Source: Ignavibacteriota bacterium
GTDB taxonomy: Bacteria > Bacteroidota > Ignavibacteria > UBA10030
Direction of reading: 5' to 3'
Assembly (NCBI GenBank): GCA_022616555.1
Contig: JAKEEG010000066.1
Span: 1,702 to 65,701, forward strand
Length of the DNA stretch: 64,000 nucleotides
In this document: one piece after another, positions 1 to 64,000 of the stretch
Layout: each line of letters starts with the position of its first letter
How positions within the stretch are numbered: position 1 is the first letter of the stretch
The notes under the pieces: generated by a model
What the model saw: only the letters and a program-made list of their open reading frames with translations
Database searches by the model: none
Told to the model about the DNA's origin: nothing
Position numbers and translations under genes: made by a program

Positions 1-9
1 GGGAGAACT

Positions 10-1170
10 ATGAAAATCATTAAGCTTCTTTTCAAAAACTCGTTCCGGCATAAGCTTCGGACAACGCTGACGATTCTCGGCATCGCCATCGCGGTGACAG
101 CCTTCGGTTTCCTCCGTACGGTGGTAACGGCGTGGTATGCCGGAGTTGAAGCCTCATCTCCCAACCGGTTGATTACGCGCAACTCGGTTTCGTTCATCTT
201 TCCGCTGCCGTATGCTTATAAAGAGCGTATAGAGCGAATTCCAGGCGTGGAGACAGTGGCGTACATGAACTGGTTTCAGGGTGTGTACATCGACAAAAGT
301 CAATTCTTCGCTCGCATGGCTGTCGATATGGAAGCCTCGCTCAAAGCGTATCCGGAATTTATCGTGCCGCCGGAGCAAAAAGAGATATTGCTGCGCGAGC
401 GCAATGCCTGCGTCGTTGGAGCAGACCTCGCGGTGCAATACGGATTTGAAATCGGCGACGTGATACCGATTGAGGGTGACATTTACCCGGGCGAATGGGA
501 ATTCGTTGTGCGGGCGATTTACCAGCCGCGCGATAAAACGGTGGACGGCACGCAAATGTGGTTCCACTGGGAATATCTCGATGAACGCATGAAACAGGAC
601 ATGCCCGGAAGGGCGGGAGACGTTGGATGGTATGTCATCCGCATCAGCAATCCTGCCGATGCAGCCCGCATTTCCGAAGCTGTGGACGAGCAGTTTAAGA
701 ATTCACGGGCTGAGACGAAAACGGAAACGGAAGCGGCATTCCAGCAAGGGTTTATCGCCGGGACAGGGCTTATTATTCAATTGTTGAATTTCCTCTCGTT
801 CATCATCATCGGTATCATTATGTTGGTTCTGGGTAACACGATGATTATGTCAGCCCGTGAACGCACGAAGGAATACGCGGTGCTCAAGACGCTGGGCTTC
901 TCGGGCGGGCGGTTGATTTCGTTGATTGCCGGTGAGTCGCTGATTATCTCCGTACTTGGTGCGGCGGCCGGACTGTTACTAACATTGCCGTTGGTGGAAA
1001 TGTTCTCGCTGTTTGTCCCCAAGTCCTGGTTCCCCATCTTCTACGTTGAGCCGGTTACGTACGTTCTCGCGGGCACATCCGCGGTGCTTGTCGGCATTGC
1101 TGCGGCATTGTTCCCGATTCAACGCGCGGTAAAGACGTCGATTGTGGATGGGCTACGATTTGTCGGGTAA
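10..1170 (+). CDS. ABC transporter permease, FtsX/MacB-like (C-terminal FtsX 4-TM domain)
   Basis: 386 aa. N-terminal TM helix, large periplasmic domain and C-terminal 3-TM bundle typical of MacB/FtsX permeases. An RBS-like GGAGA lies at 1-5. The ATPase partner is presumably upstream of the window. Confidence 0.8.
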   Translation: MKIIKLLFKNSFRHKLRTTLTILGIAIAVTAFGFLRTVVTAWYAGVEASSPNRLITRNSVSFIFPLPYAYKERIERIPGVETVAYMNWFQGVYIDKSQFFARMAVDMEASLKAYPEFIVPPEQKEILLRERNACVVGADLAVQYGFEIGDVIPIEGDIYPGEWEFVVRAIYQPRDKTVDGTQMWFHWEYLDERMKQDMPGRAGDVGWYVIRISNPADAARISEAVDEQFKNSRAETKTETEAAFQQGFIAGTGLIIQLLNFLSFIIIGIIMLVLGNTMIMSARERTKEYAVLKTLGFSGGRLISLIAGESLIISVLGAAAGLLLTLPLVEMFSLFVPKSWFPIFYVEPVTYVLAGTSAVLVGIAAALFPIQRAVKTSIVDGLRFVG

Positions 1171-1212
1171 AGAAGGAAACAGAAGACAGGAGTCAGAAAA
1201 CAGAAGTTAGGA

Positions 1213-1596
1213 ATGGATGCCCCATACATGGATAGAGAGCCTGCGAAAACTTTTGAAGACCTTATCGTTTGGCAAAAGGCTCATCAGTTTGTGCTATCCG
1301 TGTACAAGTTAACAGAGGCTTTTCCAAAACAGGAGACGTACGGTCTGACTTCTCAACTACGCCGAGCGGCAGTGTCAATAGCGGCAAATATCGCAGAGGG
1401 TTTTAAGAAAAAGGGAAAGCCGGATAAAGTGAGGTTTATGAATGTAAGCCAAGGATCTGTTGAAGAATGTCGCTATTATCTCATTCTCGCACGAGACCTG
1501 GGTTATGGAAATACAACGCAACTCTCTGAACAATTAATCGAAGTAAGTAAAATATTACAATCGTATTCATATTCTATTCTGAATTCTGTCTCCTGA
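1213..1596 (+). CDS. four-helix-bundle protein (23S rRNA intervening-sequence protein family, TIGR02436-like)
   Basis: 127 aa. Motifs LIVWQKAHQFVLSVYKLTEAFPK...QLRRAAVSIAANIAEG...ECRYYLILARDLGY are characteristic of this family. GC is markedly lower than in the neighbouring genes. Confidence 0.75.
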   Translation: MDAPYMDREPAKTFEDLIVWQKAHQFVLSVYKLTEAFPKQETYGLTSQLRRAAVSIAANIAEGFKKKGKPDKVRFMNVSQGSVEECRYYLILARDLGYGNTTQLSEQLIEVSKILQSYSYSILNSVS

Positions 1597-1618
1597 CTCC
1601 TATTTACTGGGGTAATTT

Positions 1619-2794
1619 ATGAAGATTCCTCTAAAATATACCGTGAGAAATTTCCGCAGCCGGCGATTGACGACCGCCATCACGATTACAGGCGTTGCGC
1701 TTGTCGTCTTTGTGTTCGTCGCCGTGATGATGCTCTCCAACGGCATCACAGCGACGCTGATCGCCACCGGGTCGACGGAGAATGTGTTGGTCGCGCGCAA
1801 GGCGGCGAACGGCGAGATTTCCAGCATCATCATGAACGAGACCTACAATATTATCCTGACGCTTCCGCAGGTTGCCAAGGATGCCGAGGGTAAACCGATT
1901 GCCACCGGCGACGTCGTTGTGGTGATTAACCTGCCGAAGATTGGGACGGAAGGCGGCTTCAGCAACGTCACCGTGCGAGGCGTGTCACAGCCGGCGTTCG
2001 ACCTTCGCCCTATGGTGAAAATTGCCGAAGGAAGGATGTTCAACTGGGGTGCAAGGGAGATTATCGTGGGGAGTGCCGTTACAAAGCGGTTTGAAGGAGC
2101 GCAGATTGGGAACGTCATTAAATTCGCGGGGGATAACTGGACAATTGTCGGCGTGTACGAAGCGGACCGCACAGCGTTCGATTCCGAAATCTGGGGCGAT
2201 GTTTCGCAGATCCAGGACGCGTTTAGAAGGGGAGTATCGTTTTCGACTGTCACGTTTCGCTTGAGCAGCCCTGACCAGTTTGAGGCATTGGAAAAGGCGT
2301 TTGCAGACGATAACCGGCTCCAGCAATTCGAGCCGAAAATCGAGCAGGCGTACTTTGAAGCGCAATCCGAGTTTATGGCAATCTTCATCAGCGTGCTGGG
2401 GATTTTTGTGACGGTGTTCTTCAGCGTGGGCGCGATTATCGGCGCGATGATTACGATGTACACTGCTGTTGCAAACCGCACGACGGAGGTTGGCACACTG
2501 CGTGCGCTCGGCTTCCAGCGCCGGAATGTGTTGTTTGCATTTCTGACGGAATCGATACTCATCTCGCTTATCGGCGCTGCCATTGGGCTCTTCCTTGCTT
2601 CGTGGCTGCAGTTCTTTACGGTCTCGACGATGAACTGGGGTTCATTCTCTGAGCTGGAGTTTTCGTTCACGCTAACATTGAAGATCATACTCTACGCCGT
2701 GGGATTCTCTATTTTGATGGGCGTGGTTGGAGGCTTCCTGCCGTCGGTAGCCGCGGCGCGGTTGAATATTGTGAACGCGCTGAGGTCTGCATAA
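1619..2794 (+). CDS. ABC transporter permease, FtsX/MacB-like (second copy)
   Basis: 391 aa with the same architecture as 10..1170, and the two are paralogous (MKI..LKYTVRNFRSRRLTTAITITGVALVV). Confidence 0.8.
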   Translation: MKIPLKYTVRNFRSRRLTTAITITGVALVVFVFVAVMMLSNGITATLIATGSTENVLVARKAANGEISSIIMNETYNIILTLPQVAKDAEGKPIATGDVVVVINLPKIGTEGGFSNVTVRGVSQPAFDLRPMVKIAEGRMFNWGAREIIVGSAVTKRFEGAQIGNVIKFAGDNWTIVGVYEADRTAFDSEIWGDVSQIQDAFRRGVSFSTVTFRLSSPDQFEALEKAFADDNRLQQFEPKIEQAYFEAQSEFMAIFISVLGIFVTVFFSVGAIIGAMITMYTAVANRTTEVGTLRALGFQRRNVLFAFLTESILISLIGAAIGLFLASWLQFFTVSTMNWGSFSELEFSFTLTLKIILYAVGFSILMGVVGGFLPSVAAARLNIVNALRSA

Positions 2795-2805
2795 TTTTTG
2801 TAACA

Positions 2806-2839
2806 CCTGCGAGGTAATATAACCTCGCAGGTGTTATTC
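2806..2839 (+). terminator. perfect palindromic hairpin AACACCTGCGAGGT-aatata-ACCTCGCAGGTGTT downstream of the permease gene
   Basis: A 14-bp perfect inverted repeat sits directly after the stop at 2794. The T-run is weak. Confidence 0.5.
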
Positions 2840-2888
2840 TCATCCCCTTGTATCCATTCCCCTTATCACGTATCTTTAATTTTAGGCA

Positions 2889-3794
2889 GTGAATACGATT
2901 CAATTCTATAACGATAATTCTGAAGCCGCTGTCGATCAGCTGGAGCAAAACGGCATTACCGCGTGCGTTCGTCATGCCTTGGAAGAGGATATCGGCACTG
3001 GCGATGTTACTACTAATCAGATAGTTGACGCGGAAGCAACCATACGAGGGGTAATTGTCGCGAAGCAAGAAGGCGTTGTCACAGGACTTGATATCGCTCA
3101 GCTTGCGTTTCAGCTTGTAGATGAGAAGGTAGCGTTTAAGACGCTTGTTGATGAAGGTACAGGAGTCGTCAGCCGACAATATCTTGCAGAAATTGAAGGT
3201 CCAGCGCGAGCTATTTTGTCTGCCGAGCGGACCGCCCTGAATTTTCTTTCCCGCATGTCCGGCATTGCAACATTGACCGACCGGTTTGTGCATGCCGTTC
3301 GGGGAACACAAGCAGTCATACTCGATACGCGAAAAACGGCTCCAGGCCTTCGTATAATTGACAAGCTTGCTGTTCGCCGCGGAGGGGGAACGAACCATCG
3401 CATGGGGTTATTCGATATGATACTGATTAAGGATAACCACATCGATACTGTGGGCTTGCTTGGTCAGGCCGTGCAACGCGCGCGAGCAGCGAATGAACAG
3501 TCAGAAATTGAAGTCGAAGCGCGTACTCTTGGGGAAGTTGAACAGGCGCTGGAACTGGGCGTTAAACGAATATTGTTGGACAATATGACGATTGAGATGT
3601 TGCGGGAAGCGGTTCGCCTCTCGGCCGGAAGAGCAGAACTTGAGGCTTCCGGCAATATTACTCTGGAAAATGTGCGCGAGATTGCAGCGACCGGGGTGAA
3701 GTATATTTCCGTTGGCGCATTGACGCACTCAGCGCCCGCGTTTGATGTTAGTCTTAAGTATGTAAAAGACTCATACACGAGAAGGGATATGTAA
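2889..3794 (+). CDS. nadC: nicotinate-nucleotide pyrophosphorylase (carboxylating), quinolinate phosphoribosyltransferase
   Basis: 301 aa with a GTG start preceded by an in-frame TAG. It has the EEDIGTGDVTT motif and a TIM-barrel C-terminal half, and is immediately followed by nadA. Confidence 0.85.
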   Translation: MNTIQFYNDNSEAAVDQLEQNGITACVRHALEEDIGTGDVTTNQIVDAEATIRGVIVAKQEGVVTGLDIAQLAFQLVDEKVAFKTLVDEGTGVVSRQYLAEIEGPARAILSAERTALNFLSRMSGIATLTDRFVHAVRGTQAVILDTRKTAPGLRIIDKLAVRRGGGTNHRMGLFDMILIKDNHIDTVGLLGQAVQRARAANEQSEIEVEARTLGEVEQALELGVKRILLDNMTIEMLREAVRLSAGRAELEASGNITLENVREIAATGVKYISVGALTHSAPAFDVSLKYVKDSYTRRDM

Positions 3795-4846
3795 TGATTG
3801 ACGTTGAAGCGGTCGCGGTAGACGAGATGTATGAGAAGCTGCATGGTATGCTTCGTACGGTTGTGCCGGATATCGAACTTCGATACAAGGCGGAATTGGC
3901 TGTAGAGATTAACGGGTTGAAGAGTCGTAGAAATGCCGTTATTCTTGGACATAACTATATGGAGCCCGCGCTGTATCATTCGGTGCCGGATTATGTAGGA
4001 GATTCGCTGGAGCTTTGCCGTCAAGCAGCTGAAACTGACAAGGACATAATCGTCTTCTGCGGTGTGCAATTTATGGCTGAGACGGCAAAGATTCTTAACC
4101 CGTCGAAATCAGTTCTCATTCCTTCGCAGAAAGCCGGGTGTTCGCTCGCAGCAAGCATCACGGCAGGCGACGTTCGCCAACTCAAGAAGCGCTTCCCCGG
4201 CGTTCCCGTGGTTGCCTATATTAACACGTATGCGGATGTGAAGGCAGAAGCAGATGTTTGTTGCACATCTGGGAATGCTTCTGCCATAGTTGAATCGCTG
4301 AGTAGCGAGACGGTTATTTTTGTTCCGGATGAATATCTCGCGCAGAACGTGGCACGTGAGACAGGGAAGCACATTGTATTCCCGACGTTAGAAGCGAGCG
4401 GGGCACGAAGTGCGGACCTCGACTATCAGCTCATTGGCTGGCGTGGACGGTGCGAAGTACACGATAAATTTACTGTCGAGGACGTTCAAAATGTCCGCAA
4501 GCAATTTCCGGATGTGATCGTGCTCGCCCATCCGGAATGCAGCCCGGAGGTTGTCGCCGTATCGGATTTTTCCGGTAGCACGACGGCTATGCAGCGCTAC
4601 GTCGAAGAGATTGCTGCACCGCGATATTTGCTGTTGACCGAATGCTCCATGGGCGACAATATCGCAGCCGCGCACCCCGAGAAGGAAATGGTACGGCTCT
4701 GCAGCATCCGGTGTCAGCATATGAATCAAATCTCACTTGAGCAGACACGAGACGCATTGCGACACGTCAGGTATGTGGTTGATTTGCCGGAAGAGGTGCT
4801 TGTAAAGGCGGCGAAGTCTATTGAACGTATGCTTGCTCTATCATAG
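3794..4846 (+). CDS. nadA: quinolinate synthase
   Basis: 350 aa with the NadA motifs ILGHNYM...FCGVQFMAE. The ATG overlaps the nadC stop (ATGTAATG). Confidence 0.9.
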   Translation: MIDVEAVAVDEMYEKLHGMLRTVVPDIELRYKAELAVEINGLKSRRNAVILGHNYMEPALYHSVPDYVGDSLELCRQAAETDKDIIVFCGVQFMAETAKILNPSKSVLIPSQKAGCSLAASITAGDVRQLKKRFPGVPVVAYINTYADVKAEADVCCTSGNASAIVESLSSETVIFVPDEYLAQNVARETGKHIVFPTLEASGARSADLDYQLIGWRGRCEVHDKFTVEDVQNVRKQFPDVIVLAHPECSPEVVAVSDFSGSTTAMQRYVEEIAAPRYLLLTECSMGDNIAAAHPEKEMVRLCSIRCQHMNQISLEQTRDALRHVRYVVDLPEEVLVKAAKSIERMLALS

Positions 4847-4864
4847 GAGGGAAACAAAGCACCT

Positions 4865-5392
4865 ATGTTCTGGCTCCAAATCGTTGCTAACTTTCTGAAA
4901 ATCTTACGCGCGGGGCAAACGCCGCAGCAGATTGCCGGCGGGTTTGCGCTTGGTTCCATCCTCGGGCTTTCGCCGATGTTCACTCTGCAGGGACTGGCGG
5001 TCTGGCTGCTGATACTTATCCTGAATGTCAATCTCTCCGCCGCGATTCTTTCGCTTACGCTGTTCAGTCTCGTCGCATTCATCTTCGACCCCGTGTTCCA
5101 TTGGCTGGGGTATGAAGTGCTTGTCAACGTTGATGAATTAACTGGCACGTGGACGGCGCTCTACAACGCGCCGATTGCGCCGCTCACGCGTTTCAACAAT
5201 ACGGTGGTCATGGGAAGCTTTCTGAGCTCACTGGTACTTTTTGTGCCAGTGTACTTCGGAATGAAACAATTTGTCGTTGCGTACCGGTCGACGCTGGGTG
5301 CGCGAATCGAGAAATGGAAAATCTATCAAATCATCAGCAAAAATTTTATCGTGCGGTGGTATAACCGCATCAAGAATTTTGGCTCGTCATAA
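4865..5392 (+). CDS. TIGR03546/DUF2062-like small membrane protein
   Basis: 175 aa. The GGFALGSILGLSPMFTLQGLAVWLLILILNVNLSAA pattern matches this family, which conventionally pairs with a TIGR03545 protein. The call rests on family-level memory. Confidence 0.55.
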   Translation: MFWLQIVANFLKILRAGQTPQQIAGGFALGSILGLSPMFTLQGLAVWLLILILNVNLSAAILSLTLFSLVAFIFDPVFHWLGYEVLVNVDELTGTWTALYNAPIAPLTRFNNTVVMGSFLSSLVLFVPVYFGMKQFVVAYRSTLGARIEKWKIYQIISKNFIVRWYNRIKNFGSS

Positions 5393-7275
5393 TGCGCAAG
5401 AAATTCGTTTATATAGTCCTGGTTCCGGTTGTTGTGGTCGCGGCGGTAACCTATCTTTTCATTGATGATTGGGTCGAAGCCGGCATGGAAGCGGCGGGCG
5501 AGGCGGTCGTCGGCGCGAAAGTTGAAATCGACGACCTCACGCTAACGCTCTCGCCGATAGCCATCGAGTTCAGCCGCCTGCAAGTTGCGAACCCAAAGGA
5601 CCCGTGGAAGAATATCTTCGAGACGGGTAAAGTACGCGCCGCTCTCGACTTCGGCCAATTGTTGCGCAGGAAGTACATCATCGAGACAGTTGAAGTCAAC
5701 GAGCTGATTCTCGGCACAAAGCGCGAAACAGATGGCTCGTTGCCCAAGGAACCAGTTGAGGAAAAGCCAGCGGAACCTGCCGAACTATCGGTAGTTCAGG
5801 AAGCTGCAGCCACTGTCACTGGACAGGTACAGCAGGCGCCGATGTTTGACCTTGAGAAGTTGAAGCGGGAATTCAACATCGACAGTTTGTTGAATGTGCA
5901 GAATCTTCGTGCTGTTCAGCACATCGACACGCTGAAGCAGCGCGTCCAGCAAGCCTCGCAGGAATGGCAGAAAACGTTGGATGAATTTGAAAACTCAAAG
6001 CAGAAAATCGCCGAGATTGAAACTGCCGTCAAAGCAATCAATGTGAACGAGCTGAAGTCGTTGGAAAAGATTACGGCAGCCGTCAACAACATCAACACTG
6101 CACAAAAGAATGTCAACGAGCTGAACGAGCTATTCAAAACCCGGAAGAGCTCGCTGACAAACCAAATCAACTCCGCGGCGGCTTCCGTGAAAGTGATAGA
6201 CGACCTCGCGAAACAGGACTACGAATCGATTCGGAGCCTCGCGAGGTTGCCCGACTTGAGCATGCAAGGACTGGCAAACTTAATCGTCGGCAAGCAGGTG
6301 TTGGAAGACGTGCAATATTATCTCGGGTGGATTGATTACGCGCGCAACACCGTGCCGCAGTATATTCCAGAGTCTCAATCAGAAACGCCGCCCCGCTTCG
6401 AAGGGCAGGATATTCATTTTCCCGTTGAGCGCGGCTATCCTAAACTGTGGATCAAGAAAATCCTCATCTCCGGTGGAGAGGATAAAGCGCAAAAGTCCGA
6501 ATACTTCTACGCAAAAGGCGAGGTGACGGATATTTCTTCTGATCAGCGCATCACCGGCAAACCGCTCTCGATTGCTCTTGACGGAAATAAAGGGGAGCGC
6601 ACTTCGCTTGCGTTCAAAGCGCTCTTCGATAGAAGAACCGAAGAGCCGCTCGATACGTATGGAGTCAATGTAAAAGGCATTGCCGTCGGCACGCTCGAGC
6701 TAGGCAGGTCGGATTTCCTGCCTGCGCGGATGATGGAATCAGTTGCCAATACGGATATCGTGGTGCGCGTGCCCGGCAGCGGGTTCGACTCGGACTTGAA
6801 GATCAACTTCGGAAACATCGCAATGGTGTTCGACCGTGCGCCAAAAGGCGATGTCGAGCGCATCGTGCAGGACGTGTTGCAGGATGTCCGCAGTTTTAAC
6901 GTCGGATTACGGCTCTGGAGCAATATGGGCAAGGTCGATATGGCGTTCACGACTGACCTGGACAATCTCATTGCGGCGCGGGCAAAGAAAGTCGTGGGTA
7001 ATGAAATTGCCCGGCTCCAAAACGAGCTTCGCTCTAAGGTCAATCAGAAGATCACTGAGAAGCGGAAGGAATTCGACCAGCTCTATAGCCAGAAAAAAGA
7101 CGAGGCGCTGGCGAAAGTCAAATCATACGAAAACCTGTTGAACGAGAAACTCGCTTACGTCGACGGAAAGAAAAAGGAGCTGGAGGCGCGCGTCGAAGAA
7201 GAAAAGAAAAAGCAAACGGAAGGGGCGAAGAAAAAGGTAGAGGACGCTCTCAAAGGGCTGATTAAGGGGAAGTGA
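5392..7275 (+). CDS. TIGR03545-like large membrane-anchored protein with C-terminal coiled coil
   Basis: 627 aa. N-terminal TM helix, long beta-rich region, and a lysine/glutamate-rich coiled-coil tail. It overlaps the upstream gene by one base (TAATG). Confidence 0.5.
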   Translation: MRKKFVYIVLVPVVVVAAVTYLFIDDWVEAGMEAAGEAVVGAKVEIDDLTLTLSPIAIEFSRLQVANPKDPWKNIFETGKVRAALDFGQLLRRKYIIETVEVNELILGTKRETDGSLPKEPVEEKPAEPAELSVVQEAAATVTGQVQQAPMFDLEKLKREFNIDSLLNVQNLRAVQHIDTLKQRVQQASQEWQKTLDEFENSKQKIAEIETAVKAINVNELKSLEKITAAVNNINTAQKNVNELNELFKTRKSSLTNQINSAAASVKVIDDLAKQDYESIRSLARLPDLSMQGLANLIVGKQVLEDVQYYLGWIDYARNTVPQYIPESQSETPPRFEGQDIHFPVERGYPKLWIKKILISGGEDKAQKSEYFYAKGEVTDISSDQRITGKPLSIALDGNKGERTSLAFKALFDRRTEEPLDTYGVNVKGIAVGTLELGRSDFLPARMMESVANTDIVVRVPGSGFDSDLKINFGNIAMVFDRAPKGDVERIVQDVLQDVRSFNVGLRLWSNMGKVDMAFTTDLDNLIAARAKKVVGNEIARLQNELRSKVNQKITEKRKEFDQLYSQKKDEALAKVKSYENLLNEKLAYVDGKKKELEARVEEEKKKQTEGAKKKVEDALKGLIKGK

Positions 7276-7389
7276 TCCAGTCCGCAAATTGAAGCGAACC
7301 TCACAAAAATTCTCGTTATCTACTTGCTCCAAAGGGGGAGATGTGTTACATTCTTGCCAACGGTTTTTTGAGAACCACGCGGCAGACGA

Positions 7390-7779
7390 ATGAAAAAACT
7401 CTCACTCCAGCTCATGAACGAAAGCTTCGCGGTGAACAAGCTTGCGCAGTTTGCCGAATTGCCGTCCATCTTCGCCAAAGGTGAGATGTGCTTCATCATG
7501 CGCACGGATGAAGAGCTGACCATTATCTGCCCCGACTTTATGGCGCCGAACAACGTGCAGCAGGAGACCGGCTGGAAGTGCATGAAGGTTGTCGGCGAGA
7601 TGGGTTTAAAAGAAGTCGGAGTGCTCGCATCGATCACCGGGCCGCTGGCGGAAGCGAAGATCCCCATGCTCGCCGTGAGCACGTTCAACACGGACTATAT
7701 TTTTGTGATGGAGGAGAACCTCGTGCACGCCGTGCAGGCGCTTCAGAAAGTCGGTCACGAGTTCGTGCACGGAGAGTGA
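7390..7779 (+). CDS. ACT domain-containing protein (ACT_7-like)
   Basis: 129 aa with a small regulatory-domain fold pattern, convergent with hisIE. Confidence 0.55.
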   Translation: MKKLSLQLMNESFAVNKLAQFAELPSIFAKGEMCFIMRTDEELTIICPDFMAPNNVQQETGWKCMKVVGEMGLKEVGVLASITGPLAEAKIPMLAVSTFNTDYIFVMEENLVHAVQALQKVGHEFVHGE

Positions 7780-7819
7780 TTCTCGCCTTCACCCCTGCTC
7801 CCCCAGCACCACCGCTGCT

Positions 7820-8425
7820 TTACCGCATCCTTCCCTTTAAAGTTTCCGCAACCTCGTATAGACTAATCCCTTTATCTGCTAACAACACCAGCAAGTGATA
7901 CAACAAGTCCGCCGATTCCTCTTTTAGCGCTTCGGGCTTTTGCTGAAGCGACGCGACGATAACTTCCACCGCCTCTTCTCCGACCTTTTGAGAAATGTAA
8001 GACGTCCCGCGTGCAAACAATGTCGCTGTGTAGGAATCCTTCGGCATGTCGCGCTTGCGCCGACGGATGGTTTCTTCTAATTGATGCAATGTTGACGGGC
8101 CCTGTTCTCGTTTTTCCTCGCCGAAGCATGTGTAGGTTCCATTGTGGCAAGTTGGCCCACTTGGGGTAGCATAAATGAGCAGCGCGTCGTTGTCGCAATC
8201 CGTTTGTGCAGAAACAACGGTGAGCGTGTTACCGGATGTCTCACCCTTCTGCCATAAGCGTTGTTTCGTGCGGCTCCAAAACGTCGTTTTTTTGTCTCTG
8301 AGTGTTTTCTCAACGGCTTCGCGGTTCATAAATCCCACCATTAACACTTGCCACGTTGAGGCGTCTTGCACAATAGCCGGGATTAAGCCGTTGAGCTTGC
8401 TGAAATTCAGCTGGTCGATGTTCAT
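7820..8425 (-). CDS. hisIE: bifunctional phosphoribosyl-AMP cyclohydrolase / phosphoribosyl-ATP pyrophosphatase
   Basis: 201 aa with the HisI motifs [17 protein letters not shown] and CDNDALL and a C-terminal HisE helical domain. It is the last gene of the his operon. Confidence 0.9.
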
Positions 8426-9174
8426 CGTATAGGAATGTGCTGTTGTCTGAGAAACGATTTGAGTTCTGCGATTTTTATTTGTTGGAAGTGAAACAACGAT
8501 GCGGCGAGCACAGCATCGGCCTTCCCGTTAGTCAATGCCTCAATGAAGTGCTCGAGTTTACCAGCGCCGCCAGATGCGATCACGGGAACGCTCACTTGCG
8601 TTGAGAGTTCTCGCAGCAAGTCCACGTCGTACCCCGATTGTGTGCCATCGCGGTCCATGGAGGTGACGAGCAACTCACCCGCTCCTCGTTGGGTTGTTTC
8701 TTCAGCCCACTTGAGTGCGTCTCGGCCGGTGTTTTCCCGCCCGCCTTTCACCCAGACTGTCCAGCCGCCGTTCGTTCGCTTCACGTCGATAGCAGCGACG
8801 ATGGATTGCGAGCCGACGTGCTCCGCCGCGCGCTCTAGGAATTCCGGGTTCTGCACAATTGCTGTGTTGAGCGAGACTTTATCCGCACCCGCATCCAGCA
8901 CGCGCTTCACATCATAGACGGTACTGATGCCTCCGCCCACGGTGAAGGGAATCTGCACTGCCTCGGCAACGCGTACCACCATCTCCAGCAGTGTCTTCCG
9001 CCCCTCATGCGACGCGCTGATGTCGAGAAACACCAGCTCGTCCGCGCCTTCATCCGAGTAGCGCGCCGCCAATTCGACGGGGTCGCCAGCATCGCGCAGG
9101 TTGACGAAGTTTGTGCCTTTGACCGTCTTGCCGTCTTTTACATCGAGGCAGGGGATGATCCTTTTGGTAAGCAT
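8422..9174 (-). CDS. hisF: imidazole glycerol phosphate synthase cyclase subunit
   Basis: 250 aa with the TIM-barrel HisF motifs RIIPCLDV...GADEL..LDI. It overlaps hisIE by 4 bp. Confidence 0.95.
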
Positions 9175-9205
9175 ATGTTATCAGTTGTAAACTCTAGACC
9201 AGTTT

Positions 9206-9290
9206 GTCATTCTGAGCGTAGCGAAGAATCTCATTCCTGAATTCAAATCGAAAAAACGAGATTCTTCGTAGCTCCGCTCCTCAGAATGAC
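9206..9290. repeat. two-stem palindromic element E1 (GTCATTCTGAG...CGAAGAATCTC...GAGATTCTTCG...CTCAGAATGAC) between hisF and hisA
   Basis: Nested inverted repeats with an outer 11-bp stem and an inner 11-bp stem. It is homologous to the elements at 20666-20748 and 21422-21482. Confidence 0.7.
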
Positions 9291-9323
9291 AATTTCTTCA
9301 TGATTTTCAAAAATCTCGAGAGT

Positions 9324-10043
9324 TTATTTCACAAACTCCCGTAAATCCTCAAGTTTTATTTTTCCCTCGTACAACGCTTTTCCTACAACGATGCCGGTGA
9401 CGCCTGCTTCCACAAGCGTGTGGATGTCATCAACAGAAGAAATTCCTCCGGAGGCAAACAGTTGAATGTTCTTGAAGAACGATTTGATCTCCGTATAAAG
9501 CTCCACGTTCGGTCCTTGCATCATGCCGTCGCGGTCGATGTCCGTGCAGATGAACGTCGACGCCTTCGCGCTGATCATGTCGTAGATGAATGTGTTGGGC
9601 GAGTACTCCGACTCTGCCAGCCAGCCGCTATGTGCGATTTTGCCTCCGTGAATATCCAGCGCGATGGCGATCCGGCTTGAACCGATATCCTGTATCCACT
9701 TTTTCACGAGCGCAGGAAGTGTCACTGCGATGCTGCCGACAACCACGCGCTGAGCGCCAAGCTCTAATAATTTATCCATGTCCTCTTTGGAGCGCACGCC
9801 TCCGCCGACCTGCGCTTTGACGCCTTTGAGCGCGAGGATTTTCTCCAGCGATTCCCAGTTCGTCACCTGGCCTTTTTTCGCACCGTCCAAGTCCACGACG
9901 TGCAGGTGAGAGAAGCCGGCGTCGAGGAATGATTTTGCAACATCAGACGGGGAATCGGAATACACGGTCTGCTCGTCGAAATGTCCCTGCCGCAAGCGGA
10001 CGCATTTGCCTTGATAGATGTCGATAGCCGGGAAGATTAGCAT
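9324..10043 (-). CDS. hisA: 1-(5-phosphoribosyl)-5-[(5-phosphoribosylamino)methylideneamino]imidazole-4-carboxamide isomerase
   Basis: 239 aa with the HisA TIM-barrel motifs IFPAIDI..GKCVRL and HVVDLDGA. Confidence 0.9.
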   Translation of the reverse strand: MLIFPAIDIYQGKCVRLRQGHFDEQTVYSDSPSDVAKSFLDAGFSHLHVVDLDGAKKGQVTNWESLEKILALKGVKAQVGGGVRSKEDMDKLLELGAQRVVVGSIAVTLPALVKKWIQDIGSSRIAIALDIHGGKIAHSGWLAESEYSPNTFIYDMISAKASTFICTDIDRDGMMQGPNVELYTEIKSFFKNIQLFASGGISSVDDIHTLVEAGVTGIVVGKALYEGKIKLEDLREFVK

Positions 10044-10633
10044 CGTTCACCAAAATTTTTGAGGAGTTGAAGTCCGGCGCTCCCGGATTTTTCCGGATGG
10101 AATTGCACGCCGTAGAAATTGTTCATCTGCACGGCAGAGGAAAACGTGAGTCCGTACTCCGTCGCGCCGACGGTCTCGGGAACCGCGGGCGCGTAGTACG
10201 AATGCACGAAATAAAAATGCTCGCTTTCGGCGATGCCCGCGAAGAGCGGGGAGTCATTCCTCCTGCGCACCTGATTCCAGCCCATGTGCGGCACTTTAAT
10301 ATGTGGGAGCGAGCGCGAGTCGAATTGTACGATTTTCCCCGGTAGAATGCCAAGACAATCGGTGTGGCGCTCATCCGATTTTTCGAATAACAACTGCATG
10401 CCGAGGCAAATGCCTAAAAATGGCACACGCACGTCCTTGAGCCACCGGATCAGTCCGGCGCGATCGAGCGAATCCATCGCCATCCGCGCCTCGCCGACAC
10501 CGGGGAGAATGAGTTTGTCAGCGCGCTGAAGCTCGCCGATACTGCTGGAAACTGTGTGCCCAATGCCCAGCCGCTTCAGTGCGTTGCTCACCGAGCGGAT
10601 GTTCCCTGCGCCGTAATCGATTATGCCGATCAT
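10037..10633 (-). CDS. hisH: imidazole glycerol phosphate synthase glutamine amidotransferase subunit
   Basis: 198 aa class-I GATase with the motifs GICLGMQ and HSY. Confidence 0.9.
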   Translation of the reverse strand: MIGIIDYGAGNIRSVSNALKRLGIGHTVSSSIGELQRADKLILPGVGEARMAMDSLDRAGLIRWLKDVRVPFLGICLGMQLLFEKSDERHTDCLGILPGKIVQFDSRSLPHIKVPHMGWNQVRRRNDSPLFAGIAESEHFYFVHSYYAPAVPETVGATEYGLTFSSAVQMNNFYGVQFHPEKSGSAGLQLLKNFGERC

Positions 10634-10667
10634 GATAATCTTGAAATTCTAATGAGTAACACACCCC

Positions 10668-10788
10668 CCTTGTATCCCCTCTCGCTCTGCTCTTGCCCAC
10701 ACTCGAGAGGGGGCTCATGCACACGAGCCTTGAAAGTCCCCTCTGTGTATATGCAAGCGGGCTTGGGAGAGGGGATTTAGGGGTGTGC
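10668..10788. repeat. two REP-like GC-rich hairpins in the hisB-hisH intergenic gap (CCCCTCTCG...CGAGAGGGGG; GTCCCCTCT...AGAGGGGATTTAGGGGTGTG)
   Basis: Inverted repeats are visible. The second unit recurs at 17911-17964 at roughly 80% identity. Confidence 0.65.
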
Positions 10789-10803
10789 TTATATGCCAAT
10801 ACG

Positions 10804-11898
10804 TTACAGTATGCCTTTTGTAGATGGTAATTGACCGGGCGCTCGGTTGTCGGGCGCAGCCGCTTGTTTCAGCGCTCGCGCCACCGACTTAAACACCGCT
10901 TCCACTTTATGATGGTCGTTGCGTCCTTGCACGCTGATATGCAGATTTGAGCGCAAACCATCGGCGAGCGCCCTAAAGAAATCCTCCACTAATTCTGTCG
11001 GTAGCTCACCAACTTTTTCGCGCTCGAATTTTCCTTCAAACGTAAAATAGGGTCTGCCGCTTAAGTCGAGCGCAACCTGTGCGAGCGATTCATCCATCGG
11101 CAGCAGAAATCCGTACCGCTCGATGCCGCGCTTGTCGCCCAGCGCCTGGCGTATGGCTTCACCGAGCACAAGCCCCGTATCCTCCACGGTATGGTGCTCA
11201 TCCACACGCAGATCGCCTTTGACTGTGACTGCCATATCAATGAGCGAGTGCTTTGAAAGCAGCTCGAGCATATGGTCGAAGAACCCGATTCCCGTCGCGA
11301 TGCGGTACGCTCCGGAACCATCGAGGACAATGTCTATCGTAATGTCCGTTTCGGTCGTTTTGCGTTTAACCGAGGCAGAGCGGTTTGTGCGGAGGATGAA
11401 ACCGCACGCATCGAGAAATTTCGGCGTCACAAAATCCGCCTCAGATGTTTTGCCGTTCGTAAGCCGGACTGCTTTGCATCCGATGTTGCGCGCAAGCTGG
11501 ACGTCTGTTTCACGGTCGCCAACGACAAACGACCGCGCTAAGTCGATGTGGTTTTTCCTTAGATATTCCGTCAGCAATCCAGTTTTCGGCTTTCGGCAAT
11601 CGCACTTGTCAGCTTCCGTGTGTGGACAGATGAATATCTCCGTAAACCGGATGCCTTCGGCCCCGAGCAGAGTAAGTATTTTTTGATGTGGAATTTCAAA
11701 CGCTTCGGTTGGAAACGAAGGCGTGCCGAGATAATCCTGGTTTGTGACCATCACCAGCTCATACCCCGTATCTTGCAGCTTTCGCAGGCCCTGAAACACG
11801 CCGGGCAGAAATTCCAGTTTTTCGAGCGAATCGATTTTTTCGTCCGGCGGTTCAACAATAAGAGTACCGTCGCGGTCGAGGAATGCAACTTTCTTCAT
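10804..11898 (-). CDS. hisB: bifunctional histidinol-phosphatase / imidazoleglycerol-phosphate dehydratase
   Basis: 364 aa with an N-terminal HAD phosphatase (FLDRDGTLI) and a C-terminal IGPD domain with histidine-rich motifs. Confidence 0.9.
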   Translation of the reverse strand: MKKVAFLDRDGTLIVEPPDEKIDSLEKLEFLPGVFQGLRKLQDTGYELVMVTNQDYLGTPSFPTEAFEIPHQKILTLLGAEGIRFTEIFICPHTEADKCDCRKPKTGLLTEYLRKNHIDLARSFVVGDRETDVQLARNIGCKAVRLTNGKTSEADFVTPKFLDACGFILRTNRSASVKRKTTETDITIDIVLDGSGAYRIATGIGFFDHMLELLSKHSLIDMAVTVKGDLRVDEHHTVEDTGLVLGEAIRQALGDKRGIERYGFLLPMDESLAQVALDLSGRPYFTFEGKFEREKVGELPTELVEDFFRALADGLRSNLHISVQGRNDHHKVEAVFKSVARALKQAAAPDNRAPGQLPSTKGIL

Positions 11899-12941
11899 GG
11901 TTTTATCTCATTGAGAGTATTCAATAGTAGAGAATTTTGTTCCGCCGTCCCCGCGGTGATGCGGAGACAGTTGCCCAAGAGCGGCTCGGCGCTCCTGTCG
12001 CGTACAATGACGCCGCGTTCGGCAAGCAGCCTGTACACGGTTTTTGCTTCCCGGCAGCGGACGAGGAGAAAGTTTGCGTCCGAAGGAAACACGCGCTCTA
12101 TGGCCGCCATTTTTTTGAGCTGCTCTGAGAGATGTTCTCGCAGCTTTACGATGGCGCGCACGGCTTGCTTCATACGGCCGGGATTTTCCAATGCACGAAG
12201 GGCGGCAGAGCTCGTGAGCGCGTTGATGTTGTAAGGCGGTTTCACTTTGAGAAGATACTCAATAATTGCCGGAGACGCGATGGCGTAGCCCAAACGGATT
12301 CCTGCCAATCCCCACGCCTTCGAAAGCGTACGGAGGATGACGAGATTCGGATATGTGTCTATTTGGGTTGCTAACGACTCGGCGTCGGAAAAATCGATAT
12401 ACGCTTCATCCACCACGACAATCGCATTGGTATCGCACAGTGCAAGAATATCGTCTTGGCGAAGAAGATTTGCCGTCGGGTTGTTCGGCGAGCAACAAAA
12501 CACCAGTTTTGTTGTCGCACTCAACGCCGACTTCAGTTTTTCCACGTCCAGTTGAAATTGCTCGGTCAACAGGCATTGCCTCACCTCAACGTCTTGAATT
12601 TCTGCCGCCACACGGTACATGCCGTACGTTGGGGCGGCAATGAGAATCGAATCCTGCCTCGGCTCGCAGAAAATCCGAATTAGCAAATCAATCACCTCGT
12701 CAGAACCGACGCCCACAAACACATTCTCGGCTTTCAAACCGGCAAGCACAGCAAGCCGTGCTCGAAGAGCTGTTTGAAACGGGTCTGGATAGCGGTTAAG
12801 CTCGAGCCCATCGGCAGGAATTACGCTGCCGAGCGAATTCTCGTTTGCATCGAGCAGCACGCCCGATGCAAAATCATGCCGCGCGGCGCGGTAGGGCTTG
12901 AGCGTTTTGATGTTCGGTCGTATCAGTTGTTCAATGTTCAC
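11895..12941 (-). CDS. hisC: histidinol-phosphate aminotransferase
   Basis: 348 aa class-II aminotransferase with the PLP lysine context LRTLSKAWGLAGIRLGY. Confidence 0.9.
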   Translation of the reverse strand: MNIEQLIRPNIKTLKPYRAARHDFASGVLLDANENSLGSVIPADGLELNRYPDPFQTALRARLAVLAGLKAENVFVGVGSDEVIDLLIRIFCEPRQDSILIAAPTYGMYRVAAEIQDVEVRQCLLTEQFQLDVEKLKSALSATTKLVFCCSPNNPTANLLRQDDILALCDTNAIVVVDEAYIDFSDAESLATQIDTYPNLVILRTLSKAWGLAGIRLGYAIASPAIIEYLLKVKPPYNINALTSSAALRALENPGRMKQAVRAIVKLREHLSEQLKKMAAIERVFPSDANFLLVRCREAKTVYRLLAERGVIVRDRSAEPLLGNCLRITAGTAEQNSLLLNTLNEIKP

Positions 12942-14227
12942 GATGTAAACCTTACAGTTACTGCACGCTTGTGTGCTTCAAATCCCTCCGCCTCTGCGAG
13001 CGTTGTAAGCGTTGGGGCAAGGTTGCGCAAGCCTTCCTCGGAGATGGTTTGAAACGAAACGAATTTCTGAAAGCTTTCCACCGCCACGCCGCTGTATGCC
13101 GCTGCCGCGCCACCTGTGGGCAGAGTGTGGTTAGTCCCCGAGGCATAGTCGCCCGCGGTGACGGGCGCATATTGCCCCAGGAATACTGAGCCGGCATTTC
13201 GAATAAGCGGCACAATCTTCTCGGGTGATTGTACATTAATGATGAGATGCTCAGGAGCGTAGTCGTTTGAAAAATGAATTGCATCGTCCAACGAGTTTGC
13301 AACAACAATAAAACTATTTGCGAGCGACTGTTTGAGAATCTTTTTTCGCGGAAGACTCTCTAATAATCCTTGGACTACCCCATTTACGCGCTGAGCAAAT
13401 TCAGCATCGGTTGAGACGAGCACGACCTGCGAGTCGGCGCCGTGCTCTGCCTGCGAGAGCAAATCGGCTGCGACGTACGAGGCGTTAGCAGTCTTATCCG
13501 CAATAATAAGCAATTCGGATGGTCCGGCAGGCCCATCGATTGCCGCTCCGCCCGGCTGACAAGAAACGAACTGCTTAGTAGCGGTGACAAATGCATTCCC
13601 CGGTCCGAAGATCTTATGCACCTTGGGAATCGATTCCGTTCCGTACGCCATCGCCGCGATTGCCTGAGCCCCGCCTACACAATAGATTTCGTTGATGCCG
13701 ACAAGCTGCGCTGCGGCGAGAACGAGCGGGTCAGCCTGACCACTTTTTTGTGGTGGAGAGCAGAGTATAACGCGCTCGCATCCTGCGAGCATAGCAGGAA
13801 TGCCGAGCATAAGCACCGTCGATGGTAGTGGCGCTGAACCCGCGGGAATATATAAACCGACACACTCGATGGCTCGGGGTTCGCGCCAGCACGTAACACC
13901 GGGCATCGTTTCAACGGGCTTTTCGGTGGTGAGTTGCGCTTTGTGAAACGCGCGAATGTTCTCTGTCGCGTGTTTTAACGCCGAGATGAGATCCGGACGT
14001 AGAGCCGCCATAGCCGCCTGGATATCCGTTTCGGGAATTCTGAATTGCTTGACGTCGACACCGTCGAAGAGTTTTGTGTAGTCCCGGAGAGCGGCATCCC
14101 CGCGCTGCTTTACAGCAAGGCAAATCTCGCGCACGGACGAGCTTGTCGAGTCATTGGAGACTCCCCCTCTCGCAAGCAGGGAAACATATTTTTTCTCCGA
14201 TAATTCGGAGAGGCGATAGATGGTCAT
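12938..14227 (-). CDS. hisD: histidinol dehydrogenase
   Basis: 429 aa with HisD signature regions. It overlaps hisC and hisG by 4 bp each. Confidence 0.95.
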   Translation of the reverse strand: MTIYRLSELSEKKYVSLLARGGVSNDSTSSSVREICLAVKQRGDAALRDYTKLFDGVDVKQFRIPETDIQAAMAALRPDLISALKHATENIRAFHKAQLTTEKPVETMPGVTCWREPRAIECVGLYIPAGSAPLPSTVLMLGIPAMLAGCERVILCSPPQKSGQADPLVLAAAQLVGINEIYCVGGAQAIAAMAYGTESIPKVHKIFGPGNAFVTATKQFVSCQPGGAAIDGPAGPSELLIIADKTANASYVAADLLSQAEHGADSQVVLVSTDAEFAQRVNGVVQGLLESLPRKKILKQSLANSFIVVANSLDDAIHFSNDYAPEHLIINVQSPEKIVPLIRNAGSVFLGQYAPVTAGDYASGTNHTLPTGGAAAAYSGVAVESFQKFVSFQTISEEGLRNLAPTLTTLAEAEGFEAHKRAVTVRFTS

Positions 14228-15099
14228 TGGATGATCGTCTCGATTGGCACGACAATGATATCGCTAGCGCCTGCGCTTTTGAGCCGCTCCATCACATCCC
14301 AGAACACATTCTCTGCGATAACCAAATGCAGGGCGACCATGCCTTCCTCTGCAAGAGGCACAATGGTAGGGCTTTTCAGGGCGGGGATAATTTGCTTCAA
14401 GCGCGGAATGGCGTTCACCGGAGCGTTGAGCATAATGTAGCGCTTGCCGCGCGCTTGCAAACTGCCGGAAAATCGGATCAGCAACCGGTCGATGAGAGAT
14501 TTTTTTGATTTATCCGCGAACGCTTTTGGATTAGCGATGAGCACGGCTTCGGATTCCATGACCGAGAGCAACGGGCGCAGTCCATTAACCCGCGCAGTTG
14601 TGCCGGTTGAGACAATATCGCAGATAGCGTCGGCGACGTCGAGCGTGGGGGCAAGCTCCACTGCGCCGCTTAACTCGACAATCTCGCAGCGCAATTTTTT
14701 GGAGCGCAGGAATTTGTTGAGCGTATTTGGGTACGTTGTTGCGACGCGCTTCCCACGCAGATTGCGTAGTGACCGGATCGATGACCGTAGGGGCACGCTC
14801 AGCATGAGCCTGCACGCACCATATCCGAGGCGCTGGAGCTGTTTAACGCGAGCGCCGCGTTCCAACACCACGTTCTCGCCCACGATGCCGAGCTCGGCGA
14901 CGCCATCCTGCACATACTCCGGGATGTCATCGTCCCGCAGCGCGAGCACGTCAAGCTCGAAGTTGCGGCACGGGGAGTACAGGCTCTGCTTCTGGAATTC
15001 AAATTCCAGTCCGCACGAGCGCAGAAGCCCAAGCGAGTCGTCTGTTAGCCTGCCGTTTTTTTGTAGGGCAATTTTTAATCGTCCATTAGATGCCACCAT
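14224..15099 (-). CDS. hisG: ATP phosphoribosyltransferase, long form with C-terminal regulatory domain
   Basis: 291 aa HisG-long. No hisZ gene is present, which is consistent with the long form. Confidence 0.9.
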   Translation of the reverse strand: MVASNGRLKIALQKNGRLTDDSLGLLRSCGLEFEFQKQSLYSPCRNFELDVLALRDDDIPEYVQDGVAELGIVGENVVLERGARVKQLQRLGYGACRLMLSVPLRSSIRSLRNLRGKRVATTYPNTLNKFLRSKKLRCEIVELSGAVELAPTLDVADAICDIVSTGTTARVNGLRPLLSVMESEAVLIANPKAFADKSKKSLIDRLLIRFSGSLQARGKRYIMLNAPVNAIPRLKQIIPALKSPTIVPLAEEGMVALHLVIAENVFWDVMERLKSAGASDIIVVPIETIIQ

Positions 15100-15111
15100 G
15101 AGAGTAGTCCT

Positions 15112-15131
15112 TACTTTACTTTGGTAAAGTA
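15112..15131. promoter_or_regulatory. 20-bp palindrome TACTTTAC-TTTG-GTAAAGTA, 13 bp upstream of the hisG start codon
   Basis: A perfect 8-bp inverted repeat with a 4-bp spacer. A near-identical palindrome lies at 15435-15456 on the other side of the TrpR-like gene. Confidence 0.6.
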
Positions 15132-15145
15132 TACCTTCAAAAAAA

Positions 15146-15436
15146 TTATGTTGTGGTGCGTGTCCGCCGGAGCATCATCGCGTAGCCGCCCTTGCCACGC
15201 TTAAGCCATTTATGCACGCGTGCGATAGTGCGCGAGCTGAGTCCCGTTTCGCGTTCAATCACTGTGTAGGGAACGCCCTCGGCGAGCATGCGGGCGGTCT
15301 TCCAGCGCTCCACCATCTCGCGGATCTCCGTTTCGGTCAGCAGGTCGCGGAAGAATTTCTGGCACTCTTCCGTTGTACGCAATTGCAATACCGCGCTGAA
15401 GAGGTGGTTGATATCGTATGTGCTTGGGCGTTTCAT
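15146..15436 (-). CDS. TrpR-like DNA-binding protein, YerC/YecD family
   Basis: 96 aa, clearly alignable by eye to B. subtilis YerC (LF.A.L.L...EEC..FF.DL.T..EI......R...A.M...G..Y..IE.E.G.S..TI.RV). It sits 46 bp upstream of hisG on the same strand. Confidence 0.8.
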   Translation of the reverse strand: MKRPSTYDINHLFSAVLQLRTTEECQKFFRDLLTETEIREMVERWKTARMLAEGVPYTVIERETGLSSRTIARVHKWLKRGKGGYAMMLRRTRTTT

Positions 15437-15456
15437 ACTTTACTTAAGTAAAGTAT
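15435..15456. promoter_or_regulatory. 22-bp perfect palindrome ATACTTTAC-TTAA-GTAAAGTAT abutting the start codon of the TrpR-like gene, in the divergent region shared with the threonine dehydratase gene
   Basis: A perfect inverted repeat with the same half-sites as 15112-15131. Confidence 0.6.
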
Positions 15457-15588
15457 AGTGAATTTTCGGATATGAGTCAAGCGGCGTTTCGCTTCAGTCG
15501 CAAATAACACGCGAATGCCTTCATTTCGGGCGTGTTTACCAACTTTTCCCTTGTCATTCAAGGCGGATTTTTCTACCTTTTGCTCGCT

Positions 15589-16536
15589 ATGGTACAGTAT
15601 AAAGACATAGAAAAAGCATACGGTACACTCAGTTCCATTGTTCACAAGACTCCGTTATTGACGTCCCGGATGTTCAACGAACACTCCGGCAACGAGGTGT
15701 TCCTTAAGGCGGAGAACCTGCAGCGCGCCGGAGCGTTCAAAATCCGCGGCGCGTATAACAAGATTTATTCGCTTTCGCCAGAGGAACGCTGCCGCGGAGT
15801 CGTGGCGCATTCCTCCGGCAACCACGCACAAGGCGTTGCGCTTGCCGGGCAGTTGCTCGGTGTTCGCGTTACCGTCGTCATGCCCAAAGGCTCCGTGCCG
15901 AACAAAGTCGAAGGCGCGAAATCCTACGGCGCCAAAGTGGTTTTCAGCGAGGATTCCTCAGACGCCCGCGAACAATTGGCGAAGCAACTGAAGCGCGAGC
16001 ATGGTTACGTGCCCGTGCCGCCGTTTGATGATGACGACATCATCGCCGGGCAGGGAACGGTAACCGTGGAAATCTCCCGCCAGCAATCCGACCTGGATTA
16101 TCTCTTCGTGCCCGTCGGCGGCGGCGGGTTGATCTCCGGTAACGCAATAGCTGCAAAGCATCTGTTCCCGAAAATTAAAGTCGTCGGTGTGGAGACCGAG
16201 CCGGCGAACGACTGTTACCAAACGTTCCGCCAAAAGAAGATCGTCCGCATCGCTCCTCCGAAAACGATAGCCGATGGCATGCGCACGCAGGCGATCGGGG
16301 AGCGGAATTTCGAGATTATCATGAAATACGTCGATGATGTCATCACCGTCACCGATGACCAGGTGATAGCGATGATGAAATTTTTCGCCGAGCGCATGAA
16401 AGTCGTTGTGGAACCGACGGGCGCGGTTGCTCCCGCGGCTGTATTCCACAATGTAGCACGGCTCTCCGGGAAGAAGGCCGCCGCCATCATCAGCGGAGGG
16501 AATGTCGATCCGAAATTTTTGAAACAAATTTTATGA
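15589..16536 (+). CDS. threonine/serine ammonia-lyase (PLP-dependent, short form without ACT domain)
   Basis: The ORF track starts at 15532, but the ATG at 15589 (MVQYKDIEKAY) fits the family N-terminus. It has the PLP lysine motif SGNEVFLKAENLQRAGAFKIRGA and a glycine-rich loop. Confidence 0.8.
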   Translation: MVQYKDIEKAYGTLSSIVHKTPLLTSRMFNEHSGNEVFLKAENLQRAGAFKIRGAYNKIYSLSPEERCRGVVAHSSGNHAQGVALAGQLLGVRVTVVMPKGSVPNKVEGAKSYGAKVVFSEDSSDAREQLAKQLKREHGYVPVPPFDDDDIIAGQGTVTVEISRQQSDLDYLFVPVGGGGLISGNAIAAKHLFPKIKVVGVETEPANDCYQTFRQKKIVRIAPPKTIADGMRTQAIGERNFEIIMKYVDDVITVTDDQVIAMMKFFAERMKVVVEPTGAVAPAAVFHNVARLSGKKAAAIISGGNVDPKFLKQIL

Positions 16537-17027
16537 CCATCCCCCAATTTCTTTCGTACGTGGATTACCTCGTGAAGTCCACAGACCACTTGTTTCAGCA
16601 AGTGCCGCCGGATAAAATCGACTGGAAGCCGACGGAAACGTCGTTCACCGCCGGCCAGCAGATGGCGCATATCGTGGGAGCGATGGGAGTGTATTGCGGC
16701 GGATTCACGAAAGGCGAGTGGGGCTCCGCAACCATGCGCGAGCGGTTTATGATGAACCGCCATACGCCGAGCTTGAATGTTGAAGAAGCGTGCGCGCAGT
16801 TGAAGGTACAGCACGCAGAGTTCATCCGGCGCGTGAACGAGTTGAGCGAGGAGGATTTTGCGGCCGGAGAAATCTTCGCTCCGCAGTTTAACGGGAAAGT
16901 TCCTCGTTGGCGCGCTGCGCTTCTGTTCATCGAGCATCATATCAATCATAAAGCCGAGCTGTTCATGTATCTCAAAATTCTTGGCGTAAAAGTCCATACG
17001 GGTCATCTGTATCGCGGCATGCAGTGA
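16533..17027 (+). CDS. DinB/YfiT-like family protein (four-helix-bundle putative metal-dependent hydrolase)
   Basis: 164 aa with a histidine triad pattern (H..H..H). It overlaps the upstream stop by 4 bp. Confidence 0.55.
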   Translation: MTIPQFLSYVDYLVKSTDHLFQQVPPDKIDWKPTETSFTAGQQMAHIVGAMGVYCGGFTKGEWGSATMRERFMMNRHTPSLNVEEACAQLKVQHAEFIRRVNELSEEDFAAGEIFAPQFNGKVPRWRAALLFIEHHINHKAELFMYLKILGVKVHTGHLYRGMQ

Positions 17028-17116
17028 AAACCTGCTTGAAGCTTGGGGAAAAGTTTTATAAGTTGTCTATAACAGTATTCAGTTATCAGTGGTCAGGAAT
17101 CAGAAAAGCATAGAGT

Positions 17117-17863
17117 ATGAAAATTGCAGTGTGCATTAACCACGTTCCCGATACGGAAACGAAAGTTAAAGTCGGCGCCGACGGCAAGAGTATTGACCGC
17201 GCGGGAGTGAACTTCATCATCAACCCGTACGACGAGTTTGCGGTCGAAGAGGCGCTCCGTATTAAAGAGAAGCAGACCGGGGAGGTTGTTGTGCTTTCGC
17301 TTGGCGGCGATACACACAAGGAAACACTCCGGAAAGCCCTTGCCATGGGGGTCGACAAAGCTGTGTTGCTGAAAGATGACACTCCGCGTGATTCATACTC
17401 AGTTGCCGCAGCACTCTCGGCAGCGTTGAAGGAGCTCGCGCCGGAGGTGGTGCTGTTCGGCAAGCAGTCGATTGATTCGGACGATGCGGCGGTTGGGTTG
17501 ATGGTGGCGGAAATGCTGGGCTGGGCGTCCGTGGCTGTGGCGGTGAAAGTGGAAATTGCCGACGGCAAAGTCACAGCCGAACGCGAAATCGAAGGCGGGC
17601 ATGAGAAAGTTGAGGCAACGCTGCCGGTCGTTATTACGGCGCAGAAGGGGTTGAACGAGCCCCGGTATCCATCGCTCAAGGGCATCATGGCGGCAAAGAG
17701 CAAGCCAATCGAGGAAAAACCGCCCGCACCAGCACAGAACCGCGCTGAAGTTGTGGAAATGCGCAAACCACCTGCAAAAAGCGCGGGCAAGATTGTCGGC
17801 ACCGGAGCGGATGCTGTGCCCGAGCTGGTGCGATTATTGCACGAAGAAGCAAAAGTCATTTGA
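17117..17863 (+). CDS. etfB: electron transfer flavoprotein beta subunit
   Basis: 248 aa. The start MKIAVCINHVPDTETKV is typical of EtfB. Confidence 0.9.
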   Translation: MKIAVCINHVPDTETKVKVGADGKSIDRAGVNFIINPYDEFAVEEALRIKEKQTGEVVVLSLGGDTHKETLRKALAMGVDKAVLLKDDTPRDSYSVAAALSAALKELAPEVVLFGKQSIDSDDAAVGLMVAEMLGWASVAVAVKVEIADGKVTAEREIEGGHEKVEATLPVVITAQKGLNEPRYPSLKGIMAAKSKPIEEKPPAPAQNRAEVVEMRKPPAKSAGKIVGTGADAVPELVRLLHEEAKVI

Positions 17864-17910
17864 ATGCAGAGTGCAGAATGCAGATTGTAGAGTGAGAATA
17901 ATGTTGGTTA

Positions 17911-17964
17911 AAGTCCCCTCTGTGTGTAAGCGAGTGTGGGAGGGAGACGGGATTTAGGGGTGTG
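17911..17964. repeat. REP-like element (AAGTCCCCTCTGTGTGTAAGCGAGTGTGGGAGGGAGACGGGATTTAGGGGTGTG), second copy of the unit at 10733-10788
   Basis: Direct comparison gives roughly 80% identity over 55 bp. It lies in the intergenic region between etfB and etfA. Confidence 0.65.
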
Positions 17965-17997
17965 TAAACTTAAACTTGTTAGAGTGTTCATAGACCG

Positions 17998-18972
17998 ATG
18001 AAAATTTTGGCATTTGCCGAACAACGAGACGGACAGCTTAAGAAGAACGCATTTGAAGTCGTAAGCGCCGCAAAGAAAATCGCCGAGCAAACGAACGGAG
18101 AAGTCGTTGCGCTTGTTATAGGAGAAGGAGTAGAGGGGATAGCAGCGGCGCTCGGCGGATATGGCGCAAAACGGGTGGTGGTAGTCGACGATGCGCGGTT
18201 GAAACTGTATTCTAGCACGGCATACGCGAAGATCATTGCCGAAGTTGCCGGGAAGGAATCCGCAAGCGTCGTGTTGCTCGCTGCGACGGCGATGGGCAAG
18301 GACGCCGCTCCCCGCGTTGCGGTCAAGTTGGAGGCGGGACTTGCCGTCGATTGCGTTGCGCTGAAAGTCGACGGCGGCGATATTATCGCCACGCGCCCGG
18401 TGTACGCCGGCAAAGCGCAAACGGATATTAAGGTGACAACAAGTGTGAAAGTTTTATCCCTGCGCCCGAACGTGTTCACTGCCGGAACAAGCAACGGAGC
18501 GCAAGCGCCTGTAGAAAAAACGAACGTATCGCTGACGGACGCGGATTTTGCATCCGTTGTAAGAGAGGTGACGCAAGCCACAGGAAAGCTGGATGTTGCC
18601 GAGGCTGATATCATCGTCTCCGGCGGCAGGGGCTTGAAAGGGCCGGAGAATTTCAATATCATCGAAGAGCTGGCAGCGGCGCTCGGCGCAGCCGTAGGAG
18701 CCTCACGCGCGGTGGTCGATGCGGGATGGCGGCCGCACGACGAACAGGTAGGGCAAACGGGTAAAACTGTCTCGCCTTCGCTGTATGTTGCGGTTGCGAT
18801 TTCCGGAGCCATCCAACACCTTGCAGGTATGTCGTCTTCGAAGTATATTGTAGCGATTAACAAGGACAAGGCCGCTCCGATTTTTCAAGTTGCGGATTAC
18901 GGCATCGTGGGCGACGCGTTTGAAATCGTGCCCGCGTTGACAAAGGAAGTGAAAAAGTTGCATGGGAAGTAG
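17998..18972 (+). CDS. etfA: electron transfer flavoprotein alpha subunit
   Basis: 324 aa with the EtfA FAD-binding C-terminal region (SGAIQHLAGM). Confidence 0.9.
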   Translation: MKILAFAEQRDGQLKKNAFEVVSAAKKIAEQTNGEVVALVIGEGVEGIAAALGGYGAKRVVVVDDARLKLYSSTAYAKIIAEVAGKESASVVLLAATAMGKDAAPRVAVKLEAGLAVDCVALKVDGGDIIATRPVYAGKAQTDIKVTTSVKVLSLRPNVFTAGTSNGAQAPVEKTNVSLTDADFASVVREVTQATGKLDVAEADIIVSGGRGLKGPENFNIIEELAAALGAAVGASRAVVDAGWRPHDEQVGQTGKTVSPSLYVAVAISGAIQHLAGMSSSKYIVAINKDKAAPIFQVADYGIVGDAFEIVPALTKEVKKLHGK

Positions 18973-18988
18973 AAATCATTTCGGTAGT

Positions 18989-19043
18989 CGCAGGCTTCAG
19001 CCTGCGGGGTAGAAGTGAGCTGCGCAACCTGAAGGTTGCGGCT
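18989..19043 (+). terminator. tandem tetraloop hairpins (CGCAGGC-ttca-GCCTGCG; GCTGCGCAACC-tgaa-GGTTGCGGC) after etfA
   Basis: Two adjacent stem-loops lie immediately 3' of the etfA stop. No strong T-run follows. Confidence 0.45.
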
Positions 19044-19086
19044 ACCCGTATGTATTTAGAGAGTTTTATTCCAAGGAGACGATGTT

Positions 19087-19671
19087 GTGGAGAAGATTCA
19101 AGTTGACATTTTAGGATTATCGACCAGCCCGTCGTCGGGCGGGGCGTATGCGCTGGTTCTCAAGGAGCTCAATGGACCGCGTCGCCTGCCGATCATCATC
19201 GGCGCGTTCGAGGCGCAGTCCATCGCGCTCGAGATGGAAGGCATCAAGCCGCCCCGGCCTTTGACGCACGACTTGATGAAGACCATCATCGATTCGATGG
19301 GCGCGGGCCTTGCGGATGTGTTCATCAGCGAGCTGAAGGACGGGACCTTTTACGCCCGGCTCAATATCGACAGCCAGGAAATCGACTCGCGCCCCAGCGA
19401 TGCCATCGCTCTCGCGGTCCGCTACGGCGTGCCGATTTTCGTCGCCGACCAGGTGATGGACGAAGCGGCGTTTGTGCCAGAGAACGAGAATGCGGATGCC
19501 TCGGCTACGCCTGAAGCTCCCGCGGCGAAGGAGAAAGCTGCACCGAAGCCGAAGCTTTCCAAGCTTGAACAGCTGCAAAACCAATTAGCCGAAGCGATTG
19601 CCAAAGAAGATTACGAGAAGGCCGCGCACCTGCGGGATGACATCCGCAAACTTCAGGGGCGGGACTCGTAA
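19087..19671 (+). CDS. bifunctional nuclease family protein (DUF151) with C-terminal UVR motif
   Basis: 194 aa with a BFN-like core followed by a UvrB/UvrC-type helical UVR motif (KEDYEKAAHLRDDIRKLQ). Confidence 0.7.
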   Translation: MEKIQVDILGLSTSPSSGGAYALVLKELNGPRRLPIIIGAFEAQSIALEMEGIKPPRPLTHDLMKTIIDSMGAGLADVFISELKDGTFYARLNIDSQEIDSRPSDAIALAVRYGVPIFVADQVMDEAAFVPENENADASATPEAPAAKEKAAPKPKLSKLEQLQNQLAEAIAKEDYEKAAHLRDDIRKLQGRDS

Positions 19672-19679
19672 TCGCATCG

Positions 19680-20645
19680 TTGTTGAACCTCATCGACGAC
19701 TTCCAACGCACACGAAGGAATCCTCTGTTGAACGCTCCCGATACCCGTATGCCTCAAAGCCGCAGGGTTAGCGTAGTCAGTGCGTTTCCCAGTATCCCGC
19801 AGTTTTTTTGCGGGGCGAGCGTCCTCGTGTTGATGTTTCTCAACGTGCTGCCAGCCCTCGGCGCAACTCAGATTTCACCCCCTCCGCATGTGAACGATAC
19901 GACAGCCATTGCTCAAGCCGTCGTTGTAGACAGCATGTCCGCGCTCTTCCTTATTCAGGAGGGCGACGAGTTTGCCGAGAAGGAGTTCGACAACCAGCGC
20001 GCGCTCGCACGCTACCTGGACGCCCTGACGGTTGAGCCTAACAGCGACGAGATCTTCTGGCGCATCAGCCGCGCGTATGTGGACATTGCCGAACACCTGC
20101 CGTCCGTGACCGAGAACGACCGCACCTACCAGCTTGCAACGTACGAGCGGGCGATGGAGTATGCCAACAAGGCGATCGGCGCAGACCCGGGCAGCTCGAT
20201 GGGCTACGCCCGCCGAGCCGTAGCAACCTCACGCATTGCGATGTTCAGTGGCGTGTGGGAGTCGAGCGAGCTGATTAACCGCGTCCGCGAGGACGCGCAA
20301 CGGGCAATCGAGCTTGACCCGCGCAACAGTCTTGCCCACTTCATGCTGGGCCGCACGCACGAGCGGACGAGCGAGCGCCCGTGGATGTTCCGCGTTGTGC
20401 TGGGACTGGCGTGGGCCGACCTGGAAGAAGCAGCCGTGCATTATGAAGAAGCCATCCGCCTGCGCCCCGATTTTATCTCCTACCGCATTTCCTGCGCCCG
20501 TGCGTATTTTGAATTGGGCGAATATGAGAAGGCAAAAGCTCATCTTTCGGTTATTCCCTCCCTCCTCAAGCTGGACGAGGACGACGACCGCTTCAAGCAG
20601 GAAGCCAAAGACCTCGTGGAGAGAATCCGCGAAGAGGAAGAATAA
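19680..20645 (+). CDS. hypothetical TPR-like helical repeat protein (possibly secreted; start uncertain)
   Basis: 321 aa with a hydrophobic segment (VLVLMFLNVLPALGA) followed by helical repeats and an acidic tail. I recognise no specific family. Confidence 0.4.
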   Translation: MLNLIDDFQRTRRNPLLNAPDTRMPQSRRVSVVSAFPSIPQFFCGASVLVLMFLNVLPALGATQISPPPHVNDTTAIAQAVVVDSMSALFLIQEGDEFAEKEFDNQRALARYLDALTVEPNSDEIFWRISRAYVDIAEHLPSVTENDRTYQLATYERAMEYANKAIGADPGSSMGYARRAVATSRIAMFSGVWESSELINRVREDAQRAIELDPRNSLAHFMLGRTHERTSERPWMFRVVLGLAWADLEEAAVHYEEAIRLRPDFISYRISCARAYFELGEYEKAKAHLSVIPSLLKLDEDDDRFKQEAKDLVERIREEEE

Positions 20646-20665
20646 CCTCCCCGCTCACAAAAAAT

Positions 20666-20748
20666 GTCATTGCGAGGCGCCTTATGCCGAAGCAATCTCA
20701 CCGCCGAAGAAAAACGAAATTGCTTCGCTGGAAAACGCTCGCAATGAC
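20666..20748 (+). repeat. two-stem palindromic element E2 (GTCATTGCGAG...CGAAGCAATCT...GAAATTGCTTCG...CTCGCAATGAC) followed by a T-run; probable terminator of the upstream gene
   Basis: Homologous to E1 (9206-9290), with compensatory changes in both stems. It is followed by TGGCTTATTTTTTT. Confidence 0.7.
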
Positions 20749-21421
20749 TGGCTTATTTTTTTGAATGGTGTTTTAAGGATTACTGTCATCTCATACCTAC
20801 CTCTTAACTCCTAGCGTTTTAAGCAGTTATACGATTTTACATTTTCATTGCATTTTTCTCTTGACTTTTCCATTTATCATCATTACATTAAATATCAATA
20901 ATTAGTTAGTATAGCTGTTATCCTGATTCAGCAGGGTAATGGCACCTTCGGGCGTACGGTCTGCAGCTGCCCGCTCGGAGTAAGCGAATTATCAATGTGT
21001 TTTCCTAACTCACTGGCGTCCCCCTCAGCGTCCTTTGTAAGGGCCTACGACACGAAATCCGCTAAGTGCGGACTTCGGGCTCTGGATGCTCTGGGTCGGA
21101 GCCCGCGGGCCTGCCCGCCATTTTTGTGGCGGGGATGTTGCCCGTTCGGGCCGTGCCGAGTGAATCTATTTGTCGTCAACTCTCTCTTAGCCTCGGTGCG
21201 ACGCCTTTCAGTTAGGATAAATTAAAGAAAGCAGGTAATCAGTAAGATAGTAAGCAGTTAGACAACAGCAGATACCGCCACGATCGCCAACAGGCAAGCC
21301 AGACGCTTTCCAAAGAAAAAATCACAAAAGCGTAAAGGCAGGCATGCCTGCCGAAGTGTTTTCGGCACGTAGGCAGGGGTGTGTACATTGGGAGAAGTGG
21401 TCTCAAAAGCTCGAAGGGATT

Positions 21422-21482
21422 GTCATTGCGAGGCGCCTTTTGCCGAAGCAATCTAACCCCAGAAGAAAAACGAGATTGCTTC
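21422..21482 (+). repeat. truncated copy E3 of the two-stem element (lacks the 3' outer arm)
   Basis: Near-identical to the 5' 60 nt of E2. Confidence 0.6.
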
Positions 21483-21574
21483 GTCAGAGATGGAATCCTT
21501 TTTGTACTTAACAATGTCGAGAGTCTTCAACAATTCCTACAAAACTTTCCTGGAGGAATGGAACAGAGAAGATA

Positions 21575-21664
21575 AGAAAGTGGGGGCTTGATTTATCAAG
21601 CCCGTGTTATTTTGCAATCGTAGGGGTTTGATGAATCCATTTGGGTTTGATGAATCAAACCCCT
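21575..21664 (-). terminator. hairpins downstream of the MFS transporter gene (GGGCTTGAT-tt-ATCAAGCCC; GTAGGGGTTTGAT...ATCAAACCCCTAC)
   Basis: A 13-bp stem overlaps the stop codon region of the minus-strand gene, with an additional 9-bp hairpin next to it. Confidence 0.5.
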
Positions 21665-22833
21665 ACAGTCTTGTCCACCCCCTTCCCCCTCTTGTGCGAA
21701 ATCCACAGTGCGAGGGCGCAGACGGCGGCGGCGGCGAAGAACGGCAGCGAGTAATTCCACTCGAACAAAATACCGGCGAGCGGGGGACCAACGACCATCA
21801 TCGCGGCGATGACAGACGACATAATGCCGATGATCTCGCCTTTCATCGTCGGGTCGGCAAGCCCTGCAGCACGGCTGACGAATACGACGCGCAGTGTCGA
21901 GTGCGCGACGGAAAGAATCGGGATGCTGACGGCAAACACGTAGGGGTTGCGGATACCCATCAGTACCATGCTCACACCCATTGCGCTGAGCATACCGAAC
22001 TCCAATTGAGACTCCGTGTATTGCTTCAGCCAGAACGAACGCAAGAAGACCGCTTGGTTGAGTGCCATGAACAGCCCGGAACCCGTGAACATCAACCCGG
22101 TGGTAAACGAATCGAACTCCAACGCGCGCTCGGTGTAGAGCGCGAAAACCGTCTGCGAGGTCATAAATGCCAGCCCGAAGAGTATCCACGAGATGTAGAG
22201 CGGACGCAGGGGTTTATCGTACAGCGCACGCGCGAGCGGCGTAAACGGGTTATAAGTAATCGGCGCGGTGCGGCGTTTGTCGGGAGGCAGTGTCTCCGGC
22301 AAGGAAAAATAAGCCACGACGGTATTGGCAAGCGCGAGGAAGCCGGTGAACAGGAAGGGGAGCGAGTGCGATGTTGTGCTCAGGAATCCGCCCAAACTCG
22401 GACCGACGACGAAGCCAATGCCCCACGTTGCGCCGATGAGCCCGAGGTTTGCAGAGCGTTCTTTATCGTCATGCGCGATGTCAACCAGATAGCTCTGCGC
22501 GATGGTGTAATTGCCGGCCGCAACGCCATCGATAATCCGGCCGAGGAACAACAGCCATATCGTGTGCGCGCTGGCGAAGACAAACCATCCGACAGCCGTG
22601 CTGAAAATGCTGATGAGCAGCACGGGCCTGCGCCCGATTTTATCCGAGAGCGCACCCAAGAACGGGCTGCTCAGGAACGAAAAAAATGCGAACACGGCGA
22701 AGAGCATCGTAATGGTAAATGCCGACGCGCCGAAATCGCCGCCAACGTAATACGGGAGGACGGGGATGACAATCCCGAACCCGAGCACGTCCACAAACAC
22801 GGTAAAGAGAATGGTGAATTTTTGTTTGTTCAT
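21655..22833 (-). CDS. MFS transporter (DHA1 / TetA-like, 12 TM)
   Basis: 392 aa with the motif FTVFVDVLGFGIVIPVLPYY and a loop LSDKIGRRPVL, which are MFS signatures. Confidence 0.85.
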   Translation of the reverse strand: MNKQKFTILFTVFVDVLGFGIVIPVLPYYVGGDFGASAFTITMLFAVFAFFSFLSSPFLGALSDKIGRRPVLLISIFSTAVGWFVFASAHTIWLLFLGRIIDGVAAGNYTIAQSYLVDIAHDDKERSANLGLIGATWGIGFVVGPSLGGFLSTTSHSLPFLFTGFLALANTVVAYFSLPETLPPDKRRTAPITYNPFTPLARALYDKPLRPLYISWILFGLAFMTSQTVFALYTERALEFDSFTTGLMFTGSGLFMALNQAVFLRSFWLKQYTESQLEFGMLSAMGVSMVLMGIRNPYVFAVSIPILSVAHSTLRVVFVSRAAGLADPTMKGEIIGIMSSVIAAMMVVGPPLAGILFEWNYSLPFFAAAAVCALALWISHKRGKGVDKTVGV

Positions 22834-22903
22834 AGTTTATAACATAACCGCAGAGGACGCAGAAAGCGCGGAGAAAAACTCTTAGTGCCCTATAATTTGT
22901 ATC

Positions 22904-23023
22904 CTCCCCCTGTCCGTCTACGACGGACATCCCCCTCAAAGAGGGGGACAAAAGAACTCTGGTTTCATTTCATGTTAAGTCGATTTTGTATATCCCCTCC
23001 CCGAGGGGGATACAGGGGGAGGT
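22904..23023. repeat. cluster of REP-like palindromes (CCCCCTC-aaa-GAGGGGGACAAAAG; ATCCCCTCC-CCGAGGGGGATACAGGGGGAGG) plus the GTCCGTC/GACGGAC hairpin
   Basis: Inverted repeats read directly from the sequence. They lie between the MFS gene start and the 5'-nucleotidase stop. Confidence 0.7.
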
Positions 23024-23036
23024 TTAGAAAAAAACA

Positions 23037-25235
23037 TTACCGCACGAGGATGATAGCGCGTGCGTGGCGGGAGGAGGGCGTTAACATCCGGACGATGTAC
23101 ATCCCGCTTGCCGCCGGCGAGCCGTCGCTGCCGTCGCCTGCCCACCGTACTTGGAATTCGCCTCTCGCCCTCTCTGCATCGAGCAATGTCTTGACTTCCT
23201 GCCCCAGCACATTATACACGCGCACGGCGACACGCGCCGGCGCGGGTATCCCGAATACAATTGTTGTTTCGCGGTTGAACGGGTTGGGATAATTCGGGAG
23301 AATGTAGCTCGTCGTCGGGAGGACGGGCGCTACGTTGGAGACCGGCGGCTGGAGGTAGCTCAAGCCGTTGGTGCGGATTTCTTCCAACTGGTAATAGTAC
23401 GATACGCCGCGCTGGGTGGTTGTGTCGAAAAATTCCGTGGTTGTCAATGAATCCGCATTTAAGTTGGCGAACGGAGCAGTGCCGAGTTTCCGGCGAATGT
23501 TGTACGAGACGACATCGGGGTTGTTTGCCCAGTCGATCAGCACCCCCGTTTCCGTAGAAGTGAACGTGAGCGCGGCCGTGCTTGACGCATTCCACACGCG
23601 CCCCATTTGGATGATACCGGCGTCAAATTCGCCTAAAGAGCCGAGGTATTGTTTCATCGCTTCATCCGCGCCGAAAGCAGTATCTACGCGGCTGATAAAT
23701 TGAATGAGGCCGTTTGATACTTCTCCCGCTAAATCGGCGACAAATTCGTTGAGAGCGATGCGATAAACTTTGTTTAGGTCCAGAGGCTCATTGTTGATCC
23801 AAACATCTTCCACAAAGCCTAACGAGGAAATTGTGTATTGCAATCCAGAGGTTTGGAACGCCAGTCCACCGCCTCCACCGCCGAAAAAATCGGACGACAA
23901 TTGCTGAGCAGAATTGAGCATAAAATGAAACATCGAGCCGGTCATTTCTACGAGCGTGATGCGTTTGCCGAGATTGTGTACCGAGTCGTACGCCCAGGAG
24001 AGCGTCTGCCGAAGCTCCGCAGTGGAGATCGCGCCTGCGTAAAGGCTCTGCCGCATGAGCGATGAGACTTCCAGCGCGGCGTCGGCGTTGGTGGCGTATA
24101 CGTAGGCGTCAGTGACTAAATTCACGAGCGGGGATTCCGGGTTGCCGCCGGAAAAATTATTCTCTGGGAATTCAGCAGTTAACACAGCGACAGTATCGGA
24201 GTACGGGTTGTTGTACGTTGCGTTGATGGAATCGCGGTACGCGTCCAGCAGCGCGGTAAACACGGCGTCTTCATCCAGCGGCGCATCGATTTGATCTAAC
24301 TGGTACGACCACGACTTTGTGCTGTCGGTCAATATCAACGTGAGCATGCCGAGATAGCGCCACTTGGAGCCCGCCTGCACGATAATAGTTGAATCGCCGG
24401 CGGGATTGATTTCGAGCACAGGTTCTTCGAGCGGTGTGTGTGAGTGCCCGCCTACGATAACGTCGATGCCGGCTACGTTCTGTGCGATTCGTCGGTCTTC
24501 GCTCACGCCAAGATGCGTAACGGCGATGATGACATCAACGTTACGTGCAGTAAGTGAGTCTACCATACTTTGCGCTGTGCCGGTAGTGCTTGCAAATGTG
24601 ATTGATTCCGTTTCGCCGTACGAAGTCGTTGTGCGTGTCGTCAACCCGAAGATCCCAACATCCAAGCCGCCGATGTTTTTGACGACGAATGGTTTCACGT
24701 ATTGGTCCAGCCCGCTCGTGTCGGCATTGTACTGAATGTTGGCAGAAAGGATATCGAACATTGCTCCGGATTCCACGATGGCGTTCTTTAATCGGAACGG
24801 ACGGATGTCGAAATCATGGTTGCCGAGCGCCATGGCGGTCATGCCCATTTCGTTGAAGAGCTCAAACTCTGCGCGACCGAGGAAGCGGTTAAAAATCAAA
24901 TCGCCGGTGAAGCTGTCGCCGCCGTGGAGCAACAAGGGATTAACGGATGAATCGCGCAGGACGTTGAGCCGCTGAACAAGCCGAGCCGCCGCGCCGTTTT
25001 GGGGGACGCCGTTCACTTTGGGTCCCCACGGATAGACGTAGCTGTGCGTGTCGTTGATGTGGAAGATGGTCAACGTGTCTTGGGCGTGAATAGTTTGTAT
25101 GAAGAATAAACCGATGAGTAAAATGTTAAGTGTAAAGTAACCCCCTGCGTTCCGGTTAGCCGCGGCTAACCGGAACGCGTCCCCCTTGGTTAGGGGGACA
25201 AAAAAGCTAATGAATTTGTGCATCACACTAAGCAT
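23037..25235 (-). CDS. bifunctional metallophosphatase / 5'-nucleotidase with C-terminal T9SS (Por) sorting domain
   Basis: It has the calcineurin-like motifs GNHDFD and GGHSHT and a 5'-nucleotidase C-domain. The C-terminus (NYPNPFNRETTIVF...VYNVLGQEV...SGMYIVR) is the T9SS type-A sorting signature. The ORF extends to 25361 but the first ATGs are at 25235/25223, so the start is uncertain because REP copies occupy the 5' region. Confidence 0.8.
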   Translation of the reverse strand: MLSVMHKFISFFVPLTKGDAFRLAAANRNAGGYFTLNILLIGLFFIQTIHAQDTLTIFHINDTHSYVYPWGPKVNGVPQNGAAARLVQRLNVLRDSSVNPLLLHGGDSFTGDLIFNRFLGRAEFELFNEMGMTAMALGNHDFDIRPFRLKNAIVESGAMFDILSANIQYNADTSGLDQYVKPFVVKNIGGLDVGIFGLTTRTTTSYGETESITFASTTGTAQSMVDSLTARNVDVIIAVTHLGVSEDRRIAQNVAGIDVIVGGHSHTPLEEPVLEINPAGDSTIIVQAGSKWRYLGMLTLILTDSTKSWSYQLDQIDAPLDEDAVFTALLDAYRDSINATYNNPYSDTVAVLTAEFPENNFSGGNPESPLVNLVTDAYVYATNADAALEVSSLMRQSLYAGAISTAELRQTLSWAYDSVHNLGKRITLVEMTGSMFHFMLNSAQQLSSDFFGGGGGGLAFQTSGLQYTISSLGFVEDVWINNEPLDLNKVYRIALNEFVADLAGEVSNGLIQFISRVDTAFGADEAMKQYLGSLGEFDAGIIQMGRVWNASSTAALTFTSTETGVLIDWANNPDVVSYNIRRKLGTAPFANLNADSLTTTEFFDTTTQRGVSYYYQLEEIRTNGLSYLQPPVSNVAPVLPTTSYILPNYPNPFNRETTIVFGIPAPARVAVRVYNVLGQEVKTLLDAERARGEFQVRWAGDGSDGSPAASGMYIVRMLTPSSRHARAIILVR

Positions 25236-25403
25236 TTTTTTCGCAACATTTTGGATTCCCCCCCCCGCCTCTTCGAGGAACTCCCTCAAGAAGGGGGACA
25301 AAAAAAATCTTTGACCCTCCGCCGAAGATGCAGAGGGAGCAGGGAACGTTTCTGTATGCATTATTAGAAATTCTTCCTCTGTCCCCCTCTACGAGGGGGA
25401 TAC
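25141..25403. repeat. cluster of REP-like palindromes (CCGGTTAGCCGCGGCTAACCGG; TCCCCCTTGGTTAGGGGGACAAAAAAG; ...CTCAAGAAGGGGGACAAAAAAAA; GTCCCCCTCTACGAGGGGGATACAGGGGGAGG)
   Basis: Same family as 22904-23023 and 47184-47216. The first two units fall inside the predicted N-terminal region of the 5'-nucleotidase ORF. Confidence 0.7.
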
Positions 25404-25419
25404 AGGGGGAGGTTATGAT

Positions 25420-26601
25420 TCAAGCCAAACATATTTTTCCTAACACAACTTGTTTCAATGCGCCGGTGACACTTGGGATGTTTGATGGATTTTCGACGAC
25501 AGTTTCGTTAGCCAACAATGCGAAAATCATCGCCTCCTTGGCGTCTGAAGAAATGCCGATATGCTCAATCGTATTGACGGCCGCCGGTGCGAAATGTTTC
25601 CGCAAGCTTTTCATAATCGCTCTATTATATGCGCCGCCGCCGCTGACGAGCAGCTCATCGACCTTCATGCGCTGTGCAATAAATTTTTTGTACTGCGAAT
25701 AAACAGCATACGCTGTAAACTCTGTTGCAGTTGCGAGGATGTCGGCTTTGTGTGCGCCTTTCGCACGGGTTAGCAAGCGATTGATGAACGCCGCGCCGAA
25801 CTCCTCGCGACCGGTAGATTTAGGCGGCTTACGTTTGAAAAACGGATGCGACATCATCCAGTTGAGGAGTGAAGGTATAACACGCCCGCGCAGGGCGAGC
25901 GTTCCGTTCGGGTCGAATTTTTTTTCGTAAAACTTCCGCGTGAGTGCGTCGATCACCATGTTGGCTGGACCCGTATCGAATGCGGTCACTTGCCGCGGGG
26001 AGCAGTTCTTCGGGAGGATTGTGAAATTCGCGATGCCGCCTAAATTTAACAGGATGCGGTTTTTGGATTTCGACCTGCACAGGGCAAAATCGAAATACGG
26101 TGCAAGCGGTGCACCTTGCCCGCCGACAGCCATGTCGGCGGCGCGGAAATCGCCTATCGTTGTAATACCCGTCAGTTGCGCGATGGTGGATGGGTCACTA
26201 ATTTGCAGGGTGGCGCGCACGGTTTTGCCGAACATCCGGTGCGGGTTGGGCAGGTGGTGTATCGTTTGCCCGTGCGAGCCGATGAGGTCTATGCTCGAAA
26301 GCGCTACGCGCGCTTTACGGACAATGCGCTTCACCGCGTCGGCGAAGAAGTGCGCGTAGATGATGTTCAACCGCGCAATAGTATCGACAGTGCCCGAGCC
26401 GGGTAGTGAATTTTTCAACACCAACTCGCGGAAGCCTTTCGGGAACTTGTAGGTATCGAACGCCAGCAGCTTGATGCGCGCGGAAGCTCCAGAGCCGGAA
26501 ATCCGCACCAAAGCTGCATCAATGCCGTCGAGCGAGGTGCCGGACATCAGTCCTACTACAAGCTTTGTATGCTTGCGTTGAAGTTGTGTAAGTTTTGTCA
26601 T
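25420..26601 (-). CDS. anmK: anhydro-N-acetylmuramic acid kinase
   Basis: 393 aa with the start VVGLMSGTSLDGIDAALV, typical of AnmK. Confidence 0.9.
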   Translation of the reverse strand: MTKLTQLQRKHTKLVVGLMSGTSLDGIDAALVRISGSGASARIKLLAFDTYKFPKGFRELVLKNSLPGSGTVDTIARLNIIYAHFFADAVKRIVRKARVALSSIDLIGSHGQTIHHLPNPHRMFGKTVRATLQISDPSTIAQLTGITTIGDFRAADMAVGGQGAPLAPYFDFALCRSKSKNRILLNLGGIANFTILPKNCSPRQVTAFDTGPANMVIDALTRKFYEKKFDPNGTLALRGRVIPSLLNWMMSHPFFKRKPPKSTGREEFGAAFINRLLTRAKGAHKADILATATEFTAYAVYSQYKKFIAQRMKVDELLVSGGGAYNRAIMKSLRKHFAPAAVNTIEHIGISSDAKEAMIFALLANETVVENPSNIPSVTGALKQVVLGKICLA

Positions 26602-26692
26602 TCGGAATTTTTATGATACAAAAAAGTCCTGATAGTTACTGCTTTAATCGGCTTGACTCCATCTTTCCTTCCAAGTACTTTAGTAGAACGCT

Positions 26693-27748
26693 ATGCCCGA
26701 GACCGTCACACTGAAAGAGCTTCTTACCCAGCACACGAAGGTGGGCGAGCTGTACCACACTATGCCCGATGACTGGGTGCGGTGCTACGCGTGCGGGCAC
26801 CGGTGCAAAATTCCGCCCGGCAAGGATGGCATTTGCCGCGTGCGCTTTAACCGCGATGGCAAACTCTATGTGCCGTGGGGCTACGTGGGCGCATTGCAGC
26901 TCGACCCGGTGGAGAAAAAACCGTTCTTCCACGCGTACCCGGCATCGAAAGCGCTGAGCTTCGGCATGCTTGGCTGCGACTACCATTGCGGGTATTGCCA
27001 GAACTGGGTCACGTCGCAGGCGTTGCGCGACCCGGTTGCAGGCGCACCGCCGGAATTTATCTCGCCGGAGGAATTTGTCGACCTCGCGCTCAAGCATAAA
27101 GCGAAAATCGTTACCAGCACGTATAACGAGCCGCTTATTACGAGCGAGTGGGGAGTTGAGATCTTCAAGCTCGCGAAAAAGGTCGGGCTTGTTACTTCCT
27201 ATGTCTCGAACGGCAACGGTACAGCGGAAGTACTGGACTATATCCAGCCGCATGTTGATTTATATAAAGTCGATTTGAAGGGATTCCGTCAGAAGGCATA
27301 CTCGCAGCTCGGCGGGGTCTTGCAGAACGTGCTCGATACGATTAAGATGCTGCACGAGCGCGGCATCTGGCTGGAGATTGTGACGCTGACGATTCCCGGC
27401 TTCAATGACTCCGATGAAGAGCTCAAAGATATTGCGAATTTCCTTGTCTCGGTCTCACCGGATATTCCGTGGCATGTGACGGCATTTCACAAAGACTATA
27501 AAATGACGGAGCCGGATAATACTCCGGTGAAAACATTGATACGCGCGGCGGAGATCGGCTACAACGCGGGCTTGCATTACGTGTACGCGGGCAACAGACC
27601 GGGAGAGGTCGGTACGTACGAGAATACATTTTGTCCGTCGTGTCGTGAAACGCTCATCGAGCGATGGGGATTTAAGGTTGAAAGCAATAGGCTAAAAGAC
27701 GGCGCGTGCGTCAAGTGCGGGACAAAGATAGCGGGACGGTGGGAATAA
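26693..27748 (+). CDS. amrS: AmmeMemoRadiSam system radical SAM enzyme
   Basis: 351 aa with an N-terminal Cys-rich stretch (CYACGHRCKIPPGKDGICRV) and a radical-SAM CxxxCxxC-type motif (CDYHCGYCQNW). The overall pattern matches this family. Confidence 0.8.
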   Translation: MPETVTLKELLTQHTKVGELYHTMPDDWVRCYACGHRCKIPPGKDGICRVRFNRDGKLYVPWGYVGALQLDPVEKKPFFHAYPASKALSFGMLGCDYHCGYCQNWVTSQALRDPVAGAPPEFISPEEFVDLALKHKAKIVTSTYNEPLITSEWGVEIFKLAKKVGLVTSYVSNGNGTAEVLDYIQPHVDLYKVDLKGFRQKAYSQLGGVLQNVLDTIKMLHERGIWLEIVTLTIPGFNDSDEELKDIANFLVSVSPDIPWHVTAFHKDYKMTEPDNTPVKTLIRAAEIGYNAGLHYVYAGNRPGEVGTYENTFCPSCRETLIERWGFKVESNRLKDGACVKCGTKIAGRWE

Positions 27749-27871
27749 AAAGCAGCGGGGGAGTCCCGCTAAACAGCGGCGGGATTTCGCAGAAAACGCT
27801 CAACAGAGGGGCTGGGGGCAGAAGAGGCGAAGGAAAAAAATTATCACGCTATAACTTAACAAGGGGGATTT

Positions 27872-28720
27872 ATGAAACGCATTCTTGCAGTACTCGTATT
27901 TGGTTGTTCATACTGTTGGGCTCAAATTCCAAATCCGGGGTTTGAGCAGTGGACGAGCGGAGAACCGGATGGATGGTTGACAAACAATGCTCAGGGGGTT
28001 GTTGTACCTTTTACGCAATCTTCAACAGCAAATTCGGGCACGTCGGCACTACGCGGTGAAGTGCTAGATTTTATGGGATTCACATACCCAATATTTATCC
28101 TTGCGGGTGAGGATGGGGAAGGATTTCCGGTCAGCGAGCGTCACGCGAACCTTACGGGATATTACCAATTTTCTCCCGATAGCGGCGATCAATTACTTAT
28201 CGGTGCAACGATGTTGCAGGGCGGTGTGCTACTCGGAGCGGGATACGTTGAAATTCAAGGCCTTGCCTCGAGCTACACGGCGTTCAGTTTTCCGATTGAG
28301 TATTTTGGGGAAGGGAATCCCGACACCTGTTATATCGATATTACGATCATCCCGGCAGAAGGAGACACGACTATTCACGTCGGCTCTTTCATGCTGATTG
28401 ACGACCTTGCGTTTAGCGGCATCACGTCTGTAGAGCAAATCACGCAAACGGTACCTGAGCAATTCATGCTCAACCAGAATTATCCGAACCCGTTCAACCC
28501 GAGCACCAATTTCGAATTTCGGATTGCGGAATCCGGAATGACCACGCTGAAAGTGTTCAACATGCTCGGTATTGAGGTTGCAACTCTTCTCTCGCAACAA
28601 CTTAACGCGGGGACGTACAGAGTGCCGTGGAATGCTTCCGGATTGCCGAGCGGCGCGTACATCTATCGACTTGAATCGGGTGGATTGACGCAATCAAAAA
28701 AGCTGTTATTGTTGAAGTAA
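27872..28720 (+). CDS. hypothetical secreted protein with T9SS C-terminal sorting domain
   Basis: 282 aa with a signal peptide. The C-terminus (NYPNPFNPSTNFEF...VFNMLGIEVATL...SGAYIYRL) is the T9SS type-A sorting signature. Confidence 0.65.
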   Translation: MKRILAVLVFGCSYCWAQIPNPGFEQWTSGEPDGWLTNNAQGVVVPFTQSSTANSGTSALRGEVLDFMGFTYPIFILAGEDGEGFPVSERHANLTGYYQFSPDSGDQLLIGATMLQGGVLLGAGYVEIQGLASSYTAFSFPIEYFGEGNPDTCYIDITIIPAEGDTTIHVGSFMLIDDLAFSGITSVEQITQTVPEQFMLNQNYPNPFNPSTNFEFRIAESGMTTLKVFNMLGIEVATLLSQQLNAGTYRVPWNASGLPSGAYIYRLESGGLTQSKKLLLLK

Positions 28721-28724
28721 ACCG

Positions 28725-29039
28725 ATGTCACACGTCATACTCATCATCACGGTCGCGATTGCGGCTTTGAATTTTTCTAAGCCGACAACTGTTGACAGGC
28801 AGCGAAGTGATCCGGACTCAACAGAAGCACTTGTGACGTTCGGGCAGCAAATCGCTCCATTGCTTAAGACAAACTGCTCACCATGCCATTTCGAAGGCGG
28901 GCAGGTCTATGGCCGTTACCCGTTTGACGATTATGTAACCGTCAAAAAGCTTGGTGAACAATTAAACACGCGTCTCAAAGAGAAGGGACAAAAATCACTC
29001 GTAACTGATTGGCTGAAATCCGGAGCGAGAGAGAAGTAG
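28725..29039 (+). CDS. small secreted protein with CxxCH heme-binding motif (PSCyt-like c-type cytochrome domain)
   Basis: 104 aa with an N-terminal TM/signal segment. FGQQIAPLLKTNCSPCHFEGG resembles the planctomycete-type cytochrome c domain motif (F..V.PIL...C..CHG). Confidence 0.45.
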   Translation: MSHVILIITVAIAALNFSKPTTVDRQRSDPDSTEALVTFGQQIAPLLKTNCSPCHFEGGQVYGRYPFDDYVTVKKLGEQLNTRLKEKGQKSLVTDWLKSGAREK

Positions 29040-29074
29040 CAGGGATTGCTCACATTCAACAAAGAGGACTGCCA

Positions 29075-29587
29075 ATGCTCCAGATGAGTCTCGTATTCCT
29101 CACGCTCTTCTTCGCTGGACATCTACAAACGCCCCCGACGATGTCAAAGCAAAACCGGTTGAAGCCTGTAGCATTTATGGTCGGCGGAACGTGGACGGCA
29201 AAAGGAAGTATTGAAGGATTTGGAGAGTATGTTGCTGAGCGCACCTACTGGTGGTCGCTCGATAGCAACTTTATCGAGCAGCGGCACCGTATGAGCATTG
29301 CCGGCTCGCAAATCGAAGCACACGGTGTCATCGGGTGGGATGCAGTCAGCAAGAAGATTGTCGGGTACGGGTTCGGCAACGACGGGGGCATCGCGACAAC
29401 GACAGCAACAGTAACGGCGGGAACGATTGTGTTTGAAGGGTCCCGCATGGGCGGGTACAATCCCGGCGCGTTACGCGGCACGTTCACCATCAAAAACGAA
29501 AACGAATATACTGAGAGCGTTGAAACGCAAAAAGACGGAAAGTGGATTCCCTCGTTTTCACTGCAGTGGGTACGGAACAAGAACTGA
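29075..29587 (+). CDS. hypothetical secreted protein
   Basis: The start is placed at the ATG at 29075 (MLQMSLVFLTLFFAGHLQ, a signal peptide, with an upstream AAAGAGGA RBS) rather than at the ORF-track start of 29009. I recognise no family. Confidence 0.45.
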   Translation: MLQMSLVFLTLFFAGHLQTPPTMSKQNRLKPVAFMVGGTWTAKGSIEGFGEYVAERTYWWSLDSNFIEQRHRMSIAGSQIEAHGVIGWDAVSKKIVGYGFGNDGGIATTTATVTAGTIVFEGSRMGGYNPGALRGTFTIKNENEYTESVETQKDGKWIPSFSLQWVRNKN

Positions 29588-30114
29588 TGATCCCCCAGAC
29601 CAAATGGTTCGACAGGAAGTGGGAGTTTGATTTTCCGGTTGGATATTTCCCGGCGATCCTCGAGCGGTTTCGCGGAACACCCGCCCGGATTGAAGACTTG
29701 GTAAAATCGCTTCCCGCTGAAATCTTGGCTGTCCGCATCGGCGAGGCGTGGTCGATTCAAGAACACATCGGCCATTTGCTGGACTTAAGCGACCTCGATG
29801 AGCGTCGTCTTGCGGATTATCTCGCAGGAGCGGAGAGGCTCAGCCCAGCAGACCCGCAGAATAAGAAAACCTACGAAGCGGATTACAACTCGCAGGTGCT
29901 CCAAAATATTTTGAGGGATTTCCGGAAAAGCCGCGAAGAGCTTGTGTGGAAATTCGAACGCCTTACCGAAGAACAAATCGCCCGCGTCGCTATCCATCCG
30001 CGCCTGAAGCAATCGTTGCGGCTGGTCGATTGGCTCTACTTTATGGCAGAGCACGACGACCATCACATTGCCCGGATGACCGCCAATGCAAGAATCTTGC
30101 AGAAAAGGGGATAG
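29587..30114 (+). CDS. DinB family protein (DinB_2-like)
   Basis: The start is the ATG overlapping the upstream stop (TGATG). It has the histidine motifs HIGHLLD and HDDHH. Confidence 0.6.
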   Translation: MIPQTKWFDRKWEFDFPVGYFPAILERFRGTPARIEDLVKSLPAEILAVRIGEAWSIQEHIGHLLDLSDLDERRLADYLAGAERLSPADPQNKKTYEADYNSQVLQNILRDFRKSREELVWKFERLTEEQIARVAIHPRLKQSLRLVDWLYFMAEHDDHHIARMTANARILQKRG

Positions 30115-30153
30115 AACTTGACCATCGATTAATTATTTGATAGAATTATTTTT

Positions 30154-30519
30154 ATGCCTATCTTTCGTCAGACACATATAGTTGCCATTGCTTTAGCGAT
30201 AATGCTCTCCAGCTTTGGTTTTCTCTGCAGCGATGCGGGCGTGAACTCTGTGGAAACGAAACCTGGCGAGAAAGTAGAAGTATTGTTGAAAGAGGGCAAC
30301 AGTATAACGCTTGAACCCGATAACTTCGTTCTGGAGTTTTCGAGCGTAGAACAGGATTCACGTTGCCCCGACGATGTTGTATGTGTGTGGCAAGGCGAGG
30401 CGGAGATCATGCTCACTCTGCTCATTCAACGGGGTAGAATGCGGCGGAATGTTACAATCCCTGGATTAGTGCAAACTCCTTACCGTGGAGAGGCAATTGA
30501 AATGCTTCGTATCGTCTGA
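30154..30519 (+). CDS. hypothetical lipoprotein/secreted protein
   Basis: 121 aa with a signal peptide and a Cys in a lipobox-like position (FGFLC). Confidence 0.4.
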   Translation: MPIFRQTHIVAIALAIMLSSFGFLCSDAGVNSVETKPGEKVEVLLKEGNSITLEPDNFVLEFSSVEQDSRCPDDVVCVWQGEAEIMLTLLIQRGRMRRNVTIPGLVQTPYRGEAIEMLRIV

Positions 30520-30622
30520 GACTCTTGCAGCTCGACCCGTACCCGAGCAATGAAGGCAGCACTGGATCTCCTGAGTACATCGCACGGCTTGAAGTTGAAA
30601 AGGTGCAATGATAGTTTTATCA

Positions 30623-30660
30623 CCCTCCTCCCCTAACCCCCTCGGGGAGGGGGACAATAC
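30623..30660. repeat. REP-like palindrome (CCTCCCCTAACCCCCTCGGGGAGGGGGACAATACAG)
   Basis: Same CCCCCTC/GAGGGGGACA family as the other REP copies. Confidence 0.65.
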
Positions 30661-30663
30661 AGA

Positions 30664-31224
30664 CTAAAACTTCGTTCTCGTTACACCGCCGCAGTGTTCC
30701 TTCGCGGTTTCCTGTTGTTCAACGACGTAAATATTGTCGTAACCCTCGGTAACAAGCCACGAGCTGCCCATGGAGCGGATGATGCCCATCTCCTCGAAAC
30801 ACGAGCGGGGCATGCCTGCTTTCATAAGTACATAAGGGATGATATTCGAGTGCGACACGAGCAGGACAGACTGATCAGGCTTGAATGTCGTTAAAAGCTC
30901 TGCAAGGAACGCATTGATGGCCGATGTATCTGCCAGCGCCTTCGCTGTGTTGATATCCATGTTGAGTTTCTGTGCGAGCGGAAACGCGGTGTGCAACGTG
31001 CGCGTAGTGGGACTACTATAAATTGCGGCAAATTGCATCGTCTCGAAATGCTTCGCGAGGCGGTCTGCCGTTGCGACGCCCTTCTCGCTCAACGGATGGT
31101 ACGTCCCGAGCGTCTCCTCGGGCCAGTTCGCGAGCTTCTCTGCGTGCCGAACGATGTAGAGTTTCGGTTGGGAGACGGCGAATGAAGTTATGCAGACGAA
31201 GAATGTAACAAGTCGAAAGAGCAT
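30664..31224 (-). CDS. histidine phosphatase family protein (phosphoglycerate-mutase-like)
   Basis: It has the RHAEK motif (RHG catalytic signature). The start is placed at the second ATG (31224, MLFRLVTFFVCITSFAVSQ signal peptide); the ORF track begins at 31278. Confidence 0.6.
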   Translation of the reverse strand: MLFRLVTFFVCITSFAVSQPKLYIVRHAEKLANWPEETLGTYHPLSEKGVATADRLAKHFETMQFAAIYSSPTTRTLHTAFPLAQKLNMDINTAKALADTSAINAFLAELLTTFKPDQSVLLVSHSNIIPYVLMKAGMPRSCFEEMGIIRSMGSSWLVTEGYDNIYVVEQQETAKEHCGGVTRTKF

Positions 31225-31315
31225 GGAATTGTTTCCTGTGATTTTTTGTAAGCTAACGAGAGAAGCAGGGAAAAGCAAGGGCGAAGCGGCGAATTCGTGA
31301 TTTCAACTTGCTGTC

Positions 31316-32401
31316 TTAGTCGTTGTTCATGTTAGCATTAGCTATGAAAGCTTGATAACGTGCAACGGCCCGTTGTATTGCTTTTCGCTTTTCTTTGCTG
31401 ACCGAGGGGAACAACCTTGTCGTCACAGAAATACTTTTACGGTTTAGGGTTCTCTGCCAGGTGCCGGCAGGTTGGCCATCCGCAATAATGATGTGAATAT
31501 AAGGGTCTTTGATCAGCAGGTCTTTGACCATAGAGTTTTGACCGAATAGCGCATTCCTGTTTTTGTAGCTAATTCCGTATTCGTCGTAGTCCGGGAAGAG
31601 AAATGTCGATTGGTTTGTCGTCACTCGCGGCGGCTTCGTTTGCACAAAATAATATTCATGGCCGTCAATGATTTCTTTGGTGAGATATCCGGACAGCTCG
31701 GCGATTCCTTCTTTCGCCTCTTTTACAGTGAGTCCAGACCACCAAACGTAATCATGAAGCGTAGCGGGCCCACGAGTGGTAAAGTACCGCTTGGTCAGCT
31801 CTCTCAGTGCTTCATTGCGATTGAGCAGCTTCGACGGGGGAACTCGTTTCTCAAGCAGCGCGTAGGTGAATTGCTTGTCCAGCTTTGGTCCGCTGCAGAT
31901 AACGCCTTCCAACTCGGCGTACATCAGTAAATATCCGAATCGAATGCCTGTGGTGGAAATCTTTGCTCGCTCGAGCGCTTCTCGCAGTGCAAGCCGCGTA
32001 AGCTGCGGTTCATCGCGCAATGCCTTTTCGAGTGCCGCGTTGCTGCGCGTGAAGACTTTTGTGTCTAGCTCAAGCTTGCGGTACGCGGAAGCGTTGGCAG
32101 CGTGGACGCGCGGGGACGTCAGCTTAAGCATCCAGCGAATATCTTTGGGAGCAACAAAGTGCCAGGTGGGACGCAGTAGGTGTGTACGAAGAATTGCTCC
32201 TTTGTTAAACGCACGCTTAACATCTTCGTAGGTCGCATCCGTGAGGCGCAAGCCGACCGCCCATGTTGCCATGTCAAACACCTGCGCCTGCACCGCCCCG
32301 AGCGAAGCGACAACTTGTGCAGGTGTTGTGAACGTTGTTCTTGCAATACTCTGGTTAACAAGGCGTCGGTGAAGAATTTCTGTGTCTGTCATAGTGAGCA
32401 A
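31316..32401 (-). CDS. winged-helix DNA glycosylase-like protein, YcaQ/AlkZ (DUF1006) family
   Basis: 361 aa. The N-terminal region (LHRRLVNQSIAR...AQVVASLGAVQAQVFDMATWAVGLR) matches this family. Confidence 0.7.
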   Translation of the reverse strand: MLTMTDTEILHRRLVNQSIARTTFTTPAQVVASLGAVQAQVFDMATWAVGLRLTDATYEDVKRAFNKGAILRTHLLRPTWHFVAPKDIRWMLKLTSPRVHAANASAYRKLELDTKVFTRSNAALEKALRDEPQLTRLALREALERAKISTTGIRFGYLLMYAELEGVICSGPKLDKQFTYALLEKRVPPSKLLNRNEALRELTKRYFTTRGPATLHDYVWWSGLTVKEAKEGIAELSGYLTKEIIDGHEYYFVQTKPPRVTTNQSTFLFPDYDEYGISYKNRNALFGQNSMVKDLLIKDPYIHIIIADGQPAGTWQRTLNRKSISVTTRLFPSVSKEKRKAIQRAVARYQAFIANANMNND

Positions 32402-32428
32402 ATAATAGCAAACAGAAGGCGAAAATGC

Positions 32429-33427
32429 TCACTCATAATACGCTTCAAGGTCGAATTTTTTCGTGAGGTAATGTTCCTGCCATTTGGGATTCGCGCGGTC
32501 GAGTAGCATGGCTTCCGCCGCGCCGAACGTATAGAACACCACACGCTGCCCATCGGCGAGCGGCAGCTTCGGCAGGTCGCGCAGGATTTTCGAATTGAGC
32601 GAATCGGCTATGGCAGCGAACGGCTTGTAGTCCTTGAGCGATTGCAGCTCTTTCGACGGTGTATGTTTCTCGGCGGCTAGCTTGGCAACGCGCCACTCGG
32701 TATAACGTGCAATGCCTTCCTGCCAGAGCTGAAATGAAAAATACTTGTAGTCGTCGGGCGAGAGCACATTCTTAAATGCCGTGCGCGCCTCGCGAAACGC
32801 TTTGAGCTTGGCAGGAAGTTGTTCATCGGAAGCTGAAAGCGCCTCGGAAAGGGCGACACACATCGCCGAGAATTTTTCCTGCACAATGGCTGAATCGTAC
32901 GGAAAAGGATAATTCAGCATCCACATGCCCGTCTTGTCGCCGCGGGAAAGCCCCAGCGCTTCGGTGTCAGCATAGTAATTCGGCTGCGACATCTGGAGCT
33001 GGTGGAAATGCTCGTGCAGCACTGTGACGATCCACGCGGTGGAGTTCGTGATGTTCGTTTGCTCCGGTTGCCCGACGACAATCGTTGAATACATATTGAT
33101 GGCGGGGAATGTCGCCAACAGATTCTGAGCGAACAGACGCTTGCGGTACATCAGATACGAGTTCAGGTCCTTGTCAAATCCCGCCGTGTCGAAGTTATTT
33201 GTAGCATGAGGATGATGGACGAGAAACTCATGGTCGGGCCTTACCAACAAGAGCGCGAACGGTGCTTTGCTCCACTCGTGCCAGATATCATCCTGCACAG
33301 TGCTCGCGAGGCGATAGACTTCTTCCATCCGTGTTCGGTCTTCGATGGAAAGCGACGGGTGTTTGAAGTGTGATTGTGTGAAAACAAATGAGGTAGAGCA
33401 GAAAATCAGTATGAGTGTTTTTTTCAA
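32429..33427 (-). CDS. hypothetical secreted protein with HExxH zinc-metallopeptidase motif
   Basis: It has the VLHEHFHQL motif. The alternative TTG start at 33427 gives the signal peptide MKKTLILIFCSTSFVFTQS and avoids a 34-bp overlap with the upstream gene. The ORF-track start is 33481 (TTG). Confidence 0.5.
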   Translation of the reverse strand: MKKTLILIFCSTSFVFTQSHFKHPSLSIEDRTRMEEVYRLASTVQDDIWHEWSKAPFALLLVRPDHEFLVHHPHATNNFDTAGFDKDLNSYLMYRKRLFAQNLLATFPAINMYSTIVVGQPEQTNITNSTAWIVTVLHEHFHQLQMSQPNYYADTEALGLSRGDKTGMWMLNYPFPYDSAIVQEKFSAMCVALSEALSASDEQLPAKLKAFREARTAFKNVLSPDDYKYFSFQLWQEGIARYTEWRVAKLAAEKHTPSKELQSLKDYKPFAAIADSLNSKILRDLPKLPLADGQRVVFYTFGAAEAMLLDRANPKWQEHYLTKKFDLEAYYE

Positions 33428-33447
33428 GAGAATCCTTTTATTGCAAC

Positions 33448-33873
33448 TCAGTTTTGTTGTTCGGCAAGAATGCCGCCCCAATCCTCAGGATCTACATCAG
33501 CAATAGTTTGAGAGAAGGTCCATACATAGCCGCCAATGTCTGCAACAGTGTATTGCCTTTCGCCGTAAGGGTAATCAGTTGGCGGACTTAAGATGCGCGC
33601 TCCGGATTGTTTTGCACGGTTGTAATGTGCGATAATATCTTTTACGCGCACCATCGTCGAATAGCCTGCTCCCCAGAGCGAAACTTCGCCCTGAGTGTTA
33701 GTTCGCTCAGTAATAATGAGCGAGCCACCCTCATACAACAACTGCGAGCGGTGATTTTTTATTTGCAGGCGTTCAACGAACCCGAACGCCCGGCATAGCC
33801 ACTCAACTGCTTTACCCACATCGGGGTATGAAAGCACAGGTATCACGATGCTCGGCGGCATGGATCGGTTCAT
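33448..33873 (-). CDS. VOC family protein (glyoxalase/bleomycin-resistance fold)
   Basis: 141 aa with a typical beta-alpha-beta-beta-beta pattern and the motif GYVWTFSQ. Confidence 0.65.
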   Translation of the reverse strand: MNRSMPPSIVIPVLSYPDVGKAVEWLCRAFGFVERLQIKNHRSQLLYEGGSLIITERTNTQGEVSLWGAGYSTMVRVKDIIAHYNRAKQSGARILSPPTDYPYGERQYTVADIGGYVWTFSQTIADVDPEDWGGILAEQQN

Positions 33874-33913
33874 AGGTCCTTGCAGATAATGTGTTTGATA
33901 TGTTTTAGACGCT

Positions 33914-36343
33914 CTATTGCAGTTCGCCGTTCCACGGAAATTCCATGTACTCCATCGGCAGCATCGGCATCGGCATGCCGTTGTTAAGCAGACGGAATTT
34001 CACATACTCCACGAGCGGGTCTGGTTGGGGCGCCTCCACGCCGAAGAATTTCGGAATAAATGAGCTTGTGTTGAACCATCCGGGTTCGGGCATTTCGATG
34101 ATCTCGATCTGCTCGTCGGCAGGAATTCCGGCACGATGTCTCGCCACAAAGATGGCAGTTTCCAATCCGCCCAGTCCGTCGATGAGGCCGTTGTTCAACC
34201 CATCGGTGCCGGTCCAGACGCGGCCTTGCGCGATCTTGTGTATGGCATCGGTGGACATTCCTCTTCCCTCGGCAACCTTGCCGACGAAATCCGTGTAGTG
34301 CGACTTAATCAGGTGCTCGGCTTTCGCGCGTTCTGCTTCCGTGAGATTCCTGTCCGGCAAGCCGGCGCCGATGAACGGAAGTGCGAAGCCAAAGCCTAGG
34401 TCGGCATGCTCGCCCGCCTTGACGAGGTCGGTGGAGAAGCCGAGTTTTTCTTTTAGCCCGTTGTCATATATCCAGCCGCCGATGACACCGATGGAACCTG
34501 TGATGGTATTCGGCGCGGCGATGATGGTATCGGCATACATAGACAGCCAGTAGCCGCCGGACGCCGCCACATATCCTTGCGAGACGATGACCGGCTTCTT
34601 GCCCTTGGCTTTCTTCAACGCTTCGGCGATGTAATCCGACGCCATCCCATCGCCGCCGGGAGAATCCACGCGCAGGACGATAGCGCGGACGTTAGGGCTA
34701 TTAACCGCCGCCTCGACATACTTCACAAGAGTGCGCGCTTTGATGCCTTCGTCCATAGCGCACGAACCGATGGCATAAATAAGCGCGATGGTCGGCTTGC
34801 TGCCCCAGCGGTCATCCGGTGGGAGGTTGAATTTCGCCAGCGTACCGCGTCCGGTGTAACTTTTTTCCTCGCCCTCCAGTTGTTTAATGACTTCCTTTAC
34901 TGTTTCCCAGCGGCCGAGCGTATCGACGAGGCCTTTCGCCAGCGCTTCTTGAGCAAGGTAGATAGTTTCGTTGTTCACCATGTTATCGAACTGCTCGTGC
35001 GTGAACCCCCGGGCCGCGCAGATATCGTTTCGCGCGATGCGGTAGTTCTCGTCGATGAGCGCCTGCCGCTGGAGGCGGTCTGCATCGGACATCTTGTCGC
35101 GGGAGAGGGATTCGTTCGCGGATTTGAATTCGAAGAACCGCCATTCATCGTAACCGATGCCGAGTTTTTCCAGCGTGCCTTTCACGAACGTCCTGCCCAT
35201 CACAAATCCTTCGAGTATCAGTGTCCCCTGCGAATCCATCACAATTTTATCGGCAACGGACGCGAAGTGGTATGAGTCGATGCCCAGCCGGTCGATGAAC
35301 ACGACAACATGCTTGCCGGTGGATTTGAATTCCACCAGCTCCTGGCGCAGCTCCCAGAGCATTTCACGATTGATGTTCATGCCGGAGAGGTTCATTGCGA
35401 TGCCCGACACGGCGGGGTCGGTTTTAGCGGCGTCGATGGATTCGAGCATCTCAATGAGCGTTTTCGAGTTATCGAAAAATTTAAACCGCTGGTACTTCAT
35501 GCCGCCGATCATGTTAAGCTCGAGGTATTTCTGTTTCTCACTCAGCTTGCTTAATACTGTCCGGTCGTATGCTCCGAGACGAACTCCGTACGTGCTGTAT
35601 TGGTACTTGCCGTCTTTGTCGTAATGCTCCTGCGTCGTCAGTCCCGCGTTGCCGAAGCTGAACTGCACGCCGACGGTGAACGCCTGCGTTTCGAAATACC
35701 TGCCGGTGATGCGGACGCCGGGTAGGAATTCCGTTGCGACGCCTGCGCTCCAACCGCCGTTCTTGAGCGATTGGTCGCCGCGGAGCGCGTAATCCCCGAA
35801 CAAAGCGATAGCCTCGTTGCCGAGCGGGCGGAAGGCGAGGTCCAGAGACACTTCATTCTCGCGTTCACGGAATGACGTTGTGCCCACCGCGCCGATGGAG
35901 AGATAGGCGTTCGGGCGGGAAATGACACCGAGCGAGACGTGCGTAGAGCGTTCGACGAACCGGGTTTCACCCCGCGACCAGCCGATGGAAATTCCCGTGC
36001 TGAACGCGGGCGATCCCCCCGCGAGCGATAAGCGAAAATCGTTCACGTATCCGTCCGGCAATTTTTGGTGGATAAACCCGAAACCAAGCGGGTTGAACGC
36101 GGTAAATAATCCCCAACGGTTGAAGTCGTTCCAGTCCACCCCGTTGTCAGACCATGTAAAATAGACATCCGGCTGGTGCGCGAAGCTGATGGACGCCGGG
36201 TTATCGTAACCGTACAAGCCGAGCTTCATTGCGCCGGGCGAGGTGAGCTGGAAGTCTTGATAGTACGAAGGGAAACTTGTTTGTGCGCTTGTGATGAAGC
36301 TGGTCACGAGTAACAGGGAAAGGACGGTGAGAGTGCGTTTCAT
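33914..36343 (-). CDS. sppA: signal peptide peptidase SppA (S49, tandem two-domain 67K type) with N-terminal beta-rich extension
   Basis: It contains two S49/ClpP-fold domains (HVVVFIDRLGIDSYHFASVADKIVMD... and IVLRVDSPGGDGMASDYIAEAL...). The start is placed at 36343 (MKRTLTVLSLLLVTSFITSAQ, a signal peptide, with GGAGG upstream); the ORF track begins at 36484. Confidence 0.8.
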   Translation of the reverse strand: MKRTLTVLSLLLVTSFITSAQTSFPSYYQDFQLTSPGAMKLGLYGYDNPASISFAHQPDVYFTWSDNGVDWNDFNRWGLFTAFNPLGFGFIHQKLPDGYVNDFRLSLAGGSPAFSTGISIGWSRGETRFVERSTHVSLGVISRPNAYLSIGAVGTTSFRERENEVSLDLAFRPLGNEAIALFGDYALRGDQSLKNGGWSAGVATEFLPGVRITGRYFETQAFTVGVQFSFGNAGLTTQEHYDKDGKYQYSTYGVRLGAYDRTVLSKLSEKQKYLELNMIGGMKYQRFKFFDNSKTLIEMLESIDAAKTDPAVSGIAMNLSGMNINREMLWELRQELVEFKSTGKHVVVFIDRLGIDSYHFASVADKIVMDSQGTLILEGFVMGRTFVKGTLEKLGIGYDEWRFFEFKSANESLSRDKMSDADRLQRQALIDENYRIARNDICAARGFTHEQFDNMVNNETIYLAQEALAKGLVDTLGRWETVKEVIKQLEGEEKSYTGRGTLAKFNLPPDDRWGSKPTIALIYAIGSCAMDEGIKARTLVKYVEAAVNSPNVRAIVLRVDSPGGDGMASDYIAEALKKAKGKKPVIVSQGYVAASGGYWLSMYADTIIAAPNTITGSIGVIGGWIYDNGLKEKLGFSTDLVKAGEHADLGFGFALPFIGAGLPDRNLTEAERAKAEHLIKSHYTDFVGKVAEGRGMSTDAIHKIAQGRVWTGTDGLNNGLIDGLGGLETAIFVARHRAGIPADEQIEIIEMPEPGWFNTSSFIPKFFGVEAPQPDPLVEYVKFRLLNNGMPMPMLPMEYMEFPWNGELQ

Positions 36344-36359
36344 GGTGCCTCCAGAATGG

Positions 36360-37016
36360 TCAAGTAGCATATGTACGATTGAAAAACGCGGCGAGTTTCG
36401 GCTCGTCCAACAAGCCGTTGGTGCGCACGCCGCTGCAGACGTCGATGCCATACGGCTCGACGTACTCGATAGCCTCACGCACATTTTCGGCTTTCAACCC
36501 GCCGGCGAGAAACAGCGGAATACCGGCGCCTTCGCGAATCTCGCGGCTCAAGTTCCAGTCGTGCGTTTTACCCGTGCCGCCCAATACTTTGACGGGCAGC
36601 GTGGGATTTCCTGAATCCAGCAACAGTGCATCGACATGCGGTGCGGCGGCGAGAGCTTCATCGACAGATTCGTGCCCGCGCACATGGATGACCTGCACAA
36701 GCGCGATGCCGGGCAGTTCATCCCGGAGGCGTTTGTAGGTATCAACGGAGACAGCATCGACAAGCTGGAGCGTGTTGACACGCGTGCGTCGCTGCTGCGC
36801 AATGATTGAAGCGGCGTCTTGCTTGCTCGTTAGCAGAAATGATGCGACGCCGGGTGGGATGTGCATCGCTATCTCGGTGATTGTCGCTTCGTCGATGGGA
36901 CCCGGTCCGCTCAGCATTGCAGACACCAATCCAAGCGCAGACGCGCCGTAACGGATTGCCATTTGGGCTTCGTCGGCGTTTTGGATGCAGCAGATTTTTA
37001 CGCGGGGCGTGGGCAT
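36360..37016 (-). CDS. trpF: phosphoribosylanthranilate isomerase
   Basis: 218 aa with the start MPTPRVKICCI typical of PRAI. Confidence 0.85.
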   Translation of the reverse strand: MPTPRVKICCIQNADEAQMAIRYGASALGLVSAMLSGPGPIDEATITEIAMHIPPGVASFLLTSKQDAASIIAQQRRTRVNTLQLVDAVSVDTYKRLRDELPGIALVQVIHVRGHESVDEALAAAPHVDALLLDSGNPTLPVKVLGGTGKTHDWNLSREIREGAGIPLFLAGGLKAENVREAIEYVEPYGIDVCSGVRTNGLLDEPKLAAFFNRTYAT

Positions 37017-37053
37017 GACTCAATATACGAAGAGGAAGGGGAAAAAGCTGATT

Positions 37054-37090
37054 CAAATAACAAAGCCCCGTTGTTGAAAAACAACGGGGC
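37054..37090 (-). terminator. rho-independent terminator of the OMP gene (GCCCCGTTGTT-tttca-ACAACGGGGC followed by TTTGTTATTTG on the minus strand)
   Basis: A 10-bp GC-rich stem with a downstream T-rich run on the transcribed strand. Confidence 0.7.
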
Positions 37091-37112
37091 GTGTGTAGGT
37101 AAGACGAAGGAA

Positions 37113-37868
37113 TCACAATCCAATCATCAATGTCACAGTAAAGTAAAGTGCACCGATACTTCTGCTATTATTGATGAAATGGTCGCTATCACCTGCGGCA
37201 TAAAGCGGGTCAGACTCATCGTTGAGAGCGAGATAAGAATCGAGACGCCGGTCGTTCGTTAAGTTGGGGTCCTCCCACTGTTTGCCGAACAGATTCATCG
37301 CTTCATAATGCGCGGCGATATCGAGATTCATGACCGGTCCAAGGCTCAATTGTGCGCCGACTGTTCCGCCTAACCCGACGCGCGTTGCGGACTGAAGCTC
37401 GTACGTGCCACTTGAGACCTGAGAGATTCCCTGCAGCACCGTCTCACCGTTAATGATATGCACACCAACGTGCGCACCTAAGTACGGTGTGATGGGCGCG
37501 GCTGGGAGGGAGATGCTGAATTCAGGTCCCGCCTTGAACGAGAGGATGCTGTGTGAAACCTCCATCTTCCCCTGTCCGGGCTCCGATTCACCGGTATTGC
37601 TGAAGGACGAGTATCCGATTTCTCCGGCGACTCGCAAGCCTAATAATCCGACGCGTGCTTTACCATGCACATTATAACCCGTTGACATGCCGTAGGCTGA
37701 CCCGGCGTAGTGGTCGATTGTTGATCCGCCGTAATCGCCCTGCGGCAAGCCAATGCCAAGTCCAACCCCGCCCTGAAGCGTGATCTGCGCGGCAACGGGT
37801 ATCGTGCCGAGCGCAAGCGCCATAAAGACTATTGCCAGGAGCACAGTTCGTGATAGTACGAGATTCAT
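37113..37868 (-). CDS. outer membrane beta-barrel protein (OmpA-like porin family)
   Basis: 251 aa with a signal peptide, alternating hydrophobic beta-strand pattern and a C-terminal aromatic residue. Confidence 0.65.
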   Translation of the reverse strand: MNLVLSRTVLLAIVFMALALGTIPVAAQITLQGGVGLGIGLPQGDYGGSTIDHYAGSAYGMSTGYNVHGKARVGLLGLRVAGEIGYSSFSNTGESEPGQGKMEVSHSILSFKAGPEFSISLPAAPITPYLGAHVGVHIINGETVLQGISQVSSGTYELQSATRVGLGGTVGAQLSLGPVMNLDIAAHYEAMNLFGKQWEDPNLTNDRRLDSYLALNDESDPLYAAGDSDHFINNSRSIGALYFTVTLMIGL

Positions 37869-38031
37869 ATCAGTTCTCCTCTGTTTGCATGAGAGTACAT
37901 CGTTTGTGGTTCACATCAAACGTCAATGTACTTCACGCGCAAAGAATAGCCTATGACGGCGCGCAAGCATAAAGTGCACTTTAAATAGCTGAATAAGTGG
38001 CTTTTGTTGTGACGCGCAGTTGGTTTTTTTT

Positions 38032-38568
38032 CTATTCAAAATACCCTGTGTAAGTCCACTCGCGTCGTCTGCCAGTTTCGTCTATATACACAGTAATGGT
38101 ATTGAGTTCGTCCAACTTGGAAACTCCAGTGAATCTAATTGTATCTTTTAAAGCCACGGTTACACGGTACACACCATTTTCTGTTTCAGCCATCTCCTCG
38201 GGAATTTCGTAACCGAGATAGGAACCTGCGCCACCACCTTCGGAAGCCGGAAGAGTACGATACTGATAGGCGTTTGCACAAAGGTTGTTCAGTTCATTAA
38301 TCATACCATCTTTGTTCCAGCTAATACTTTGAGCGCTGAACATGCTTAAACCGACGGCAATCGCGATGCCAATGATAATTATCGTAAAAACACCAAAGAA
38401 TGTCCCGACAATACCAAGTATCATACCGCCTTGAGTCAAACCTTTTGCGCTGGCAGCTATAAGTCCAGCGCGGATTTTTTTCAAATCACTGTTGCCCATC
38501 ACCCACGCAGGGATTCCAAGGAAAGGTCCAAAGAGCAGTACGCTCAGAATGCCAAAAGTGAGTATCAT
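38032..38568 (-). CDS. DUF4190-like membrane protein with C-terminal soluble domain
   Basis: 178 aa with N-terminal TM helices in a pattern typical of DUF4190. The gene is AT-rich relative to its neighbours. Confidence 0.5.
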   Translation of the reverse strand: MILTFGILSVLLFGPFLGIPAWVMGNSDLKKIRAGLIAASAKGLTQGGMILGIVGTFFGVFTIIIIGIAIAVGLSMFSAQSISWNKDGMINELNNLCANAYQYRTLPASEGGGAGSYLGYEIPEEMAETENGVYRVTVALKDTIRFTGVSKLDELNTITVYIDETGRRREWTYTGYFE

Positions 38569-38768
38569 TGCGCCGCGACCGGGATCTGTTGCTTGTGTGC
38601 AGATGACTGAGGATTTTGTTGTGGGGTTGTCATCGAGAATTACTCACTTTTGTGTGGAAGATTGCTCGGCTGTTATTCTATCGTTGAACGGTTGTACATA
38701 ACAATCCCCCCCTCGCTGTAGATATACAGAGAGGACACGCTCTGCCCAAAAAATATTAAGCTGCTCAG

Positions 38769-39239
38769 TTATTTATTCAAAACCAGACAGCTCGCCATCA
38801 TGTCGTGCAGGCCTTGCTTTTTCTCCGTGAACGCCACCATAATATAGCCGATGTAGATGATCAGTCCGGAGAGAATTTTTCCGAAGTACCTGCCAGTCGC
38901 GCGTCCGAAGGAAATCCGGTTGCCGTTCATATCGGTAACGACAATGCCGAGCGCCATCTTGCCGAGCGTCGCCTGCTTGCTGGAAGACTCCATCAGAGCG
39001 AAGTAGAGCCATTGGAGAACAAAAAAGATGAGGCCAACGAGCATCATGCCTCCGAAAATACCGGCAGCCATAGCGGCTTGTTCTTCTTCACTCATGTATT
39101 GCATATCCTCGGCGTTCATCGAAGCAAATCCGGCTAAGCCGACGCCGAAGACCATCATCACAATGACGCATACAGCGCCAATAAGAATACCGTCGATAAG
39201 GTAAGCGGCGAACCGCTTCCAGAATCCTGCGTATGACAT
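38769..39239 (-). CDS. RDD family membrane protein
   Basis: 156 aa with the RDD-family motifs RFAAYLIDGILI and GLHDMMASCLV. Confidence 0.75.
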   Translation of the reverse strand: MSYAGFWKRFAAYLIDGILIGAVCVIVMMVFGVGLAGFASMNAEDMQYMSEEEQAAMAAGIFGGMMLVGLIFFVLQWLYFALMESSSKQATLGKMALGIVVTDMNGNRISFGRATGRYFGKILSGLIIYIGYIMVAFTEKKQGLHDMMASCLVLNK

Positions 39240-39302
39240 AACATACCTCCCGAAGTTGTGAATGGATGTACGGTACGAACGACTGGTTAAGGTGTGCGTA
39301 TG

Positions 39303-39785
39303 TTAAAAATTAGTTGAAAAGGAAAAGGATATTAGCTGTTTCCTTTCAACGTCGTCAAGTAATGTGCCTGAACTTGATCTTGATGTCATATTGTATTTTG
39401 TAACAGCCTCTTTCATCATCGACTTTGCATTGACGTCGAGAACGATGGCTGCGACAATGACTACACCACCGGCTACTGCCAATGCAGTATTAGACGGTTT
39501 TGATGCTAATCCGTAGCCGACAGAAAAACCACCCGCAAAAGAAAAAACATCTGCAATTGTCGATTGAGTATAACCGGATGAGTACAAAGCATATATCGAG
39601 GGATCGGGAGACGATTGTAGCATCTGTGTAAACTCTGCTGATGTAATCTCTTGATTCCCTCTTTTGTAGGACAACCCCCAAAATCCTTCATCAAATGCCA
39701 ATGTGTCCGTCCGTGAAGTCTGGGTTAAAAGACTCGGTGAATATAACAAGAGAAACAATATCAGTATAGATGTTGATTTAAACAT
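39303..39785 (-). CDS. hypothetical membrane/secreted protein
   Basis: The start is placed at 39785 (MFKSTSILILFLLLYS, a signal peptide, with GGAGAAAAAAAT upstream). There is a C-terminal TM segment. The gene is AT-rich. Confidence 0.45.
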   Translation of the reverse strand: MFKSTSILILFLLLYSPSLLTQTSRTDTLAFDEGFWGLSYKRGNQEITSAEFTQMLQSSPDPSIYALYSSGYTQSTIADVFSFAGGFSVGYGLASKPSNTALAVAGGVVIVAAIVLDVNAKSMMKEAVTKYNMTSRSSSGTLLDDVERKQLISFSFSTNF

Positions 39786-39939
39786 ATTTTTTTCTCCATA
39801 GACGATTGATTTTTTCTTACACACTAACGGACTGGGCTAACCGCTACTCATTGAAGCTTGAGTTCAATTCGCTCATCATCCATCAAGATGATCGACTGAT
39901 CCAGAACTTGTTGACCGGTAATATCCTTGTTCTTGTACT

Positions 39940-40797
39940 TCAGAACGGTTTCCCTGGGAATGAGGAAACGGTAGAGGACATTTGTGCCGGCTGAGTATGT
40001 TTCTGCAAAACTCTTTGCCTCTCCAACAATGGAAAGGTCGTAGCCGTAAAAGGCCTCTGAATCTCCGAGCTGCTCATGAAGGGGGCAAGCGCTCTTTTGA
40101 CGACCTCGTCAAACAATGTTTTCGCTATATCATATTTACTCAGTTTTAAGGAATTATACGTATTAGTGTCGATAAATTTGAGTGTGAGATACTTTTTCTC
40201 TTTAAAAGACACGATTTGTATTGTTTGAACTTCCATGTAGGTATCGGAACGAATGCTTGACCGTAATGTGTCGATGATATTAAGGATATTCGCTTTGAGC
40301 GCCATCCCTTCCTGGGATGCGAGAAAATCGGGGTCAAAATAGTCGGTTGGTTTTACCAGCTCTACGGTTTCGAATGCAGTTGGTTTTTCGAGAGAGTAGT
40401 CTTCACCGTATTCTGCGTTCAGCGTCCCGCTCTTTTCGTAGTATCCATCCTTAGTGACCCTGTAATGGAGTTCCGATCTGTACGACCTTGGGTACTCATC
40501 TCCCGGTGCGGCGGTTGCACGGAATGATATGGAGATGAGCCCATCCGAATTGGTCATGACTGTTGTGTCTTGAACAAGTCTGTTAAGGTCAAAGGCAGAA
40601 TAATGAACAGATACACTCTCAGCGGGAAGTCCATAAACATCCACAATCGATAACGTATAGGTGTGGGTTACTGGTAGAGCCGGTTTTCTCTGAGGAATGT
40701 ACGTGAGATCGTACGGGGCGCAACCCGCGCTCACATAGAATGCGCCTACTCCGAGTACAAATCCCCAAAGAGTAAGGAGGAATTTTTGATTCTTCAT
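39940..40797 (-). CDS. hypothetical lipoprotein (odd low-complexity C-terminal tail; possible frameshift or decay)
   Basis: 285 aa with a signal peptide and lipobox-like VSAGC. The body is AT-rich, whereas the last roughly 50 codons are GC-rich and low-complexity. Confidence 0.4.
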   Translation of the reverse strand: MKNQKFLLTLWGFVLGVGAFYVSAGCAPYDLTYIPQRKPALPVTHTYTLSIVDVYGLPAESVSVHYSAFDLNRLVQDTTVMTNSDGLISISFRATAAPGDEYPRSYRSELHYRVTKDGYYEKSGTLNAEYGEDYSLEKPTAFETVELVKPTDYFDPDFLASQEGMALKANILNIIDTLRSSIRSDTYMEVQTIQIVSFKEKKYLTLKFIDTNTYNSLKLSKYDIAKTLFDEVVKRALAPFMSSSEIQRPFTATTFPLLERQRVLQKHTQPAQMSSTVSSFPGKPF

Positions 40798-40823
40798 AGA
40801 CTTTCATCGTCCCCAAACATCAG

Positions 40824-41279
40824 TTAGAACCATTGCTTTTTCTGGACGACGTACTCCTGCTCAAACTCCTCGTCGGTTTTTGTGAGATACAGGATTCCTT
40901 CAACAAGCGCGATGACGCCGAGAACAATGTTCGGAATAAACAACAGGATCCACGTGACGGCAAAGCCTATGGTGTTCGTCAGCAGGTACACGAGTCCGGG
41001 ACCCGTGAAGCCCAGATAAAATTTATGGATGCCCCATCCGCCCAGAAGAATGGCGAGGAGTCCCGCGGCGACTTTGTTTTTCGACCCTCCCGTTGAGCCG
41101 ATGGCAACATATACGGCCTTCGCCTGGTTCTTTTCGATTTCGAAATCAACAGTCATGCCGCGTAGCGGGGTGCCGGTGCCTTTCCACTCGGAGCCGACAA
41201 ACGTGTAGCGCTTACCGTCTGTAGCTGAGATGGTGCCGCTGTTGGATTGAATGGTGAAGTCGAGGATTTGGCCTTTCAT
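40824..41279 (-). CDS. TM2 domain-containing protein with N-terminal small beta-rich cytoplasmic domain
   Basis: 151 aa. The C-terminal region GGWGIHKFYLG, followed by two TM helices, is the TM2 domain signature. Confidence 0.7.
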   Translation of the reverse strand: MKGQILDFTIQSNSGTISATDGKRYTFVGSEWKGTGTPLRGMTVDFEIEKNQAKAVYVAIGSTGGSKNKVAAGLLAILLGGWGIHKFYLGFTGPGLVYLLTNTIGFAVTWILLFIPNIVLGVIALVEGILYLTKTDEEFEQEYVVQKKQWF

Positions 41280-41374
41280 GCGTTCTCCTTACTGAGTAAA
41301 GACGGCATACGGTGCGAAAAGCTATGCCAAATGTAGAGAATGGCTTTTTGAAAGTCAATGTCTTTGACCTACAA

Positions 41375-41405
41375 AACCTGTGAGGTTTCTGAAACCTCGC
41401 AGGTT
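41375..41405 (-). terminator. hairpin AACCTGCGAGGTTT-ca-GAAACCTCACAGGTT (minus strand) just after the NFACT gene stop
   Basis: An inverted repeat with one G-U position. It shares the ACCTGCGAGGT core with the hairpin at 2806-2839. Confidence 0.5.
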
Positions 41406-41412
41406 TATAGTG

Positions 41413-43080
41413 TTATTCAGGTAATCTCGGTTCTGCGAAAATTGTTTTCTCGCGTTCCAGCATAACTGTACCGGCGCGTGCGCCCTTCGGTTTTCGGACG
41501 TATTTCCGCTCGGTCATCGCGACGGGCACAAGCTTGGCATTTTTCATCTTACTATAGTAAGCGGCTATGCCTGCCGCTTGTTGGATGGCAAGCTTGCTTG
41601 GGTTGCCGTTTGCCGTCCCGATTTTTAACACGACGTGCGAACCGCTTGCGCCGCGCGCGTGGAACCACAAATCGTCCGGCTTCGCGTATTTCATCGTCAA
41701 CAGGTCGTTGTTCTCGCTGCTCTTGCCAGCCCAGACCTGAAATCCGCCGGAGACGGTGAAGACACGAAACGGCAGAGGCTCCTCTCGTTTTGTTGCTTTC
41801 GTGCTTGCGAGCTTGTATCCCAGCTCTGCTAAGCTTTCAGTGTGTCTGGAAAGGAATTCTTTATACTCATCCGGCTCATCGACCTCGTCAAGGGCATCAA
41901 GCAAAGTCCGGAGAGCATTACGACGGCGCTCGAGCTCTTCCTTGCGCTCGCCTGATTCCTCCGACCGGTGCCGGCTCTTCTTCGCTTTGTCGAAGTATCG
42001 CTCGGCATTTTTTGCAGGGGTAAGCCCAGGCTCGAGTGCGATAGTTAGCGTTTCGCGGGAGGGCGAAAAGATGTTCTCCAGCTCGATGCTTTTCATGCCT
42101 TTAGAAATTGCATGGAGATTCGCCATCAGCAACTTGCCCGATGTCTCGTAAAGCGAGGCGCGGGCGGCGGATTGTTCTTCCTCTACTATTTTCGCGAGCG
42201 CCCGTTCTGCTTTGGTAAGCGCCTGCTCAAGATACAGTGCAAGCGGCTTTTTCTCGTCTTGAAATCCCTTTGCTCGTTGCGAAGAGCTGAGGAATATTCG
42301 TATCGCCTCGTGAATGGAATCATATTCCTCGCACCGCAGATGAGCGAGGTGGCGTAATTCTATAATAGAGAATGTCTCGGCTTTATTCCCCTCAAAGTAT
42401 ATGCGGGGGGAGGGATGTTGAGCCAACGTCATGAGAGTTTCATTACTCGTTTCAAACAACCGCTGAGCATTGTCGGATGTGAGATGTGAGATATGGGTAT
42501 CTGGTTCTAAGTCCGCGCGATGAATAATTTCGCGCACTGCTTCCGAGCCGAAGGATGGAAAACATCGCTTGAGCGCGGGTTGCAGCTCGGCGTCGCTCGA
42601 TATGAGGGCCTTGTGAAATTCATCGGCGCTTTGGGGAGGCGTGAATGGCCTTCGTTCGCCAAGGCTTTTGCCCGCGTACTCTTTGCGTTTGAGGAATGAG
42701 TCTTCGATGATCCCGTCTTTCACAAGCAGGACATTCGATTTTGCTCCGAACAATTGCGCGATGAGCGAATATTGCCGGTCAGTATGAAATACAACCTGCC
42801 TGTCGGAGGGATGTATTGTTACCTCGCTGAGTCGCGCTCCATGAAGTTTTTTAAAGAGGTCGACAGAGTTGCGTTTTGCCCGAGGAAATTCGTCTCGGCG
42901 CAGAATGTAATTCCGCACCGGGTCACAAGAGAGGATCACATGACACTCGCTCGTATTCCACTCGCAAGAGATAACAAGCTCGTCGCGATATTGGGTAAAA
43001 ATCTGAGCAATAACAGACCCGGAAAGCGTTCGGTTCAAGTCCTGTGCAATGAATCGTAGTGTGTAATAGTTCGTGAGCAT
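41413..43080 (-). CDS. NFACT family protein (RqcH / FbpA-like, ribosome quality control)
   Basis: It has an NFACT-N domain (MLTNYYTLRFIAQDL...) and a C-terminal DUF814/NFACT-R domain (FRVFTVSGGFQVWAGKSSENNDLLT...WFHARGASGSHVVLK). The start is placed at 43080. The ORF-track extension to 43626 overlaps yicC and is rejected. Confidence 0.8.
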   Translation of the reverse strand: MLTNYYTLRFIAQDLNRTLSGSVIAQIFTQYRDELVISCEWNTSECHVILSCDPVRNYILRRDEFPRAKRNSVDLFKKLHGARLSEVTIHPSDRQVVFHTDRQYSLIAQLFGAKSNVLLVKDGIIEDSFLKRKEYAGKSLGERRPFTPPQSADEFHKALISSDAELQPALKRCFPSFGSEAVREIIHRADLEPDTHISHLTSDNAQRLFETSNETLMTLAQHPSPRIYFEGNKAETFSIIELRHLAHLRCEEYDSIHEAIRIFLSSSQRAKGFQDEKKPLALYLEQALTKAERALAKIVEEEQSAARASLYETSGKLLMANLHAISKGMKSIELENIFSPSRETLTIALEPGLTPAKNAERYFDKAKKSRHRSEESGERKEELERRRNALRTLLDALDEVDEPDEYKEFLSRHTESLAELGYKLASTKATKREEPLPFRVFTVSGGFQVWAGKSSENNDLLTMKYAKPDDLWFHARGASGSHVVLKIGTANGNPSKLAIQQAAGIAAYYSKMKNAKLVPVAMTERKYVRKPKGARAGTVMLEREKTIFAEPRLPE

Positions 43081-43212
43081 AGGCTGATAGGAAAAAGTCC
43101 ATAAATTTCGATGGAAAAGCAATGCAAGGCGATAAACTTTATCTTGCTGGCGCATCAATTTTTCCGTACATTTATACTCTGAAATCGTTGAACGCGAAAG
43201 GGAAGTCCCAGC

Positions 43213-44094
43213 GTGATTACCAGCATGACCGGCTACGGCCGGGCGGATGTAACAAAAAAAGGGGTTACGGCTCGAGTCGAAGTGCGCGGTGTGAATAGCC
43301 GCTACCTTGAGGTCACGCCGCGTATGCCGCGCTCGCTTTCCCTTCGTGAGAATGACGTCAAAGAAATTATCCGGGGCTACATCAACCGCGGAAAAGTCAA
43401 TGTGCAGGTGACGCTGGACTCCTCCTCGAACGGATCCGCGCCGCTCAAAATAAACGTCGACGCCGCGAAGTCGTACTACAAACTGCTGGAACAGCTCCGC
43501 AAGGGAGTGAAGCTCAAAGAGCAGGTCAACTTGAGCCACCTCTTGCAGTTTTCCGAAGTCCTCTCCGCCACGGAGGAAACCGAAGCGGGTGAAAAAGAGT
43601 GGCAGGCTGTGGAACAGGCGCTTCATAAGGCGATGAAGGACTTCAACGAGATGCGCCAGAAGGAAGGCAAAGAGCTTTCAAAAGATTTTAAGAAGCGCAT
43701 CGAGTGGATGGGCGATACGGTGGGTAAGATTGAAACGCTTTCGAAAGAGCGCATCCCCGAAGAGCGTAAGCGCCTGCAGGAGCGCGTTGAGCAGCTCCTC
43801 GAAGATAAGTCAGTACTCGACCAGAAGCGGCTGGAGCTGGAGCTGATTTTGTTAGCAGATAAGCTGGACGTGACCGAAGAATGCGTTCGGTACAGAAGCC
43901 ATAACAAATTTTTCCTTGAAGCGATGGCGAACGAGGACTCCGCCGGCAGGAAATTGAATTTCCTCGTGCAGGAGATGAACCGCGAGGCGAACACGATGGG
44001 CGCGAAGTCCAACGACGCGACAATCGCCCATCTTGTGGTGAAGCTGAAAGAAGAGATCGAAAAAATCCGGGAACAGTTACAGAATATTGAGTAA
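43213..44094 (+). CDS. yicC: YicC/YloC family stress-induced protein
   Basis: 293 aa with the start MITSMTGYGRA and a C-terminal DUF1732 region. Confidence 0.85.
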   Translation: MITSMTGYGRADVTKKGVTARVEVRGVNSRYLEVTPRMPRSLSLRENDVKEIIRGYINRGKVNVQVTLDSSSNGSAPLKINVDAAKSYYKLLEQLRKGVKLKEQVNLSHLLQFSEVLSATEETEAGEKEWQAVEQALHKAMKDFNEMRQKEGKELSKDFKKRIEWMGDTVGKIETLSKERIPEERKRLQERVEQLLEDKSVLDQKRLELELILLADKLDVTEECVRYRSHNKFFLEAMANEDSAGRKLNFLVQEMNREANTMGAKSNDATIAHLVVKLKEEIEKIREQLQNIE

Positions 44095-44096
44095 CT

Positions 44097-44690
44097 ATGA
44101 GCCGGGGCAAACTCATCGTCTTGGCTGCGCCCAGCGGGTCGGGCAAGACGACCATCGCGAAGAAGATTCTCCAGCGGTACCCGGCGATGACGTTTTCGAT
44201 TTCCGTAACGACGCGTCCTCAGCGAAGCGGAGAGATGCACGGCAAGGATTATTTTTTCCTGAGTGTTGCGGAATTTGAGAAAAAGATTAATAGCGGTGAG
44301 CTGGTGGAGTGGGAGCGGTATCCCGACGCGCAGCACGGCAACTACTACGGCACGTTGAAAAGCGAAGTGGACCGTGCTCTGAACGCAGGCACAGTGATGC
44401 TCTTCGACGTCGATGTGAAGGGAGCGCTCTCGATTAAAAAAATCTACGGCAACGATGCGGTGTTGATTTTCATCAAGCCGCCGAATCTTGAGGAGCTGCG
44501 CCAGCGATTGCTCAATAGAAAGACGGAAGACGAAGAGGCGCTCCGCAGCAGGCTGAACCGGGTGCCGATGGAAATGGAGATGGGCAAGTCGTTCGATTTT
44601 CAAATCATTAACGACAAGCTCGAAACAGCGATTGCAGAGATAGAAGATATTATTACGAAGCATACGAATTTAGAAATCATTCCTAAGTAA
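44097..44690 (+). CDS. gmk: guanylate kinase
   Basis: 197 aa with a P-loop (LAAPSGSGKTT) and the conserved yicC-gmk-rpoZ context. Confidence 0.9.
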   Translation: MSRGKLIVLAAPSGSGKTTIAKKILQRYPAMTFSISVTTRPQRSGEMHGKDYFFLSVAEFEKKINSGELVEWERYPDAQHGNYYGTLKSEVDRALNAGTVMLFDVDVKGALSIKKIYGNDAVLIFIKPPNLEELRQRLLNRKTEDEEALRSRLNRVPMEMEMGKSFDFQIINDKLETAIAEIEDIITKHTNLEIIPK

Positions 44691-44713
44691 CCACGTAAAC
44701 AAAAGGAGCAGCA

Positions 44714-45064
44714 ATGGCAGTACAACCTGTGGACATGGAAAAATTTTACAGCAACATCGGCGATGTGTATGAAGCGATCGTCATCACGGCGAAACGCGCC
44801 CGGCAAATTCACTCGGAGGTTAAAATCGAGTTGAATCAGCGGCTGGAAACTATCCAGCAGCTGACGTCGATGACCGAGACGGAAGAGGAGCTGAACGGGA
44901 CCGTGAACATGAACCCCGACCAGCTGAAAATCAGTCTTGAGTTCGAAACGCGTCCGAAGTCGACCGAGCTTGCGCTGAATGAGGTGATGGACCAAAAGGT
45001 TCAATTCCGCTACAAAGAGTCCGAGCAGAAACCAACCGCCGGAACTGAAGCTGACAGCGAGTAA
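44714..45064 (+). CDS. rpoZ: DNA-directed RNA polymerase subunit omega
   Basis: 116 aa with a conserved core (YEAIVITAKRARQI) and the expected position after gmk. Confidence 0.8.
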   Translation: MAVQPVDMEKFYSNIGDVYEAIVITAKRARQIHSEVKIELNQRLETIQQLTSMTETEEELNGTVNMNPDQLKISLEFETRPKSTELALNEVMDQKVQFRYKESEQKPTAGTEADSE

Positions 45065-45072
45065 CAAACGCC

Positions 45073-46281
45073 ATGCTGCGCGGCAAGCACATATTGCTTG
45101 GCGTTACCGGCGGCATCGCAGCGTATAAGTCGTGCTACCTCGTTCGCGAACTGCGGCGCGCCGGCGCCGATGTCAAAGTGGTGATGACGAACTCCGCAAG
45201 GAAGTTTGTCGCACCCCTCACCTTCTCGGCGCTATCCGGACATGAAGTCGAGCTCGACCTCTGGACGAACACCCAAACAGGCACCGGCGATATCGGCACG
45301 CGGCACGTCGGGCTTGCCAACTGGGCGGATATTATTATTATCGCGCCCGCAACTGCCACCACCATCGCAAGACTCACACACGGACTGGCGGATAATTTGT
45401 TGACTGTGACTGTCCTTGCAGCGCGCAGCCCGGTGGTGCTTTCCCCCGCGATGGACGCGGACATGTATCTCAACCCCGTTACCGCCCAGAACCTGGCAAC
45501 CTTGCGTGAGCGCGGGTTCTTTGTTATTCCGCCGGAAGAAGGCGAGCTCGCAAGCGGGTTGGTTGGACCAGGCAGGCTTCCTGAAGTGGAAGTCATTGTC
45601 CGCAAGCTTGATGAGATTCTCGCCAATCATCATCTCGACCTCAAGAAAAAGAAAATCCTGATCACTGCAGGTCCGACGTACGAAGCGATTGACCCTGTGC
45701 GTTATATTGGCAATCGCTCGTCCGGCAAAATGGGCTTCGCGTTGGCAAACGCGGCCGCGCTCCGCGGGGCAGACGTGACGCTTGTTACAGGCCCAGTGCA
45801 TTTAGAGACGCCGCGCAACATCAAGCGTATCGACGTCGAATCGGCGCAGGACATGCAGGAGGCGGTCGCGAAGCACGCTAAGTCAGCCGACGTGGTGATT
45901 ATGGCGGCGGCGGTGGCGGATTTTACTCCCGCAATAAAGGCCAAGCATAAAATCAAGAAAAACGGCTCCGAAGGAATGGAGCTCTCCCTCTCCCACACAA
46001 CCGACATCCTCGGCGGCCTGGGCAAACACAAAAACGGCGCGGTACTCGTGGGTTTTGCGTTGGAAACGCAGAATGAGCTTAAGAATGCCAAAGAGAAGTT
46101 GAAGTCGAAGCGCCTCGACATCATCGCGCTCAATTCGCTGAAGGACGAAGGCGTCGCGTTTGGCGCCGACACGAACGTGGTGACGCTCATCGATAAGAAG
46201 GGCAAGACGGAAAAGCTGCCCAAGCTGCCGAAGTTCGACGTCGCCAACGTAATTCTGGACCGAGTCAAAAAATTATTGTAG
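45073..46281 (+). CDS. coaBC: bifunctional phosphopantothenoylcysteine decarboxylase / phosphopantothenate-cysteine ligase
   Basis: 402 aa with an N-terminal flavoprotein domain (ILLGVTGGIAAYK) and a C-terminal CoaB domain. Confidence 0.9.
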   Translation: MLRGKHILLGVTGGIAAYKSCYLVRELRRAGADVKVVMTNSARKFVAPLTFSALSGHEVELDLWTNTQTGTGDIGTRHVGLANWADIIIIAPATATTIARLTHGLADNLLTVTVLAARSPVVLSPAMDADMYLNPVTAQNLATLRERGFFVIPPEEGELASGLVGPGRLPEVEVIVRKLDEILANHHLDLKKKKILITAGPTYEAIDPVRYIGNRSSGKMGFALANAAALRGADVTLVTGPVHLETPRNIKRIDVESAQDMQEAVAKHAKSADVVIMAAAVADFTPAIKAKHKIKKNGSEGMELSLSHTTDILGGLGKHKNGAVLVGFALETQNELKNAKEKLKSKRLDIIALNSLKDEGVAFGADTNVVTLIDKKGKTEKLPKLPKFDVANVILDRVKKLL

Positions 46282-46355
46282 ATTGAGTCATCGGTTCATT
46301 GTTCCATTGACTCAATGAATCATGAATCAATGTTACAATTTGTTTTATCTTTTAC

Positions 46356-47177
46356 ATGCCCGACACCAACGACGACATTAAAAAACTCCTGACAGACGTC
46401 CAACGGTACCTCAAAGAAGAGCAAGAGCTCTTCGGCGATTACATTTATACTGAGTCCACTATGCCCCCTAAAAAACAAGCCGGTAAACCGGAAGCTCAGC
46501 AGCCTTCGAAGCCGCCCCTCGAGCAGGATCTTTTTGGAAGTACGGCTCCCCCCGCAAAGCCCGGAAAAATCGCCGAACAGCACACACCGTATCCCAACGA
46601 GCCATGGGTGAAGTCAAGCACGCTTGACGAGCTGAACAGCATGATCTGCAACTGCACCAAATGTTCGCTTGGGCATACCCGGACGAAATTCGTGTTTGGC
46701 GTGGGCAACCCGAACGCAGATATTGTGATCGTCGGCGAGGCTCCCGGAGCGGACGAAGACGCGCAGGGCGAGCCGTTCGTGGGCAGGGCGGGACAACTGC
46801 TAAACAAAATTTTAGAAGCAATTAACTTCAAGCGCGAGGAAGTCTATATCTGCAACATCCTCAAGTGCCGCCCGCCGGGCAATCGCGACCCGCAGCCGGA
46901 GGAAGTCGAGGCGTGCATTCCCCACCTCTGGAAGCAAATCGAGATCATCAAACCGAAACTTATCCTGTGTTTGGGACGTATTTCTGCACAGATGCTGCTG
47001 AAAACCAACGCCTCGCTCGGCGATATGCGCGGCAAGGTGCATGACTACCGGGGCATCAAGATGATGGTCACGTACCACCCGGCGGCGTTGTTGCGCAACC
47101 CGAACTGGAAGAAACCCACGTGGGAAGACGTTCAGAAATTCCGCAAGATGTACGACGAGATGAAGCAGCAACCTTAG
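46356..47177 (+). CDS. uracil-DNA glycosylase, family 4, with about 80-aa Pro/Lys-rich N-terminal extension
   Basis: It has the family-4 UDG motifs ([34 protein letters not shown] and [10 protein letters not shown]). Confidence 0.8.
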
Positions 47178-47183
47178 AAATAT

Positions 47184-47216
47184 TGTCCCCCTCCCAGAGG
47201 GGGATACAGGGGGAGA
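47184..47216. repeat. REP-like palindrome (TGTCCCCCTCCCAGAGGGGGATACAGGGGGAG)
   Basis: Near-identical to the copies at 22992-23023 and 25371-25403. Confidence 0.7.
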
Positions 47217-47237
47217 TCTCAGGTCGTGCAAAAAGCG

Positions 47238-47527
47238 TCCAAAGGAAATCGGTATCTTTACAGCGGAGTATGAGCTTTTTTGTTACTTCTTTGCTCGTGC
47301 AAAAGAAGTAGGCAAACCCATAAACTGTGTTAATGATCTTGGGTTCTTTACTTTCTTTCCGAGAAAGAAAGTAACAAAGAAATCTTCCCGAAATCGAAGC
47401 ACACCTCATGACCCCTTCGCTCTTGCCATGATTTCAGCCTTGAGAAGGCGAGGCTGAAATCAAACGCAGTCATGAGTTTGCCTGCCCGCGCCACCTACGA
47501 TTTCGGTTTGCCTTCGCTCAAAAAAAG
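47238..47527 (+). repeat. roughly 290-bp highly structured repeat, copy A (5' hairpin TACTTCTTTGC-tcgt-GCAAAAGAAGTA; nested inverted repeats CGAAATCG/CGATTTCG, CTCATGAC/GTCATGAG, ATTTCAGCC/GGCTGAAAT)
   Basis: Direct comparison with 49030-49270 shows a conserved backbone. Copy A has an extra roughly 75-bp insert that itself contains the palindrome TTACTTTCTTTC-cgag-GAAAGAAAGTAA. Confidence 0.7.
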
Positions 47528-47670
47528 GGAGAAGTGGCCTATCTATAAGCACAAATAGAAACACCACACCGCTGACGCGGAGCGCTTTTTGCGTTTGGCT
47601 CGTCTAAATATAGAGCCGGACTACAAAACACTTTGTCCGCCAAAACCTCGCGAAACCCTTGGAGCACCGA

Positions 47671-48975
47671 ATGAATGAGTCTAGACTGAAGAATGCTATC
47701 GTCCTCCGCATGGTTATTGTTGGTTGTCTTTCCCTTATTTTGCTTATCCCGACGATTTTTATCGATTCGCTGATTGATGAACGTCAAGAAAGGCGCCAGT
47801 CCGCCACCACCGAGGTGAGCCAAGGCTGGGGAGGGGCGCAGACGCTTGTTGGCCCGATCATCACCGTTCCCTATAAAACATATTATAAGAACGATAAGGG
47901 GGATATGCTGCATTCGATCAACCACGCGCATTTTTTGCCTTCGGAACTGAATATCCGCGCCGCGGTGCAGCCTGAAATCCGTTACAGAGGAATTTATGAA
48001 GTCGCTCTCTACCAGGGACAATTTCTTGTCGAAGGCAAATTTGACAACATCGATTTTGAAAGGTTCGGCGTAGCACCTGAAAACGTCGTGTGGAGGGATG
48101 CCATTGTCAGTTTTGGCGTATCGGATCTGAAGGGGATTCGCGATACAGTTGTTCTCAAGTGGAATCAACGTTCGTATCCTTTGACGCCCGGAGTGATTGC
48201 TGATGGACTGATGAAATCGGGCATGACATTTCGACCGTTGGTACAGGCTTCGCTCTCGGAGATGAGCTTCTCGCTGCCGGTGAACCTCAACGGAACGGCG
48301 GAAATTTCGTTTGTCCCGGTTGGCGAAATAACGCACGTGTTCATGGGGTCTAGTTGGAGCGACCCGAGTTTCGTCGGCGGGTTTCTGCCCACTGTGCGGG
48401 AAGTCGGTGCAAACGGATTCAAGGCAGAATGGAAAGTCTTGAGCCTGAACAGGAATTTTCCGCAGGCATGGGTTGGTGACGGGCACAATCTTCAGGAGTC
48501 CTCCTTTGGGACGCGACTGCTGCTTCCCGTGGACCACTACCGGAAATCCGAGCGCACAGTAAAGTACGCGCTGTTGTTCATTGCGCTCACATTTGCGTCG
48601 CTGTTTCTCTCCGAGATGATGACGAAAACGGCGATCCACCCGATTCAGTACACGCTTATCGGATTTGCGCTCATTCTCTTTTATCTGTTGCTTCTCTCGC
48701 TTTCAGAACACATTGGCTTTGACACCGCCTATGGTGTCTCAGCCTTGCTGGTGATCGGGTTAATTTCGTTCTACACGAAATGGATTACAGCGAAAGCGAG
48801 AGTAGCTGTCGTCGTGTTTTTCGTACTTATGGTTCTTTATCTGTTCCTGTACGTGACCCTGCAATTACAAGACTATGCGTTGCTGTTCGGAACGCTGGGC
48901 TTGCTGCTGACGCTGTTTTTGATCATGTATATCACGCGCCATGTCGATTGGTTTTCTCCGGAGTCGATCACCTAG
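47671..48975 (+). CDS. creD: cell envelope integrity inner membrane protein CreD family
   Basis: About 434 aa with an N-terminal TM helix, a large periplasmic domain and a C-terminal multi-TM region typical of CreD. ATG at 47671; the ORF-track TTG is at 47659. Confidence 0.75.
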   Translation: MNESRLKNAIVLRMVIVGCLSLILLIPTIFIDSLIDERQERRQSATTEVSQGWGGAQTLVGPIITVPYKTYYKNDKGDMLHSINHAHFLPSELNIRAAVQPEIRYRGIYEVALYQGQFLVEGKFDNIDFERFGVAPENVVWRDAIVSFGVSDLKGIRDTVVLKWNQRSYPLTPGVIADGLMKSGMTFRPLVQASLSEMSFSLPVNLNGTAEISFVPVGEITHVFMGSSWSDPSFVGGFLPTVREVGANGFKAEWKVLSLNRNFPQAWVGDGHNLQESSFGTRLLLPVDHYRKSERTVKYALLFIALTFASLFLSEMMTKTAIHPIQYTLIGFALILFYLLLLSLSEHIGFDTAYGVSALLVIGLISFYTKWITAKARVAVVVFFVLMVLYLFLYVTLQLQDYALLFGTLGLLLTLFLIMYITRHVDWFSPESIT

Positions 48976-49029
48976 AGCCAGCAGACGTAGCAGAGAATCT
49001 TTATATTTACGGAGTGGATAGTACTGTAG

Positions 49030-49270
49030 GACAAAGGGAAATATCTGTTAGATTGTTTTTTGTCACTTCTTTGCTCGTGCAAAGAAGTAACCAAGAAAGC
49101 ACGCCGAAATCGTATCTCACGCTCATGATACCTTCCCGCTTGCCGTGATTTCAGCCCCTTTTGACTTTTACCATGATTTTTCGTTTGATACTAAGTGGGC
49201 TGAAATCAAACGCACGTTATGAGCTTCCCTCTCACGCCGCCGTCGATTTCGGTTCCCCGCACTCAAAAAC
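49030..49270 (+). repeat. roughly 240-bp structured repeat, copy B (same backbone as 47238-47527, without the central insert)
   Basis: It shares the 5' hairpin (CACTTCTTTGC-tcgt-GCAAAGAAGTA) and the nested inverted repeats. Several differences between copies are compensatory or G-U compatible. Confidence 0.7.
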
Positions 49271-49425
49271 ATTTCGTGAAAAGCTTTTTTTTCTGAACTT
49301 ACCATTCACAGTTGATGTTAATTTGCAGGTTGACAACTTGTGAATAGCGTTTTTAAAAAATATATTTTGAGAATTCGCGCTTTTTGTTGAACTTCGATTA
49401 ACCGTTTAGTATCATTACAGCCCCG

Positions 49426-50853
49426 ATGGCCGAACCGAGAAAAATATTAGGCTTAGTAGACCAATCATCCCCAGAGGGCCGCGTACCGCCGCAAGCTGTC
49501 GATGTCGAGATGGCGGTGCTGGGCGCGATGCTGTTGGAGAAAGACGCGATCGCGAAGGCGCTTGCCGTGCTGGACGACAGCGCGTTCTACAAGCCCGCGC
49601 ACCAAAGCATCTTCAAAGCGATGGTGGGGTTGTTCGAACGCAGCGAGCCTGTCGACCTCATCACGCTCATTGACGAGCTGAAACGACGCGGGGAACTGGA
49701 GAAAATCGGCGGCGAGTACTATCTCACAGAGCTGACAACGAAAGTGACCAGCGCGGCGAATGTGGAATATCACGCGCACATCGTACTGGAAAAAGCGCTG
49801 ATGCGGCTGTTGATTGCTTCATCGTCTGCCGTCATCGGCCGCGCGTTTACGGAGACGGAAGACGCTCTGGAGTTGCTGGACGAAGCCGAGCAGAGCATTT
49901 TCCAGATCTCCGAGCAGCGGATGAAGAAGAACTTCGTTTCGATGAGCAGCGCGGTGACGTCCACGATGGAGTTGCTGGAAAGCATCCACGGCAAGCACAG
50001 CGGCGTGACGGGCGTGCCGAGCGCGTTCACGGAGCTGGACTCGCTCACGGGCGGCTTTCAAAAATCGGATCTTATAATCGTTGCAGGCAGACCCTCGCAG
50101 GGCAAGACGGCGTTCGTGCTGTCGCTGTCCCGCAACGCGTCGGTATTGCACGATGCGCCGATTGGATTTTTCAGTCTTGAAATGTCGGTTCAGCAATTAG
50201 TATTGCGCCTCATCTGCGCGCAGGCGAAAGTCGACGCGCACGCCGTGCGCACGGGGCGTTTGCCGGAGGACGAGTGGAAGAAGTTGAGCATGACTGTCGG
50301 CAAGCTCTACAAAGCAAAGATTTTTATCGACGATACTCCCGCGCTCTCCATATTGGAGCTTCGGGCAAAGGCGCGGCGGCTCAAAGCCGAGCACAACATC
50401 GGCATGATCGTTGTCGACTACTTGCAGCTTATGCAAGGACCGAAGTCCGCACAGAGCCGCGAGCAGGAAATCTCGCAGATCTCGCGCTCACTCAAAGCGC
50501 TCGCAAAAGAATTGGATATTCCGGTCGTTGCACTCTCACAGTTGAACCGCGCAGTAGAGGCGCGTGGCGACAAGCGCCCTATGCTGGCGGATTTACGCGA
50601 ATCCGGAGCGATTGAACAGGACGCCGACGTGGTGATCTTCGTCCATCGCCCGGAAATGTACGGCATTGAAAAAGACGAGAATGGCGAGCCGACCGAAGGC
50701 ATTGCGGAGATCATCGTCGGCAAGCAGCGTAACGGCCCCACAGGCACGGTGAAGCTCTCGTTCGTGAAACGCTACGCGCAGTTTGAAAATCTTGCGCGCT
50801 TCCGGGAAATCCCCTCGCTCCCGATGGGTCCTGAGGAAGAGCAGCCGTTCTAG
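49426..50853 (+). CDS. dnaB: replicative DNA helicase
   Basis: 475 aa with an N-terminal DnaB domain, a Walker A (GRPSQGKTAF), and RecA-like H2/H3/H4 motifs. There is no intein. Confidence 0.9.
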   Translation: MAEPRKILGLVDQSSPEGRVPPQAVDVEMAVLGAMLLEKDAIAKALAVLDDSAFYKPAHQSIFKAMVGLFERSEPVDLITLIDELKRRGELEKIGGEYYLTELTTKVTSAANVEYHAHIVLEKALMRLLIASSSAVIGRAFTETEDALELLDEAEQSIFQISEQRMKKNFVSMSSAVTSTMELLESIHGKHSGVTGVPSAFTELDSLTGGFQKSDLIIVAGRPSQGKTAFVLSLSRNASVLHDAPIGFFSLEMSVQQLVLRLICAQAKVDAHAVRTGRLPEDEWKKLSMTVGKLYKAKIFIDDTPALSILELRAKARRLKAEHNIGMIVVDYLQLMQGPKSAQSREQEISQISRSLKALAKELDIPVVALSQLNRAVEARGDKRPMLADLRESGAIEQDADVVIFVHRPEMYGIEKDENGEPTEGIAEIIVGKQRNGPTGTVKLSFVKRYAQFENLARFREIPSLPMGPEEEQPF

Positions 50854-50878
50854 GTTTTTGCCCTCAACCTTCATTCCG

Positions 50879-51628
50879 ATGAAGCGACCAGCATACATCT
50901 TTTTCCTTTTTATTGTCACGTGTTGGAGTTCAACACCACTTCGCGCTCAAGAAGGCCAGTGGTCATTTTCCGTTTCCGGTGGCTGGGTGTATATGAGTCT
51001 CAGTCAGGTAGACGCGAACCACCAAAGAGTCGTTGAATCGTGGCGAAATGACGGTATACCGATCGAAGACCTGGGATCGTTGAAGTCGGGATTGTTTCTG
51101 AACGCAAGGGGCGCGTACCGTATCGAGCGCGACCTTGCTCTCACGGCATCCGTTGCGTACTCCGAGGGGGATGTGAGAGCGTATTACGAGGATTATGACC
51201 TGACGGTTGAGTTAACGCGCTCTGTCGGGTTTACCGATGCGATGGTGGGAATAGAATACTATGTTCCCTTTGTTCCGTTGGACGCGGAAGCGTACATTGG
51301 TGCCGAGATGGGCATGATGTTCGCCCGGGCGCACGCGACGACTTTCGGCACAGAGCGAAAAATGACAGACACAACAGAAATGGAGGTTGTGCTCGATTCG
51401 AGAGGCAAGTACCGGAAGAGCAAACTCGTGTTGAATGTTACAGCGGGCGCTGATGTGAATGTCCTTGGCCCTTTGTTTGCGCGGTTAGAAGCGAAATATA
51501 AATTCGGGAAAATCGGTTTGATGCCGGGAGACATACAGAGGCTCGCAGGGCCGCCGCTCGATGAATCGACAGTCGAATTCGACTTCTCCGGCTTGTTTCT
51601 TTCCGTGGGAATCGGTATCGTGTTTTGA
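50879..51628 (+). CDS. hypothetical outer-membrane beta-barrel-like protein
   Basis: The start is placed at 50879 (MKRPAYIFFLFIVTCWSSTPLRAQ, a signal peptide). It has an alternating beta pattern and ends in F. Confidence 0.45.
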   Translation: MKRPAYIFFLFIVTCWSSTPLRAQEGQWSFSVSGGWVYMSLSQVDANHQRVVESWRNDGIPIEDLGSLKSGLFLNARGAYRIERDLALTASVAYSEGDVRAYYEDYDLTVELTRSVGFTDAMVGIEYYVPFVPLDAEAYIGAEMGMMFARAHATTFGTERKMTDTTEMEVVLDSRGKYRKSKLVLNVTAGADVNVLGPLFARLEAKYKFGKIGLMPGDIQRLAGPPLDESTVEFDFSGLFLSVGIGIVF

Positions 51629-51633
51629 AGACG

Positions 51634-52524
51634 ATGAACCGCCGAAACTTCTTACGTACGCTTCCTGCCCTGTCCAGTCTTTCCGTTTTACCAGCGGGAG
51701 TGATATTCCGCAGTCCGTTTGCCCATTCGCATCTCCAATCCGACGACCCTGATGCGCTCATCTGCGCGCGGAAGTTTGAGCTTGCCGTTTCGCTTTCGCT
51801 GCGGGAGCAACCGATCGGCAGGGTGATTGTGGAGATCGGGAAATCGTTCATCGGCACGGACTATCTTGCGCATGGCATTGAGGCACCCGGCGAAGAGCGT
51901 CTCGTTGTGAATATGCGTGGGCTGGACTGCGTCTCGTTTTGCGAGAACGCCGTTGTCCTTGCGCGCTGTATCAAGAAGAACGCGATGACGTTCGACGATT
52001 ACAAAAAGGAATTACAATACATCCGCTACCGCGGCGGCGGCGTCGACGGATACACGAGTCGGCTGCATTATTTCACGGATTATATTTACGATGGCGTGAA
52101 GAAGGGGATTTGGAAGGATGTTACGAAAGAAATCGGCGCATCGTACCGTAAAACTGTTAATTTCATGTCCACTCACCCGAACTCCTACCTGCAATTAAAA
52201 GAGAACCCGGAATTTGTCAAAGTAATTGCGAAACAGGAGGAGGAAATCAGTAAGCGGGAGATGTATTACATACCGAAAGGAAGTATACCGGGGGTGGAAC
52301 CCGATATACATGACGGCGATGTGCTGGCAATTACGACGGATATTGCAGGGCTGGATGTGTCGCACACTGCTATAGCGATTTGGCAGAACAGTAGACTGCA
52401 CATGATGCACGCTCCGGATGTCGGTTCTAAAGTGACAATCACGGTGCTGCCGCTTGCCGAGTACCTTGCAAAAAACAAGCGCCAGACAGGGGTTATTGTG
52501 GCAAGGGCGGTTGAGCCGGAATAG
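51634..52524 (+). CDS. DUF1460 domain protein (amidase-like) with twin-arginine signal
   Basis: It has the MNRRNFLRTLPALSSL Tat motif, and the remainder matches the DUF1460 pattern from memory. Confidence 0.55.
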   Translation: MNRRNFLRTLPALSSLSVLPAGVIFRSPFAHSHLQSDDPDALICARKFELAVSLSLREQPIGRVIVEIGKSFIGTDYLAHGIEAPGEERLVVNMRGLDCVSFCENAVVLARCIKKNAMTFDDYKKELQYIRYRGGGVDGYTSRLHYFTDYIYDGVKKGIWKDVTKEIGASYRKTVNFMSTHPNSYLQLKENPEFVKVIAKQEEEISKREMYYIPKGSIPGVEPDIHDGDVLAITTDIAGLDVSHTAIAIWQNSRLHMMHAPDVGSKVTITVLPLAEYLAKNKRQTGVIVARAVEPE

Positions 52525-52549
52525 ATATTATATCCTTGAAAGCACCTCA

Positions 52550-53713
52550 GTGAGACTCTCATTATTAACCATTGTTTTGATTAGTTCAATCTCCTTTGCG
52601 CAGGTGAATGTCACCATTCGCGTCATTGTACCTGAGTCAACACCGAAAGACGCTGAGCTGTTTATTGCCGGCGACAAGCCGGAGCTTGGGAATTGGGATC
52701 CCGGACTTGTGAAGCTTAACCGTGTGAACGAATCGACGTGGGAACGGTCGTTTTCCTCTCCGCTTGGAGTGCGGGCGGAATTCAAAATTACGCGCGGGAG
52801 CTGGAACACACAGGCTGTGTACGAAAAGGGCGCTCTCCCGCCGAATACCGTAGTGGAGGTGCAAGGCGATACGGTTGTAGAACTTCGTCCGATAGCGTGG
52901 AGCGATGAAGGCATAGAGCCGACGGGCAAGATTGTCGGCACCGTGCAATACCATCGCGGGCTGAAAGGAAAAGGTTTACAGTATGACCGGGATGTGATTG
53001 TGTGGCTGCCGCCGTCATACGAAAAGGAAACCGCTCGTCGTTATCCTGTGCTCTACATGCACGACGGGCAGAATGTGTTCGACCCGGGGACGTCGTTCAT
53101 CGGCTACGACTGGCGCGTGGACGATGTGGCTGATAGTTTGATGCGCGCGGGGAAGATGCGTGAAATTATTATTGCGGGCATATACAACTCGCCCGACCGC
53201 ACACTGGAATACTCCAACACGGAGAAAGGCCGCGCGTACGGAGCGTTTCTAGTAAACACGCTGAAACCGCTCATTGATTCGACGTACCGGACGATGCCAG
53301 ACAGGTCGAATACTGCAGTGATGGGTTCGTCGATGGGCGCGCATATTTCGTTTCTGCTCTCGTGGTGGCATCCGGACGTGTTCTCTCAAGCGGGGTGTTT
53401 ATCTGCGGCATTCTGGACGCCGAACGTTGAAGCAGATGGAAAGTACAGAAGCTACAACGATGAAACGCTGGATGAGGCTCGGTCGTACACCGGGACAAAG
53501 AAGGACATCCGAATCTATCTGGATAACGGAACGGAAGGGCTGGAAGCGGAGCTCCAACCGGGAGTGGACACGATGAAAGCCGAGCTCGAAAAAATGGGCT
53601 ACGCGATTGGAAAAGATTTTGAGTACTTTATTGACGCGAAAGCCGAGCACAACGAGCGTGCATGGGCAGCCCGCGTATGGCGGCCATTGATGTTTATGTT
53701 CGGCAAGGATTGA
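52550..53713 (+). CDS. esterase family protein (enterochelin-esterase/esterase-D-like alpha/beta hydrolase) with N-terminal starch-binding-like (CBM20-like) domain
   Basis: It has a C-terminal hydrolase region (YPVLYMHDGQNVF...GSSMGAHIS) and an N-terminal region (GDKPELGNWDPGLVKLNRV...WERSF) resembling CBM20. A GTG start at 52550 is assumed after the signal-like segment. Confidence 0.6.
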   Translation: MRLSLLTIVLISSISFAQVNVTIRVIVPESTPKDAELFIAGDKPELGNWDPGLVKLNRVNESTWERSFSSPLGVRAEFKITRGSWNTQAVYEKGALPPNTVVEVQGDTVVELRPIAWSDEGIEPTGKIVGTVQYHRGLKGKGLQYDRDVIVWLPPSYEKETARRYPVLYMHDGQNVFDPGTSFIGYDWRVDDVADSLMRAGKMREIIIAGIYNSPDRTLEYSNTEKGRAYGAFLVNTLKPLIDSTYRTMPDRSNTAVMGSSMGAHISFLLSWWHPDVFSQAGCLSAAFWTPNVEADGKYRSYNDETLDEARSYTGTKKDIRIYLDNGTEGLEAELQPGVDTMKAELEKMGYAIGKDFEYFIDAKAEHNERAWAARVWRPLMFMFGKD

Positions 53714-53721
53714 CTGATGAC

Positions 53722-54240
53722 ATGGATAGGCTCTCCATCGTACAAGGCGACATCACGCAGCAAGTCGTCGATGCGATAGTAAACGCAGCGAATAACAGGC
53801 TGCTTGGTGGCGGCGGAGTGGATGGAGCAATTCACCGTGCTGCCGGACCGAAGCTGTTGGAAGAATGCCGAACGCTTGGCGGATGCGCGACAGGCGACGC
53901 GAAAATTACCAAGGGCTACAATCTTCCGGCGAAATTGGTGATCCATACTGTGGGTCCCGTATGGAGAGGCGGCAAGAACAACGAAGATGAGCACCTTGCG
54001 AGCTGTTATCGCCGTAGTTTTGACGTTGTGCGCGAGCGTGGGATACAAACGATTGCATTCCCGTCCATTAGTACCGGGGCGTACGGGTTTCCGGTAGAAC
54101 GCGCATCGAGAATTGCCGTGGGGGAAATTCGCTCGGCGTTGGAAAGCAATCCATCGTTGAAACAAGTCCTTGTCGTTTGCTTCGATGCACATACATTGAG
54201 CAATTACCAGCAGGCAGTGAATGATAAATCAATATCTTAA
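53722..54240 (+). CDS. macro domain protein (O-acetyl-ADP-ribose deacetylase, YmdB-like)
   Basis: It has the motifs IVNAANNRLLGGGGVDGAIHRAAG and a glycine-rich region (ISTGAYGFP). The start is placed at 53722; the ORF-track start is 53662. Confidence 0.8.
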   Translation: MDRLSIVQGDITQQVVDAIVNAANNRLLGGGGVDGAIHRAAGPKLLEECRTLGGCATGDAKITKGYNLPAKLVIHTVGPVWRGGKNNEDEHLASCYRRSFDVVRERGIQTIAFPSISTGAYGFPVERASRIAVGEIRSALESNPSLKQVLVVCFDAHTLSNYQQAVNDKSIS

Positions 54241-55216
54241 TCGTCTCTTTTTATTTCTTTGTTGTTGTACGGTGTTTGTTCAAGCCCAACAGCCGTTGTT
54301 GAGTCCGAGAGACTCGGTTTCTCTGAGCATCAACGGAAAGTGGTTGAGTATCGACTACGGGCGGCCCTCGAGGAGAGACAGGCCGATTATGGGCTCACTC
54401 GTTCCCTATAATCGTGTGTGGCGCACGGGCGCGAACGAAGCGACGACATTCGTTACAACGGGAGATATTCGTATAGGAGATGCAGAGATTCCGCGCGGCA
54501 CGTATACGCTCTATACGTTTCCATCGATGACACAGTGGAAGCTCATCATCAACAAGCAAACCGGGCAGTGGGGGACAACGTATAACCCCGACCTCGATTT
54601 TGCCCGCATCGACTTGAAAATGCGCCGGCTACGAAAGGCTATTGATACATTGACAATTACTCTTGGACGGACGAACGGCCGGTCCGGGATTCTGACAATT
54701 GAATGGGAGTACACCTCGCTCAGCGCGCCGTTCGAATTTTTGCAAGATGCGTTCATTGCCAGCCCACGCGATACGACCGAGCTGGTAATCGATGGCAAGC
54801 GAATTGTCATCGATTACGGCCGCCCCTCACGCCGCGGGCGCACGATTATGGGAGCCGTGGTGCCGTTCGGCGAGGTGTGGCGCACCGGGGCGAACGAGGC
54901 GACAACGTTCAGCACCGAAGCGGATCTGGTGATCGAGGGCGTTGAAATCCCGCGCGGGTCGTACACTCTCTATACGCTGCCCTCGCAGAATATTTGGAAA
55001 CTCATCCTGAACAAACAGACCGGGCAGTGGGGCACGGAATACGACCGAGCTCAAGACCAGGCTCGTATCAACATGAAAAAGCAATCGCTGAAAAACATTG
55101 TTGAACGGTTTACGATTACATTGGAGAAATCGAGAGCGGATGCCGGCGTGCTGAAGCTGATATGGGAAAAAACTCAGTTATCCGTACGTGTCTCGCTGAA
55201 GAAGAACGCACATTAA
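54221..55216 (+). CDS. tandem DUF2911-like domain protein (secreted)
   Basis: It has a signal peptide and two internal repeats of about 130 aa (IDYGRPSRR.R.IMG..VP...VWRTGANEATTF...IPRG.YTLYT.PS...WKLI.NKQTGQWGT). Confidence 0.55.
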   Translation: MINQYLNRLFLFLCCCTVFVQAQQPLLSPRDSVSLSINGKWLSIDYGRPSRRDRPIMGSLVPYNRVWRTGANEATTFVTTGDIRIGDAEIPRGTYTLYTFPSMTQWKLIINKQTGQWGTTYNPDLDFARIDLKMRRLRKAIDTLTITLGRTNGRSGILTIEWEYTSLSAPFEFLQDAFIASPRDTTELVIDGKRIVIDYGRPSRRGRTIMGAVVPFGEVWRTGANEATTFSTEADLVIEGVEIPRGSYTLYTLPSQNIWKLILNKQTGQWGTEYDRAQDQARINMKKQSLKNIVERFTITLEKSRADAGVLKLIWEKTQLSVRVSLKKNAH

Positions 55217-55231
55217 CCAGAGGTATACGAT

Positions 55232-55462
55232 ATGCCGACGAAGATCATTATTAAAAATAACGGGTCGATTAAGGTGGAAGGCGATTTTGAGCTGTATGAC
55301 GAGAATGGAAACAAGTTCGATTTAGCGGGGCGCACGAGAATTTCCCTCTGCCGTTGCGGGCAAAGCAACGATAAGCCGTTCTGCGACCACGCTCACCGGG
55401 CGATCAACTGGTCGGCCCCTGTTGTTGCACGGACGCTTCCGCCGCCCGTACCAAAGCCATAA
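55232..55462 (+). CDS. CDGSH iron-sulfur domain-containing protein
   Basis: 76 aa with the CRCGQSNDKPFCDHAH motif (C-x-C-x8-C-D-x2-H). Confidence 0.75.
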   Translation: MPTKIIIKNNGSIKVEGDFELYDENGNKFDLAGRTRISLCRCGQSNDKPFCDHAHRAINWSAPVVARTLPPPVPKP

Positions 55463-55631
55463 AAGAAATGGGACCCCGCATTAAAACATTACGGGGCAGG
55501 CGCGGAAACAGCGAATCTTGAATAGATAAAAACGGATATAAAGCAAACGCAAAAAATAAAAGCAACATCTCAGCGGTATCCTGATTTATGCTGTATCTGT
55601 TCTTATCCGTTTCATCCGCCTTTTCCGCGTC

Positions 55632-56471
55632 CTATTGTTTCATCCTTTGCCTCACCACTTCATACAAAAACGCCGCACTGGCGCTAGCTACATTGAGCGA
55701 ATCCACGCCGTTGTGCATGGGAATTGCCGCGTGCGCGTCGCAGGCTGCGAGGACCTCCACTGAAATTCCTTCGCCCTCGCTGCCGAACACGACACAGCAA
55801 TCTTTGCGAAAATCCGTCTGGTGCAAAGTTTCTCCCGTGCCATGAGGATGGGCGGCGATACAACGAATCCCATGAGCGGTTCGCAATTCTTTCAGCGTCT
55901 CAACCAGATGCCCAACGTGCACCACGGGGAGCTTGAACACCGTTCCCATCGAGTTGCGCACCGCGCGGCGCAAGTACGGACTGCTGGATGTTTCTCCTAC
56001 CAGCAATGCCTGGACGCCAAAGCCCACGCAGTTACGGACGAGCACGCCGAGGTTTTCCGAATTTGTTAGCCCGTCTATCGCTACAAAGAAGTACGGTTGT
56101 GCCGAGCGCTGAAGCATGTCGTTGAGCCGTGCCGGCTCCGGGATTTTTCCTACTGCCATAATTCCCTGGTGCAGGTTAAACCCGACAATGCCCTCGACCA
56201 ATTCCTTTTTCGCGACAAACACATCAATGCTCTGCTGTCGCGATTCGAGGAGGGACTGAAGGATGGAAAGCCACTCCGGAGTAAGCAACATGGAAACAAC
56301 CGGTAAGTCGCTTTCCACCAAGCGGCGCACGACCTTTTCGCCTTCCGCGACGAACATGCCCTGCCGTTGGTGTTCCAAAGGCATGCGCAGTGTGCGGTAG
56401 AGCTCCAGACCCTGAGCATCGAGTGAATGGATGTTTTGTATCTTGAGCATATAATTGAACGTATAGTACAA
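55632..56471 (-). CDS. RNA 2'-O-methyltransferase, TrmH/SpoU family
   Basis: 279 aa with a SPOUT C-terminal region (VVFGSEGEGIS) and an N-terminal substrate-binding domain. Confidence 0.8.
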   Translation of the reverse strand: MYYTFNYMLKIQNIHSLDAQGLELYRTLRMPLEHQRQGMFVAEGEKVVRRLVESDLPVVSMLLTPEWLSILQSLLESRQQSIDVFVAKKELVEGIVGFNLHQGIMAVGKIPEPARLNDMLQRSAQPYFFVAIDGLTNSENLGVLVRNCVGFGVQALLVGETSSSPYLRRAVRNSMGTVFKLPVVHVGHLVETLKELRTAHGIRCIAAHPHGTGETLHQTDFRKDCCVVFGSEGEGISVEVLAACDAHAAIPMHNGVDSLNVASASAAFLYEVVRQRMKQ

Positions 56472-56522
56472 GAAGCTAAGTTGTGAAGCAATTGTCTTTT
56501 GGAAGGCCGGATGCTTGTGATG

Positions 56523-56578
56523 TCAGGAGTTACCTCCTGACATGAGCAGTTTTTCGGTCAGGACGTAAGTCCTGACCG
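56523..56578. repeat. tandem hairpins sharing a GTCAGGA/TCCTGAC core (GTCAGGAG-ttac-CTCCTGAC; CGGTCAGGAC-gtaa-GTCCTGACCG) in a divergent intergenic region
   Basis: Two perfect stems (8 and 10 bp) with tetraloops. The first is followed by AGTTTTTC. Confidence 0.6.
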
Positions 56579-56662
56579 CACTAATACGGATGCTACTTCC
56601 TTTGTTCGCAAACCAATATTTCGCTATCTTGTTTTGGTTGAGTGTAAGAACACCGCAACGAA

Positions 56663-57907
56663 TTGCCCATGTCCCCTGACTTGAGACCATCGATTGTTGT
56701 CCTCGGCACCGGATTTGCCGCCTTCAGCTTTGTGAAAAAGATTGATGTGAAGCTGTTCGATGTTACCATTGTCAGTCCGCGCAATCATTTTTTGTTCACT
56801 CCGTTGTTGCCTAGCACAACCGTTGGGACTGTTGAGTTCCGCAGTATCATTGAGCCCATACGCGTCGCGCGTTCTGAAGTTCGGTATATCCAAGCATACA
56901 GCCGTTCAGCGGACCTTCAGCGCAAGGCCATTGTGTGTGAAGGGACCGCGGATGCGCAGCAGTTCAAGCTCTCGTACGAGTATTTGGTCATAGCCGTCGG
57001 TTCGAAGAGCAACACGTACGGCATTCCGGGCGTCGAGCAGCATACGTTGCCTTTGAAAGAGCTTGCCGATGCGAGGGCAATTCGTCAGCGGATCATTGAG
57101 TGTTTTGAAAATGCGGCAAGCCCGTCAGTCTCAGACGATGAACGCCGCCGCCTGCTGCATTTTGTCGTTGTAGGCGGGGGGCCGACCGGTGTAGAGTTTG
57201 CCGCGGAGATGAATGATTTTCTTGTTGATGACCTGCGCAAAGTCTATCCGGGTTTGCTGGCGTTTGTGCAGATTACCGTGCTCGAGGGCGCGCATCAACT
57301 CCTGGGGACGTTTGACGAGACACTACAGGACTACACGAGGCGCATGTTTCTCCGCCAGCGAATTGATGTGCGCACCGATTCGCTGGTTGTTCGGGTTGAA
57401 AAAGAAAAGATTATTCTTCAGGATGGGTCGGCTGTTCCTTTCGGTCTTGCCGTCTGGACGACCGGTATTGGCCCGCGCGAGTTCGTGCAGCAACTTACGA
57501 TAGCGAAAGACCGTATAGGAAGAATCATCACGAACGAAATGTTTCAGGCGAAAGATTCTTACGATGTGTACGCGCTCGGGGACTGCGGGACCGTTGAAGG
57601 GAAAAATTATCCTGCCACGGCACAGGTTGCCCAACAGGAGGGTGCGTACCTTGCGAAGGCATTGAAGCAGCGAGTCCTTGGGAAAAGCGTTCAGCCCTTC
57701 CGTTACAAACATTACGGTATGCTTGCCTATATCGGCGGCGAGCGGGCGCTTGCAGATTTGGAATCCTTCAAGGGCAAGGGGTTCTCGACGTGGTTGTTCT
57801 GGCGGTCTGCGTATCTCACGAGGCTGGTGAGCGTGAAAAATAAAGTTCTAGTGCTGTTCGATTGGTTTAAGACGTTCGTGTTTGGGCGGGATATCAGCCG
57901 GTTTTGA
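56663..57907 (+). CDS. ndh: type II NADH:quinone oxidoreductase (NDH-2)
   Basis: 414 aa with two Rossmann GxGxxG motifs (VVLGTGFAA and VVVGGGPTGVEFA) and an NDH-2 C-terminal membrane-anchoring region. Confidence 0.85.
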   Translation: MPMSPDLRPSIVVLGTGFAAFSFVKKIDVKLFDVTIVSPRNHFLFTPLLPSTTVGTVEFRSIIEPIRVARSEVRYIQAYSRSADLQRKAIVCEGTADAQQFKLSYEYLVIAVGSKSNTYGIPGVEQHTLPLKELADARAIRQRIIECFENAASPSVSDDERRRLLHFVVVGGGPTGVEFAAEMNDFLVDDLRKVYPGLLAFVQITVLEGAHQLLGTFDETLQDYTRRMFLRQRIDVRTDSLVVRVEKEKIILQDGSAVPFGLAVWTTGIGPREFVQQLTIAKDRIGRIITNEMFQAKDSYDVYALGDCGTVEGKNYPATAQVAQQEGAYLAKALKQRVLGKSVQPFRYKHYGMLAYIGGERALADLESFKGKGFSTWLFWRSAYLTRLVSVKNKVLVLFDWFKTFVFGRDISRF

Positions 57908-58009
57908 GAATATCTCGTAGAGTGTTCGTTGACATTACGCTAAAAAGGTTGTATTATTTGTCGTCTTGCTGCTCCCGTTTACCGATTATACCCCGGAGGA
58001 ACTTCGTTC

Positions 58010-58348
58010 ATGACGATTAAAGAAAAAATGTACGGCGATATTGCGGTTTTGTCGTTGAAAGGAAATTTAATGGGCGAACCCGATACGACGGACGTCCGCG
58101 ATAAAATCTACAGCTTGTTGCAAGACGGCATCAAAAATATTGTGCTCGATTTAGGCAAGGTGAGGTGGATGAACAGCTCCGGCTTGGGAACGCTCATCGC
58201 CGCAATGACGTCCGTCAAGAACAAAGGCGGAGAGTTAAAGCTTGCGAGCGTCTCGGATAAGGTCGAGAGCCTGTTTATGATTACGCAACTGATTAAGGTG
58301 TTCAAAACGTACGAGAACGTTGACCGCGCGGTTTCAAGCTATAAATGA
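58010..58348 (+). CDS. STAS domain protein (anti-sigma factor antagonist, SpoIIAA-like)
   Basis: 112 aa with a conserved Ser motif (MNSSGLGTLI). Confidence 0.75.
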   Translation: MTIKEKMYGDIAVLSLKGNLMGEPDTTDVRDKIYSLLQDGIKNIVLDLGKVRWMNSSGLGTLIAAMTSVKNKGGELKLASVSDKVESLFMITQLIKVFKTYENVDRAVSSYK

Positions 58349-58488
58349 CCGGTGGGGAACGACTGTGGCGAAAAATCCCGATAGATTGAGAGAGCATCGG
58401 GATTTTGTGCTTCTTGCCTTGAAATGCCCGCTAGGAAAATACTGCGGAGCCCATCACAAATTTCAATTCAACAAGAGGGAGAACATCC

Positions 58489-59283
58489 GTGACTGCATTA
58501 TCTCTGCGAAAATTCATCATTGTTTCTGTACTCGCTGCTTGGGCGGTCAGCGCGTTCGCTCAGGAAGCAATGCTGGCGTACAAATACGCGGCAGGCCAGA
58601 AATTACGCTATAAAGTGACATCCACAACCCTGCGAGAAGGAAGTATGTTCCCGGGCGGCCGGGTGGAACATGTGATTCACCTGTACTACACGTTTAGCGT
58701 TACCGCTGTCGATAAGGAAGGCACCGCGACGGTGACTTTTATACAAGATTCAATTTCGTACAGTGAGAACTCTCAGGTAATACCGTACGACGCCGCCGAA
58801 CAGTTAAACACTAAACCGATTACGATGTGGTTTTCGAACCTGGGCATGCTCGTGGATGCAAACTTTCCTGACGATTTAAGCAAGGAAGCCGCGGCATATC
58901 TTGACGGTTTAATCAATGATTTCAATTCCGAGCCGCCGCTGCCGGGACGAGCAAGAGGAGTTGGGGCAGAGTGGAAGAATGACTTGTTGGTGTATTTCAT
59001 ATTACCTGAGGGGTCGGTAAGAGCTTCAAACGCCGCGAACTCCCAGTATGTTCGGAAAGAACAGTTCCGTGGAAGGGAATGCGCTCGCATCGAATACGCC
59101 GGCAAACTGTTGATGGGGTCGCAAAGAATCGGGCTGGTGAGCGGAACGATTCATCATTCGTTGAACGATGGAAAAATTCTTCGTGTCAGCTCAAAGACTG
59201 ATGCGACGCTCTACGTCACCATGTCCGGAGGGCGGGCACAGATGAGAATTTCAAACACTCAAACGCGCGAAGCGCTGAATTAA
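58489..59283 (+). CDS. hypothetical secreted protein
   Basis: 264 aa with a GTG start and a signal peptide (IIVSVLAAWAVSAFAQE). Its stop abuts the start of the next gene. Confidence 0.45.
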   Translation: MTALSLRKFIIVSVLAAWAVSAFAQEAMLAYKYAAGQKLRYKVTSTTLREGSMFPGGRVEHVIHLYYTFSVTAVDKEGTATVTFIQDSISYSENSQVIPYDAAEQLNTKPITMWFSNLGMLVDANFPDDLSKEAAAYLDGLINDFNSEPPLPGRARGVGAEWKNDLLVYFILPEGSVRASNAANSQYVRKEQFRGRECARIEYAGKLLMGSQRIGLVSGTIHHSLNDGKILRVSSKTDATLYVTMSGGRAQMRISNTQTREALN

Positions 59284-60753
59284 ATGAGCACGCCTGTATC
59301 TGGATATTATAGCTGTATGATGTCGCTGGTTTTCTTTGTTGCTGTTCCTTTGTTTTCCCAGCAAGCGGTTGTCGAGCAAGCTTCCCGGCTTGAAGAGCAG
59401 GGCAAGTTTACCGACGCGGCGAATCTCTTGTCCGAGGCGCTGGGTGGTGCGGGTGTTGATTCAGAGCTCCGCAAGGCTCTTGAGTTTGAGCGTGACCGTT
59501 TGAGCCGTATTCGCGCCGACTATCCACTCTCGGAAGAACGATTGTTTGAAATACTGACAAAATCGGTTAAAGATCTCACACTGGATGAGTTTGAGCAGTG
59601 GGTTGCGGAGGGCCGTTTTGATGCGCGTGAAATCGATGGTTCGACGTACTACATGGGTTCCAGCCGCAGCAATTTGTTTTTTCGGCATCCCGAGTTGGCA
59701 AGCCGCAGAATCAACGCGCCGGATTGGACGGAGTTCGAGCAGAACACTTTGCTGACCGTCAGGTCGATCAAAAAGGCCGCACAGGAACAACAGACGACGT
59801 ACGTATTGCCGAAACGATTTTCAGCAACCATGACTGTTACCGCCAAAGCGGGGACGGTTCCTGCGGGAGAAATTGTGAAAGCGTGGCTGCCAATTCCCCG
59901 TTCGTTTCCTCACCAACGCGAGTTTGAAGTAATCTTCTCATCGCCGGTTGCGAAAGAAGTTGCAAATGAAGAATCGCCGATTCGCACGGCATACTTCGAA
60001 CAGCTTGCACAGCGAGATAAGCCGACAGTTTTTTCAATCGAGTATGGATACTCCGGGTATGGTGTGTGGTTTGACATGAAGCCCGAGGATGTGCAATTGT
60101 ATGAAAAGAGTGATCCCGCGGTCGTTGAGTTTACAAAAGAAAGCCATCACGTAGTTTTTACAGAGAAGATTAAAAATCTCTCCGCAAAATTAGCCGGGGG
60201 AGAGGCCAATCCTGCGGTTAAAGCGAGAATATTCTATAACTGGATTACCGAGAATATAAAGTATAGCTATGCGCTGGAATACTCGACGATTCGCAACATC
60301 AGCGACTACTGCTTGACGAAAGGGTACGGAGATTGCGGACAGGCGGCGCTTCTCTTTATTACCCTGTGCCGGTATAACGGCATTCCTGCCCGTTGGCAAT
60401 CGGGCTGGCTTACTATGCCGGGCGGCAAGACTATCCACGATTGGACCGAAGTCTATATCCAGCCTTATGGATGGGTTCCGGTCGACCCGTACATGGGCGT
60501 GTTTGCGATGCAGTACTTTAGTGCGCCGGTAGAAACGCGAAAAGAGATACGTGACTTTTATTTCGGCGGGCTTGACCAATACAGGATGGCGGCAAACAGC
60601 GACCACAATCAAGAACTCGTGCCGCCCAAGCAATCCATGCGGTCTGATAACGTGGATTTCCAGCGCGGGGAGTTGGAGTTCGGGACAACGAACATCTATT
60701 TTGATAAATATTCATATCGACTGGAAGTGAAAGAGCGGAAGAAAACGCCGTAG
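59284..60753 (+). CDS. transglutaminase-like domain protein (putative Cys protease) with signal peptide
   Basis: 489 aa with a transglutaminase core (GYGDCGQAALLFITLCRYNGIPARW...HDWTEVY...WVPVDP, a Cys-His-Asp triad). Confidence 0.7.
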   Translation: MSTPVSGYYSCMMSLVFFVAVPLFSQQAVVEQASRLEEQGKFTDAANLLSEALGGAGVDSELRKALEFERDRLSRIRADYPLSEERLFEILTKSVKDLTLDEFEQWVAEGRFDAREIDGSTYYMGSSRSNLFFRHPELASRRINAPDWTEFEQNTLLTVRSIKKAAQEQQTTYVLPKRFSATMTVTAKAGTVPAGEIVKAWLPIPRSFPHQREFEVIFSSPVAKEVANEESPIRTAYFEQLAQRDKPTVFSIEYGYSGYGVWFDMKPEDVQLYEKSDPAVVEFTKESHHVVFTEKIKNLSAKLAGGEANPAVKARIFYNWITENIKYSYALEYSTIRNISDYCLTKGYGDCGQAALLFITLCRYNGIPARWQSGWLTMPGGKTIHDWTEVYIQPYGWVPVDPYMGVFAMQYFSAPVETRKEIRDFYFGGLDQYRMAANSDHNQELVPPKQSMRSDNVDFQRGELEFGTTNIYFDKYSYRLEVKERKKTP

Positions 60754-60786
60754 CGTTGATTCTCTGGACTTCAATCCATAGCTTAT

Positions 60787-60814
60787 GCCCGCACGCTCGT
60801 AGGCGGGCTTTTTT
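60787..60814 (+). terminator. rho-independent terminator (GCCCGC-acgctcgtag-GCGGGC-TTTTTT)
   Basis: A 6-bp GC stem with a T6 run immediately after the transglutaminase-like gene. Confidence 0.7.
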
Positions 60815-60822
60815 ATTACTAC

Positions 60823-63800
60823 ATGCCGGAACTTAACAACATACCTGCTCTACCCGACTTTTTGCTCGTGCCCGCTTCTGCGGGGGCAGGGAAAACGTAC
60901 GCCTTGACGCAAAGATACCTACGGTTGATCATGACCGAAGGGCTGTCGCACAACAACCTGCGGAACATTCTGGCCGTGACCTTCACGAAAAATGCGGCGA
61001 AGGAGATGAAGGAGCGGATCCTTGAAACTCTCAAACGCGCCGCACTCGGCGAGCGTAAAGCAGTGGAAGAACTCCAGCGCATAGTCATAGCGGAAGAAGA
61101 TGAGGTACAAAGCGTCGCTGCGATGTATGTTGACAAGATTCTGGACGAGTACTCTGATTTTCAAGTACAGACGATTGACAGCTTTATCACGCGCGTGTTG
61201 AGGGCGTCCGCGTGGGAATTGGGGCTGCCGCCGCAGTTTGACGTTGAGTTCAACGCAGACGCATTGCTCGCCGAGGCGTTGGAGTTATTCGTCCGCGAGC
61301 TTGCAGCCGACCCCGGCAAGCAGGCTCTTCTCGAAGAACTTGTCGACCTCCTCACGGAACAGCGCTCTGGCGATTCCCGATATCTCTGGAACCCGCTTAC
61401 TATCCTCACCAAAGAACTACGCACCTTGTACCGACAGTTGAGCGTGCAGAGAGGCGAGCCACGCATTGAGGAGCCCGGGACACAACTTCGTGACAAGGCG
61501 AACGAGATTCTCTCGCGGTTGAAGATAATCGGGGAATTAACAAAACGACCCGGCTTGAAAGTCTCGAGCAACTACGCGAAGATTCTCGAGCTTGCCCGCG
61601 CCGGTAAGTTCGAAGATGTGTTGGGCAGAAAGCTCAGTCAGCCGGTTTACAATAAGCCAAAAGGCGAATACGATGAAAAGGCTGCGGCGCGTATCGGGGA
61701 AATTCAGAATGAAATCGTTGAATTTGCGGGAGAGTATTTTGCGTTCAGGTCGCGTACGCAGCAGGCGCCATACTTGCGGGCATATCGAATGATCAGACAT
61801 GCGGTTGAGCAGGCGAAACGCCGCCGCGAAGCGGTGTATCTCGGAGAAGCAAACCGCGCTCTTGCGCATATGCTTGATGCCAGCATCGTGCCGGAGATTT
61901 ATTTTTCTCTGGGCGAGCAGATTCATCATTTCTTAATCGACGAGTTTCAAGACACCTCCCCGATCCAATGGGCAGTACTGCGGCCCCTTATCGAGCATTC
62001 GCTGGGCGGACGCGGAAGCCTGTTCATTGTGGGCGATACGAAGCAGTCGATTTACACCTTCCGCGGCGCGGATTGGCGCATCATGCGCAACATGATGGAA
62101 GAGGAGGAATTTCCCTCCGTAAGCACGCGACGCGAAGAGCTTACGACAAACTGGCGTAGCACTGAGACGCTTGTTGAGTTTACCAAAGACGTGTTTCGCA
62201 CACGCGTACCGGCGCAACTTCCGGGAGACATCAGCGATTTGAGCGGGCTTGCATCGTACAAGCAGGAAGTACAAGATGAATCGAAAGGGAGGGGGTATGT
62301 TGAGGTACATGTAATAGAGGCGCCCGTAACCGACGAAGAAAAAGACCTGCGGCGAGAACATCCCCCGGGACGAGAACATGTTCTCCGAATACTCAACGAC
62401 TGTCGCGCCAGAGGCTACGGATACGGCGACATCGCCATCCTCACTCCACGGAATACAGATGTGGTAGAAGTCAGCCGCTGGTTGAATGCGGAAGGAATTA
62501 AATTCCTTTCGCATTCGAGTCTCGACATCCGTACGCGCAAGACGACGGGCGAGCTTCTTGCATTGCTGCGCTTTTTGGATTCGCCGGTCGATAACCAAGC
62601 GTTTGCAACGTTTTTACTGGGGAACATTTTTGGGAACGCGGTACGGCGAGATGGAAAGGCGCAGGATTTCCATGCATTCATTCGGACCGCCCAAACCCGC
62701 GGTGAACGAGAAGTATCGCTCTACAGCGCCTTCCGGGAGCAGTACCCAGAGTTGTGGGAAAAGTATTTCGAGCGGCTGTTCGCTTTGGTTGGGTATCTGC
62801 CGTTATACGACCTCATTGCCGAGGCGTACCGCGCGTTAGATGTATTTGTCGTTGCGGTAAAAGAAGAAGCAACATTGGTAAAGTTGCTGGAAGTTGTGAA
62901 GCAGTTCGAGGACAACGGAAACAACAGCTTGAAAGATTTTCTCCTGTACGCCGAAGATGAGGAGCAAGAGAGCTCAGAGGGCTGGGAAATCGAAACCGCG
63001 GAGAGCGAAGACGCGGTGCGCGTGATGACGGTGCACAAAGCGAAGGGGTTGGGGTTCCCTGTTTTGATTACGCTGTTCTATGACCGCGCGCTGAGAGTGC
63101 AAAACAGGTTCATCGTAGGAGAGGGCGAACATGTGCGAGTACTTCATGTTACGAAAGATTGGGCGAAACAAAGTGCTGAGGTGGATGAATTCTACAAGCA
63201 GGCAGAAGAGCAAGCTCAGGTAGACGACCTCAATAAGCTCTATGTTGCACTCACTCGTGCGCGTGAGGAGATGTACGTATTATGTGTAAAACAAAAGCGG
63301 GGAAATCAACCCTCGGCTTTCCTTCCACCAGACGGTTTCACACAAGGCAGCCTCTCTCGCAAGCAACGCAGTCCCGCTAAGAGCGAGAATATGTCGGCAA
63401 CGCTGTACTTGCACACGCGCGGGCTTTCGCGGGCAACGACACTTGACCCGATTAAACTTCGTGAAACCCGCCGCGGGGAGTTTATTCACAACGTGCTTTC
63501 AGAAATTCGTTATATCGAAGCAAGCCTCGAAAAGACGATTGACTCTGCGCTTGACAAACGGAAGAAGGAACTTCGCGGTGAATTGCATACAAACGACGTC
63601 GCGAGAGTGATTCGCGATTTTTTGGCAATGCCCGCAATTGGGCAGTACTTCGCTCCTCGCGAGGGCAGGGTCGTACTGAACGAACAGGATGTGGTTGATC
63701 GAGCAGGAGCATTGCATCGCATTGACAGGCTGGTCGTCGATGTCGATATGGCGACTGTTCTCGATTACAAAACCGGCGACGAGAAAGCGGAATATGACGA

Positions 63801-63906
63801 GCAAGTGCGCGAGTATATGGAAATCATCAGGTCAATGTATCCGGGAAAAACGGTGCGGGGATTTTTGCTTTATGTAGACCGGAAAACCGTTCGGGAGGTT
63901 GTATGA
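60823..63906 (+). CDS. UvrD-like helicase with C-terminal PD-(D/E)XK nuclease domain (AddA/RecB-like helicase-nuclease)
   Basis: 1027 aa with a Walker A (ASAGAGKTYAL), the helicase motifs FTKNAAKEM, DEFQDTSP, VGDTKQSIYTFRGA and a C-terminal nuclease region. Confidence 0.8.
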   Translation: MPELNNIPALPDFLLVPASAGAGKTYALTQRYLRLIMTEGLSHNNLRNILAVTFTKNAAKEMKERILETLKRAALGERKAVEELQRIVIAEEDEVQSVAAMYVDKILDEYSDFQVQTIDSFITRVLRASAWELGLPPQFDVEFNADALLAEALELFVRELAADPGKQALLEELVDLLTEQRSGDSRYLWNPLTILTKELRTLYRQLSVQRGEPRIEEPGTQLRDKANEILSRLKIIGELTKRPGLKVSSNYAKILELARAGKFEDVLGRKLSQPVYNKPKGEYDEKAAARIGEIQNEIVEFAGEYFAFRSRTQQAPYLRAYRMIRHAVEQAKRRREAVYLGEANRALAHMLDASIVPEIYFSLGEQIHHFLIDEFQDTSPIQWAVLRPLIEHSLGGRGSLFIVGDTKQSIYTFRGADWRIMRNMMEEEEFPSVSTRREELTTNWRSTETLVEFTKDVFRTRVPAQLPGDISDLSGLASYKQEVQDESKGRGYVEVHVIEAPVTDEEKDLRREHPPGREHVLRILNDCRARGYGYGDIAILTPRNTDVVEVSRWLNAEGIKFLSHSSLDIRTRKTTGELLALLRFLDSPVDNQAFATFLLGNIFGNAVRRDGKAQDFHAFIRTAQTRGEREVSLYSAFREQYPELWEKYFERLFALVGYLPLYDLIAEAYRALDVFVVAVKEEATLVKLLEVVKQFEDNGNNSLKDFLLYAEDEEQESSEGWEIETAESEDAVRVMTVHKAKGLGFPVLITLFYDRALRVQNRFIVGEGEHVRVLHVTKDWAKQSAEVDEFYKQAEEQAQVDDLNKLYVALTRAREEMYVLCVKQKRGNQPSAFLPPDGFTQGSLSRKQRSPAKSENMSATLYLHTRGLSRATTLDPIKLRETRRGEFIHNVLSEIRYIEASLEKTIDSALDKRKKELRGELHTNDVARVIRDFLAMPAIGQYFAPREGRVVLNEQDVVDRAGALHRIDRLVVDVDMATVLDYKTGDEKAEYDEQVREYMEIIRSMYPGKTVRGFLLYVDRKTVREVV

Positions 63907-64000
63907 AAGAATTCGGCGTCCTCTCGCCAGGGCAAGACCTGATTGCGGAAATCATTAACCGTCTTCCCGCAGGAGAACAGAATTTTTCAAATGACCTGAT
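63903..64000 (+). CDS. partial ORF (5' end only), possible partner nuclease subunit
   Basis: The ATG overlaps the upstream stop (ATGA) and reads MKEFGVLSPGQDLIAEIINRLPAGEQNFSNDL. It is truncated by the window end. Confidence 0.3.
   Translation, partial: MKEFGVLSPGQDLIAEIINRLPAGEQNFSNDL

Follow-up and report, generated by a model that had tools for sequence, protein, structure and literature searches.

A probable 23S rRNA intervening sequence-type gene cassette with inverted heptamer arms between two permease genes of an ignavibacterial exporter operon

Background

Intervening sequences (IVSs) that bear an open reading frame (ORF) are found in the 23S rRNA genes of Leptospira, Coxiella burnetii, Brucella and Xanthomonas, where they sit in helices 9, 25 or 45. 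Among the four-helix-bundle proteins relevant to these elements, Avd is a protein of diversity-generating retroelements (DGRs) that binds RNA and reverse transcriptase, whereas XCC0516 (PDB 2GSC) and BT_0352 (PDB 2RLD) are four-helix-bundle pentamers that come from structural genomics. The IVS of Coxiella comprises 428 nt and contains an S23p ORF; its ends form a 28-bp stem, and tandem heptamers (GACAGAT), varying in number between strains, precede the ATG; RNase III has been shown experimentally to cut this IVS at the first repeat, and the S23p protein was judged to be decaying and probably not made (PMC4990558). In the literature that we found, this is the only paper that ties heptamers to an IVS. 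Intergenic heptamers have been described near the stop codon of the upstream gene or the start codon of the downstream gene, with convergent pairs common in Xanthomonas, and the two papers concerned draw no connection between these repeats and PF05635 genes or rRNA IVSs (PMC4692102, PMC4679880). A GGGAATC heptamer array nevertheless overlaps the start codon of XCC0516, beside bccP, in the repeat table of one of these studies (PMC4692102, supplement). A full-text literature search retrieved no paper on copies of the cassette at operon junctions or on a link between four-helix-bundle (4HB) genes and heptamer arrays.

The 64-kb stretch of Ignavibacteriota DNA that was analyzed here (hereafter, the window) contains a cassette of about 435 bp (1173-1609) of the selfish kind that also interrupts 23S rRNA genes in some bacteria. 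We consider it probable that this cassette belongs to the type of the ORF-bearing 23S rRNA IVSs and is carried, in this case, in the mRNA of an exporter operon.

The host operon and the 4HB gene

The permease gene permA (10-1170, plus strand) occupies the third position in a MacB-type exporter operon with the gene order membrane fusion protein, ABC ATPase, permease, permease, the genes for the HlyD-like membrane fusion protein and the ABC ATPase being located upstream of it. The products of permA and of the second permease gene, permB (1619-2794, plus strand), both match the MacB_PCD and FtsX domains of Pfam, and the two are distant paralogs (24% identity, E = 2e-12), as an initial sequence-only reading of this locus had proposed. 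Both genes are full length and encoded on the same strand, in agreement with the further proposal that the operon is undisrupted. The gene located between them had been described as TIGR02436-like, and this assignment is borne out by the profile scores (TIGR02436, 121.6 bits with a cut-off of 24; PF05635, 130 bits with a cut-off of 33.8). The 127-aa ORF reported initially is present, starting from an alternative in-frame ATG at 1213 (1213-1596, plus strand), but the likelier gene is the 122-aa version (1228-1596, plus strand) because most of the homologs are 122 aa long and begin at a Met equivalent to 1228. The earlier count of 22 bp for the downstream gap is confirmed, whereas the upstream gap is 42 bp rather than 41 bp when measured from 1213, and 57 bp from 1228. 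Comparison with empty sites, which read RAGGnTnnnn-ATG, identifies positions 1610-1618 (plus strand) as the leftover native permA-permB spacer, in which the ribosome-binding region of permB is located (GGGGTAATTT, preceding the ATG). On the plus strand of the cassette, we detected no terminator and no promoter of the sigma-70-like type, the scan being confined to promoters other than those of the Bacteroidota type.

The 4HB gene has a GC content of 41-41.7% and is indeed poorer in GC than the flanking permease genes, although the latter are at 53.0% and 54.3% and not at the 58% estimated initially. The GC3 comparison that had been recommended yields 37.5% for the 4HB gene versus 64% and 70% for the permeases, the second-lowest value among the 61 long ORFs of the window (z = -2.9). 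A tblastn search detected no second 4HB copy within the window.

The AlphaFold monomer model of the protein (pLDDT 94.8) consists of four helices, at residues 13-29, 34-60, 64-90 and 97-119, and superimposes on 2GSC, 2RLD and the Avd structure 4DWL with TM-scores of 0.88-0.95, 0.74-0.84 and 0.77-0.87, respectively. The conserved motif R-x3-S-x3-N-x2-E is present in the form RAAVSIAANIAEG, and its residues R46, S50, N54 and E57 are invariant in an alignment of 36 sequences that includes IVS-borne members. The motif has been published as GxxRxxxSxxxNxxE (PMC3936711); in the window protein, the leading G is not found at the published spacing. The dN/dS values of the 4HB gene lie in the range of 0.02-0.15 (0.02-0.03 where dS is measurable and 0.15 in the closer pair L015/L016), which shows strong purifying selection on the protein. 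The protein, a homolog of pentameric XCC0516 and, more distantly, of Avd, most likely acts on nucleic acid to the benefit of the element, in its maintenance or movement.

Given the Avd-like fold and weak matches to the bAvd and DivGenRetAVD profiles, the gene might be considered an Avd accessory gene of a DGR, or a remnant thereof. These matches, however, fall below the curated cut-offs (30 vs 80 bits for NF033474 and 26.5 vs 40 bits for PF22296), none of the genes called in the 6 kb to each side encodes a reverse transcriptase, the region contains no long direct repeat of the kind expected of template and variable repeats, and the 4HB gene has neither relatives in the IMG/VR viral collection nor a match in PADLOC. 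We regard a DGR origin as highly improbable.

Insertion, age and inheritance of the cassette

Comparison with relatives, as had been suggested, shows that the three-gene arrangement is not universal: approximately 47 of the 55 evaluable related operons have no 4HB gene, and their permease genes directly follow one another at a distance of 0-70 nt. Because most of the relatives lack the gene, the initial proposal of an insertion into a two-permease operon stands, and these genome comparisons show that the cassette in the permA-permB spacer is an insertion. The same observation bears on the alternative that the 4HB gene encodes a dedicated accessory subunit or regulator of the ABC exporter. Its location inside the operon, in the same orientation and with short gaps on both sides, is what such a subunit would show; the gene is, however, missing from about 85% of the orthologous operons and has close homologs in unrelated operons, so that this explanation is already contradicted and we assign almost no weight to it.

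The insertion had also been thought to be recent, and this part of the proposal fails. The 4HB copies of the window, L006, L068/L069 and L003 form one clade, within which synonymous sites are saturated (pS, the proportion of differing synonymous sites, is 0.74-0.85). Furthermore, the GC content of the gene tracks that of the host (r = 0.88) and is about 8 points below that of the flanking genes in 72 of the 73 family loci; low GC is therefore a property of the family and not a sign of recent arrival. Taken together, these comparisons show that the cassette is old and has been vertically inherited within one clade of Ignavibacteria. It was lost at least once in this clade: the gene is missing from L005, which is sister to L006 in the host phylogeny and retains an expanded array of the 5' type with about 16 units.

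Host lineages with no more than 63-66% identity also have this permease junction filled, their 4HB copies falling into separate groups, and other heptamer-array hairpins are found at this junction in many species. Comparison of the junctions with empty sites revealed no consistent direct repeat that would represent a target-site duplication, and no transposase or recombinase is associated with the cassettes. Mobility is therefore deduced from the distribution only.

The heptamer arms

The cassette is bounded by two arrays of 7-nt units. The 5' arm (1173-1214, plus strand) begins 3 nt past the permA stop codon and consists of six purine-rich tandem units (AAGGAAA, CAGAAGA, CAGGAGT, CAGAAAA, CAGAAGT and TAGGAAT) of the general type CAGRAKN. 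The 3' arm (1568-1609, plus strand) contains six units of the reverse complement of this type, which read CAGTAAA, TAGGAGT, CAGGAGA, CAGAATT, CAGAATA and GAATATG on the minus strand, the sense strand being pyrimidine-rich. The TGA stop codon of the 4HB gene (1594-1596) lies inside the 3' arm together with the final 8 or so codons, and in family loci, the start codon is often built into the arrays as CAGA-ATG and the stop codon as CTCC-TGA-CTCC.

The 8-bp inverted repeat that had been noticed at this locus, GGAGTCAG (1189-1196, plus strand) and CTGACTCC (1593-1600, plus strand, including the stop codon), is exact and constitutes the core of the two 42-nt arms, with GGAGTCAG as the best-paired part of the 5' arm. 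Around this core extends a longer inverted repeat with 32-nt arms (1174-1205 and 1577-1608) that are 78% complementary. The repeat has the look of a functional element, and the reservation that it could be due to chance can be dropped, given that the arm-arm complementarity score of 42 was reached by none of 1500 equally spaced pairs drawn from the window (mean 16.0, sd 3.3, maximum 29).

The arms are predicted to form an imperfect duplex of about 30 bp with an energy of -36.4 kcal/mol, close to the family median of -34.8 (-21.4 for shuffled arms); at least 20 pairs are predicted in 66 of 70 loci. The predicted fold of positions 1160-1630 is closed by the arm stem in both the minimum-free-energy and the centroid structure (z = -2.1). 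Across the family, arms from the same locus are more complementary to each other, by alignment score, than arms mixed across loci (0 of 5000 permutations), and unit length co-varies between the two arms; in L082 and L150, both arms are built of 8-mers. Nucleotide identity within the arms amounts to 0.8-0.9, compared to 0.33-0.53 at third codon positions, which shows that the nucleotide sequence of the arms is itself conserved. Of 68 loci, 50 have at least two CAGRAKN units in the 80 nt that precede the gene and 55 have 3' arrays, versus 1.1% of background segments; some loci carry a single array, a recognizable array pair is absent from 28 of the 68, and in the L153 subfamily the arrays are direct rather than inverted. 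A search of positions 1000-1800 against Rfam, at E values up to 10, gave only chance-level matches and no rRNA; the arms do not represent a curated RNA family. A solo heptamer array is located between etfB and etfA elsewhere in the window (17865-17894).

The unit sequence does not strictly follow the 4HB subfamily, as exemplified by L150, which at 67% identity carries GGAGATAA units, and by the CAGRRGN-like units of the distant L151, L156 and L157. There is thus no support for a simple model of self-recognition, with each protein reading the repeat that accompanies it.

What does persist in most of the subfamilies with differing units is the polarity of the sense strand, purine-rich on the 5' side and pyrimidine-rich on the 3' side (6 of the 9 plasmid loci sampled). 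Together with the strong co-orientation of the cassettes with host transcription, this polarity suggests a transcript-dependent role, and both features speak against the alternative that the arms function at the DNA level. Under the latter scenario, the cassette would belong to the foldback or MITE-like transposable elements. Its terminal inverted repeats, made up of tandem subrepeats, would be recognized either by the 4HB protein itself or by a recombinase from another locus, and the pairing in RNA would be incidental. Terminal inverted repeats are indeed present, as in MITEs and foldback elements, and among the arm mismatches G.U is not in excess over A.C (34 vs 45, p = 0.26), so that this comparison does not point to selection for pairing in the sense transcript as opposed to the DNA. 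In L148 and L115, the same arms surround ORF-less cargo. The patchy, cross-phylum distribution with conservation of the gene and the arms together, as well as the occupancy of the permease junction by non-grouping 4HB copies, also fit a DNA-level element, whereas the absence of a target-site duplication at the junctions and of a transposase in or near the cassettes does not. We view this scenario as possible but doubtful; it is compatible with the IVS-type explanation that we prefer.

The same cassette at other operon junctions, on plasmids and in rRNA genes

Genes of the 4HB family are found at the junctions of a variety of functionally coupled genes, namely those for the large and small (B12-binding) MCM subunits, HlyD and AcrB, HisH and HisA, ECF sigma and anti-sigma factors, FadB and thiolase (fadB and fadA), AroA and AroK, and DUF2760 and Hsp70, as well as cmr2 and cmr3, and cas6 and cas4. 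The same arms accompany the gene at the MCM, hisH-hisA, cmr2-cmr3, fadB-fadA and aroA-aroK junctions. Cultured carriers include Nostoc punctiforme PCC 73102, Picosynechococcus PCC 7003, with the gene order cmr2-4HB-cmr3, and Xanthomonas campestris, in which XCC0516 adjoins bccP. Of 62 upstream neighbors, 58 are co-oriented with the gene, as are 52 of 64 downstream neighbors; the median gaps are 49 and 47 nt, respectively. Plasmid copies from Nostoc and Aulosira are about 72% identical and share the same arms, and two cassettes are located within a few kb of each other in L084, L125 and L148.

PF05635 ORFs also reside inside the 23S rRNA genes of L157 (Azospirillum), L160, L162, L164, L165, L166 and L167, where they are bracketed by arrays of the CAGAAGT or CAGAGGA type and their complements; within the plasmid collection, rRNA-borne copies are limited to Azospirillum. 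The label of a 23S rRNA IVS-type gene given to the window copy at the outset is therefore appropriate: genuine IVSs hold the same family between the same heptamer arms. These comparisons show that the gene and its arms form a unit that occurs at many operon junctions in several phyla as well as in genuine 23S rRNA IVSs.

The arrays might instead be primary, that is, host intergenic simple-sequence repeats of the cyanobacterial STRR or Xanthomonas GGGAATC type that originate by slippage at operon junctions and resemble ribosome-binding sites, with the 4HB gene being a host regulator that settled among them and no mobile unit involved. Arrays that stand alone, namely the 16 units in L005 and the solo array between etfB and etfA, are in line with this possibility, as are the other heptamer hairpins at the permease junction in many species, the AGGAG within the units, and the STRR-like arrangement of tandem 7-nt units in an intergenic spacer; the published heptamers are likewise over-represented, intergenic and located between co-directional genes (PMC4692102, PMC4679880). 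Against it, the gene and the arms cross phyla together with the same unit sequence, the start and stop codons of the ORF are built into the arrays, and the same unit type surrounds the gene inside rRNA, where a ribosome-binding-like array has no obvious use. We consider this alternative unlikely. The cassette was also compared with integron gene cassettes; this assignment was rejected because it is a single cassette in a housekeeping-type operon with no integrase gene nearby.

A tentative model and its implications

Under the IVS-type explanation, the cassette would lack a promoter of its own and would be transcribed by read-through from the host operon. The arms would then pair in the transcript to form the imperfect duplex of about 30 bp, which would loop out the ORF and rejoin the permA stop codon and the permB start codon. 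RNase III would probably cut this duplex, as in rRNA IVSs, and we propose that the host transcript tolerates the insert because of such cutting. The RNase III step is modeled on the rRNA IVSs; on these grounds, processing of the mRNA-borne copies by RNase III is probable.

A more general, speculative possibility is that PF05635 genes and heptamer arrays jointly represent one widespread, so far unrecognized class of mobile foldback cassettes. If so, the ORF-bearing 23S rRNA IVSs would be merely the subset that landed in rRNA; the looping-out by the arms would allow the cassette to target intercistronic junctions or to survive there; an Avd-like pentamer would be the nucleic-acid-binding factor of the element, involved in its movement or maintenance; and the solo arrays that are over-represented in many bacterial genomes, such as STRR-like and GGGAATC repeats, would be the remains of cassettes that decayed or were lost.

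Thousands of operon genes are annotated as 'four helix bundle protein' or 'S23 ribosomal protein' and taken to be functional partners of their neighbors, the cas-associated reading of 4HB genes being one example (PMC3936711). Such inferences would be wrong if the 4HB genes are IVS-type hitch-hikers. The proposed explanation further offers a common origin for two puzzles, the sporadic ORF-bearing 23S rRNA IVSs and the excess of intergenic heptamers in bacteria, and provides a route to understanding what the large group of Avd-superfamily proteins outside DGRs does. It also predicts a natural intercistronic module, processed by RNase III, in which a foreign gene is placed between translationally coupled genes without polarity; a module of this kind could serve as a genetic insulator.

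Comparison with known systems

With REP/REPIN-RAYT systems, MITEs and eukaryotic foldback elements, the cassette shares short hairpin repeats at intergenic sites in operons, the existence of ORF-less derivatives and, in some of these systems, repeats that flank a presumed mobilizing gene; it differs in that it has 7-nt arrays in place of a single palindrome and lacks an HUH or DDE transposase and a target-site duplication. The intergenic heptamers (STRR, Xanthomonas GGGAATC, Nostoc GGGGAYT and Beggiatoaceae TAACTGA) are similar in being tandem 7-nt repeats located mostly in co-directional spacers, but the arrays described here form both termini of a gene-bearing cassette.

The relationship to Avd (4DWL; 8UBE, 8UB7) is that of a member of the same superfamily with the same four-helix-bundle fold, more distant than XCC0516: identity is 10-12%, scores remain under the curated HMM cut-offs, and neither a reverse transcriptase nor template/variable repeats are found nearby. 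XCC0516 and BT_0352 belong to the same family and share the fold (phmmer E = 1.3e-21, TM-score 0.88-0.95), although the heptamer unit at XCC0516 is different and the window protein is known from a monomer model.

Unlike the 23S rRNA IVSs, the window copy occupies an intercistronic spacer between protein-coding genes instead of helix 25 or 45 of 23S rRNA. In comparison with the Coxiella IVS, in which the ORF was considered to be decaying, its ORF experiences strong purifying selection, and a predicted duplex stands in place of experimentally determined RNase III cleavage (PMC4990558). The elements are alike in several respects: each is about 430 nt in length and carries a PF05635 (S23p) ORF in the sense orientation, and the terminal inverted repeats pair into a long stem; the heptamers directly precede the ATG within an AG-rich 5' arm, as in Coxiella and in L160-L167; and CAGAAGT, a unit of the window arm, occurs in genuine IVSs.

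A four-helix-bundle gene bracketed by inverted heptamer arrays

Between two permease genes of the window (permA, 10-1170, and permB, 1619-2794; both MacB_PCD + FtsX permease, 24% identical at the protein level) lies a plus-strand ORF (1213-1596) for a four-helix-bundle (4HB) protein, as the sequence-only reading had held, and its product scores far above the curated cut-offs of PF05635 (23S_rRNA_IVP; 130 bits) and TIGR02436 (four helix bundle protein; 121.6 bits). Because nearly all close homologs have 122 aa and start at the Met encoded at 1228, the gene is taken as 1228-1596. An identical protein is recorded in an Ignavibacteriae metagenome-assembled genome, where the genes for a membrane-fusion protein, an ABC ATPase, a permease, the 4HB protein, a permease, nadC and nadA follow one another on a single strand.

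The 8-bp inverted repeat that had been noticed around the gene is exact (1189-1196 and 1593-1600) and is just the core of a larger structure, detected by a repeat finder as 32-nt arms (1174-1205 and 1577-1608) with 78% complementarity. Both arms consist of six 7-nt units, namely AAGGAAA, CAGAAGA, CAGGAGT, CAGAAAA, CAGAAGT and TAGGAAT in the 5' arm (1173-1214; consensus CAGRAKN), which starts 3 nt from the permA stop codon, and, read on the minus strand, CAGTAAA, TAGGAGT, CAGGAGA, CAGAATT, CAGAATA and GAATATG in the 3' arm (1568-1609), which takes in the last codons of the 4HB gene, its TGA included. The complementarity score of the two arms is 42, compared with a mean of 16.0 (sd 3.3, maximum 29) for 1500 control pairs of equal spacing drawn from the window. 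The predicted RNA duplex of the arms has an energy of -36.4 kcal/mol, and the arm stem closes both the minimum-free-energy and the centroid structure of 1160-1630 (z = -2.1), a predicted fold that brings the permA stop beside the permB start.

The model of the 4HB protein (pLDDT 94.8) has four helices and matches XCC0516 (2GSC) with a TM-score of 0.88-0.95 at 37-40% identity; it also superposes on BT_0352 (2RLD). The superposition on Avd, the accessory protein of diversity-generating retroelements (4DWL; 8UBE and 8UB7 in the RT-Avd-RNA complex), is more distant, with 10-13% identity; the window protein falls under the cut-offs of Avd-specific HMMs, and none of the genes within 6 kb to either side encodes a reverse transcriptase. 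The residues R46, S50, N54, A56, E57 and G58 (motif RxxxSxxxNxAEG) are invariant, including in the rRNA-borne members of the family. The supplement of a published repeat survey lists a GGGAATC x4 array over the start codon of XCC0516, next to bccP, and that study made no connection between the repeats and the gene family (PMC4692102).

Insertion, age and selection

A permA scan with one genome per species yielded 63 loci; in about 47 of the 55 that could be evaluated, permA and permB are adjacent, typically 0-70 nt apart, and have no 4HB gene between them, which bears out the proposed insertion. The gene occupies this junction in L006, L015, L016 and L028, and in the metagenome loci L003 and L068/L069. 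In the permA+permB tree, the window locus forms one clade with L068, L005 and L006, L005 being the sister of L006 and, of the species representatives that lack the 4HB gene, the closest. The 119-nt spacer of L005 (1380-1498) consists entirely of some 16 tandem CAGGAGA/CAGAAGA/CAGAAGT units, all with the same orientation, which we read as loss of the 4HB gene; since the GTG start of the L005 permB immediately follows the array, the latter apparently provides the ribosome-binding site.

The gene, noted for its lower GC content, had been thought a recent arrival. The difference itself is clear: 41.7% against 53.0% and 54.3% for the flanking permease genes, with GC3 in agreement (37.5%, the second-lowest among 61 long ORFs in the window, against 64% and 70%). 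However, low GC is a trait of the family: it lies below that of the flanks at 72 of 73 loci, by 7.9 points on average, and tracks flank GC over the range of 0.31 to 0.64 (r = 0.88), and therefore provides no date for the insertion. Moreover, between the window and L006 or L068 the synonymous sites of the gene are saturated (proportion that differ, pS, 0.74), with dN of 0.07-0.10 and dN/dS of 0.02-0.03 (0.15 for the closer pair L015/L016). The cassette (gene plus arms, 1173-1609) is therefore a long-standing resident, and purifying selection on its protein is strong. The arms, too, are constrained at the level of nucleotide sequence, judging by identities of 0.8-0.9 among these lineages versus 0.44-0.53 at third codon positions. 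The sole other clearly low-GC patch of the window (38032-40797, minus strand) comprises three ORFs (GC3 0.36-0.49) with no Pfam match amid membrane-protein genes (RDD, TM2, OMP beta-barrel).

The 4HB copies at the permease junction form three groups (the window, L006, L068 and L003; L015 and L016; L028) that are no closer to one another than to copies from unrelated operons; the window protein is 80% identical to that of L004, from a methylmalonyl-CoA mutase operon, versus 71% to that of L015. The permeases of L003 and the window are only 66% identical, versus 82% for the 4HB proteins, with near-identical arms, and lineages between the two lack the gene. This pattern suggests that the cassette entered the permA-permB spacer repeatedly, although, with so short a protein and a star-like tree, an ancient insertion followed by many losses may explain the same copies.

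Other repeats are found in this spacer. Hairpins of different heptamers are present in L021, L036, L041/L052, L047, L050, L055 and L056, and altogether, with L011 and L044 included, empty sites in Ignavibacteria and Nitrospirota carry hairpins or arrays of quite different 7-9-nt units (e.g., AAAGCGC/ATAGCGC, CGCAGATTA and AGTGAAT), so that the junction seems to collect such elements. Remnants of CAGRAGN arms are seen in L055 and L062.

Gene-plus-arms units in other genomes

A metagenome scan detected 80 loci with proteins 65-86% identical to that of the window. Of the 68 distinct genes with both flanks, 50 are preceded by two or more CAGRAKN units in the 80 nt upstream, 55 have two or more reverse-complement units around the stop, and 40 combine the two; just 1.1% of background segments attain such a count. 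The start is frequently embedded as CAGA|ATG and the stop as CTCC|TGA|CTCC. Arms of the same locus complement each other better (mean score 33.6) than arms of different loci (29.6) or shuffled arms (18.1), and none of 5000 permutations attained the own-pair mean. The predicted arm duplexes have a median of -34.8 kcal/mol, with at least 20 pairs at 66 of 70 loci, and unit length shifts in both arms together (8-mers in L082 and in Picosynechococcus L150). Plasmid copies from Nostoc and Aulosira (72.5% identity) have the same CAGGAGT/CAGAAGT arms. In distant subfamilies (33-51% identity), the flanks carry other short units with a period of 7 or 8, and 6 of the 9 sampled combine a purine-rich 5' side with its complement at the 3' side (GGTGACA, GGGAAAA, CAGAGGG, AAGGTTC, GGGGAGA). 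In a Pseudanabaena galeata plasmid (L153, 1090-1700), the gene lies between cas6 and cas4 and its arrays, some 14 AAAGCTA units before it and some 10 AAAGCCA units after it, share one orientation, so that they are direct, not inverted.

Several variants were also observed. CAGGAGT-type arms surround ORF-less cargo of 110-250 nt in L148 (180-520 and 4060-4300) and L115 (3950-4290); the two Aulosira ORF-less copies share a structured-looking internal sequence that has no Rfam match. In L115, a TwoAYGGAY RNA (RF01731, 50.8 bits; 355-513) lies just 3' of a 5'-type heptamer array (267-288), with a complementary array further 3' (1161-1189). In related operons of Nostoc plasmids (L149 and L155), 4HB genes occupy adjacent junctions, before and after the same small gene (WP_104899637.1); they belong to different subfamilies, with products 72% and 38% identical to the window protein. 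A second cassette is located 1.3-2 kb or less from the first in L084 (250-720) and L125 (690-1160); the one in L084 is a pseudogene, frameshifted into ORFs of 70 and 58 aa, with intact arms.

The 4HB genes reside at operon junctions: the upstream neighbor is on the same strand at 58 of 62 loci and the downstream one at 52 of 64, with median gaps of 49 and 47 nt, respectively. The identified neighbors are mostly partners of one operon, such as the large and B12-binding subunits of methylmalonyl-CoA mutase (L004), HlyD/AcrB, HisH/HisA, ECF sigma/anti-sigma, FadB/thiolase, AroA/AroK, DUF2760/Hsp70, cmr2/cmr3 and cas6/cas4. A metagenomic study drew attention to 18 genes of this kind at cas loci and put forward a functional link (PMC3936711); the pattern found in the present analysis suggests that they are passengers. 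In L085, L104 and L105, near position 3000, a HisH-like ORF runs through the 5' arm and its TGA overlaps the 4HB start (ATGA), so that the ORF seems to have exchanged its native stop codon for one from the insertion. In the window itself, five or so 7-nt units (17865-17894; TGCAGAG, TGCAGAA, TGCAGAT, TGTAGAG, TGAGAAT) form a solo array at a further junction of two subunit genes, the 134-nt spacer that separates etfB (17117-17863) from etfA (17998-18972); this spacer has neither a 4HB gene nor a clear complementary arm.

Relationship to rRNA intervening sequences

The 4HB ORF of Azospirillum lipoferum (L157), bordered by arrays of CAGAGGA/CGGAGGA units and of the complement, is located within a 23S rRNA gene (Rfam LSU) and hence has no gene annotation. 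Its relatives are almost all on contigs shorter than 3 kb, in keeping with the poor assembly of rRNA operons, so that copies borne by intervening sequences (IVSs) of 23S rRNA genes are probably under-counted in genome bins. All six loci fetched on longer contigs are inside 23S rRNA genes (L160, L162, L164, L165, L166 and L167), L167 about 520 nt into the gene, at the helix-25 site. L160, L162, L164 and L165 are inserted after about 1170 nt, at the helix-45 site named in PMC4990558, and L166, on a contig that begins within the 23S gene, is at the corresponding model point. The rRNA-borne arms (e.g., CAGAAGT CAGTAGT CAGAAGT CGGAAGT CAGAAGA ... TCTGACT TCTGACT TCTGACT TCTGGCT TCTGA) are built of units of the same type as those of the window. 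Of the sequence-only reading, the observation, the insertion and the relationship to IVSs stand, and the recency does not.

Given the co-orientation with the host operon and the lack of detectable promoter or terminator signals in the cassette, transcription would occur by read-through. The two arms would then pair within the transcript and, by analogy with the IVSs of Coxiella, Leptospira and Salmonella (PMC4990558), RNase III would cut the duplex. Looping out of the ORF would keep the flanking cistrons close and would account for tolerance at very tight junctions; at many empty sites in relatives, the gap is 0-20 nt. Arm mismatches include 34 G.U and 45 A.C, a ratio that does not separate pairing at the RNA level from pairing at the DNA level.

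Full-text literature searches gave no report of PF05635 genes generally bracketed by inverted heptamer arrays, of such cassettes between the cistrons of ordinary operons in different phyla, or of rRNA IVSs being the same elements as operon-borne cassettes. Already known are ORF-bearing IVSs with terminal inverted repeats and their excision by RNase III, the broad distribution of PF05635 genes and their kinship to Avd, over-represented intergenic heptamer repeats, and the heptamers of the Coxiella IVS. The latter is a 428-nt element with an S23p ORF, a 28-bp terminal stem and, ahead of the ATG, three tandem GACAGAT repeats plus GACAGAA, with a strain-variable copy number and RNase III cleavage at the first repeat (PMC4990558). 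The window cassette has the same anatomy, a 4HB-family ORF, a terminal stem and heptamers ahead of the ATG, and, together with the 4HB genes and same-type arms inside 23S rRNA genes, this identifies it as an IVS-type element in mRNA.

What the first reader, a model, noticed from the sequence alone, without database searches (positions are those of the whole stretch)
15100..15600. TrpR-like (YerC/YecD) gene wedged at the head of the histidine operon, bracketed by two near-identical 20-22 bp palindromes
A 96-aa TrpR-like YerC/YecD homologue sits 46 bp upstream of hisG on the same strand. A perfect palindrome (A)TACTTTAC-TTAA-GTAAAGTA(T) abuts its start codon at 15435-15456, and a second copy TACTTTAC-TTTG-GTAAAGTA lies between it and hisG at 15112-15131. 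The half-sites resemble the style of the E. coli TrpR operator (GTACTAG-TTAA-CTAGTAC). I see no T-box or attenuator leader upstream of hisG. This reads as a dedicated TrpR-family histidine repressor (HisR-like) that is autoregulated and also gates hisGDCBHAF-IE. The upstream palindrome also lies in the promoter region shared with the divergent threonine dehydratase gene. From memory, YerC orthologues were proposed computationally as HisR in Firmicutes; finding this arrangement in an FCB-group genome would be a notable phylogenetic extension.
Basis: partly seen in the sequence, partly recalled or inferred. Interest (0 to 1): 0.7.

Follow-up and report, generated by a model that had tools for sequence, protein, structure and literature searches.

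The report
HisR repressor heading a histidine operon

Summary
A 96-aa YerC/YecD (HisR-type) TrpR-fold gene (15146-15436, minus strand) lies 46 bp upstream of hisGDCBHAF-IE. Two palindromes TACTTTAC-N4-GTAAAGTA (15436-15455 and 15112-15131) are the only such sites in 64 kb.

They match the published HisR consensus cacTTTA-N6-TAAAgtg (Ashniev et al. 2022, PMC9413887). In that study HisR binding needed histidine in vitro, and HisR was reported in seven phyla but not in Ignavibacteria or Bacteroidota.

In 52 related Ignavibacteria or "Bacteroidota" genomes:
- hisR-hisG adjacency holds in 49.
- Operator 1 is present in 50 and operator 2 in 46.
- Only one other exact core match occurs in 374 kb.

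Operator 1 overlaps the -10 box of a conserved TTGACa-17-TATACT promoter, and its last base is the A of the hisR ATG. This geometry fits promoter occlusion and autoregulation.

Operator 2 has no conserved promoter. A T7-9 run with no hairpin lies 7-8 nt upstream of it. I read this, tentatively, as an intra-operon roadblock.

The divergent PALP dehydratase gene has its own promoter at least 60 bp away, so its control by HisR is not supported.

Verdict: a real feature, a new member of a known kind, of modest interest.

The parts
15146..15436 (-). hisR: 96-aa YerC/YecD (HisR-type) TrpR-fold repressor gene
   Evidence: Pfam PF01371 at 7.9e-22 and TIGR02531 at 82.8 bits. Sequence relatives in the PDB are 3KOR, 3FRW and 3G1C. 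The AlphaFold model has pLDDT 93.8 and TM 0.83-0.88 to those structures.
15436..15455 (.). Operator 1 (O1): TACTTTACTTAAGTAAAGTA. Its last base is the A of the hisR start codon.
   Evidence: A site is present in 50 of 52 related loci, and 46 of them sit at exactly this offset. It matches the HisR consensus cacTTTA-N6-TAAAgtg.
15452..15480 (-). Promoter P1 of hisR. The -35 box TTGACT is at 15475-15480 and the -10 box TATACT is at 15452-15457, with a 17-nt spacer. The -10 box shares 4 nt with O1. The predicted start is near 15445, giving a leader of about 9 nt with no Shine-Dalgarno sequence.
   Evidence: scores it 10 of 12. TTG at 16-18 nt spacing is conserved in 46 of 50 relatives, and TATACT in 27 of 50. 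The start site is inferred, not measured.
15139..15145 (-). T7 run on the coding strand, directly after the hisR stop codon and 7 nt upstream of O2
   Evidence: A T6-9 run lies 7-8 nt from O2 in 38 of 40 loci that have one. No hairpin precedes it: fold z-scores range from -1.9 to +1.9. It is absent wherever O2 is absent.
15112..15131 (.). Operator 2 (O2): TACTTTACCAAAGTAAAGTA as read on the coding strand, lying between hisR and hisG
   Evidence: A site is present in 46 of 52 relatives, and in 29 of them its last base is the A of the hisG ATG. The -35 and -10 boxes are not conserved here.
15108..15112 (-). Shine-Dalgarno-like AAGGA, 8 nt before the hisG ATG. It is specific to this genome, which carries 12 extra nt between O2 and the ATG.
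   Evidence: Read. Most relatives have no such insert.
7820..15099 (-). Histidine biosynthesis genes: hisG (14224-15099), hisD (12938-14227), hisC (11895-12941), hisB (10804-11898), hisH (10037-10633), hisA (9324-10043), hisF (8422-9174), hisIE (7820-8425)
   Evidence: Pfam and NCBIfam assignments. The same order is seen in relatives.
15551..16536 (+). Divergent PALP-family threonine/serine-dehydratase-like gene, with ATG at 15589. It has its own promoter-like TTGTCA (15551-15556), a 17-nt spacer, then TACCTT (15574-15579). It is a neighbour, not a demonstrated target.
   Evidence: The gene is divergent in 33 of 52 relatives. Its promoter elements are conserved and separable from P1/O1.

Best explanation
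This is a HisR regulon of the known type. The 96-aa protein is a dimeric TrpR-fold repressor. With histidine as co-repressor, it binds two 20-bp operators.

O1 covers the region from the -10 box of the hisR promoter to the hisR start codon. Bound HisR therefore excludes RNA polymerase and represses hisR itself and everything transcribed from P1.

O2 lies inside the same transcription unit, between hisR and hisG. It adds a second layer of repression that acts on the biosynthetic genes only. The enzymes are then shut off more tightly than the repressor.

Most likely O2 acts as a roadblock to elongating polymerase. The polymerase would be halted over the conserved T-run 8-15 nt upstream of O2.

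What is shown here:
- family membership of the protein;
- identity of the motif with the published HisR motif;
- conservation of both operators, of P1 and of the T-run.

What is inferred:
- histidine as the effector, taken from R. gnavus HisR and from the genomic context;
- the transcription start site;
- co-transcription of hisR and hisG;
- the roadblock role of O2.
For: Protein:
- PF01371 and TIGR02531 score above their cut-offs.
- A profile search of the PDB hits only the HisR-type structures 3KOR, 3FRW and 3G1C (1e-19 to 1e-24). It does not hit E. coli TrpR even at E<=10.
- The model has TM 0.83-0.88 to those structures against 0.63-0.75 to TrpR.

Motif:
- Both sites fit cacTTTA-N6-TAAAgtg.
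- R. gnavus HisR bound such a site only when histidine was present.

Specificity:
- There are two sites in 64 kb against 0.09 expected.
- Only one other exact core match occurs in 373.6 kb of related loci.

Conservation in 52 related loci:
- hisG is adjacent in 49.
- O1 is present in 50, and 46 of these are at the same offset.
- O2 is present in 46.

Promoter P1:
- TTGACa-17-TAtaCT overlaps O1 in 46 of 50 loci.

O2 lies within the transcription unit:
- There is no TTG -35 box.
- The A(-11) equivalent is present in only 26 of 47 loci, against 47 of 51 at P1.
- No terminator hairpin lies between hisR and hisG.

T-run:
- It keeps 7-8 nt from O2 even where the O2-to-ATG distance varies by 2-13 nt.
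- Loci without O2 lack it.

Background from the literature:
- Repressors that block elongation are known, including PurR, GalR, CodY and CcpA (PMC10310618).
- Pol I stops 15 bp upstream of its roadblock protein, within a T-rich stretch (PMC12366685).
Against: - There is no experiment on this protein or lineage.
- The recognition helix differs from Firmicutes HisR at two predicted DNA-contact positions: SRTIARV here against TATISRV.
- The genome-wide regulon could not be scanned.
- In 29 relatives O2 abuts the hisG ATG exactly as O1 abuts the hisR ATG. That symmetry would be explained more simply by a second promoter with the same geometry. In this window O2 is even preceded by a perfect TATACT.
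- A terminator-like hairpin at the hisA stop (9317-9341) and two large gaps inside the gene row mean that a single hisG-to-hisIE transcript is not assured.
Confidence: 0.8

Rival explanations
1. O2 is the operator of a second, HisR-repressed promoter (P2) that drives hisG independently of hisR. It would have the same layout as P1: a -10 box overlapping the left end of the operator, a start inside the operator and a very short leader. The T-run would be a spacer or upstream promoter element that substitutes for a -35 box.
For: - In 29 of 44 relatives O2 ends on the A of the hisG ATG, exactly as O1 does for hisR.
- In the window O2 is preceded by TA, which gives a perfect TATACT.
- Published HisR regulons often have separate sites for hisR and for the his operon.
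Against: - There is no conserved TTG at -35.
- The base after the T-run is G in only about 60% of loci.
- The key -10 bases are poorly conserved at O2: A(-11) in 26 of 47 and T(-12) in 13 of 47. At P1 the figures are 47 of 51 and 41 of 51.
Confidence: 0.3
2. The palindromes work as RNA hairpins that mask the start codons or act as processing or termination signals, rather than as protein-binding DNA sites.
For: Each palindrome can form an 8-bp stem next to an AUG.
Against: - The hairpins are weak, at -3.7 to -5.8 kcal/mol.
- The core CTTTA/TAAAG is invariant rather than covarying. The outer positions often break pairing; for example A2 with C19 occurs in about 19 of 50 O1 sites.
- The motif equals the HisR DNA motif of other phyla.
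- The predicted P1 start lies in the middle of O1, so the hisR mRNA would carry only half of the palindrome.
Confidence: 0.04
3. The protein is a HisR paralogue that senses a different effector, as proposed for the tyrosine-linked HisR2 or for TrpR itself. The his linkage would then be incidental.
For: - Ashniev et al. describe HisR2 paralogues next to tyrosine decarboxylase genes.
- The recognition helix here is clade-specific.
Against: - hisR-hisG adjacency holds in 49 of 52 genomes, with operators at both genes.
- There is no sequence match to TrpR.
- More distant relatives in Patescibacteria sit next to hisS, hisG or a histidine-ammonia-lyase-type gene.
Confidence: 0.05
4. HisR bound at O1 also controls the divergent PALP dehydratase gene through the shared intergenic region.
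For: - The dehydratase gene is divergent from hisR in 33 of 52 relatives.
- The intergenic region is often only about 105 bp.
Against: - The dehydratase gene has its own conserved TTGTCA-17-TAC[AC]TT promoter. O1 lies on the far side of P1, at least 60 bp from it.
- Insertions of about 190 bp separate the two promoters in L016, L020, L023 and L034, and O1 stays with hisR.
- No second site lies near that promoter.
Confidence: 0.08
5. The palindrome is a generic dispersed repeat (REP-like) with no link to the YerC-like gene.
For: The window does contain other dispersed repeats, for example GGGGATACARGGGG.
Against: - There are only two copies in 64 kb, both flanking hisR.
- In 373.6 kb of related loci there is one exact core match outside the two conserved positions.
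Confidence: 0.01

Closest known systems
HisR (YerC) histidine repressor of Firmicutes and other phyla (Ashniev et al. 2022, PMC9413887; validated for Ruminococcus gnavus)
   Same: - The same protein family (PF01371, YerC/YecD).
- The same 20-bp palindrome core TTTA-N6-TAAA with ac/gt flanks.
- Sites in front of the his operon and of hisR.
- hisR directly upstream of the his operon, as in Peptococcaceae, Negativicutes, Proteobacteria and Elusimicrobium.
   Different: - The lineage (Ignavibacteriota, FCB group) is not in that survey.
- The recognition helix reads SRTIARV instead of TATISRV.
- The operators abut the start codons, at offset -19, whereas published sites lie at about -30 to -100.
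- A conserved T-run precedes the second operator.
E. coli TrpR and the trp operator
   Same: - The fold is shared (TM 0.63-0.75).
- The logic is shared: a dimeric amino-acid co-repressed repressor with a 20-bp palindromic operator and autoregulation.
   Different: - There is no detectable sequence match.
- The operator consensus differs: TGTAcTnGTnnACnAgTACA.
- The ligand-contact residues are not conserved in HisR.
Bacterial repressor roadblocks (PurR at purB, GalR, CodY, CcpA; review PMC10310618)
   Same: An operator lies downstream of the promoter, inside the transcription unit, as proposed here for O2.
   Different: - No fixed T-run partner is described for those in the review text I searched.
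- The role of O2 here is inferred only.
RNA polymerase I terminators: a Reb1/Nsi1/TTF-I roadblock plus an upstream T-rich element (PMC12366685)
   Same: The geometry matches. There the polymerase stops 15 bp upstream of the bound protein within a T-rich non-template stretch. Here the T-run occupies about -8 to -15 relative to O2.
   Different: - It is a eukaryotic system.
- That study finds an RNA hairpin is also needed for release. No hairpin is conserved here.

Membership tests
HisR (YerC/YecD branch of the TrpR family) | Small (<100 aa) protein matching PF01371 and TIGR02531 above the curated cut-offs | tested here: met
   77.6 bits against a cut-off of 27, and 82.8 bits against 42.2.
HisR (YerC/YecD branch of the TrpR family) | Closer to known HisR-type proteins than to TrpR proper | tested here: met
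   3KOR, 3FRW and 3G1C score 1e-19 to 1e-24, while TrpR is not hit at E<=10. Fold TM is 0.83-0.88 to those structures against 0.63-0.75 to TrpR.
HisR (YerC/YecD branch of the TrpR family) | 20-bp palindromic operator with consensus cacTTTA-N6-TAAAgtg | tested here: met
   Both window sites and 96 sites in relatives have an invariant CTTTA-N6-TAAAG core.
HisR (YerC/YecD branch of the TrpR family) | Sites lie in front of histidine biosynthesis or transport genes and often of hisR, and are conserved across related genomes | tested here: met
   O1 is present in 50 of 52 loci, O2 in 46 of 52, and hisG is adjacent in 49 of 52.
HisR (YerC/YecD branch of the TrpR family) | Conserved helix-turn-helix residues reported for HisR: Tyr in place of TrpR Arg69, and Ala80, Thr81, Arg84 kept | tested here: inconclusive
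   The Tyr (Y57), the Thr and the Arg are kept. The Ala80 equivalent is Arg and the Ser83 equivalent is Ala, and both are invariant in this clade. Positions were mapped by eye from the HMMER alignment.
HisR (YerC/YecD branch of the TrpR family) | Histidine-dependent binding to the operator | not testable with these tools
   Shown only for R. gnavus HisR.
TrpR proper (tryptophan repressor) | Sequence similarity to E. coli TrpR and an operator of the type TGTAcTnGTnnACnAgTACA in front of trp or aro genes | tested here: not met
   There is no sequence hit. The motif is different and the genomic context is the his operon.
RNA-based his control (T-box, his leader/attenuator) | A structured leader upstream of hisG that matches an Rfam family | tested here: not met
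   There are no Rfam matches. The hisR-hisG gap is only 46 bp.
Intrinsic terminator between hisR and hisG | A G+C-rich hairpin directly followed by the T-run | tested here: not met
   The 45 nt before the T-run fold no better than shuffles in 40 loci (z from -1.9 to +1.9). Only L035 and L041 show a clear hairpin. The scan of the window finds none there.

The most novel reading that the evidence does not exclude
O2 and its fixed upstream T-run together form a repressor-gated terminator. Histidine-bound HisR halts RNA polymerase so that its active site sits in the U-tract, and the weak rU:dA hybrid lets the transcript go without any hairpin. This would uncouple the autoregulated hisR from the his enzymes. 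It would be a bacterial counterpart of the protein-roadblock-plus-T-rich terminators of eukaryotic RNA polymerase I.
Probability: 0.2. Interest if true: 0.6.

Novelty: new member of a known kind. Interest (0 to 1): 0.3.

Why it matters
- It fills a gap. No regulator of histidine biosynthesis has been described for the Ignavibacteria/Bacteroidota side of the FCB group in the papers I could search.
- It gives these genomes a functional name for a gene that is now annotated only as "YerC/YecD family TrpR-related protein".
- The very regular layout makes this a clean system for testing how a repressor encoded in its own operon can control itself and its targets to different degrees. The layout comprises a sigma-70-like promoter, operators fused to start codons and a T-run at a fixed distance from the second operator.
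- It also offers evidence on promoter and leader architecture in a little-studied phylum.
- The core finding would not surprise a specialist in bacterial regulons.

Tried and rejected
1. Metagenome-wide scan for operator-plus-ATG (ACTTTAYNNNNRTAAAGYATG). About 115 of 125 matches were chance hits followed by very short ORFs, and only 10 were hisR or hisG loci. It says nothing about further regulon members.

2. Genome-wide regulon scan of the source genome. This was not possible.

3. Intrinsic terminator after hisR. Rejected.

4. Helical phasing or looping between O1 and O2. Spacing varies from 319 to 374 bp with no preferred phase, so I do not propose looping.

5. Bacteroidetes-type promoter (TTTG at -33, TAnnTTTG at -7). 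By eye neither operator region fits. P1 is a plain sigma-70-type promoter.

6. A later start codon for hisR or hisG that would leave room for a leader. Rejected. M1 is invariant in the alignment, Firmicutes homologues extend further at the N-terminus, and the conserved RLKIA strand of HisG starts at residue 7.

7. Rfam search for T-box or leader RNAs. Nothing was found.
Full report
**Observation**

Reading 14700-16000 and listing ORFs confirms every element of the finding.
- The minus-strand ORF 15146-15436 encodes 96 aa. It hits Pfam Trp_repressor at 7.9e-22 and NCBIfam TIGR02531 "YerC/YecD family TrpR-related protein" at 82.8 bits, against a cut-off of 42.2.
- hisG starts 46 bp downstream at 15099. 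It is followed on the same strand by hisD, hisC, a fused hisB, hisH, hisA, hisF and hisIE, down to 7820.
- The palindromes TACTTTAC-N4-GTAAAGTA lie at 15436-15455 and 15112-15131. With up to three mismatches allowed they are the only two matches in the 64-kb window. The expectation is 0.09, and none of 100 shuffles reached two.
- No Rfam family matches the window, and nothing credible matches the hisR-hisG region even at E<=10.
- The identical protein is recorded from a MAG named "Ignavibacteriae bacterium" (assembly GCA_973857345.1). This taxon belongs to the FCB group.

**What is already known**

Ashniev et al. 2022 (PMC9413887) describe HisR, the YerC orthologue.
[quoted passage not shown] - The operator is a 20-bp palindrome. 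[quoted passage not shown]
- Purified R. gnavus HisR bound its site only with histidine present.
- Neither the text nor the supplements mention Ignavibacteria, Chlorobi or true Bacteroidota.
- A survey of his genes in the Bacteroidota-Chlorobiota superphylum discusses no such regulator. Further text searches found nothing.

**The protein**

- Against PDB sequences, the protein and a profile of 27 close homologues (alignment A1) hit only three structural-genomics "putative Trp repressors". These are 3KOR (S. aureus), 3FRW (R. obeum) and 3G1C (E. eligens). Ashniev et al. use 3G1C as their HisR structure.
- E-values go down to 1e-24, while E. coli TrpR is not hit even at E<=10.
- An AlphaFold model (pLDDT 93.8, six helices) superposes on those three at TM 0.83-0.88 and 36-40% identity. 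It superposes on E. coli TrpR at TM 0.63-0.75 and 14-18% identity.
- The protein is therefore a HisR-branch member with the TrpR fold.
- Its recognition helix reads S-R-T-I-A-R-V, invariant in the clade. The Firmicutes proteins have T-A-T-I-S-R-V. Two of the residues that Ashniev et al. list as conserved DNA contacts therefore differ.

**Comparative genomics**

A scan of one genome per species with patterns from A1 returned 80 loci. Fifty-two are Ignavibacteria-type (57-81% identity, named Ignavibacteriota, Ignavibacteriales, Ignavibacterium album or "Bacteroidota bacterium").

Among these 52:
- hisG follows hisR in 49.
- A site with at most one core mismatch precedes hisR in 50. In 46 of them the last base of the site is the A of the ATG.
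- A second site lies between hisR and hisG in 46. In 29 of those its last base is the A of the hisG ATG.
- The exact core CTTTA-N6-TAAAG occurs only once elsewhere in 373.6 kb.
- The core is invariant, the four central bases are free, and O1 and O2 differ slightly but consistently. O1 is TACTTTAC...GTAAAGYA and O2 is CACTTTAT...RTAAAGTA.

The motif is not a generic repeat, and the gene co-occurs with his operons.

**Promoter and O1**

- The window has TTGACT-17-TATACT on the minus strand at 15480-15452.
- In alignments anchored on O1, TTG sits at 16-18 nt spacing in 46 of 50 loci (TTGACA, TTGCAT or TTGACT). The -10 hexamer is TATACT in 27 of 50. T(-12) is kept in 41 of 51 and A(-11) in 47 of 51.
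- The last four bases of the -10 box are the first four of O1.
- A start about 7 nt downstream would fall in the centre of O1. That leaves a leader of roughly 9 nt with no Shine-Dalgarno sequence.
- This is not unusual here. Only about 12 of 51 long ORFs in the window have even a permissive SD 4-mer. The divergent gene shows the same short-leader layout.
- Bound HisR would cover roughly -12 to +9. This is classical promoter occlusion and, because hisR is the first gene, autoregulation.
- The start site is inferred.

**O2 and the T-run**

- Upstream of O2 there is no conserved -35 box. The -10-equivalent bases are weakly kept: A(-11) in 26 of 47 and T(-12) in 13 of 47.
- What is conserved is a run of 6-9 T on the coding strand, right after the hisR stop codon. 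It lies 7-8 nt from O2 in 38 of the 40 loci that have a run.
- The 45 nt before the run fold no better than shuffled sequence (z from -1.9 to +1.9). It is therefore not an ordinary intrinsic terminator. Only two loci show a real hairpin.
- The run keeps its distance to O2 where the O2-to-ATG distance varies by 2-13 nt. This window is one such case, with 12 extra nt carrying an AAGGA.
- The run is missing in the loci that have no O2 and an almost abutting hisR-hisG.

My preferred reading is that hisG is transcribed from P1 and that O2 is an intra-operon operator. Repression of the enzymes is then the product of O1 and O2, while hisR feels O1 only. Repressor roadblocks of this kind are established for PurR, GalR, CodY and CcpA. 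The T-run occupies about -8 to -15 relative to O2. This is close to where polymerases stall in front of a bound protein. Pol I, for example, stalls 15 bp upstream of its roadblock site within a T-rich stretch.

This part is inference. The main rival is a second promoter with the same geometry as P1. That would explain why O2 abuts the hisG ATG in most relatives, and why O2 in this window is preceded by a perfect TATACT.

RNA-level action of the palindromes is unlikely.
- The hairpins are weak, at -3.7 to -5.8 kcal/mol.
- The core never covaries.
- The outer positions often break pairing.

**The divergent gene**

- The PALP gene (probable ATG at 15589) is a 334-aa-class threonine/serine-dehydratase-like protein. 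It scores below the equivalog cut-offs of all NCBIfam models.
- It is divergent from hisR in 33 of 52 relatives.
- It has its own conserved TTGTCA-17-TAC[AC]TT promoter, about 10 nt before its ATG. In the window this is at 15551-15579.
- O1 lies beyond P1, at least 60 bp from that promoter. In four relatives an insertion of about 190 bp separates the two promoters, and O1 stays with hisR.
- I therefore see no support for HisR control of this gene.

**Limits**

- No complete genome of the lineage could be scanned for further sites.
- A metagenome scan for operator-plus-ATG was swamped by chance matches.
- Inside the his gene row there are two large gaps, hisB-hisH (170 bp) and hisA-hisF (149 bp). 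They contain repeat-like sequence and a terminator-like hairpin at the hisA stop. A single transcript from hisG to hisIE is therefore assumed, not shown.

**Verdict**

The locus is a new phylum-level member of the known HisR system, with a tidy, strongly conserved two-operator layout. The only element that might go beyond the known picture is the fixed pairing of the T-run with O2. I rate its proposed terminator role at about 0.2.

Noticed in passing
Loci L054-L069 (Patescibacteria/CPR and MAGs labelled Gammaproteobacteria): hisR homologues (50-60% identity) carry two tandem HisR-type sites upstream, 23-32 bp apart. The proximal site often ends on the ATG, and the distal one begins with GAC. 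Most of these loci have no his operon. Neighbours include hisS (L059), a short hisG (L055), an aromatic-amino-acid (histidine) ammonia-lyase-type gene (L069), an M20 peptidase, and proteins with a PGGNDT motif and no Pfam hit.
   Followed up: partly
Loci L071, L074-L077 and L081 (Peregrinibacteria-type and other Patescibacteria): More distant homologues (43-46% identity) have a different palindrome, TGTTTTA-N6-TAAAACA, 28-39 nt before the start codon. A short-hisG operon lies about 1.6 kb downstream in L074, L076 and L081. This suggests a shifted operator specificity.
   Followed up: no
window 10666-10679, 23006-23019, 25396-25409, 47200-47213 (and 2844-2857 with 2 mismatches): A dispersed G-rich repeat, GGGGATACARGGGG, has 5 matches against 0.39 expected. 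One copy lies inside the 170-bp hisB-hisH gap, flanked by CCCCTCTC/GAGAGGGG inverted repeats.
   Followed up: partly
window 9206-9341 (minus strand): An 11-bp-stem terminator-like hairpin overlaps the hisA stop (9317-9341). In the hisA-hisF gap there is a long imperfect inverted repeat, GTCATTCTGAGGAGCGGAGCTACGAAGAATCTC paired with GAGATTCTTCGCTACGCTCAGAATGAC. It may split or modulate the his transcript.
   Followed up: no
window 15551-15591 and related loci: The divergent PALP gene has a conserved TTGTCA-17-TAC[AC]TT promoter only about 9-12 nt before its ATG. Together with P1 and the low Shine-Dalgarno frequency (about 12 of 51 long ORFs), this suggests that sigma-70-type promoters with very short, SD-less leaders are common in this lineage.
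   Followed up: partly
L016, L020, L023, L034 (hisR-dehydratase intergenic region): An insertion of about 190 bp with internal inverted repeats (cacagag...ctctgtg) sits between the two divergent promoters. It looks like a small mobile or repeat element.
   Followed up: no
L025, L037, L053: These look like decaying versions of the locus. L037 has hisR without hisG and a degenerate O1. L025 has O2 and the first codons of hisG, but no HisG match further on. L053 has one core mismatch in each operator.
   Followed up: no
L097, L127, L195 (metagenome contigs): A recurrent ORF of about 156 aa (MLDGPRRRD...) starts directly after a motif match, CACTTTATCAAGATAAAGCATG, in a GC-rich context. It is not related to hisR or hisG. 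Whether it is a chance match or a real target is unknown.
   Followed up: no

Follow-up and report, generated by a model that had tools for sequence, protein, structure and literature searches.

A candidate accessory structured RNA in a variable spacer between convergent genes of an Ignavibacteriota bacterium

What occupies the longest noncoding gap in a 64-kb stretch of Ignavibacteriota DNA? Within this stretch, analysed as a whole and here called the window, positions 20646 to 21654 form a gene-free region of about 1 kb between convergent genes, a TPR-like ORF on the plus strand (stop at 20645) and an MFS ORF on the minus strand (stop at 21655). By a crude gene call the next largest gaps in the window measure 481, 450 and 415 nt, and 593 nt of the gap are still uncalled when that call includes a spurious ORF of 91 amino acids. 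The preliminary description of the locus as a convergent gap of ~1 kb with no credible ORF was thus correct. That description had proposed either a candidate sRNA or a decayed locus. We favour a modified form of the first proposal, and give a probability of roughly 0.45 to the reading that the gap carries an accessory, independently transcribed structured RNA of ~470 nt (20896-21362, plus strand).

Results

The gap matches no known protein or RNA family

The core of the gap is GC-rich (0.54-0.60 at 20900-21200 vs 0.34-0.39 at 20700-21000) and follows an AT-rich stretch at 20751-20895; the three stems noted earlier for this core are all present in the sequence. Its GC content is like that of the coding DNA of this genome, and the strand composition at 21200-21500 is like that of minus-strand genes, two properties that speak for a decayed protein-coding gene. 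However, a six-frame search of 20750-21420 against 5.8 billion protein clusters returned no match at E <= 0.1, Pfam returned none for nine short ORFs of the gap, and local blastx against ~5,000 ORFs from the window and related loci, a search suggested for finding a pseudogene remnant, gave no match. Nor was a remnant of an LRR gene or a TIR-APAZ gene found in the gap. An ORF of 76 amino acids, compared with 1.84 billion representatives, produced two low-complexity matches only; both are tandem-repeat, Cys/Pro/Ser-rich artefacts whose score is summed over identical repeats. These results, together with the frame-breaking indels described below, make a decayed gene very improbable, and we abandon the decayed-locus half of the earlier proposal.

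Known RNAs were searched over the same DNA. Rfam 15, whose models also cover 6S RNA, riboswitches, group II intron domains and HEARO, detected no family at gathering score in the whole window in gathering mode. In E-value mode the best match on 20500-21800 was isrK, on the minus strand, whose 26.3 bits fall short of the gathering score of 50; weak matches to microRNA families fell on the hairpins at the end of the MFS gene, and both kinds of match reflect hairpins only. ARAGORN predicted no tRNA or tmRNA, which, with the lack of any Rfam hit at gathering score, agrees with the earlier failure to find signature motifs of tmRNA, RNase P RNA and SRP RNA. A housekeeping RNA (RNase P, tmRNA, SRP or 6S) was rejected on a further ground, as the unit is missing from the syntenic spacer of at least 30 relatives. 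A riboswitch or cis-acting leader was rejected as well, for there is no downstream gene on the same strand: 3' of the core, the plus strand holds spurious short ORFs only before the convergent MFS gene is reached. Two further candidates were discarded, an integron cassette and an inverton; in the latter case the repeats 21004-21020 and 21200-21216 enclose no promoter motif, no recombinase gene lies nearby, and Logan contigs that cross 21020 do not branch there.

The gap is an insertion at a spacer with alternative cargo

At least 30 Ignavibacteriota relatives keep the convergent TPR and MFS pair, with estimated spacers of ~50-200 nt (148 nt in the nearest species, 58 nt in locus L091). The gap is an insertion of ~860 extra bases, accessory and noncoding. 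In the sister species the spacer exists in three alleles: an empty one with the 148-nt spacer (L009 and L092-L094), one with a TIR-APAZ (SPARTA-like) defence operon (L097 and L003; PADLOC Aga_TIR-PNTD1-PNTD2, E = 3e-124), and one with an LRR/T9SS gene and a noncoding unit of 546 nt, with partial homology to the core of the gap (L089 and L090). The unit is absent from five of the seven contigs that span or enter the spacer, with two sister-species alleles (empty and LRR-plus-unit) compared. Lack of conservation in relatives, named earlier as a result that would refute the candidate, applies to most of them: most relatives lack the unit, and a partly homologous one is found in L089/L090. Its absence from most relatives indicates an accessory element and not a conserved housekeeping RNA, and implies that any function would be dispensable. 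The C-terminal tail of the MFS protein is also swapped between alleles. None of the alleles showed an integrase, an att site or a gene of a mobile element. The P0219 contig ends inside the TPR gene.

In L089, 546 nt stand in place of 26 nt of the empty allele, and the right end of the unit is the exact point at which homology to the empty allele ends. The sharp right end, the presence/absence polymorphism within a species and the opposite orientation of the unit relative to the flanking genes in the window and in L089 are what a MITE-like non-autonomous mobile element would leave, inserted in either orientation into terminator-rich convergent spacers and owing its structure to palindromy at the DNA level. 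Inverted repeats at the two ends, though imperfect (77% over 22 nt in the window, 20853-20874 / 21557-21578; 83% over 12 nt in L089), point the same way, as does folding, since both strands of the L089 unit fold equally well (z = -6.1 for the plus strand). Yet the terminal repeats, which a gene leader in L097 resembles, are low-complexity, purine/pyrimidine-rich sequence; the left boundary in L089 mismatches the empty site, and neither candidate boundary carries a target-site duplication. Searches of the 64-kb window and of related loci totalling ~670 kb yielded no second copy of the unit, exact-pattern scans of viral contigs gave no match, and phage and plasmid blastn with the 1-kb region returned nothing relevant. 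Moreover, the TPR gene flanking the L089 unit is ~8% diverged from that of the empty allele, a divergence that speaks for replacement of the allele by homologous recombination and not for transposition. We regard a mobile element of this kind as improbable.

A predicted transcription unit on the plus strand

The sigma-70-like motif TTGACT-17-TACATT reported earlier is present, 2 nt from the place first given, and predicts a transcription start near 20896. Two promoter-like sites were found where 1.3 +/- 1.1 are expected, so the motif alone is not above chance; it was scored against the sigma-70 consensus, which may not be the phylum's own. At the other end, the hairpin CCCGCCA-TTTTTG-TGGCGGG had been likened to a terminator with a T-run, but the T-run sits in the hairpin loop and the structure is therefore not a canonical terminator. 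An overlapping hairpin, GCGGGCCTGCCCGC followed by CATTTTTGTG (21105-21128), does match the terminator pattern. The terminator shared with the relative lies further downstream, at 21337-21362. The promoter and terminator motifs, as motif matches only, bracket the noncoding segment on one strand. The features of the unit, all on the plus strand, are as follows.

20861-20889, +: sigma-70-like promoter motif TTGACT-17-TACATT, 9 of 12 matches
20896-21362, +: predicted transcript of ~467 nt, a structured RNA with no Rfam match (promoter and terminator motifs, fold)
20914-20980, +: predicted 5' domain with hairpins H1 and H2 (fold)
21004-21020, +: predicted long-range helix, 5' strand CCUAAC-UCACU-GGCGUC, pairing with 21200-21216
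21021-21152, +: GC-rich multi-hairpin interior, lineage-specific (fold, alignment)
21153-21199, +: conserved hairpin GUGCCGAG/CUCGGUGC, pair probabilities 0.92-1.0
21200-21216, +: predicted long-range helix, 3' strand GACGCC-UUUCA-GUUAGG, with GACGCCTTnnnGTTAGGATAAA unchanged between the window, L089 and L090
21217-21336, +: purine-rich, mostly unpaired tail of ~120 nt (skew, alignments, fold)
21337-21362, +: terminator-like hairpin GGCAGGCAUGCCUGCC then GAAGUGUUUU (motif search), kept in the relative
21496-21578, +: 3' flank, matching that of L089 in short stretches (read from the sequences; inverted repeats)

The whole predicted transcript folds at -169.6 kcal/mol. For the segment 20890-21230 the plus strand reaches -138.2 kcal/mol (z = -5.5) and the minus strand -117.6 kcal/mol (z = -3.4), so that in the folding model G-U pairs favour the plus strand by 20 kcal/mol. 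In a scan of the whole window, for which 15 shuffles per 200-nt window give rough z-scores, the core ranks only about 12th to 20th of 638 windows (z ~ -4), indicating that it is structured but not unique. In the 5' domain, H1 (20914-20943) has 12 bp including three G-U pairs and H2 occupies 20946-20980. The interrupted long-range helix comprises 13 bp, and 10 of 12 pairs scored have probabilities of 0.97-1.0; the two innermost fall to 0.76 and 0.47. The interior that it encloses contains the stems UCCGC/GCGGA, GGGCUC/GAGCCC, CCCGCC/GGCGGG and GCCCG/CGGGC, and no second copy of this GC-rich core was found elsewhere in the 64-kb window. The conserved hairpin presents a pyrimidine-rich loop of 31 nt (21161-21191). 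Both Logan assemblies end within this loop, at 21175, perhaps because of a polymorphism or because the sequence also occurs in a second context. The tail has an AT skew of +0.32, repeats the words AGCAG and GUAAG, and contains two blocks conserved in the relative, AUAAAnnAAAG and ACAAnAGCAGAU.

A partly homologous unit in two related loci

The homologous unit surfaced only after contigs had been collected through the MFS neighbour; comparison of the region with 80 syntenic loci from Ignavibacteriota, by blastn and by nhmmer, had given no match. L089 and L090 are the best non-self nhmmer matches in 1.34 Mb (E = 0.032, 105-127 nt), and the homology, taken alone, is statistically marginal. Both lineages carry the 22-nt pattern GACGCCTTnnnGTTAGGATAAA without a mismatch, and an exact scan of JGI metagenomes with it returned L090 only; a 22-mer from the loop edge gave no match in the same metagenomes. 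The L089 unit itself had no Rfam match at E <= 10, and a 105-aa ORF called over it is a singleton in a cluster look-up.

The two units share one layout on one strand: promoter motif, helix, hairpin, purine-rich tail and terminator. The promoter motif in L089, TTGATT-18-TATATT at 4996-5025, lies at a comparable place on the same strand as the rest of the unit and its TTGA.T columns align with those of the window, though it too is not above chance in its region. It is 171 nt upstream of the 5' helix arm (5200-5218, matching window 21004-21020), compared with 111 nt in the window. For most pairs of the helix the probability is near 1.0 in both predicted transcripts. The hairpin of L089/L090 that is homologous to 21153-21199 has a loop of 23 nt, and the homologous palindrome CCTGCCTGCC/GGCAGGCAGG followed by CCCCTTTTGT is the sole terminator-like site in the L089 region. 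Beyond the terminator, the 3' flank of the window matches that of L089 at UCCUUUUUGUA, AACAAUG and GAAGAUAAGAA. The sRNA candidate of the preliminary description thus survives in part, with a partly homologous unit in the same order and on the same strand, although the RNA would not be short and would not stop at the CCCGCC hairpin.

The conserved extent is ~130 nt plus short motifs. The interiors (132 nt in the window vs 31 nt in L089) and the 5' domains are not conserved; that of the window has no detectable homology in L089, where a single long hairpin takes its place. Indels of 1 nt occur within the conserved block and exclude a shared reading frame. Pair-preserving changes in the hairpin are one-sided (U-G to C-G, G-U to G-C) and come from two lineages only, and an A to C change restores one hairpin pair in L090. 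The helix arms are invariant in sequence in these two lineages, hence they provide no compensatory covariation. L089 and L090 differ by only two SNPs in 4.6 kb, both of which fall in the pyrimidine-rich loop.

Could the gap be inert debris of cargo turnover, made of leftover UTRs, terminators and REP-like palindromes, with the blocks shared with L089 reflecting ancestry or exchange at the hot spot? The spacer is a site of replacement with at least three alleles, at which the MFS tail is swapped too; the L089 unit adjoins a cargo gene; the lineages have scattered small palindromic modules in common (e.g. window 25148-25179 / L089 5386-5434); and conservation is confined to the ~130 nt and short motifs given above. 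Nevertheless, the TPR proteins are only 66-70% identical in amino acids and the remainder of the spacer is unalignable at this divergence, where neutral DNA should not stay alignable either, suggesting constraint on the retained blocks. What is retained, moreover, is a coherent set in the same order (promoter motif, both helix strands, hairpin, terminator) and not random fragments, and no trace of a former gene was found. Debris is accordingly an unlikely explanation, although one to be taken seriously.

The E2 and E3 palindromes and the ends of the flanking genes

The region had also been described as bracketed by direct copies of one element, E2 and E3. The bracketing is real, by a direct repeat of 63 nt at 92% identity (20665-20727 and 21421-21483), but the two copies are probably independent REP-like insertions. 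They are the sole copies of the E element in the 64-kb window, and none occurs in 90 related loci.

20666-20762, +: E2, complete REP-like nested palindrome (inverted repeats, fold, T-run)
21421-21486, +: E3, truncated second E copy (repeat, inverted-repeat and fold analyses)
21584-21603 and 21620-21666, -: hairpins at the 3' end of the MFS gene (terminator-like and inverted-repeat search)

E2 consists of the outer arms GTCATTGCGAG...CTCGCAATGAC at 20666-20748 and the inner stem CGAAGCAATCTC/GAAATTGCTTCG, with a run of seven T, read from the sequence, 3' of the palindrome at 20756-20762. It folds at -31.7 kcal/mol, and no shuffle folded as well; E2 is probably the intrinsic terminator of the TPR gene. 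E3 retains the 5' arm and the inner hairpin and has no 3' arm. Located between the terminator stem of the unit and the flank homologous to L089, it appears to interrupt the 3' flank of the RNA unit. The right-hand Logan contigs end inside E3, at 21425 and 21429, a sign that other parts of the genome may hold additional E copies. By the criteria for REP/BIME elements, E2/E3 are palindromic and extragenic, with two copies in 64 kb; they are REP-like palindromes separate from the RNA unit. A literature search for the E-element sequence and phage and plasmid blastn with E2 returned nothing relevant. The hairpins at 21584-21603 and 21620-21666 are likely the MFS terminator, outside the RNA unit, and on the minus strand 21496-21578 is a U-rich tract 3' of that terminator hairpin.

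In E. coli, REP/BIME clusters typically lie in convergent spacers. This siting, the resemblance of E2 with its T-run and of the hairpins at 21584-21666 to terminators of the TPR and MFS genes, and the several other palindromic repeat families in the intergenic DNA of the window raise the question of whether the whole gap is a REP/BIME-like palindrome cluster that acts between the two genes as a terminator in both directions or an insulator, and that stabilises mRNA. However, 50-200 nt suffice for termination of this gene pair in relatives, so 1 kb is not needed. The GC-rich core belongs to no repeat family seen in the window, and a palindrome cluster leaves the conserved promoter-like motif and the long single-stranded tail unexplained. 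The chance that such a cluster accounts for the gap is slim.

Discussion

Our preferred reading remains an accessory structured RNA, and the following model would account for the locus. A noncoding islet occupies the spacer between conserved convergent genes that serves as an accessory-gene hot spot in this Ignavibacteriota group, and the core of the islet would be a self-contained transcription unit of the plus strand. The sigma-70-like promoter at 20861-20889 would start an RNA of ~470 nt near 20896; this RNA would fold into a two-hairpin 5' domain and a central multi-helix domain closed by the conserved interrupted helix, and would end at the putative intrinsic terminator at 21337-21362. 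The conserved hairpin would display its 31-nt pyrimidine-rich loop, while the purine-rich tail of ~120 nt would stay mostly unpaired. The most likely mode of action would be in trans, either by base-pairing of these two long single-stranded segments with targets or, alternatively, through the tail, whose repeated AGCAG/GGA words would titrate an RNA-binding protein. The E2 palindrome would double as the TPR terminator, and E3 would have landed in the 3' flank of the unit.

A bolder reading is that the unit represents a new family of accessory structured RNAs of ~450 nt that moves within a hot spot of defence and accessory genes. Its conserved scaffold, made of the long-range helix, the hairpin stem and the purine-rich tail, would present a fast-changing, pyrimidine-rich loop for programmable or diversifying recognition, in which case guide, decoy or immunity functions would be conceivable. 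This reading was suggested by the fact that both SNPs between L089 and L090 and two independent assembly breaks fall in the loop, and we consider it a long shot.

Should the unit prove to be transcribed, the phylum Ignavibacteriota would have in it a large structured RNA outside known families, and a spacer that houses a short-Argonaute (SPARTA-like) operon in sister strains would be a natural place for accessory RNA functions. If it is not, the region would be ordinary hot-spot debris mixed with REP-like palindromes. In either case the pseudogene and housekeeping-RNA readings are removed, and exact coordinates and a conserved pattern are provided.

Searches of the available papers for Ignavibacteria and noncoding RNA returned nothing relevant. 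The unit can be compared with four kinds of known system. Like the Salmonella Isr RNAs, including IsrK, the unit lies at a strain-variable, horizontally exchangeable intergenic site, has its own predicted promoter-to-terminator layout and contains no ORF. Unlike them, it is predicted to be ~470 nt, far longer than typical small RNAs, and its host is an uncultured Ignavibacteriota; the IsrK model itself scores well below its gathering threshold, and on the opposite strand. With OLE, ROOL, GOLLD and raiA the unit shares a length of several hundred nt, a multi-helix fold, a long-range closing helix and, as in some of these, a place on mobile or accessory DNA. Those families show wide conservation and covariation, whereas here one helix, one hairpin and a tail are conserved in two lineages, with no Rfam match. 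REP/BIME and the Correia elements of Neisseria are likewise extragenic, palindromic, common between convergent genes and strain-variable, and can carry promoters or terminators. E2 and E3 fit the REP-like description; the core differs in that it is not multi-copy in our data, lacks a clear target-site duplication, is larger (~500-730 nt) and has its conserved parts inside. Finally, as at integration and defence hot spots, the same pair of core genes flanks alternative cargo, and the allele of the window differs from the other cargo in being purely noncoding.

The spacer between TPR and MFS genes in the window is gene-free

The window was matched to the metagenome-assembled genome GCA_973857345.1 (NCBI, contig CCZUAG010000095.1), and neighbouring sequences assign it to the Ignavibacteriota/Bacteroidota. 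The TPR (RMD1-3-like) gene and the MFS transporter gene converge on the longest noncoding stretch of the window. The preliminary description of this locus noticed a gene-free gap, promoter-like motif, AT-rich DNA followed by a GC-rich core, several stems and flanking direct repeats, and all of these were found again, with GC 0.34-0.39 in the AT-rich DNA and 0.54-0.60 in the core. Coordinates of the locus, with the predicted RNA added:

20645, plus strand: end of the TPR gene
20646-21654: gene-free gap
20665-20727 and 21421-21483: direct repeat E2/E3, two copies of a REP-like element (63 nt, 92% identical)
20666-20748: nested palindrome of E2, complete, with a T7 run after it
20861-20889, plus strand: promoter-like TTGACT-17-TACATT
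20896-21362, plus strand: predicted RNA of ~467 nt
21655, minus strand: end of the MFS gene

The CCCGCC hairpin, described as resembling a terminator with a T-run, carries the T-run in its loop and hence is no canonical terminator. The core (341 nt) folds with z = -5.5 on the plus strand and -3.4 on the minus strand. A rough scan across the full window placed it only ~12th-20th among 638 segments, indicating that structure alone does not mark it out.

Searches of Rfam yielded zero families at threshold across the entire window and hairpin-level noise only under permissive settings. No tmRNA was found, as first reported, nor a tRNA, and a housekeeping RNA was rejected. The alternative first offered, a decayed protein gene, was not borne out: Pfam on nine short ORFs and local blastx of the region gave no match, and the six frames of 20750-21420 retrieved nothing at E <= 0.1 from 5.8 billion protein clusters. 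A 76-aa ORF matched two low-complexity tandem-repeat products only, among 1.84 billion representatives. A recognisable pseudogene was thus rejected, and the pseudogene reading is very improbable. Comparison with phage, plasmid and viral-contig DNA found nothing similar to the region.

The TPR-MFS spacer is an accessory-gene hot spot

At least 30 Ignavibacteriota loci keep the convergent pair, and their spacers are estimated at roughly 50-200 nt. The window thus has ~860 extra bases, and by this comparison its gap content is inserted DNA at a hot spot. Three spacer states occur in the closest sampled species, whose TPR and MFS proteins have 66-70% and 80% amino-acid identity to those of the window.

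Spacer alleles in the closest sampled species (L numbers denote related loci)
Empty: identical 148-nt spacer (L009, L092, L093, L094)
Defence: TIR-APAZ gene, then start of a second gene (L097/L003)
Cargo and unit: LRR/T9SS surface-protein gene plus 546-nt noncoding unit (L089, L090)

In PADLOC the TIR-APAZ gene (L097 1615-3148, also in L003 and L004) matched Aga_TIR-PNTD1-PNTD2 at E = 3e-124. The match indicates a defence operon of the short-Argonaute, SPARTA-like type and marks the spacer as a defence and accessory hot spot. One ENA sample holds both the empty (L094) and the filled (L089) allele, the swap replaces even the final codons of the MFS gene, and the L089 TPR gene is ~8% diverged from that of the empty allele; together these data suggest flank recombination replacing alleles, rather than transposition.

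Palindromes E2 and E3

Its palindrome and T-run make E2 a good candidate TPR terminator. E3 is a truncated copy lying between the terminator stem of the unit and a still L089-like flank (UCCUUUUUGUA..AACAAUG..GAAGAUAAGAA), and for this reason appears to be a later insertion; the flanking repeats are real, but they probably do not bracket the region as first described. Being palindromic, E2 and E3 match each other in direct as well as inverted orientation (inverted-repeat pairs I4 and I11) and could in principle permit excision or flipping of the intervening segment. Neither the rest of the window nor 90 related loci showed a further E copy; right-hand Logan contigs end within E3, suggesting that the genome carries more copies beyond the window.

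Other repeats and gaps in the window

A perfect palindrome upstream of the 5'-nucleotidase gene (25148-25179, GCGTTCCGGTTAGC-CGCG-GCTAACCGGAACGC) is ~80% identical to L089 5386-5434, a hairpin within the L089 unit, pointing to small palindromic modules shared piecemeal between lineages. A dispersed intergenic REP-like family, CCCCTC..GAGGGGGATACAGGGGGAGG, occurs at 22994-23024, 25384-25414, 47188-47218 and 30615-30652 (reverse complement), with a similar motif in L009 near 5500 and 5680. The CCCCTC/GAGGGG-rich 55-nt direct repeat at 10733-10787 and 17910-17964 (84% identical) is probably another palindromic intergenic family, and a 92-nt repeat at 54485-54576 and 54944-55035 (76% identical, 459 nt apart) looks like a tandem-duplicated coding segment or paralogous domains.

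Between two minus-strand genes, a gap of ~430 nt (33482-33913) without Rfam match contains a four-way-junction-like fold (33610-33809, minus strand, -77.6 kcal/mol, z = -4.9, 200 shuffles). The 350-aa gene at 32429-33481 may have it as a 5' leader or riboswitch-like element. The next-longest gaps (415-481 nt) are 47178-47658, 48976-49425 and 55217-55631. A rough 15-shuffle scan gave low z-scores at 47210-47409 and 49010-49209, within the first two, and at 56410-56609, ~0.8 kb past the third.

A partial homologue and a predicted structured RNA

The best non-self nhmmer matches, in 1.34 Mb searched, were L089 and L090 (E = 0.032, 105-127 nt). Taken alone this homology is marginal; it is strengthened by the matching 5' arm, the location in the same genomic spacer and the remaining spacer being unalignable at this divergence.

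Elements common to the window and L089/L090
5' arm: TTCCTAAC..GGCGTC
GCCGAG/CTCGGC hairpin: immediately 5' of the 3' arm, pyrimidine-rich loop of 23-31 nt
3' arm: GACGCCTTnnnGTTAGGATAAAnnAAAG
Purine-rich tail with ACAAnAGCAGAT
GGCAGG/CCTGCC palindrome, then T-run

Between the arms the window has 132 nt of GC-rich hairpins versus 31 nt in L089, and the 5' domains show no detectable relationship. With respect to the flanking genes the unit's orientation is reversed: it faces MFS in the window and TPR in L089. Since the best-conserved block contains 1-nt indels, the two versions cannot share a reading frame.

Sigma-70-like motifs precede both versions on the strand of the unit, TTGACT-17-TACATT in the window and TTGATT-18-TATATT in L089; individually, the two are at chance level. 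A terminator-like hairpin lies downstream in both, the sole such site in the L089 region, and this layout predicts an RNA of ~427 nt in L089. The long-range helix has base-pair probability near 1.0 in both predicted transcripts and G-U pairs favour the window plus strand by 20 kcal/mol. Its arms are invariant across the only two lineages known, with no compensatory change seen.

L089 and L090 differ by two SNPs only in 4.6 kb, 12 nt apart (L089 5252 and 5264), both within the pyrimidine-loop hairpin, and one restores a stem pair. In the window's species, two independent Logan assemblies end inside the homologous loop at 21175, a GTC-GTC/(CT)4 microrepeat. Slippage, relaxed constraint or a targeted process could underlie these observations.

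The unit is missing from most relatives, and that it is debris of the hot spot is a lesser, though serious, possibility; a MITE-like element is an improbable reading, and a REP-type terminator cluster is rather less probable still. The shared layout, predicted helix, plus-strand G-U bias and lack of a shared frame point instead to an accessory, independently transcribed structured RNA of ~470 nt within a hot spot for defence and accessory genes, a tentative reading to which we give a probability of about 0.45. The sRNA first suggested, still unproven, thereby becomes a specific model with a layout seen in two lineages. Unless a transcript or a broader family emerges, its importance is modest; without known family, the unit is of a known kind, an island-borne noncoding RNA candidate.
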